NCBI GenBank assembly: GCA_026025075.1
Contig: JAPEUI010000151.1
Location: 1 to 35,203 of the forward strand
DNA: 35,203 nt
Reading direction: 5' to 3'
DNA from: Vezdaea acicularis
Lineage: Eukaryota
A model generated the notes under the pieces. It did not search any database, was not told the origin of the DNA, and saw only the letters and a list, made by a program, of their open reading frames with translations. Both the position numbers and the translations under genes were made by a program. This document shows, piece by piece, positions 1-35,203 of this stretch (its first letter is position 1; each line of letters starts with the position of its first letter).

Positions 1-581
<581 letters not shown>

Positions 582-1720
582 ATTGAGTGATCAGGGTTGA
601 AGAAAGGAGAGTGAAGAGAGCTGGAAGTGAGGATACGCGGGGGAGGGAGGTAAACACGGAAAGACAGTCGTCGAAAAGCGCAGCTGAAAGGGACGGCGAT
701 GGCTTATGAGGAGCGGCGCTCCGGCACGGCACTAATCCGAGGCAAAATCCCAATCTAGCCGTCGATCAGCCGAACCTAGGAAGCCTTCTCTCCCGTTGAC
801 CAATGGAGATATGCGCGTCAGAATGCCTTGCAGCGGTGCTGAAGTTGTGTCTGGGTACAATCTCTTTTCATCGGAAGCACTTTGCAAACCCCTCGCGGTG
901 CACGTACTCGAGATTGTGGCATTCGAGATATGTCTTTGGGATCGCGTGCCTTGCGCAACTGAGTTGAAGCCCCCTGCGACGAGAAATTGGCTGGCCAATA
1001 AGAGCCGAGGCATTACTTATTCCAGTCGGACGACTTTCCTTAGCGCAGCCTCCAACCGAATCTGGACATCAAACTCTCCGCGCCTGCCAAGCCCATGCTC
1101 CCCCATCTGGAGCTTCGCGAATCCTCTTAATGGTAGAGAGGAGTGAGGTAGTTGCGATATTGAAAGCTTACGCTAAGATAGGCGTAATGGCATTCAGCCC
1201 ATCAGTTCCTTTGGCTCTTCGTTTTGATGGGCTTCACCCAAACCTACATCTTCATGCTCTCAATCCCATGTCTTATGAAATGCCCTGCACCTCCATGTTC
1301 CTGAGCATTGTCCATTCTAAAGAACCGGACCCCTGACACAAAAATAAAGGTCCTTGCAGAAGCTTGCTCTGAAGGTTCGATCCAGCTCCACGAGGAACTG
1401 TCCGTTAGGAAATGATCGACCCAAAGCCGGCGTTGTGCCAGAGTCTACCTTAATGGAACACCAAGTAGAAGGCCACGCATGGCCACCACCGAATAGGGAA
1501 GGAGCGTGCTCGGTCATGGGGGCAGCTCGCTTCCCTGCTATAAGGCCAGTACCTCAATGAAGAAGTTGCTACCCGAGAGTTCAATTCTGCTATCTCATGG
1601 CTAGACTCGTGTGTCGAATCTGGGTCCTTCATTCTCATCTCTGCTCTTTCGTGTGTCGAAAGCTTAATGTTTGTACAACGAGCCTCTGGCATCATAGTTG
1701 ACAATGAGCGTCCGCCATAG

Positions 1721-3268
1721 GAAGAGAAGTCTCCTCTCGGTTTTTCACAGTGGAAAGGCAAAATTTAGTGGAACGGCTGGCCGAAAAGGCTCAAACTGTG
1801 AGCTTGAGCTTGGCATGCTATGGACCCAGACGAGTCTGCTGACGATTTTGCAGCTTATGGGAGGATCAGATCAGAACAGGACTCTGACGAATCTGACCCA
1901 AGTCCGAGCCCCAAGCCAGGTGTAGACGACACTGACGAAGTGCTTGTGGCTGATACGTCCATGAGCAATATTACTGGTTCTCCAGATAGCCAAGCATCAA
2001 AGGCTATCAAGAAACCAATCCTCCGCACTCGTGGCAAGACTGCTCCACCATTGAAAGCCAACGAGAACATAAAGCATAGTGGCGAATCGCAACTTGCCGA
2101 CAAGAATATGCCTCGGCTTCGACGTAGTAAGGAGTTACTCTCAAAGCTTAAAGGCGTCTTTGTCGATCCGTCGAGTGAGGAACAACCGCCCTTGAAGCAT
2201 TCTAGGTCTGATCTGCAAACTCTTTTCACTGATGGCAACGAAGCAGTTGCCACAGGTAGTGGCATCCAGGGACTGCAATCCGTTAGCCCTAAGAATGGAA
2301 ACGTGACAAACCCTAAGCCGAGGACCTCAAGTAATCCAAGAAGATCTCTTTGTAGCACACCTATCTATGATAGCATGAGGTCATCTCCAAGTGGTAGCAG
2401 CTTTGGGAACCCTTTTGTGGACGGACACGAGGCAAGAGAACCATCTTCAACGGACGAGTCCTTGTTTGATTTTGAGTTTGATACCGATCTTTCAAAAGAC
2501 CAGCAGGCCATGCTCCTCTCTCCAAATAAAAATACAGATGACAACGCTAGTTCAATCTACAGTAGGAAATCTCCACTTGGTGACAAACCAGAAGCAAAGA
2601 CAAGGCTAGCAAAGCCTCCTGTCTTCGTTGATCTACCGGCGCAATATAGTAGCCTCTTTTCATCAAGCCCCGTCGCCGAGTCTACACCAAGGGTCAGACT
2701 TGAGCCTCGGTTTGAACCATCCGGAAGGAGACAATTACGGAGTGTGTCTGCCACAGAGCCCTCAATATTTGGAGACCGAGCCATCGAGACGCGGCCCGAG
2801 ACACGGCCTGATTCACAAAATAAGGTCATGGCCAGCAGGGGGTGGTTTCCTAAGCAACCCACTCTTCAGCCCGAGCTCGATGAAGACATTGGCGTCGGCG
2901 TTAAAATCAAGGCTCTTGCGCCAAAAGACCCAAATATAGAAACAAAGTCTATGAGGTCTCTACGCAAGAGGCCAAGTCTTGCTAAAGGTGTCGATAAGAT
3001 TTTTAACACGTTGAAGAAAGCACCACCAGAGCCAGAAGTTCCGCCGCTCCCACCAATGAAGCCTCGTTACCACAACAAGAAAGGCGGTGCTACCCCACCC
3101 TTAGGATTCTCTGCACCTCCTCGAACGTCCTCGGCGAGAAACAAAGCACACGCCTCTCAGGCGTATGATGGCATCACTGGACCGTATGACGACGAAGGGA
3201 GTAAGGATCCACTACATCTGGACTTGCCGTTCTACCAGGCTGGAAATACTAAGGGGCAATTGAGATAG
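1721..3268 (+). CDS. Hypothetical Ser/Pro/Lys-rich, probably disordered protein; 5' end unresolved
   Basis: 482-codon open frame 1820-3268. A likely intron 1798-1853 (GTGAGC..GCTGAC..CAG) joins it in phase to an upstream exon (RKRSLLSVFHSGKAKFSGTAGRKGSN), itself preceded by a TAG acceptor at 1718-1720. No recognisable domain. Confidence 0.7.
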
Positions 3269-3577
3269 GCTTGACCCAAAGTCAGATGGACTATGGGCTG
3301 CCTGTTAAAGAGTCTACGCTCTTCGGCTTGCTCAGGCTATGTTATTGCGGCTGAACAGCAAAGCTATCTGGCTGCGGTTTATTCATATCTTCCATTTTGC
3401 GACCCATGGCGTGTTTTAAAGCAATTGAACTCATGTGTGGTTCGCTCATTTTAGCAGACATCTTAGTACTTTCTTATGTAAATGAGATTATTGCTGGTAG
3501 CTAAAGGTTAGCTATATTTAATACTATTTATATGGCTTTCTACATCTGCCCATTGAGCTCCTACGGTCGACGGCCGG

Positions 3578-3805
3578 TCAGTACCGATAACGTGAAGGTG
3601 AGTATTCGCACTGACGGCAGATCACTGTCTGCTTTCTGACGTTCCTGTGCGGGCATTCGACAAGAGTTGGATCAAAGGTGCCATATTCTCGCCTTGAAGG
3701 GTAATTAACAGCTTGCATCCTACGAATCCAAGATCTGCAAGGACCACCCAGCAGTACCTGGCTCCGCCCGCAATAACGGCATTGCTCGCGGATAGCATTG
3801 CACAT
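3578..3805 (-). CDS. Small Cys-rich, putative Zn-binding protein (75 aa)
   Basis: MC start with A at -3 (CAAC ATG); pattern C-x6-CxxC..C..CxH..CxxC; lies in otherwise AT-rich intergenic DNA. Confidence 0.5.
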   Translation of the reverse strand: MCNAIREQCRYCGRSQVLLGGPCRSWIRRMQAVNYPSRREYGTFDPTLVECPHRNVRKQTVICRQCEYSPSRYRY

Positions 3806-4602
3806 GTTGCTGCTCTGAGCACGGAAGTTTCTTAGACTAACGGTTTCAGGGGTTTATAATTAAGGGGGCACTCTGGGGAAAGGAGTGCTGAAGAATAAGG
3901 AAGATGAGACTCTGAGCTTACGGATATTTAACGTTTAGAAGACCTTATGAATACAATGATTGAAGCATTTGCATGATGATTCAGAAGGTATTTTTAGTTG
4001 GCGACGGGAATCGAATGTGTCCGTCATAGTGCTCATTCACAGAATAGTCATCAACGGACCTCGTATCGAGGATAGTGAGAGTCATCTTTGACTTTGGTCG
4101 CACTCTGAGCGTGACAAGCACCCGTCCCAAGCAGATTCTACTACACCCGTGGGTGAATTGGAAGAAGAAAAGAGAATCAAAAAGCGCACATAGCTGAGGT
4201 GGGCGTAAATTGGCTTAGAGCAAGAGAAGGGCACTTGGATCCTGACGCCCGGGATAGTTCTTGCGTGGGAACAAAGGTGGGTCAATTTTCTCGCCATCCT
4301 TCCTAGTAACCTTGAAGGCATGCCCACTGCATCTCGTAGCTTCTCTCGGGCACAGTCTTTGACCTTTGGTAGAGAATTGGCGATATTTACGATGACTGAA
4401 AGTGAGTTCGTTTCACAGGCGAGATCCATTTCCGCCAATAAGAAGACGCGAGACAAACTTTACTAAGACGTTCTCGCGAATCGCACCCGAAGACATCACC
4501 ACTATTCACGATTCGCCATCAGCCGTTCCTTTCGTCTTTCCCTCTCTCCATCCTACTCTCCCCCCGCCCCTGGACCCCGTTCACGCGGAGCAACTCGCAA
4601 AG

Positions 4603-5479
4603 ATGTCTAGAGCATTAAGATCCACCGCCGCATTGGCTCTACGAGGTATGGAAATCCTACGACTGATGCAGGATCAGTACTGATTTAACAACTCTAGCGA
4701 AACCATCTACTGCCCTCCTTCCCCTCCGCGCCAGCCCGACAGCATTCATCTCAAGTTCAGCAGCAAAGCCAGCTACAGCCGTCTCGAAGTCGGCCGATAT
4801 CGGCAACTCAGGTCATTTGACTGCCACGGGCAAGGAGAGGAGGGAAGTGCTCCTACCGAGCCAGGAACCGAAGAAGGGTGCAATGCAATATGCCTTGTAT
4901 GTGCACCATTGACATAGACCTCCTTCTCGAAAATGTATAGCGGCAGTATGATACAGAAAGCTGATTGTAACGGGCAGGACAACTCTAGATCAAGTGGCAA
5001 ATTGGGCCCGTCAAAGCTCTCTCTGGCCTATGACATTCGGCCTTGCCTGCTGTGCAGTTGAAATGATGCACCTCTCAACACCTCGATACGACCAGGATCG
5101 TCTTGGAATAATCTTTCGTGCTTCGCCCCGTCAATCGGATGTCATGATTGTGGCTGGGACACTCACAAACAAGATGGCGCCGGCGCTGCGACAAGTCTAC
5201 GATCAGATGCCTGAGCCGAGATGGGTCATCAGTATGGGAAGTTGCGCGAATGGCGGAGGATACTATCACTACAGTTACTCAGTCACAAGAGGGTGTGATC
5301 GGATTGTGCCGGTCGATATCTACGTTCCTGGATGTGAGTAATGCCTGGCTTCAAATATTTTCTGGACATTACTGACCTCAAAAGGCCCGCCCACATCAGA
5401 GGCACTTATGTACGGCATCTTCCAACTGCAGAAAAAGATGCGTCATACCAAGATTACTCGGATGTGGTATAGGAAGTAG
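4603..5479 (+). CDS. NDUFS7: NADH:ubiquinone oxidoreductase 20 kDa PSST subunit (NDUFS7/NuoB homologue), mitochondrial
   Basis: Exons 4603-4645, 4698-4896, 4978-5333, 5385-5479. Motifs [43 protein letters not shown]; Arg-rich presequence-like N-terminus. Confidence 0.98.
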
Positions 5480-6373
5480 ACTCAATTTCCCGGTGATAGG
5501 CTATGGCGGCGTTTCTTGAGGGCATTCTGGCATTTTGCTGCACAATAGTTTATATGGCGTCGATCATTACAGAAGTTCAAAATCAAAGACGAGGCACATT
5601 ACTGGCTCCCACTTGCATGTTTGCCTCAATACTCTGATACCGACAATGCAACGGATATGGGCCATGATTCAGTATGTCCTTAGCAGCACGGACCAATAAG
5701 CATTAGCCGACTTGACTCACTTAGAATGTCTGCAATTCATGACAGCTACGAGATCAATTGTATGAGTTGATATAGCATGTCACCGATGGCCTGGTCGGAC
5801 CTTGTAAAATCTTCGGGATATAAATCTCGGCCGCTTTGCCGAAGTCGCTTAAATCCTCAAGCTCGCATTATCCTTAACGCCAGCCCGGCCTGGGCCACTT
5901 CTGATTGGCGATATTATTTCACGTTTCCGAGCAACAACACCTGGGGAAGCCATCGCCCTTAATTTCAAAGTGCCGCCCGCCACACGTGTGACCCAACCTT
6001 TTGCGTCTAATTAAGCTTGCACTAAGCCGCAACGGGCCAAGATGCAAGTCCGGGGTGTTGGGGGGCGGACCCTTACTTGCCGGAGTTGGAGGACGGGAGG
6101 CTGAATAAATCTCCCGCTCTTTCCCCCTTGGACTCCGGGGGCCTCTCTTCGTGTCACGCGTTTTACTTGTGCTTCATTGTCTCTCACTCACTTCGACTGT
6201 CTCTCCTTTAACCCATTGACTTCAACCTCTTAACCTTAAGGCTTTAATTCCTGTGAGCACTCCCCATCGGCAGAAGCACGGCCCAAGCCGTAACCAAAGC
6301 AGCAACTGACAACAAGCAGTAACAACTACCCTCTCCCTCTCCCAAACCACCAATCCCCACAATTCCAGCAACC

Positions 6374-6964
6374 ATGCGCGCCGCTTTCCTGATCTCAACC
6401 CTCATCGGCCTCGCCGCCGCCCAATCCTCCCTCACAACCCCAACCTCCTCCTCCCCCGGCGCCGCCAGCACCAGCAGCTGCCAGGCCCAGAACATTCTGG
6501 ACACGTGCCTCGCCACCACAAAAGCGATTGTCGCCGACTGCGCGCCGAACGACTACGCCTGCCTGTGCCAGAAATACACCGATGTCTTGACGTAAGCCCC
6601 TACCCTTTCCCCCACACCCCTTCTTCCATTTGTGCGCGTGATCGCTGGGCTTACCTGTCGCGTGTGCGGTTGTAGATGCTACAATAACTGTCCGAACGAT
6701 AGCGGCAAATTCGGTGTCGAGCAGACGAAGCTTTCGAACTGTAACGCCGCGTCCGCGTATAGTTCCATGTCCTCTACCACCAGCATGAGCGGCTCGTCTA
6801 CCACGATGAGCTCTACCACGACGAGTGCCTCCGTAAAGAGCTCCTCCAGCTCGGCGACGGCGGCGAGTGCGAGTGCGACACATTCTGGGGCTGCGGCGAA
6901 GGGTGGGGTTGGTGCTGGTGGTGTCTTGGTCGGGGTGGCGGCTGTAATGGGAGCGTTCTTGTAG
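6374..6964 (+). CDS. Secreted, GPI-anchored Ser/Thr-rich cell-wall protein with a small Cys-rich domain
   Basis: Exons 6374-6591 and 6676-6964. Signal peptide MRAAFLISTLIGLAAAQ; CQAQNILDTC..CAPNDYACLC..TCYNNCP; S/T stalk; hydrophobic C-terminus (GGVLVGVAAVMGAFL). Confidence 0.9.
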
Positions 6965-7548
6965 AAGATGCTGGTTGGTGGTATGCAGTGGGGGGGCATG
7001 GTGTTCCTGTAGCTCAGACGTAATCATTGCATCACTGGGGCTTTCGTTGCTTGTAACTAATGCATTAATCACAAAGCCTCATTAGCAATCATTGCTCCCA
7101 AGCTTTGCAGGAGCCATAGATCACCATCATCACTTAATCCAGCATAGAGATTTAATCAATATGTATTCTAAGCTTCTAAGCTTCTAGCTGAAACGCAGAG
7201 GTTTGTACAGACCACGAAGCGTGTCCTATAGACAAATTTGCGCGGTAAAGTATGTCCATTCATTCATCCATCCATTCATTCCAACCAAAGCCTCCAACCC
7301 TAAGCCGAGCCCCATTGGAGACGTATCGCAAAATTCTTCACTCTATGAGCATAAGTAAGCACTGCAAGCGAGCCAAATGCAGATGGTTGAAGTGCGAGAA
7401 GAAAATGCCGGGTATCGCCACGAAAAGGGAAAGATCCGCCGCCGCCATGTTGCGCCGTTCGCTGAACTAAACGCTGAGTATGATCTGAAAAAAAATGGAC
7501 CACCAATGGGTCAAGTCCGCCTGTCGGTGACATAAAGCAAAAGAGAGC

Positions 7549-10500
7549 CTAGAAGTGGTGTTCGGACTCGAGGTTCATGTTGTGGTCGTGGTCGTGAGGG
7601 TTTTCGTCTGGGCCTATATCCGAGCTTGCCATGTTGTTCTCGAATTGGTCCCAATCTTGAGCAGAGCCGTCGATTGCGGTCTCTTCAGCTCCAGAGGGGA
7701 AGCCGGAAGACGGACCGGCAGACATTCCTTCGGGGTAGAAGGGATACGCCTGGTTGAACGGGTACGAGTTGACATCTTCGTCCATGGGATGCATGTCTCG
7801 GGTATCCATCATAGAATTGAAGTTGTCATCTTCCACGTGAATCCCATTAGTGTGCTCACCGTTCATGAACAGCTTGACGCCGGCGGGAGCATCACTGGGC
7901 TTGTCGAAAAAGATACCGTTGGAGGCGTAGCTGTCGCCAGCAAGAGCAGGATCAATAGGGATTTCGACTTCGTGACTGCTGGCCGTGGCGGTCCTTGCGT
8001 TGGTCTCATCGTCAGAGATAGAGTCCTGCCCATTATAAGAATCTCCTTCACCTTGCCCGTTTTCCGTGTCGGTCTCGCCATCCTCGAAAGCATAGTCATC
8101 CCCAAAAAGCTCTTCCTGGTCCTTCAGCAGCTTCGCTTCCTTTGCTGCTTTCTCGAGCATCTTCTCTGCAACGTACGAATAGGAGGCATCCATCCCTGCT
8201 GGGCGCTTGATATCGTCATACTTCTTCACCCACGCTTTATTTGAGCGGGCGAAGTCGACCAGGCACTCCTTGGACCGGGGATCAGCAATCGACTTAGTGT
8301 AAGACCCCAAGATCGTCTCCTTAGGCATATGGGAATTTGATCCGTTTGACATGCAAGGGTTGCACGAACAGCAATCCTCGCACTTCGGACACACCCAGTC
8401 TGGGTCCTCCATGACAGCGTTTGGGTAAATCTCGAACGATCGCCACAAGACTCCATAACAGTATCGAACCTTGCAATCATCATCTGAGCACTTAGCCAAT
8501 TTATGGTCGAAATGCGGGACTTTGCAGATGTGGCAATTTGCGGCTCCTTTTAATTGTCTTGGAAGGCTTTGCCCATGTTCACCCCTCCTACGGTTGGTGC
8601 GTCGAGCCGAACCACCGCGTCTAGACGAAGAACTGTTCTCTTCAGTGAAGACATCTTTACGGTCAGGCTTTCTGCAGTCGTGCCAAGGTCGCACCTCCAT
8701 CTGGTCCTGGCAGATTTCCGCTAGGGTGTTGTATGAGAACCGCTTTCGCACTTCAGCGAGGGGCTGGGGTGACTGATCGGTAATGATGCCCTGAGCTAGT
8801 ATAATGCCTCGCCATTCTTCGTAATTCTGGGCTAACTCATCCCAGGTGAATTGTTCAACCCAGTCTAGCTGGGAGACACAACGACAGCTGCGGCCCATCG
8901 CATAGCACTCAAGACAAACATCGTAAGAATTCCCATCGGGGTCTTGCTTTTGGCAGGCAGCTCTCTTGCAAGTCAAGAAGCGGTTGAAGATATTCCCGTG
9001 ACAAAAGGAGCACACAACATTCCCATCAAAGGCCACTAACTCAATGGGTTTTCCATTGGGAGTTTCCGTAGGAAGCATCTCCGAGACAATGATTCCTGTG
9101 AACAACGAAAAGAGGCGTCTGAAGTCCTTAACCAGTTGCTGCACTCGAATATCTGTGGATGTTTGAGAAATTGGCTGCGAGCTATCGTCGGTCTCATCCA
9201 CAACTTGTAGCAGCGTCGCATATTTCTTGAGTGTGAAGTATACCATCGCCTTGTTCTTGTAGACCTCCTCACGACAGACAAGCCGAGCAGTCTTCAGAGC
9301 TTCATGCATGGCATACTCCAGACTCTCCACACTGGTTCGATTCCAAGCAGCTTTTATAGAGAGGGTCCCTCGGTTATAGACTTGATGAGGCGCGAGAGAC
9401 GGTACAAGAATGAAGTCGCCGACTTGTTGCTCAATTACGTATGTGGTAAATGGTGCATTCTCCCATTCCTCGATGCTGGCTTGGTAATTCTCCGTTTCTA
9501 TGTCCTGCTGGAGAATTGTGGTGAAATAAGCTGACACTAGCGCTCGATCTTTATTTTCTGTCATGAACCACACGGCGCTGCCTTTCCTGGAAACTTGCTT
9601 GGTCTCGCCTCTGTAGTTGATCGTCTTATCTCGAGAAGCAAATACCATCAGGTTGTGGCCAAGAGAGCCGTTCATTTCCTTGTGAGCGGGAGTATAAGTT
9701 CCTTCATGGCCAGCGTAGATCATGATATTGTCAGCTCGCATGTCGAACGGAAGGCTGCTCATGAGATCTCCAGCCGGGGCAATACCCTTAAGAGCTGGGT
9801 CAGGCTCCCTATCATCGGATCCATGGATGTCATTCATGGAATCCTTCTCGTCAACGCTCTCATTCCAATAGAACACGCTCGATGGAACACATCTCTTAAG
9901 ATCTTCTTGCCATTCCACTGGACAGTCAACGTCTTTCATGTAAACTCTAGGAGGACGAGCTGCATCTCCTCGCTGATATTTAGCCCATTGCTCCTGGAAA
10001 CTCGCTATACTCTTAAGATAGTCTTCCACGGTGTATGGCACGTAGTTGTTCTTGATGAGGTCTTTACACGATTCCTCTATGCAGGTTTAGTGAGTGACCA
10101 AAGACAAAGGAAGCTACAATGTTATGAGAGTACGTACCTTTTGCGCCATAGTTTTTAATGAGCCAGTCCGTCGTGTACAGGCTCAGGTCCAACTTTCGAT
10201 CCAACCCCTTGATGACCAAGGGTTTTCCTTCTAAGATGACGTGTTTTGTAACGTATTTGTCGAACGCATAAGGTCCCTTTCTTAGAAGCTCATCGATATC
10301 GATCGCCGGAACGGGCTCAAAGCGTTCGCTACGGTCGATCAGTTCCGCAATATTGAGATCAACGGGGATTGAAAATTTGTCGAGGTACTCCTTCATGGCT
10401 TCAGCCCATTGATCTTCAGGCACTAATTCTATCTCCTCTCTTGGCTCCTCCCCGAGTCCCTTTTCAGATTTTGCTCGATTTCTACCAGCTTTTTTCACAA

Positions 10501-10655
10501 TTGCCTTCTTTGGCCTTGAGCTTTCCGAGACGACTGCTGAAGTAGCTAGGGACAAAGGTTTAGTTCACTCCATCGGGTAAAAGATCTCTGCCGGAGTAAT
10601 CACCTGGAGCCTCAGCGCGGGGTTCCCTTGAGCTCGAACGATTTGGTTCACTGCT
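7549..10655 (-). CDS. JmjC-domain chromatin protein with Cys-rich fingers (zf-4CXXC_R1-like), resembling Neurospora DMM-1; start codon unresolved
   Basis: Exons ~10655-10604, 10545-10138, 10076-7549. JmjC signature YTPAHKE..LAPHQVYN (HxE..H); Cys clusters CSFC..C..CLEC..CRC and CHIC..C..C..C..CPKC..CCSCNPC; acidic tail. Confidence 0.85.
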
Positions 10656-10865
10656 ATACGCCCGGGCAATTAGAAGAGCTTATTTTGTGAAATTAATGAT
10701 CGAGGGTGGCAGGGCAATGAAAGAAACAAAAGCACGTGTGACGGTAATTCAAAAGAAGTGTTGAAAGTGTGGAAAGTTGCATTTTAAGCTGATCGATGGG
10801 GAACCGAGCTGGTGATTGGCCAAACATTTTTGAGCTTGGACTGAAGGTCAAAATGTTTCGCGTAT

Positions 10866-10963
10866 ACGCGTGAAAGACGGGAATTGATGGCTGACGTAAT
10901 GAACTCGCGTCGACGCTAACGTTAACAGGCAAAACGCTAATGTTCGTCTATAACGCTAATGTT
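10866..10963. promoter_or_regulatory. Putative promoter elements upstream of the JmjC gene: MCB-like ACGCGT and three ACGCTAAYGTT copies
   Basis: ACGCGT at 10866-10871; ACGCTAAYGTT starting at 10913, 10934 and 10953. Confidence 0.35.
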
Positions 10964-11051
10964 TTTCATCTTGGAAATTGAAAAGTTAACTTACATGAGC
11001 CTCAAGGCATCTTGGTCAGCCATGATGTGAATAGTACCTATGCTTCCCAAG

Positions 11052-11557
11052 CTAGAGCACTAAGCTGGAATGCATTGAACGTAAGTCTGCATTCCATTAT
11101 ATTTTGCAGGATCACTTACCTAGCTTCAAGGGTGAATCGTTTGGATAGAGGGATACCCCGACGGTATTGTAAATACTCGATCAGAAATAGCTATCGAGAG
11201 CAGTCAGTCAGAGACTCACTACGACTATATTGGTCTGAAATATCATAAGCTGCTCACCGGGTTCTCACTGTTGACGGTGGACAAACTTTGCTTTAGAGTC
11301 GTCGAGGAGCACCTCCGTCTCTGTGACACGAGAGTTAGTACGGTGACGGGTTCCAACGAGGAGGGAGAGGGCCCAGACAAGGAGCAGTTGGTATAAATCT
11401 TCTTGCGTGGGCTCCTCAAGCTTTGCTTAACCAGCTTTATATTGAGCAAGGCCTGCCGCGTGATTTGCAGTTGGTCTTCTTGCCGCACGGTGCTCACTTT
11501 ACGAGGCGAAGGTTTTCCGAGCCGCCTACTTTTTGTAGTGTGCTGTTGCCGTGGCAT
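11052..11557 (-). other. Unannotated spliced transcript; possible 68-aa basic microprotein or non-coding RNA
   Basis: Three ordered consensus introns: 11497-11321 (GTGAGC..TACTAAC..CAG), 11257-11191 (GTGAGC..CTGAC..TAG), 11119-11065 (GTAAGT..CAG). Phases are compatible from ATG 11557 to TAG 11052. Confidence 0.5.
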
Positions 11558-11703
11558 TTAGGGTTAGAGCCTCATCTTTTGACCCTAGCGGGAAAGCTCG
11601 CGGAGTGTAGCGCTTCTGATTGAGTTATGAACAGCTAAAGAACTAGGTTTCTTGTCAAAAGCTTGATTTACTTTACAAAAGTTTTTGCATCAGAAGATCT
11701 GCT

Positions 11704-13011
11704 ATGGCTGCATGGAAGCACTCTGCGGGGTGCGGGCAAGGCCTTTGGACGTATAGGGCCCGCTGTCTATCGGCTAATTATAGGCTCAGAGGTGCAAATC
11801 TCGTTAGATGTGTCTCTCGATCAAGCTGCGATATTGAACGAACGCCGTCTGTAGCTACCGAGCCGCTCTCATCTTCTATAAAGGGATGTTTACAACCCAG
11901 AACCGCTGTCAGCAATAGTCAGACTCAAAGTCTGAGTCGCAAAGAATCTTCTTCTGCCTTACTATCAACATTGAATGACAAGTCTCCCCCTACGAGCATA
12001 CTACCTCCTTATGTGGCACCTAATTCCGGAATACTCGCCCGCCTACCAGCGTCCTGGATTCCCTATGCGGAATTAGTCAGGCTTGATAAACCTACTGGGA
12101 CTTATTATCTCTTTTTCCCCACTCTTTTTAGCACTCTCATGGCCGGCTCTTTGACGAATCCTATTACATCACCAATTTCATTAGCTACCACCATTTCGCT
12201 TTTCTTCACTGGCGCTCTAGTCATGCGCGGTGCCGGCTGTACTATAAACGATCTCTGGGACAGAAATTTAGACCCTCACGTTACTCGTACTCGACTGCGA
12301 CCGATTGCTCGAGGTGCAGTGACACCAAAGCAAGCTATAGTATTTACTGGCTTTCAGCTCCTCGCTGGTCTGGCGGTCTTGTTACAATTCCCGAGATCAT
12401 GCCTATACTATGGCATCCCTAGCTTACTGTTCGTCGTGGCGTATCCACTCGCAAAGCGTGTAACTTACTATCCCCAATTCGTCCTTGGACTTACATTCTC
12501 TTGGGGCGCTATCATGGGATTTCCTGCTCTTGGAATAGATCTTTTGAGCAATCAGGCAGCACTTTCAGCAGCAGCTTTTCTTTATGCAAGCAACGTGGCA
12601 TGGACAGTTCTTTACGACATGATATATGCTCACATGGACATACGTGATGATGCTGCTGCTGGAATCAAGAGCATTGTTCTTCGACATGAGAAAAATACAA
12701 AATCAATCATGTCGATACTAGCTATGACTCAGATTGGCTTACTTGCCGCAGCTGGAATTACAGCTGGTGCCGGGCCGGTCTTCTTTATTAGTAGCTGCGG
12801 CGGCACAGCTTTGACCTTGGCTATTATGATAAAGAGAGTCAAATTGAAAGATGTAAAGGATTGTTGGTGGTGGTTTCGCAATGGCTGTTGGTTCACCGGA
12901 GGAGCTATAAGTATCGGGTTGTTGGGTGATTATACCTTGCGACTATCAGGGCTACAAGAGCAAAGTGGCCAAACAGCCGAGATACATTTAAAGGCATCAC
13001 TGGAGCATTAG
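11704..13011 (+). CDS. COQ2: 4-hydroxybenzoate polyprenyltransferase, mitochondrial
   Basis: UbiA-family motifs RLDKPTG, GAGCTINDLWDRNLDPHVTRTRLRPIARG, YPLAKR, YDMIYAHMD..DD..GIKS; multiple hydrophobic segments. Confidence 0.97.
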   Translation: MAAWKHSAGCGQGLWTYRARCLSANYRLRGANLVRCVSRSSCDIERTPSVATEPLSSSIKGCLQPRTAVSNSQTQSLSRKESSSALLSTLNDKSPPTSILPPYVAPNSGILARLPASWIPYAELVRLDKPTGTYYLFFPTLFSTLMAGSLTNPITSPISLATTISLFFTGALVMRGAGCTINDLWDRNLDPHVTRTRLRPIARGAVTPKQAIVFTGFQLLAGLAVLLQFPRSCLYYGIPSLLFVVAYPLAKRVTYYPQFVLGLTFSWGAIMGFPALGIDLLSNQAALSAAAFLYASNVAWTVLYDMIYAHMDIRDDAAAGIKSIVLRHEKNTKSIMSILAMTQIGLLAAAGITAGAGPVFFISSCGGTALTLAIMIKRVKLKDVKDCWWWFRNGCWFTGGAISIGLLGDYTLRLSGLQEQSGQTAEIHLKASLEH

Positions 13012-13106
13012 AAACATCCCTGCATAGTGTTGGGAGAAACTGGTTTAGACCAAGATCTACGTCCAATTATCATACATGACACATCTCCGGTTATAGGTTG
13101 TTCAAA

Positions 13107-14338
13107 TCACCAGGAAGGCGCAGGACACAATCCTGCGTCTTGTGATGTGAGCTAAAGAGAAATAAAATCACGTATCATGGAACTTACCGACTTGAACCTT
13201 CTGCCCAGTCATAGAGGAGTTCTTTGCCAACATTACGAATGCTTCAGCGCAGTCTTCAAGGTCGGTCTTCACTCTACTAGTTAAACCTGTCCTTTTAATT
13301 CTGAACAAGTAAGCTTACCTCTTTCTTCAAGAGTGCCTTATTCTTCGTCATCGTGATTCGATCTTCACCGAATCCAGCACCCTTATGTAGTTGTCAATTG
13401 CTTTGAAGCTTTCATTGGAGGTGCCTTCAGCGTACCCAGTCTGTCAAAAGAAGCCCAGGCAATACTGCATTTATTCGAACTTTCGGACCCTGCGTAAACG
13501 TAAGGCATTGCATCAAGTGCAGTCCCTAACACACTTAAAGATCCGCATGTCTCATGCAGCTACCCAGGGCTACTAACTGCAGCTTTTGACACAGCATAAG
13601 CCATGGTGCTTCCAGAAGTGCCCACACCCTGGGAAACTTAGTACCAAGTTCTCCTTGAGAGTCCAGATTGGAACAAACCGCGATCGATGAGGTCATAAGG
13701 AACACCCCACCGTCAGTGTTTGCGTTGAACGTGGGGAGGGCTTCTCTGAGCAAGAACATCGGGCCTTTGACGTTGACGCTCCAGCACTAGACCAATCAGA
13801 CTTTATACAAAATCTTTGAGGGCGCGTTTCGATGAATACCTTATCCCAGTCTTCTTCGGACAGGGCATCGAGGTCTCCAAATCTAGAGAACTTTGTCCAG
13901 CCCTCCGAGTTTTTCAGCTTATAGGGCTATGGTCAAGCATTGATATATATTACCGCATTTGAAATCAGAATATCTAGACCTCGTAGCTGTTTAATTGCTT
14001 CTTGCACTACATCCACGCAGTCCACAAGCTTGCCCATATCCTGCGCCCTTTTAGTCTGATGTAGCACGGACGTGTGGTAGTTGTGTGTGGAGTTTACCCC
14101 CTTCAACGCAATGCATTTGACTCCACAGTCTTTCTCGATGCTCATGACTGTGTTCTCGGCTGCCTCCACATTGCTCGAGTAGTTGATCGCAACTGCGCAT
14201 CCCTCTTCTGCGAACTTACGGGCTATGACAGCCCCAAGACCCCTTAAGACATGAGATCATGAATCCTCAAGATGGTGGTTCGGCGTACCGTGAGCCGCCT
14301 GTGACTAGGACTTTACGATTCTTGAGTGCATATGGCAT
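13107..14338 (-). CDS. Classical short-chain dehydrogenase/reductase (255 aa, 10 exons)
   Basis: Exons 14338-14289, 14242-14098, 14040-13954, 13902-13840, 13786-13679, 13628-13578, 13525-13436, 13381-13319, 13266-13188, 13138-13107. Motifs VLVTGGSRGLG, LDILISNAG, YAVSK, VRINAVLPG, TGQKVQVDAG. Confidence 0.92.
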
Positions 14339-15462
14339 GTTAGTGTCTTATATTGATTTTTCTCAAGTTCTTGATCTAGGGTTTGTAATTTAACCTTGAA
14401 AACGCGCTAAATTTCACGATATATTGAGAACTTGAACCCCTCCAATGGGCTCGCTGAAGCCGAGACGCACTCACGAGCCTGTGGTGCTATTGCAAGGCCT
14501 CTTCTCTCATAGCAGCCGTATTGACAGCAAATTTATCAGACAAAAAACCAATAAATATAGATGATGTATTTGATGAGTCCAAAAATATTTCAAAAAAACG
14601 CTTTTTGCTGCCATGACAGTAGCGAGCGCTCATGCAAAATACGCACCAATCACATTAAGTTGGCGCGATCTCTTGACGCGACAGAGGACTGGTAGTCTCA
14701 CGTGACAGAGCGCCTGTAGACAGCGTCGTGCGGCGCTCCAGAGCCTTCCACCCTTTGATTCGACCTTTTACGATGGAGAAAATGCCACAAGCTTCCGTGA
14801 AACATGGTCCTGTCCTCGAGTCACGACCGAATCAAAGCGGAGATTACCCTAGGAGGCGGGTTACTAGACTGCACTATGACGTAGGTTTGGTTCGGGCACA
14901 ACCGAACTTCGCTTCGGACCCGCCAGCAACGCCGATGCTTCTAGCACTCTGCGATCGCCGCCCCTCCATCTGCCTTTGGAAACTGTGGCGCAGCGTGCCC
15001 TGACTTCTGACGAACCAGAGAAGAGATAATGAGGGTATGTGCGTCATATTTCGGGGGGCTGTCCCTCTGGCGGCTTCGATGTGGCTGGTGCGACACGAAG
15101 CCGTAGCATCTTTCCTTGATTTCGGCAGATACCCCAGCCCTCCATCTGATTAGAGTTGGTTCCTGCGCACCTATTTCATTGGCAAATAGCGTGTATAGGC
15201 GGGGCCGATGACGCCGTGGAGGCTATTCCTTGCAGAAAGCTCCCCTGCCTCTGATGTCAGCCCAGACTTCAAGCTGCGCGTTCTTGTTTCTCCTATCATT
15301 TGCTCTGGTTACTAGCCTTGGCTCTAGGGCTCAACTTTGCTATAAAGTTTCGGCTTCATACCTCACTTCTTTCTTCACATCACACTAGAAATTACCTCTA
15401 CTAAACATACCATCAAACTTGAACACTTCAGTCAACACTCATCAAACATACTACTAGCCAAA

Positions 15463-15865
15463 ATGGTTCACACTACCACCACACGCACAAAGCCCTCCCT
15501 TATGTCGCGCCTCACCGGCCGTCATCACCGCCGAACGCGTGCGACTCATCACTCAGCTACACCAGTCATCGAGACACATCATAATACCCATCATAATCAT
15601 CACAACAATCACCACGGATACAACAATAGCTCCACCGTCGCTCCTGTACACCACCAACGAAGACGTCCTAGCATCGGCGACAAGGTCTCTGGAGCTATGC
15701 TCAAGCTCAAGGGCTCCCTAACACACCGCCCAGGCGTCAAGGTATGAATCTATCTAAACACGCAGCTTGTTACTGCTCCATACTAACATATCTGGATAGG
15801 CTGCTGGTACTCGACGCATGCATGGAACTGATGGCCGAGGAAGCCACCGCACCTATGGTTATTAG
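15463..15865 (+). CDS. Small His/Arg-rich hydrophilic fungal protein of unknown function (114 aa)
   Basis: Exons 15463-15741 and 15800-15865; intron GTATGA..TACTAAC..TAG; good start context (CAAA ATG); TATAAA at 15341; C-terminal block RRPSIGDKVSGAMLKLKGSLTHRPGVKAAGTRRMHGTDGRG that I recall from uncharacterised ascomycete proteins. Confidence 0.88.
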
Positions 15866-16208
15866 ATTCCGAAGTTGGGAAGGAAAATTGAATTATGGGA
15901 ATGTTGTATCCTAAGGCGCTTGACGATGCGACGACCGGGAACCGCCTTTCTGGATCTTCTAGCGTGTTATATTATGTCCTTTCTTGCATGATGATATCCT
16001 AGCATAGCGATCGTCTAAAATCGCACAAGTTGAGAATTAAATGATTAGATTTTAAAAATACTCGAAACAAGTGATATCAATCTCTCATGGTGTTTATCGT
16101 AACCAATCATGTTAATGCCTACTCGGTAATCTGACGTCGAGAATATCCTCCCCGCCCAATCACATCACCACGAAGAGAGCTGAACTGAATTAGATCACCT
16201 ACGATATA

Positions 16209-16939
16209 ATGTCTTCTCCATCGATAGCGTGTATTGGAATTATAGGCAAGCAGGTACTACAGCCCTCCAGATTTTCATGCCCTCAACACGCTCCCCCCCA
16301 AAGTTCAAACCCCTTTCATACTAACCTCAAATACAGAATAATCCTCTTCACATCTCGCTCTTCCCACCCACTCGATCCATGCTCGAGTTCTCGCTACTCC
16401 TCTCCTCAAACTTAGACATATTCGAAGCTCGCATACGGCCCCCACTGAACCCGGTTGACCAAGATTTCGGCCTGCTGCAGGCCGTCGACGAACGCCTGGC
16501 GTGCTATGGCTGGATGACGAATACTGGAGTCAAATTTGTCGCTGTTGTAGACATGGAGGGGAGGCCTGCTCCTTCTGAAGGCTTGGGTAGTGGCAAGGCT
16601 GTAATTACTGGTATACGGGATTCGGATCTCAAGCCTGTGAGTAGTACCTCCAGGATGCCAGTCCGCACCAGCATTGGATCAAGCTCCTATAACTTCCTCG
16701 AGCATATGACTGTATTATCAAGACTCTCACAGCTGCTCATACGATTATAGTTGTTCAAAGCAATTCAGACAGCTTATGTGCGGCTACTCCAGAACCCTTT
16801 CTACGACCCAGATGAGCATTCCCCATTGGGACCGAATGGAGAACCAAAGGTCGGATCAACGCAAATCACAAGTCAGAGATTCATCAGGGAAGTTAGAAGA
16901 ATCGGAGACATATGGGCACCAGGTATCACGAATATATGA
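16209..16939 (+). CDS. TRAPPC2L: Sedlin-family TRAPP subunit (TRAPPC2L/Tca17-like)
   Basis: Exons 16209-16253, 16337-16636, 16751-16939. Motifs IACIGIIGKQNNPL, DFGLLQAVDERLACYGWMTNTGVKF, YVRLLQNPFY. Confidence 0.9.
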
Positions 16940-17243
16940 TCACCATTGGTGTAAGATTATTCTTCGCATGCTATTCGTAAGGTGAGGATATTTCCCCATT
17001 GAGAGTCGAGACCTCATTATCACGGCCGAACTGTGACTTCCCAGCAGCAACATACTCAGAGTTACATTTTCTTGTCCCATGGCTTAGCATTTTGGTCCAC
17101 TTAGGTCTCCAATCTGTCTTTGAGTTCGATATGTGCGTCGCGAAGGCAGTTCGCTTCCCGTAGTGGAGCCTCAAACTCGTCATACATCCCACCTCGAATG
17201 CGTCTCCTCCAATGCAACCTTTTATATCAATACGAATTTCCCC

Positions 17244-19376
17244 ATGCTCTCCCCTGCTTCTCTGTCGCCTGCCAGCACTAGCCTGACTATCACTAATCCA
17301 TTGGTCCTCTACCGAACCCTTCTCGCCGCAAATCGCATCGCTCCTGATCCGTCGCAACATCGCCTAGCAATTCACCTTGAGAAGATCTACAACCGACTCA
17401 AGGACTACACTCCCAGCGTTGAATACTCTCACCGACTACAACAGATTGGCCGCGCTATTGGCAAGGATGCTAAGCCGTCGAGCGCTCGTACCGACGGGCT
17501 ACTCGGCACGCTCTGGGCAAGGAAGGAGAGGAGAGATACCCTAGCATTGACGCAGGTTTTGACAAGCCAGCAGGCAGCGCTTACTCTTAATTCGCCTCAG
17601 GGTTTGCTGCTGCATGGCGATGTAGGAACAGGAAAGAGCATGCTGATTGAGCTTCTTGCCAGTAGCCTCCCACACAAAGCAAAGCGGCGATGGCACTTCA
17701 ACACATTCATGCTGGAATCACTTGCGCAGATAGAGAACTTACGGGTTCGGGACCCGATAGCAAAGCTAACAGAGAATGATGGAGAAGCGGAGGAATTCTC
17801 CTTGTTGAGGTTAGCGAGGGAACTTGTCGAGACTTCACCGATCCTATTCCTGGACGAGTTCCAGCTTCCCGACAGGGCGGCTTCGAAGATCCTGAGCGGG
17901 CTGTTCACAGCATTCTTTCAGCTTGGGGGGGTGCTCATTGCGACGAGTAACCGGATGCCGGAAGAGCTGGCGAAGGCTGCTGGAATACAATCCATACCTT
18001 TGACGTATCGCGGGCGAGAGTCAGATGCATGGGGCCAGCAGCTTGGCCTACACTCGTCAGGCGTTTCAGGGAAGAGCGAGGGGTTTTCTCCGGGACAGAA
18101 TGAGTTTGCTGGATTTCTTGAAGTGCTGAAAGCACGGTGTGAAGTCTGGGACATGGAAGGTGGCAGAGATTGGAGGAGAAGAGAGGCCGAAGAAGAAGCC
18201 GGCCCAGGAGAAGACAATATCAAGCACTTAAACAAGGAGACACTTGGCTTTGCTGGGCTCGAAAACATGAAATCTGGTAATCTGGGCCTTGGATTTGAAC
18301 AGAGTCATCATGAAAATCTCCCCCAAGCTTCGACTGCTTGTTCTAATATCCTCCCAAAGCACTATCATCTTGCTTCTCCCAGCCCCTTGAGTGCAGTCAT
18401 TGCAGCAACCCTCAACCCCTCTGATCCTACTACACCAATACCATGGAGACCCACGACCCTCACCATCTACAAGCGTACCCTCCCCATATCACATTCTCAC
18501 GCCGGCATGGCCCTCTTTACCTTTGCCGACCTCTGCTGCCGCACCCTTGGCCCAGCAGACTACATCACCATCGCCAGCACCTTCCACACTCTCGTCTTAA
18601 CCGGCGTCCCCGTCCTGACCTGGCAGCAAAAGAACGAAGCTCGCCGCCTGATCACCCTCCTCGACGCCCTATACGAGGCGCGATGTCGGCTCTTTCTCGA
18701 AGCCGCCGCCGGCCCCGACGACATCTTCTTTCCAGAAACCTCCAGCCCCACCCCCAAGGCAGGGAACAGACCGGAACCCATCATCAACGAAGACCAAACC
18801 TACCCCGAAACCATCTCCGAAATCCAGCAGGACCTGACCCAGCCCTTCCGTCCCAACACCTCTTCCTACAGCCCCGCTCCGTCTGGTCGCAGCACCCCCC
18901 GCTCCGTCCTTGTAGACGAGGACTCCGACTTCGGCCACCTCCACACCTCCGTCTCCGCCCACCAGAAACCGTCTCCCTCCTTCTCGAACGCCTCCGCAGC
19001 CTTCACAGGCGAGGATGAGCGCTTCGCCTATCTCCGCGCGCGGAGCAGGTTGTGGGAGATGTGCGGGCGGAGATGGTGGGCTGATCGCCCAGTCGACAGG
19101 GTGGAGGAATGGTGGCGGCCTTTGCCTCCTAGTGAGCGAGCATGGGAGAGGAGTAAGCAGGACGAGGCGGTTGCGGAGGCGGAGAAGGCATGGAGTGGCG
19201 AGGAAAGGTTTCGAGATGGCGGAAGCCCCTTTCGAAGGGAGGAGAAGCCGCCGCCGGTGTTTGGGGAGTGGCACGCCTGGGGTATCGTCAAATGGGGGAG
19301 GAAGGCAGGAGCTTGGGGGAGGGGAGTAGAAGGGCTGGCGGAGAGGAAGAAGGGGGAGAGTGATGGCGGACGGTGA
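17244..19376 (+). CDS. AFG1/LACE1/ZapE-family ATPase
   Basis: Walker A HGDVGTGKS, RRWHFNTFM, Walker B LFLDEFQ, ATSNR, LGPADYI, EARRLITLLDALYE, GEDERFA. First in-frame ATG is 17244; the ORF track starts at a GTG. Confidence 0.93.
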   Translation: MLSPASLSPASTSLTITNPLVLYRTLLAANRIAPDPSQHRLAIHLEKIYNRLKDYTPSVEYSHRLQQIGRAIGKDAKPSSARTDGLLGTLWARKERRDTLALTQVLTSQQAALTLNSPQGLLLHGDVGTGKSMLIELLASSLPHKAKRRWHFNTFMLESLAQIENLRVRDPIAKLTENDGEAEEFSLLRLARELVETSPILFLDEFQLPDRAASKILSGLFTAFFQLGGVLIATSNRMPEELAKAAGIQSIPLTYRGRESDAWGQQLGLHSSGVSGKSEGFSPGQNEFAGFLEVLKARCEVWDMEGGRDWRRREAEEEAGPGEDNIKHLNKETLGFAGLENMKSGNLGLGFEQSHHENLPQASTACSNILPKHYHLASPSPLSAVIAATLNPSDPTTPIPWRPTTLTIYKRTLPISHSHAGMALFTFADLCCRTLGPADYITIASTFHTLVLTGVPVLTWQQKNEARRLITLLDALYEARCRLFLEAAAGPDDIFFPETSSPTPKAGNRPEPIINEDQTYPETISEIQQDLTQPFRPNTSSYSPAPSGRSTPRSVLVDEDSDFGHLHTSVSAHQKPSPSFSNASAAFTGEDERFAYLRARSRLWEMCGRRWWADRPVDRVEEWWRPLPPSERAWERSKQDEAVAEAEKAWSGEERFRDGGSPFRREEKPPPVFGEWHAWGIVKWGRKAGAWGRGVEGLAERKKGESDGGR

Positions 19377-19463
19377 CATTTGAATAATACAGTTCAAAAC
19401 TTGGTCTTGCGAAAAAATGCATATGCTAAGCCTCTCCCATGCATACCAAAAACGCACGAACGC

Positions 19464-21493
19464 CTACTTCGCCACGAGCCCCTTGCCCTTGTCCTTGCCC
19501 TTCCCCTTCTCCACATCCCCCACATCCTCCTCCTCCTCGTCACTACCAACGCTATACCCACCCTCCTCAGCATGTAAATCATCCAGCTCGGCCTCATCAA
19601 AGTCCGCAGCCTCGACATCCCTCTCGCCCCGCTTCTGCCGCATGCCCTCCAAACCGACGCCATTCTCAAAAGCCACATGCCCATTCCCATGTCCCACGCC
19701 TCTATACCCAGCGCGCCTCCTGCGATCGCGCCAGACGTACCAGCCCCACGCTGCGGCCGCGATGCCCACGACCACGAGCGCGATCTCGCCGGACTTGTAG
19801 TAGGCGTGCCACTTCGCGTCCTCGAGGCGTTGGGCCTCTTTCTCCTGGGCGGCGGTGCTGTTCGGATGGCCGCCCACGCTCGTCTCGAGGCCCTTCTCGC
19901 CGTCGATGCGGCTGTCGGCGGGCGTGCCGCCAATGGAGGCAATGTCGACGCCGAGGAAGCGGTCGAGCATGTCGCGGCTGCGACGTGGGTAGTCGAAGGG
20001 AACCATGTGGCTGCTGTTGTAGAAGAGGACGTAGGTCAGGTTCCGCGCTTCCTGGTAGATGCCTGCGGGCTCGCCCTCGAAGGTCCAGTCGCGCCGAGGA
20101 GCCCACGTCCCCGGGCTGAGCTCGAAGCCCTTCCCGCCGTTCCATTCCATGTTGTTGATTAGTTCTTCTGTGCCGATGTGGTTGCAGATGAAGTCCTTGG
20201 CGCCGGAGAAGAGCACGATGGGTACTTCTTTGAGGATTTCGGGTAGCATCTTGATGGTGGGCTCGGACTTTTTGTTGCGCAATTCGCCGGAGACGGACCC
20301 GGAGCATTCGGTCCAGGAGGGGCGTTTGCCGGGGTTGAGGTTCAGTGCTTTCACGACATCGGGTTTACCGAGGTAGGGTGTGACTTGCTTGAGATCGGGA
20401 GGCCAATTCATGCCGCAAGAGGGGGCGCTGTCCCGTAGGCGGATGTCGTACATGTTTGTGCAGGTAAAGCCCTTTTTGCCATTGGGATCAGGAGTAGTAT
20501 CCGGAAGCTGGGTGGCATCGAGGATGAGGCGGAGAATCTCTTCGCATTCCTGATTCTCGATCTTGTCGGCGCCGCCTTCGTTCAAGAGCTTCGTACAGAG
20601 GGCGACTTGCGATTCGATTTTCTTAGCTACGGGGGTTCCTCCCTCGATCATGTGCTCCTTGTAGGCGAATGGTAGGTACGATAGGTATTGCTCTGCGGGT
20701 GCTATCCAGCCATTGCCTATCAATAGGCCCTTAAGATTCCACTTGTTCTCCGCCGATTCTCTCTTATTACGGTTGAGAATGGCTTGTGCGATGTAAGGTA
20801 TATGAACGCCAGCATAAGACTCCCCAGAAAAGTACAACTAATGAGGTGAGCAGAGGCACAAACAGGAAGCTGCTGCAAACCTACATCATCATGCATATAT
20901 TGTGGGAACAAGCCGAAAAACTTCTCCAAGAATACAACCATATGATCGGCTATATCAGTCATCTCATGATCGTAACTGTCCGTGTCGACGTAGCTGAATC
21001 CTGTGCCAACGGGCTGGTCGACGAATACAACGTTTGCAAACTCATCCCACGAGCCCTCGTTGTATTCTAGTTTGAAGTCTCCCTTCTGGCTGCCTTCCTT
21101 AACCCTATATGGCCCAATCTCCATCAGGGCACCATCCATGGAACTGCAGCCGGGTCCACCATTCAACCATATTACGGTTCTTTGCTTGTTTGCGATATGT
21201 CGGTTCTGAAATAGCCAAAAGAAAAGATTACCGTGATGTTCTGGGTTAACTTCGATGTGTCTGCAAAGGTTGTCAGCGTGGCCGGCGCTTATAGGGGGGG
21301 GAATGGAGACGTACCCAGCATGCATCTTAAGTAGTGGTCCATCGGGTGCGCCTGGTAAGTCATGGATGAAGTAGTCCGCAGAAGTCTTATCTGCAAGAAC
21401 ACCTAAGGGCGAGAGAAGCCAGAGAAGACCACATACTATCGAAGTGCGGAGGCTGTCATCTCCACGTCGCAATAATGAGGAGAATAGTCGCAT
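19464..21493 (-). CDS. KEX1: Pheromone-processing serine carboxypeptidase KEX1 (peptidase S10)
   Basis: Exons 21493-21315, 21260-20885, 20837-19464. Motifs [35 protein letters not shown]-terminal TM helix and acidic cytosolic tail. Confidence 0.96.
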
Positions 21494-22134
21494 GTTGGCG
21501 AGTCTTTGGGCTGAAGCACAGGTGGCTCATAGATAGTAGATAGAGTCCATAAGATCACCGTAGCATCGCCGAAGCAGAGTGGATGAGAAGTGATTGAAAG
21601 GGAAGCTGTCAAGGAAGCGTATGGATGATATTGCCTGACGGATGGGACGAGGACAAAGACGGCAAGAGGGTCGTTCTGGCTAGACTGAAGAGAATATCTG
21701 GAAATCTTGGAGAAGAGGGAGAAGATACGGTAGCGTTCCTGGAAGTGAATATAAGGAATTATTGTATGGTAAAGAGAGGATGGCTTAGAGAAATGTCAGA
21801 GACGCGATCTGGCTAACATGCGTTCCCGATTTGGCCCCGGAGGCTGAGTCTCGCTTATTATTGAAGACCGTCAGGACCCTGCGCTAAGATTCCTTTCAGC
21901 AAACCGATCAGGGCAGTATTTAAGGACCTTCGAATTGATTGGCGTACGTCAATTGCGGGCGTTTATTCATTTCGCATGTTGAACAAGCTTTTCTTCCTCT
22001 GTTCTCACTGCGTTCCTGCTCTCTATACATGAATCTCTTGGCGCCGCCACATGAATCAAGCTTTTCGGACAACGGGGGCTTGCACGAGACTAGTTTCCAT
22101 TCGGAGATGCCCAATATTTATCTACCCCATAACC

Positions 22135-22977
22135 CTATAGCAAGTCCTCAATACCCTTCTCCGAGTCTTTCTTGATCTGCTCAAGCATACCCTTCCAATG
22201 ATCAGCACACAAGCCTTCTCCTATAGAATATTCTTACCTGAGGCATGATGGGCGTACCGTCGGGGCCCTGAACGTATCTGAAGGGCATTTCGACACTTTC
22301 GTGCTTGTCAACCTTGAGTTCTGGATAGTCTACGTACTTGATTTGATTTAGCTGGACTTCAAAGATTGTTAGTCTATACACTTTTAGAGCTGCAAGATCG
22401 CACGCTAGTCGTATACCTTGATCTTGAACGACCATCCTTGTCACTCTCACGGCTGTGTCGGTCGTCATCTGCTTTGGTCCTAGATTCCGATTCGTATAGC
22501 CCATCTTTCGCAATTCCGAGGTTCGATCTGCGACCCCCTTAGATGTGACTTTAGCATATTCTGATTATTAGTATACCTCTTGGTGGATCGTCCCCTTCAA
22601 GTAGTCAGCATGTATCTGGTGCTGTAAACACCTTTCTATTACAAACCTAATATGCCTCCGAACAGAAATACATCAAAGTCCTTTCCATCTTCCGGCACCA
22701 AAGGCTCACTCGCAGCGGGATCAAGGAGGCACACTCGACTCCTGCGCGACTCGAGCAAAGTCTCAACGCTCTCATGCTTTATTCGTATCGCCTCAAGGCC
22801 ATCGAATGCGGAAAGAGTCTCCCCAGTCGTAGGGTTGAAAGATGTCAACCAGAATTCTGCCTTTGCCTTTTCTGCTTCTTTTGCAATTGTGATGTACTCC
22901 AGTTTTGACCATTCTTCAATCTCCGGGTCAAGATGCTCGACAGCAAATATAAATGCCTTGTTCAATGGTTCACTCAT
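22135..22977 (-). CDS. SFM1: SPOUT-family protein arginine methyltransferase Sfm1 (DUF431)
   Basis: Exons 22977-22647, 22594-22577, 22527-22417, 22356-22238, 22191-22135. Motifs VEHLDPE..WSKLEY, VCLLDP, FLFGGILGDDPPRDRTSELR, LGPKQMTTDTAV, MPFRYV. Confidence 0.93.
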
Positions 22978-23937
22978 TTTGATCACGACCATAAAATAAT
23001 GCAACCCGATTCGGGTAAAATGGTGCACAAATTTGGACTGCGTTTAATCCCCGGGTCATTCTGATGAAAATCCAACCTTTTTTGGGTGCATGCGCGTAGA
23101 CAATCCGGCTCCACATTCATGCATTCCGATTGAAACAGCATCAAACTAAAACATGTGAGGATCAAGGAAGATTGTTTCACCCTGCGAAAGCGTTGTTGCA
23201 TCCATAGCAATGGCTAATTCACCCGCCACGTCGTATAGAGACGCATATTTGCGAGAAGCGTGTTCATGGTCTGGAATTCATTTGCATTCCCATCATATGT
23301 CGTGTGACGTGGGCCCGCCCAATGAGCAGTTCAACCGTCTCCCCGGTTTCTGCCAGATAATTGCTTTATCTAAGCGTTCGTGAATGAGGGGCACGAAGCT
23401 CTTTATCGTTCTAGAAAATTTCGGAAACTATCGGTCTATTCATGTTCAAGTGCGCAAAGCTGCTACCTGCGCCCTTCTAGAACGGCATTTCATAATTCGA
23501 GTGTACGTAAAATTAGCAAAGTGAAGTACGCCAGTGATTGAAAGTACTGTTTCCCGATCAACAGCTCACAGGTCCAAGCTTTCTCTCTGTCTGGGAGCTT
23601 CGCGGAGTTTTCGAGCGAAGTTTAGCGCGCCGATCCCACTAGTCCCATGCGAGCACCTACCACTCTAATCCTACGTTGGAAGTAGATTTAGCTCGTCTTC
23701 CCCTCAAACCACATCATATCTTCTTCTCTCTGCCATTGTTTCTGCTTTCAGCGCCAAAGTGTTCATCTTTGTTGCCCTTAGAGACGAGGCGTCCATCAAC
23801 CGGCCTTTTCCTCTGCCGAAGTGGGGCTTGTCCTCCCAAGCCATTAGACTCATCGTCATAGAAAGCCCCCCCCTTCCATCACCATCACACCACCATATCA
23901 AGTTACTCCTTATAAATCCAGAGCCAATATCTCCAAG

Positions 23938-24531
23938 ATGAACCCCCACAGGAAGAACAAAGTCGATATTAGCGTAAGGCCTTCTTAGCCCCACATCTCT
24001 CTATCCGCAGCCAAAAACCCTAACCTCCACCTTTAGACTCTTTCCCCCGACGAACAGCGCCTCTTCCGTCTCTACGGCAAACTTCCCAACCAGAAAGACC
24101 TGCTCTCTCAAAAGCTCAAGGAGCGCAAATACTTTGACAGCGGCGATTATGCGATGAGCAAAGCCGGCAAGTCCTCCGAAGTGGGCATGAGCGGCCTCGG
24201 CACCCAGCATCCGCTGCCGGAGAACATCCCGCATCTGTCGAGCCCAACGACAGGCGTGAACGGGCAAGGCCAGTTGCAGCTTGGGAGAGAAGGACAGGTC
24301 ATGCAGGGCCAAGGCGGGCAGAGCGGCAGTCCGGTCAAGGAGGGTAGCTTTTTGCAGCGGGAGACGAGCGCGGACGAGGTGGGGACGCCTGGGGAGGCCG
24401 CTGAGGGGTTGGAAGAAGTGCCAAAAGTGGAGACGACAAAGGTGGAGGAGAAGGCTCAGGAGGTGGAGGCAGAGCCGAGTGTCAGTCCGCCGCCCAAGAC
24501 CGAGGGGGTCCCGATTAGATGGCAGTCTTGA
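23938..24531 (+). CDS. IGO1: Endosulfine/ARPP19-family protein (Igo1-like)
   Basis: Exons 23938-23973 and 24037-24531. LYGKLP..KLKERKYFDSGDYAM carries the Greatwall/Rim15 phospho-site motif. Confidence 0.93.
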
Positions 24532-24829
24532 GGGTTGATTGGCCGATTGTTGGGTTCAAAGGGTCTTTCAGTACCGTGCTTGCTATCTTTTGAAGCTTCA
24601 TACGGGGCAAACTACATACGACTACTCCGAAGGACCGTCTGGCGTCGATGGTGTTTATCTTGGGGAATCTTTCAATTCTGTGACAGGCCTACCAGTACGT
24701 GCCTTAGTCGGTAGGCTGTGGTCCATCGAGTTCACAATTCGTCCTGCAGCCAGCGTGACTGCTTCTGGTATCTCCTATCAAGTCACTGCAAGCAAACGGC
24801 TTTTAGATGTATCTTTCTAGTCTATTCTC

Positions 24830-25994
24830 TCATAACGTAAAGGACTTTGATGCCATTGACTTGACCGCATCGAACGTCTTTGCTCCCCCAATGAACCCGC
24901 TCGCATGCACGAACACACCACCTTCGATCCCAGCAACTTTATCAAGATCTGCATCCCGGCACCCTCTCCAAGCCTCGGGCAGTGGTTTTCTGGATTCGAA
25001 GCTGTCTTTTGAGACCGGAACGCATTGAATCCTCCATTTGGCGTCAGGGCTGGGAGATTCGGGGTACAGCACATATAGCACCTTGCTCAAGGTTCCGGCT
25101 TCGTCTTCCAACGAATACAGATGGTCTTTCCACGGCACTCCCTGCTTGAAAACCATGATCCTGCCTTCGGGGTCATGCTGTTGTCGATTCGCGTAAGCTT
25201 CCTGAACCAGTTCTCGTGCGGGAAGCCAGGCTTGTGCGTAGTAGTCTAGCTTTCGCGAAAACACTTTTCCGATGAATTCAGATGCCTCGATGAACTTTTC
25301 GTCCTCGGCGGCCTGCGCGTCGTCTTTCGAGGCTGGCGTCGGGTCGTTCCAGTTCGGATTGAGATCGCCGATCAGCGAGCCTATCGAGACGCCTCCATCT
25401 GAGAAGCGCTTCGAGACGCCAGCCTTGTTCAGCGCTGCGGTATCATATGCTGATATGCCATTGTCATGCGCGTCCAGTGCTTCCACAAAGTCTGTATATA
25501 GCTTCTCCCATAACGCGGCCACTGCCGGAGACTCAACCGGTTGCGACAGTTTCTGGGCGATGATGGCCTTTCCAAAGTGGAGGAAGACAAGACCAGCAGA
25601 AGAGAGCTTTGTAGAGTGGGAAGGGAATGTCGTGTTGAAGGTCCGCTGGTGATGGTCGTATCTGTGCTTGCTTGGATCGTACTCTCCGCCAACGTCAACG
25701 ACGGTGTGGCAGGTTGATAGCAAGGCGGGATCCCGTGTGCGAACTAAGGTGCTAGGCTGGTATGACGGCAGGAGTCGGAGGAGATAGACGGCGAGCGCTT
25801 CGTCCGCATGGAAATGTCCACTAGGATGGAGAGCCAAGGTTAGCTGCTTGTGTGACCAGCAGATTGAATGTTGAACCACCCCCCCCACTTGAACAAAGGT
25901 CTGCAACTCACTTGTGCGTGCCAATCGCTGGCGGGGAAACCTTTAGTCTCTTTGCTGTTGTCTCACTGGCCATTGTGATTAGAGTTCGTAGCAT
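24830..25994 (-). CDS. MYG1: MYG1-family exonuclease (UPF0160)
   Basis: Exons 25994 (or 25973)-25912 and 25820-24830. Motifs IGTHNGHFHADE, VVDVGGEYD, YDHHQ, KLSSAGLV, PWKDHL, SRKPLPEAWRG, FVHASGFIGG. Confidence 0.96.
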
Positions 25995-26913
25995 GCAAGA
26001 GGCGGGGTAAAGAGAAACTATAGAGGATCCCCCACAAGTTCTCCGAGAAATGCGAATAGCTTCTCAAGATTTCTAGGTTTCGCATGTCGCCCACGCCAAG
26101 CTTTTCCAAGCGAGAACCCACTTGCCCCTTCTGGCTGGTAGAGCACCCTTCCTTGTTCCGAGATTGGCTGCTAACCGTGGAGAATGCTCTTTTTCGGCAA
26201 GCGCGTTGAAATTAGGGTTAATGAACAAGTGTCCCTCGCCCGGATCCATTTTTGAAATTCCGTATATTCCACAAACAATCCCCGGATTCGTGCTCAGTTG
26301 CATAAAGGGCGCATGACTAGCATCGATCTCTCCAGCGATTCGATCATCTTATCGACGCGGATCTAGCCATTCAACCCCCCCCTCCTTTTCGGCCGTCATT
26401 CCGCGATTAATCTGCAACAAGGGTGGCCCACGCGACAACCGCTCATTGGCACCTGCTCAAGCCTCGCTGGAGCAACTAGGCAACTGCTGGCTTCACTATC
26501 AGGCCGCACACCATTTTGACCCATACAGTCGACATCTTCCCCATCTGCAGTCCATCATCGCGGGGAAATCGACGCACATCCTGCATCACATTCCCGTACT
26601 TGGGACCCCTCACGTGCTGATACGAGCTCTCCGAAAGCTGCCTCGATAAGACGTGCTTTGCTTCTCTACAGCAGTTCTCGACGTTCCTATTCAACCCGAC
26701 GCATATACTTGATGGTACTTTGTTCTGAGCAACATCTGGAACAGCTTCGAGATCGTTACGGCATCGTCTGAGTGAGTTCCAGCGCGCTGCAGGCGCGGTC
26801 CTGGCGCGCGTTTCCCGCACTTTTCCCAACAACATCTTCAACCTCAACACTGATCTGCCCCCGCAGTACCCAGCTGAGCGCGCTCTAACGCGTTCTCGGC
26901 GCTGGAAGAGCCG

Positions 26914-28357
26914 ATGTGGATTACTCGAATATTCTCGTCCGTGACCTTCTTATTCTCAGTTATTCTTTCGATACCTTTGGCGTTTGATGTTGGTGGGAGG
27001 ACTTGTGGACTTGCCTTTTCGCTGGCGCTTTCGTCGTTTTATTTCAGCTATTCGGTACTTCGATTAATCACACCAGACGGGTCGAGATTTAGGTATGCGT
27101 TGGTGCAGCTGGTCGGGCTGACGCAGTGGATCATACTCCCGTCGTTGTTGATATGGTCCTTGAATCGGTTTTCTATCGACGGAGGAGCCTCTGGAGGATG
27201 GGTTGAGCGGACATTTGGGGGCAGGAGGGCTGTTGACCTGAGCATAAGAGAGTGGCTCTTTGGCCCGAGAGGTCTCATTGAGACTTCCACAATAGGCAGC
27301 TGGGACAGCATCTTGAAGTACTCAACGCCCTTCTTCCAGCTGTGCGAGGGGTTTTGCAGCCTGCTGGTCATTCAGGCGGCAGGGCAGATCAGTCGATGGC
27401 TGGTCAACCGAGGCCGAAGTGACACTTGGATGGTGAGCTCTAGGAACTCGTTAGTAGCAGACAGGAGAAGCTGACTTTGGAGTTGTAGATTGTCTTACTG
27501 GTAACCTCTGCTTCAATCATTTCGAGCTCGGTATACTTTCTGTGGAGGATAACCAAGTTCCCCGAAATTGGCAACGTGGATGCGACGCTCATTGGAGTCA
27601 CAATCACGTGTGCAGTGTTCCTCTGCGCGTGGGGCATTGGAAGCGGAAGAGGCAATCCAGTGGAGAGCTCCTTACTCGTGAGCCAACCCTAACCCTAACC
27701 CTAAATCTTCGCGATCGAGACACTAACAAAAGTTGTTTTATGCAGTTCGCTTACATTGTTCTGTGCATGTACCAAATCTTCACCGACTACATGCCGTCCA
27801 AGCCGCCGGAAACGGCCACGCCCCCTGCCCAGCCCGAGTTCCCCCCACTTCCCCCTATAATCATGGCCTCCTATTCGACCCTCATCCACGCTCTTTCAAC
27901 TCTGCCCTCGACCATCCACTCGTCTTTCAACTTCATCGTGGCCGCCCTGTCGACCATAACCCCCTCCGTGATCGTGTCCCTCGCCTACCGTCTCTTTGTC
28001 TTTTACGCCGCGACGCGTATCATCCCCGCCGTACGCGAAAGCGGCGCCCGCGCGCTCTCGCAAGAACCCTCCCTCGAAGACGCGGACGGCGCGGGTCGGC
28101 TTATCGGGCTTGCCAGCTGGTTCAGCCCGAGCATCCTGATCGCTGTCTACACGAGTCTGCTAATGCAACACTTTGCCAGCACATCTGGGAACGGGGGCAG
28201 TCACGGCGAGTGGTGGACCAGTCAGGGGGGCGACGTTGGCGGGAACCTGTGGCGCTGGATTAACGTCGCGGGTACGATGGCGCTGTATGCGCTGGAGCTG
28301 TATCTGGGGAAGGACGAGATGGATGGGGGGTTGACTGGGCATTGGAAGGCCGATTGA
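26914..28357 (+). CDS. ICE2: ER membrane protein Ice2
   Basis: Exons 26914-27432, 27489-27677, 27746-28357. LSIPLAFDVGGRTCGLAFSL, STPFFQLCEGF, SGRGNPVESSLLFAY, SPSILIAVYT; many hydrophobic segments. Confidence 0.93.
27687..27704 (+). repeat. Telomere-type (CCCTAA)3 inside an ICE2 intron
   Basis: Directly visible: CCCTAACCCTAACCCTAA within intron 27678-27745. Confidence 0.85.
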
Positions 28358-29357
28358 AGAGGAAGTTAGGGGAAATTCAAGCAGGAACGACACACGGCAG
28401 GGAAGAGACACTGCCACCAGCATCAGAGAAGGCTGTATGCGCAAGCGGCTTGGGCGAACCGTCTGGTGACACTGCGGGCATGCGGACGGGACAAGACTTT
28501 CAGTCCCGTCATAGTTGTTAGGGTTCATCCTAGATCTTTTCCACAGAGCTTCGCCGCACATTGCCGACTGCACGCACCCCCTATTTTGGCGACCACGCAA
28601 CACCCACCACCGCTCAACCTCTACCTCGGAGTACCACGAATCGTTAATCAGCATTCAGCATTCAGCACGTCCGCTCTCAGTTCAACTCGTCATCATCAAC
28701 ATCAACATCATCCCCGCCCCCCTCGAAACTACAATGTCGACTTGCACATCTAGCTGGAGCTTAACCATTGCCAGTTCCTCCAGGTTAGAAGGGACTCTCT
28801 AGAAGGTAGAGGAAGATAGGAAGAAAGGAGGAAGCGGAGAGAGGGGAGAGAGATATGCCCCCCCTCCTCCATCACAAATCTAATTCTCACTTGCTCCACA
28901 CAACGACTCGTCCAAGACGGGTCCTCGGTCCCATTTTTTTTTTCTGCAACGCACGGCCCTCGGAGCGAGCGCTGAATTTAAGATATTAGACAGATATATA
29001 ATTCACTTAATCCTCCCACGCCGATTGCTTAGCTTCGCGTTATGTGCCTCTTTTCCTGCTTCCCTTGGCTCTCCTTCGCTCTCCTCTACATCCTTACCCC
29101 CATCCCTCCCTAACCGTTCATTGATGTATGTGTACGTGCGTTTGAGTGGTTTATCTCATCTCATCTCATCATCACCCTCTCCCTCCCTATCCCGCCATGT
29201 TCCTCCCTTCCTTTTCCGGATCTCAGCAAAAAAAGAACGAAAACATGATCACTGCCCCGACCCGCACAGCCTCCCCTATCCACTCCGTCTAGCTAGAACA
29301 GCACTCCTGCGAGTTCGAGCTTCTACGCGCTTCCCCCCTTCCCAATTCTTTCCTCAC

Positions 29358-29414
29358 CAGCCCATTACTTCGTCGACAGCCCATTACCTCGTCGACAGCC
29401 CATTACTCCATCGA
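29358..29414. repeat. Minisatellite, 3 x 19 bp
   Basis: CAGCCCATTACTTCGTCGA / CAGCCCATTACCTCGTCGA / CAGCCCATTACTCCATCGA. Confidence 0.9.
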
Positions 29415-30437
29415 CCCTCCCTTTCCAGACAGCAGCAACCATTTTCAACCGCCTATGTGCGCGAAGGGGGGGACGTGACGTCTCGAGGTTGGGGGGGTAT
29501 GTATCTAGCGGGTCGACAGAAGAGGGGGGAGGAGAGCGGGGCGGGTGGAGTGGTGGATGTTTTGGTGGGGGAAGGGGGGAGTTTGGGTAGGGGTACCTTC
29601 TCTGAGGGAGGGGAGGGAGAGGGGTAGGGTGGGGTAAGCGCTTACGAGCTTGATGGCTAGCCACGTTTTGATGCGGTGGACGATAAGGATGATGGAGACA
29701 TGGTAGGGACACCTTGGGCAAGGCAGCGGTGCGGTGCAAGATGGTAAGACCGCTAGGCGACCAGCAAGTCTGCGGAACTATAGCAGTGTAAAAATTAAGG
29801 GGGAAAGGCACTCACCAGCTAGCCGGAGGGGAGCCGTAGGAGAGCTTACTACGAAGCTCTTAGACTCACAAACGGACGTATGAACCCTATCACAACGGAA
29901 TACCCCAGAAAGTGACGAATCAAACACTCAACTTCAAAACCGCCAGATAGTAGCATAGCAAGGGGCTACTAGCGATGGTGCAGCACCCAGCCGCCGGCTC
30001 CCGAGCTGATGCGCGATGGGACGCCAAGAAGAGCGTGCGTGTGAATGCGCGTGGATGCGCGTGGATACTGCAGGTGTGGGGGGTTTGACAGGTGCATGCA
30101 TGTAAGGCGGGAATAAGAGGGGATGCCGAGACAGCACGCCGGGGCGCAGAAGGGCGGGGAGGAGAAGCATGGAAGTAAGAGAAGCAAGAGAAGGGAAAGA
30201 GAAGGAGCGGAAAAAGAAGGAGAGAAGGTAAAGCAGAAGGTGAAAGAAAAGCAACCGGAGCTGCTCCCCAGCTCACTCGCCCGTCCGCCAGCCTCGCAAG
30301 GGGGGTGAGTGAATGAGTGAGTGAGTGATGGAGTGAGCATCCATCATCCCATCGCCTGCTCCACCCCAGCTCTTCGCAGCTTCAACAACAAGGCGGAGGC
30401 TCATGCCCCCTACGGCATGAACCGATGGCCAGATAAT

Positions 30438-30530
30438 AAACCAATGAACAGGGCACAAACCAATGAACAGAGCAACCCCCCCCCAATAAACAGAGCACCC
30501 CTCGATACCAGGGCATAAGCCGATAAACAA
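30438..30530. repeat. Degenerate ~19-22 bp tandem repeat with core CCAATRAACAGRGCA
   Basis: Three good copies (CCAAT at 30441, 30460, 30483) plus two decayed copies. Confidence 0.75.
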
Positions 30531-33301
30531 CAACGCTCTGCCCCACATGCGCCGACCCAGCAGGCGCAGACCGCGCGGCTACGGATATTGCATTATTCCC
30601 CTCCTTCCCATTGCCCAGCTAAGCCAGCCTATCCCATTTCAATCCCATCGCGGCGTGTGTCTATGCAAGGGCTTCACGAGGAGACTAGCGATGACCTAGT
30701 CTACTCGTGGGCGGCAGTAGGGAAGGGAGGAAAAGAAAAAATGGGGCTCTTGGGCGTGCTTGATGGGCAATATCATGATCCTGGGCTGCAGGCGGCTAAA
30801 TAGTGGCAGGGGGAGGAGATACCCGCGATATGAGCGCTGAGTGGGTGAAGTGGGGAGGTTGGGGATTGTCTTTTCCACCACTGCTGGCCATGTCTTCATA
30901 TTGGCCGTGCATAAGAAAGAGCGAGAGCCAGAACGAAAGAGCGCGAGAGAAAGAAAAGGCAATAAAATAGAGGACATCGATCCATCGATCATCGCCTAAC
31001 CACAAAGAACGAGGCTCACTCACTCGCAGCGGCAAAAAACCTCAGCGCTAACCCCCAGCCCCAACGTAGCGGCTAATCCCGCCCGTCGTTCGTAGCTGCA
31101 GGGCGCTTAACCCTCGAGGCCAACCATACCACCGCCAAAAAACCCATCCAACCCAGCATGTACGCAGCAACCAATACGCCAAACAACCTAAACCGCAACG
31201 CAGAACGAAACGAATGAGCTTATACCACACCATTTAGTCCCCTTCCTCACCCTCCCTCTCTCTCTCGACGCGACTATTTCGTCCACGTGACTCTCTCTAT
31301 AGCTCGAGTAGCTGATTGGTTTTTCTCTAATCGATGATCGAGGTAAACGTAACGCGCAATGACGCTCGCTCGGCGGGAGGAAGAGATCGGCGGAATCAGA
31401 GCCACTAGAGCGTTCCCTTCCTCTTGCCGGAAAGTCGGAAAGGGCGGTCCCGAGGAGGAGATCTCGATGCGATGGTTTGGCTAGGTTGGGAGAAGAAGGG
31501 AAGGGGTAGACCGGCGCGAGGCGCGGAGAGCGCGGGAGGAGGATTGTACTGTACGAGTACAGTGGGGGGAGGGGGGTGGTAGGTATTGTAACAATTACGA
31601 GACTCGGTAATACATGGCAGAACACCCAGGAAATCCGGAACCCGTCTGTACTTGATGGAGGCATTTTATTCAATTGATATATGATATATTGAAGACCTCC
31701 CCAGGTAATCTGGGAGCTAGGTCTTTTCCTTACGAATGGATTCGTTGATTTTACCCACTTATGGAATACGTGTACGCATTGAGTCCGCCTGTGTAAGTAA
31801 ACCGCACTCACGCAGGAATGCTCTATGATAGTTCCGATCGTCCACGTCAGAACACAGATGAAGTGGAGCGGATCGGTAGAAAGGCCGGCAGTGGCGGTTA
31901 TTCAGGAATGCAGAATGCGGAATGCGGGAGACTTTTCCAAGCGCGGATAAACTGGTCGAGGAGAGGAAAGCGAGGTGCGCGCAGAGAGCTAAGTGATAGA
32001 ACGAACAAAAACTTGCTAGAGTGAATGAAGCTTCAAGTATGACGTGAGGATCGGTCCACCCCTCCCCCCATCTTTCTCCTCAGAGGCACCGCGGATCTGC
32101 GGAACCCCGGCTGCGGCGGGCCCCGAAACTTGGCCGGATGGGGCGGAGGGGGGTGTGTGTGTTCCTCACCTAAGTCCCCATGAAGCGACCATCGTCTCAA
32201 GACGCAGACCCGCGACCGTTCCTCGCCGCTTGCTCGTGTGCACGGCATGGTGTTCAGCGAACGGATACATGGACAGTATCTGTGCAGCGCCGGGTGTCAC
32301 CTAATGAGACCAGTTGCTGTTGCTTTTCACACAGAACGAGGGAGCGAGAGAGAGAGGAAGAGAGGGTGGGGAAGGGAAGGGCAGAACCCCGACGACCCGC
32401 CCCCGCGCGTGCGCGCGCAAGAGAGAGAGCGAGGAAAAAAATTCTGCAGGCGCGGACCAGGGTGGCATGTTTCTGCCCCTGTCATCGCGCCTGAAACGGC
32501 GCCAAAAGAGAGGGGCCGGGGTGGGGACCACACGACGAGGGCTCCCTGGCCGTCAGCGTCACTGCTACGGTACCGGGACTCATACTGTTCACGGGACCCT
32601 GCACGTACGTCGTTTGCTCTTTCTCCATCGGCGATGAATGGGCTGGTGAGCACTTGCTGGTCCATGCGGGAGTAAGAAGAGTAAGAAGCAAGGAGTAGTT
32701 AGGCGAATGGAAGGCTCGTTTGCTCGTCGGCTACGGTAGTAGTAAGGGCAGGGCGCCTGGGGTTTGCGCGAGCGAGCGAGGCGGCCGCGAGGAAGAGGGA
32801 ATCCAGCTTCTTCGCAACGAGAGCCGGTGTCGTGATAGGACAGGCGAAGAAGAGATTACCATCATCGATCTAGCATCTCCTTACGCACCGTTCAAGGCCC
32901 GTAACGCAACTTTCTCCTCCCCACGAGAAGAAAACGATAGAAGGCAGACGGCGCTTCCAGACAGACGACCCGAGCTAGTCCGTCTCAGTCCGATAGTCAG
33001 GCGGTTATTGTTCAGTAGTGGCATAACGAGACTACATAGCCGCGCGGTGCGGGCAGACTCACGAAATGAACGGGGAGCGAGGACGGGGCTGAGACGGGAC
33101 CAATCAGGGAGGATAAGCGGGCCGGTCGACCTGGTCGTTCTTGCTGCTGCTGCTGCGGACAAAAATGACGCCAGTTTTGTAGGCGGTGGAGGTGGGTTGA
33201 TGGGGAAAGGGCGAGGTGGTGGGCGGCTGTTGGTGGAAGGAAGGAACGAGGGAAGGAAGGAGTGGGTTGGTGGTGGTTCCTTCTCTTCTGGAAAGGGAGG
33301 G

Positions 33302-33322
33302 TGCTGCTGCTGCTGCTGCTGC
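33302..33322. repeat. (TGC)7 microsatellite
   Basis: Directly visible; a (TGC)5 also lies at 33142-33156. Confidence 0.9.
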
Positions 33323-33448
33323 GGTCCGCTGATGACGACGGGAAGGGAAGGGTCGCTTCGCTTGGGAGGGGAAGGCGCTTGATGGGGCTGGCTGCGCGTG
33401 TGGAGGTTTATGTCGAGTTTCTTCTCCGAGCTTTGTCAGGAAGGAAAA

Positions 33449-33472
<24 letters not shown>
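33449..33472. repeat. (AG)12 microsatellite
   Basis: Directly visible. Confidence 0.9.
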
Positions 33473-33479
<7 letters not shown>

Positions 33480-34400
33480 GTGCTACGGTGTCGTTTCCAA
33501 AGTTGCGTTTCCGCTGCTTCTGCTGCTTTCTCCGCGTTACTTTCACGGCGTCGTGCGAGCTGGTGCAGCCCGGCACTCTTTCGTTTTCCCGGCGGCAGGG
33601 GTCCGTATGGCCCCGTCTCACGCGGGACGCGACTACTGCGGCACTTGCTGCTCGACGTCTGGTCTTTCCCCCTCCCCCTCCCACCTCCATCTCTCGGGGC
33701 TTCGGCTCGACCACCGTCGTCATTCCCATCTCATCTTTCATCCTCGTCTTTCTCATCTTCACCTCTTACCTCATCCGCAATGCTCGATCCTTGTCCTGGT
33801 CACTTCCTCGGTTTGCTCGCTGACATGCTCGCTCGCCTGCTCTCTCTTTCACTCTGCCTCGGCTGTCGTTCGACGGCTCCAAGTTGTGACGATGGGGAGA
33901 GCGCACGTGGATGTCCCCTCGACGCCACGGCGGATGGGGCGCGAAAGCGGAGGGCGGCTTACCGTTCCCCGTCCACGATGCGAGAACGCAAGCGGCTTAT
34001 CTGTCAACCGCCTCCTCCCCCCTTCACTCGCCTCTCCTCTCTCTTCCGCAGAACACGACTCACTCCCGGCTGCATCCCCCGCCCCGAATAGAGGTCGCCG
34101 CAAAAGCCGCGTGTAGAAGAAGAAGCACGGCGAAGGGAAAAGCAACGCGGGCAGGGCAGGGCTGCTGCGGGTGGACCGGAGCCTGCCGCGCTTGCTTCGT
34201 GTCCGGTGGTCCGCCTTGCGTCTGACGAAACTCCCGGGGGAGGCTGCGCGACGTGATACGTTCGGGGGGGAGGGAGACCAGGGACGGGGGGGACGGGGAC
34301 TGGAAACACACGCAGCCGCTGCCCGGTGCGCTTGCTCGCCTAGTCGTGCTTCTTCTTCTTCTGCGTCTGCTGTCTGCTTCTGGTCCATCCCGTTCGCCCT

Positions 34401-34513
34401 ATGACATGACATGACATTCGAACGTGGGCGGGCCAACGACGTCGTAGCTCGTCGTTCCGTCCACTCGACGAACGAACGAACGTGCGACTCGACTCGACTC
34501 GACTCGACTCGAC
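34401..34513. repeat. Cluster of short tandem repeats: (ATGAC)3, (ACGA)3, (CGACT)5
   Basis: At 34401-34415, ~34468-34479 and 34485-34513. Confidence 0.85.
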
Positions 34514-34806
34514 CGAGCCGGGTGCCTGTTCGGGCGGCAGGAGGGACGACGGACCGAGCGGCTGCGTCGTGAAAGGTCGGGGCCGACGCTACTGTCGCAC
34601 CCGCGCCTCGTCGGCCTCCGCGGCCTCCATTGGCGGGGCTGTGGTGGCCCCCGCGGGTTGTGCGCGGCCCCTTCTCGCGAAAGCTGCTGCACGGAGCAGA
34701 AAGGGGACATGCGCGCGATGAGGCCGCCGTCAGATGAGCGCGTCACGGAGGGGCGATATGCCCAATCTCGCGGCCGCACCGGGCGCGGGCGTGCGTGTTG
34801 GTTGGG

Positions 34807-34808
<2 letters not shown>

Positions 34809-34843
<35 letters not shown>
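34809..34843. repeat. G35 homopolymer within a G-run-rich tract
   Basis: 35 consecutive G, with further G runs up to 34920. Confidence 0.9.
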
Positions 34844-35203
34844 CTGGGGGTGGGGGGGAGGGGGTGGAAGGAGTTGGGGCTGCTGCGTTCGAGGAGGGAG
34901 GAGGAGGACGAGGGGGGGGGCGGGCGCCTTTTTAGTTGGCGAGCCGCGACACACGCAGCGCGCACCGTCTTTTCTCGTCCTCGCTCGCCTTTCTCGCTCT
35001 TCTCGCTGCTCTCGCCGTCTAATGGCCGCGGCCCAAGCGAGGCGACCGGGGGGCTCCGCTTGGCCGCTTGGCTCTTCTCTCTTGCGCGCGCGCTGCATCC
35101 GCAACGCCCAATACGCCGCCGCGGAGGTGAAGCGAGGTGAAGTGAGGTGAAGTGAAGCACGCCGGTGCTCGTCCGTCCATCCTCGCTCTGCCCTCTGCCC
35201 TCT

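Follow-up and report, generated by a model that had tools for sequence, protein, structure and literature searches.

The spacer between a COQ2 gene and a head-to-head JmjC-domain gene of Vezdaea acicularis carries five ordered intron-like units on the minus strand, between COQ2 and the JmjC start. We came to this spacer through a prediction, made from the letters of a 35,203-nt stretch of DNA (hereafter the window), that 579 nt of apparently empty sequence next to COQ2 hide a spliced minus-strand gene: an unannotated 68-aa microprotein, a non-coding RNA that might host a snoRNA, or an alternative leader of the downstream JmjC gene with an upstream ORF (uORF). The region most likely holds no separate protein-coding gene. 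Of the three readings, the leader fits best, with its splicing and its transcript read from sequence. With somewhat less than even confidence, we tentatively assign the region to the JmjC transcription unit, as a non-coding 5' portion rich in introns, which may include a first coding exon (11023-10995) and in which the predicted 68-codon frame would be at most a uORF.

The spacer of a conserved head-to-head gene pair

The window is fungal, with a Pezizomycotina-like character. The COQ2 gene consists of one uninterrupted 435-aa frame, and its relatives carry the names COQ2 or 4-hydroxybenzoate polyprenyltransferase. We noted that a public 415-aa COQ2 model (P0123) treats 60 nt (20 residues) near the N-terminus (region 11704-11800) as an intron; in the genome, the frame stays open across its full length. 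The minus-strand gene encodes a JmjC domain N-terminal to a diverged zf-4CXXC_R1 domain (residues 123-248 and 515-582, respectively, of an 845-aa frame) and contains a homology-supported intron of 61 nt at 10137-10077. Its closest named homologs are only ~46% identical. A 794-aa ORF product from another assembly (P0001) is 99% identical to the main JmjC exon, with a few substitutions and a C-terminal indel, hence a near-identical sister genome exists.

The predicted region lies in the 1307-bp spacer between the JmjC ATG at 10396 and the COQ2 ATG at 11704. For comparison, 80 metagenome loci (L001-L080) were retrieved with a profile of COQ2 relatives. Among the 50 loci with more than 1500 nt of flank upstream of COQ2, 48 have a divergent JmjC ortholog adjoining it, and JmjC is also divergent beside COQ2 in five further loci with less flank. 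Since the pair is kept in 48 of 50 loci, the head-to-head arrangement is old. The spacer, by contrast, is longer here than in all 53 relatives in which both starts were placed (median 548 bp, range 313-889 bp). No DNA similarity to it was detectable in the spacers of the relatives. Conservation at the protein level, which had been proposed as a check, was not found either: a tblastx search of the whole spacer against the 80 syntenic loci gave a best E value of 0.12, which argues against a microprotein. The relatives carry 22 donor-like motifs in 26,196 nt on the JmjC strand of 46 distinct spacers (0.84 per kb), with a maximum of three per spacer (n = 46). Because the spacer is longer, shows no similarity to those of the relatives, and the latter have few donor-like motifs, the predicted region appears to be lineage-specific extra sequence in the spacer of a deeply conserved pair. 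The spacer has no copy elsewhere in the window, convincing terminal repeats indicative of a mobile element are absent, and the composition of the spacer has no clear signature of a degraded repeat.

The spacer also contains motifs reminiscent of promoter elements for the gene pair. AACGCTAATGTT is present in three direct copies, one of them at 83% identity, that are spaced 19-21 nt apart at 10912-10963, and a CCAAT-type palindrome, TGATTGGCCAA, lies at 10813-10826. The only CACGTG of the spacer is at 10733, 337 bp from the JmjC ATG and 971 bp from the COQ2 start. All of these motifs fall inside putative intron 4 (Table 1). We compared the position of CACGTG in 43 of the 53 loci, 10 having been dropped as duplicates of another locus, and found the motif in 14 of the 43 spacers; its median distance was 257 bp to the JmjC start and 211 bp to the COQ2 start. 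These distances suggest that a proximal JmjC promoter may lie downstream of the predicted region, with the extra DNA between this promoter and COQ2. Such an arrangement would favor a separate RNA, or nothing at all, over a JmjC leader. The most widely shared 7-mer in the relatives' spacers is AGGTGAG (17 of 43), which occurs on either strand and mostly in loci that are likely closely related.

Intron-like units on the minus strand

The original prediction of three minus-strand introns was accurate in its particulars. All three main donors, the acceptors and a branch-like TACTAAC at 11340-11334 were present (Table 1), and joining the exons reproduced the 68-aa frame. Putative intron 1 is in frame and stop-free, as had been proposed, and its retention leaves a contiguous ORF of 104 aa (11243..11557); ATG 11557 lies 146 bp from the COQ2 ATG. 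Two further donor-like motifs had been suggested, of which the one at 10994 is perfect and the one at 11037 is only weak (GTACTA).

Table 1. Coordinates of the intron-like units, the exons between them and the two flanking genes, listed from COQ2 toward JmjC. A slash separates exon from intron letters at a donor.
Feature	Coordinates	Strand	Description
COQ2 (UbiA family)	11704..13011	+	head-to-head neighbor, ATG 11704
Predicted exon 1	11498..11557	-	from ATG 11557, 20 codons
Putative intron 1, 177 nt	11321..11497	-	AAA/GTGAGC...TACTAAC...CAG
Putative exon 2, 63 nt	11258..11320	-	without ATG
Putative intron 2, 67 nt	11191..11257	-	CCG/GTGAGC...CTGAC (twice)...TAG
Putative exon 3, 71 nt	11120..11190	-	without ATG
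Putative intron 3, 55 nt	11065..11119	-	TAG/GTAAGT...CTTAC (variant branch)...CAG
Putative exon 4	10995..11064	-	stop of the predicted ORF at 11054-11052; ATG 11023
Putative intron 4, 341 nt	10654..10994	-	CAT/GTAAGT...CTAAT...TATAG
Putative exon 5, 50 nt	10604..10653	-	open in the frame linking ATG 11023 to JmjC
Putative intron 5, 58 nt	10546..10603	-	CAG/GTGATT (weak +5)...ACTAAAC...CCCTAG
JmjC exon	10138..10545	-	canonical ATG 10396; ortholog N-termini align there
Main JmjC / zf-4CXXC_R1 exon	7549..10076	-	3' of the 61-nt intron 10137-10077

The intron statistics of PMC5677156, drawn from 2022 Fusarium introns, served as a fungal consensus. In these statistics the donor GT is followed by A (74%) or G (16%), A (42%), G (93%) and T (66%) or C (16%); the branch is CTRAY in 91%, with CTHAH and TTRAY as variants; the acceptor is YAG; and lengths range from 42 to 529 nt with a median of 57 nt, longer introns being found toward the 5' end. 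Judged by this consensus, which is that of Fusarium and not species-specific, the five donors (GTGAGC, GTGAGC, GTAAGT, GTAAGT and GTGATT) are GTRNGT-like, as in U2-type introns, and the branches (CTAAC, CTGAC, the variant CTTAC, CTAAT and the variant CTAAA) fall into the Fusarium classes. The acceptors (CAG, TAG, CAG, TAG and TAG) are all YAG, and all five lengths lie inside the Fusarium range. The weakest signal is the donor of putative intron 5, which lacks the G at +5 that 93% of the Fusarium introns have (PMC5677156); this counts against a JmjC leader. The branch-like ACTAAAC of the same unit is shared with the homology-supported JmjC intron. Bridging long ORFs yielded far too many candidate introns for a confident set.

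Minus-strand ATGs between 11557 and 11023 are found only at 11246, within putative intron 2, and at 11097, 11092 and 11075, within putative intron 3. Their confinement to putative introns speaks against a chance arrangement; however, ATGs are likewise absent from the plus strand between 11070 and 11627, and the scarcity of minus-strand ATGs may thus be compositional. Putative intron 2 also contains an unused GTGAGT at 11219, and putative intron 3 has alternative acceptors at 11060 and 11052 that place the next exon in the other two frames. Because the three acceptors of intron 3 thus cover all frames, an open continuation is easy to find, and this weakens the case for a microprotein.

In the interpretation that we tentatively favor, the minus-strand signals would most probably be those of the 5' portion of the JmjC transcription unit. 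Its start site would lie near COQ2, at about 11600 or else some tens of nucleotides downstream of a TATAAA at 11441-11436. Since this TATAAA lies inside putative intron 1, it could allow a transcript to start within that intron and skip exon 1. The leader would be spliced through up to five short introns (Table 1) and would join the exon with the canonical JmjC start. In the spliced RNA, ATG 11023, which has a good context (A at -3, G at +4), would be in frame with JmjC and may add ~76 N-terminal residues. Were exon 1 included, the 68-codon frame would be a uORF and not a protein in its own right. The frame is indeed positioned like a uORF: it lies upstream of the JmjC ORF on the same strand, and its stop is 28 nt before ATG 11023. 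Through putative introns 4 and 5, ATG 11023 opens a frame of 1004 aa, compared with 928 aa from ATG 10396. By the codon model described below, the extra 76 codons reach +0.10 bits per codon, a usual value for coding sequence in the window. The five putative introns total 698 nt, and the spacer without them measures 609 bp, inside the range of the relatives. That the spacer exceeds those of all 53 relatives, and that the putative introns account for the excess, argues against chance.

The JmjC N-terminus itself gives a mixed picture. Many of 119 ortholog N-termini begin MPAQRP..F.PI.PDLDL and align to ATG 10396, the rest being N-terminally truncated models; judging from this alignment, ATG 10396 is the ancestral JmjC start. 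None of the 119 has an N-terminal extension like the proposed one, which counts against a JmjC leader. The JmjC frame is open without an ATG for 56 codons upstream of ATG 10396, to 10564, but upstream open frames of at least 56 codons are found in 9 of 53 relatives and hence are not unusual, again a point against a JmjC leader. When longer public proteins were searched with the 166-aa frame of the JmjC N-terminus, no match was obtained at E up to 0.001, which is weak evidence, and an exact 33-base pattern around ATG 11023 had 0 matches in metagenome contigs. The public protein collections searched appear to be without a model containing the JmjC first coding exon. The N-terminus of the V. acicularis JmjC protein (10138-10564, minus strand) was also seen to have diverged from the MPAQRP... 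motif.

We also assessed the coding potential of the predicted frame. The homology query was the contiguous 104-aa ORF (exon 1, intron 1 and exon 2), a stand-in for exons 1-2, and the 24-aa frame of exon 3 was scanned against Pfam only. A phmmer search with the 104-aa ORF against 1.84 billion representatives found no real homolog. Two matches with E ~4e-4 were rejected; both were to internally repetitive proteins and consisted of many short aligned stretches. None of the 26 spacer ORFs on both strands came at or near the Pfam cut-off. With a codon model derived from 3331 codons in six long ORFs of this DNA, the 68 codons scored -0.138 bits per codon, below every one of 47 coding chunks of the same length from the window (mean +0.125, sd 0.125, minimum -0.132) and below 74% of 242 other open segments (mean -0.077, sd 0.107). 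The non-coding score and the lack of relatives of the frame are as expected for a leader. A nuclear localization signal with a CDK site, read into the first exon junction, was based only on a short basic pattern. A lineage-specific microprotein gene of 68 aa, or of 104 aa with intron 1 retained, would draw on the frame being kept across three intron-like units and on the stop-free intron 1. The failed searches and the codon score are set against it, as are the weak context of ATG 11557 (T at -3) and a 3-codon ORF that begins just upstream at 11575, and we regard such a gene as most improbable. It would likewise be a very long shot that a spliced gene was born de novo in a conserved bidirectional promoter, ~750 bp of lineage-specific DNA having gained a basic frame of 68 codons and three canonical introns, with that frame being translated, whether into a new nuclear microprotein or as an exceptionally long uORF that spans introns and gates translation of a heterochromatin-boundary factor.

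Alternative explanations

It is quite possible, if in our view doubtful, that the motifs, the TACTAAC and the open frame are coincidental, and that the region is untranscribed or unspliced promoter or spacer DNA that is long in this lineage. On its minus strand, the window has 39 instances of GT[AG]AG[TC] (1.11 per kb), five of them in the 579 nt of the predicted region, compared with one on the plus strand of the same 579 nt, an asymmetry that chance does not readily provide. Five donors were seen in 1 of 2000 dinucleotide shuffles; an ordered three-intron in-frame chain of at least 50 aa was seen in 0 of 2000 shuffles and in only 1 of 478 overlapping real tiles of the window, namely this one. 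These figures, too, run counter to coincidence. The criteria of these tests were chosen after the finding had been seen, and the original prediction had the whole window to pick from. Moreover, a second cluster of five GT[AG]AG[TC] within 316 nt (12427-12742, minus strand) lies antisense inside the COQ2 coding sequence. It may have arisen by chance from codon composition or may hint at an antisense transcript; real introns within it are unlikely. Across the window, a looser finder returned 19 intron-like units on the minus strand and 13 on the plus strand, some of them antisense to COQ2, with three in the predicted region and four in the tile 12097-13403. The equal cluster antisense to COQ2 and the four looser units in this tile show that such clusters arise by chance, and the motif cluster in the spacer exceeds chance only modestly. 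Coincidence is further favored by donor-like motifs at 11268 and 11219 that have no role in a leader, by the less common C at +6 in two of the three donors, and by the lack of conservation of any kind in the relatives. By our estimate, an ATG-started ORF of 104 aa in 1.3 kb at 47% G+C is also not rare.

We consider it unlikely that the region produces an independent spliced non-coding RNA, which would diverge from the COQ2 promoter, start near 11600, be spliced at two or three short introns, and terminate ahead of the proximal JmjC promoter (~10990-10900). Such an RNA would account for splice-like units 1-3, for the non-coding-like codon usage and missing homologs, and for the extra DNA between the promoter-like motifs and COQ2; the location of the JmjC promoter-like motifs downstream of the unit would also fit two transcription units. 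However, we found no recognizable signal for its end, both the perfect GTAAGT at 10994 and the in-frame connection to JmjC are left to coincidence, and 0 of 46 spacers in the relatives have more than three donor-like motifs on that strand. The suggestion of a box C/D or H/ACA snoRNA within one of the introns is barely credible. Intron 1 is long for a fungal intron, and a GAGCAG/CTGCTC stem in intron 2 flanks a TATGATA...CTGA arrangement, but scans of intron 1 and its neighbors gave no Rfam, box C or fold signal. At E up to 10, Rfam returned two weak matches, both outside the predicted region and far below gathering scores. A box C of the form RTGATGA was absent on both strands of the spacer, a tRNA scan found none, and fold z-scores against shuffles were ordinary for intron 1 (-0.95) and intron 2 (+0.29). 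The ~55 nt that intron 2 would leave is also too short for a snoRNA. On the plus strand, the region might instead serve COQ2 as an extended 5' leader, with transcription starting from the motif cluster (10733-10963) and possibly with an intron from GTAAGT at 11081 to CAG at 11693, which we judge to be very unlikely. The stretch without ATG from 11070 to 11627 (557 nt) is the longest on the plus strand of the window and is directly upstream of COQ2, the GTAAGT at 11081 is one of only three on the plus strand of the window, and the CAG at 11693 is pyrimidine-rich. The distance of CACGTG from the COQ2 start, far greater here than its median in the 14 relatives, would also fit a long COQ2 leader. 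Nevertheless, we estimate that a gap of 557 nt, as the longest of ~540, is expected in about one window in ten, the 613-nt intron would be long against the Fusarium range given in PMC5677156, and the COQ2 leader has no other support.

Relation to known leaders, uORFs and divergent transcripts

All of the readings considered here are known kinds of feature. A JmjC leader, which remains our tentative preference, would be mainly an annotation point if true: the JmjC 5' end would be much longer than in the orthologs and multi-intron, perhaps with a different N-terminus, and the locus would exemplify how leader introns can enlarge a compact, conserved bidirectional promoter in one lineage. As many as five introns would be unusual for a single leader. 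Similar to fungal intron-containing 5' leaders, the units lie upstream of the JmjC coding exons on the same strand, and their donors, branches, acceptors and lengths are within the Fusarium ranges in the statistics of PMC5677156. In contrast to such leaders, the introns here are putative, and the spacers of the orthologs are too short for a leader of this kind.

Leaders with uORFs include those with the arginine attenuator peptide of arg-2/CPA1 and the uORFs of cpc-1/GCN4, and the predicted frame resembles these uORFs in lying on the same strand upstream of a main ORF, here ending shortly before a well-placed ATG. The regulatory uORF peptides known so far are short and conserved, whereas the frame here, at 68 codons, extends across three putative introns and lacks conservation. 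As for divergent non-coding RNAs of bidirectional promoters, the candidate would start, as they do, within ~150 bp of the start of the opposite-strand gene, and it has no coding signature and is lineage-specific. By contrast, divergent promoter transcripts are usually unspliced and unstable, and the candidate here would carry two or three canonical introns.

The downstream JmjC gene is likely DMM-1-like, an identity that we take from its domain arrangement. The significance would be greater if, hypothetically, the long upstream frame controlled this DMM-1-like chromatin regulator. According to PMC10538959, JmjC lies N-terminal to zf-4CXXC_R1 in fungal proteins that include Neurospora DMM-1, and PMC9023284 reports that DMM-1 prevents heterochromatin spreading. 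The domain order of the downstream gene, JmjC followed by a diverged zf-4CXXC_R1, is that of Neurospora crassa DMM-1.
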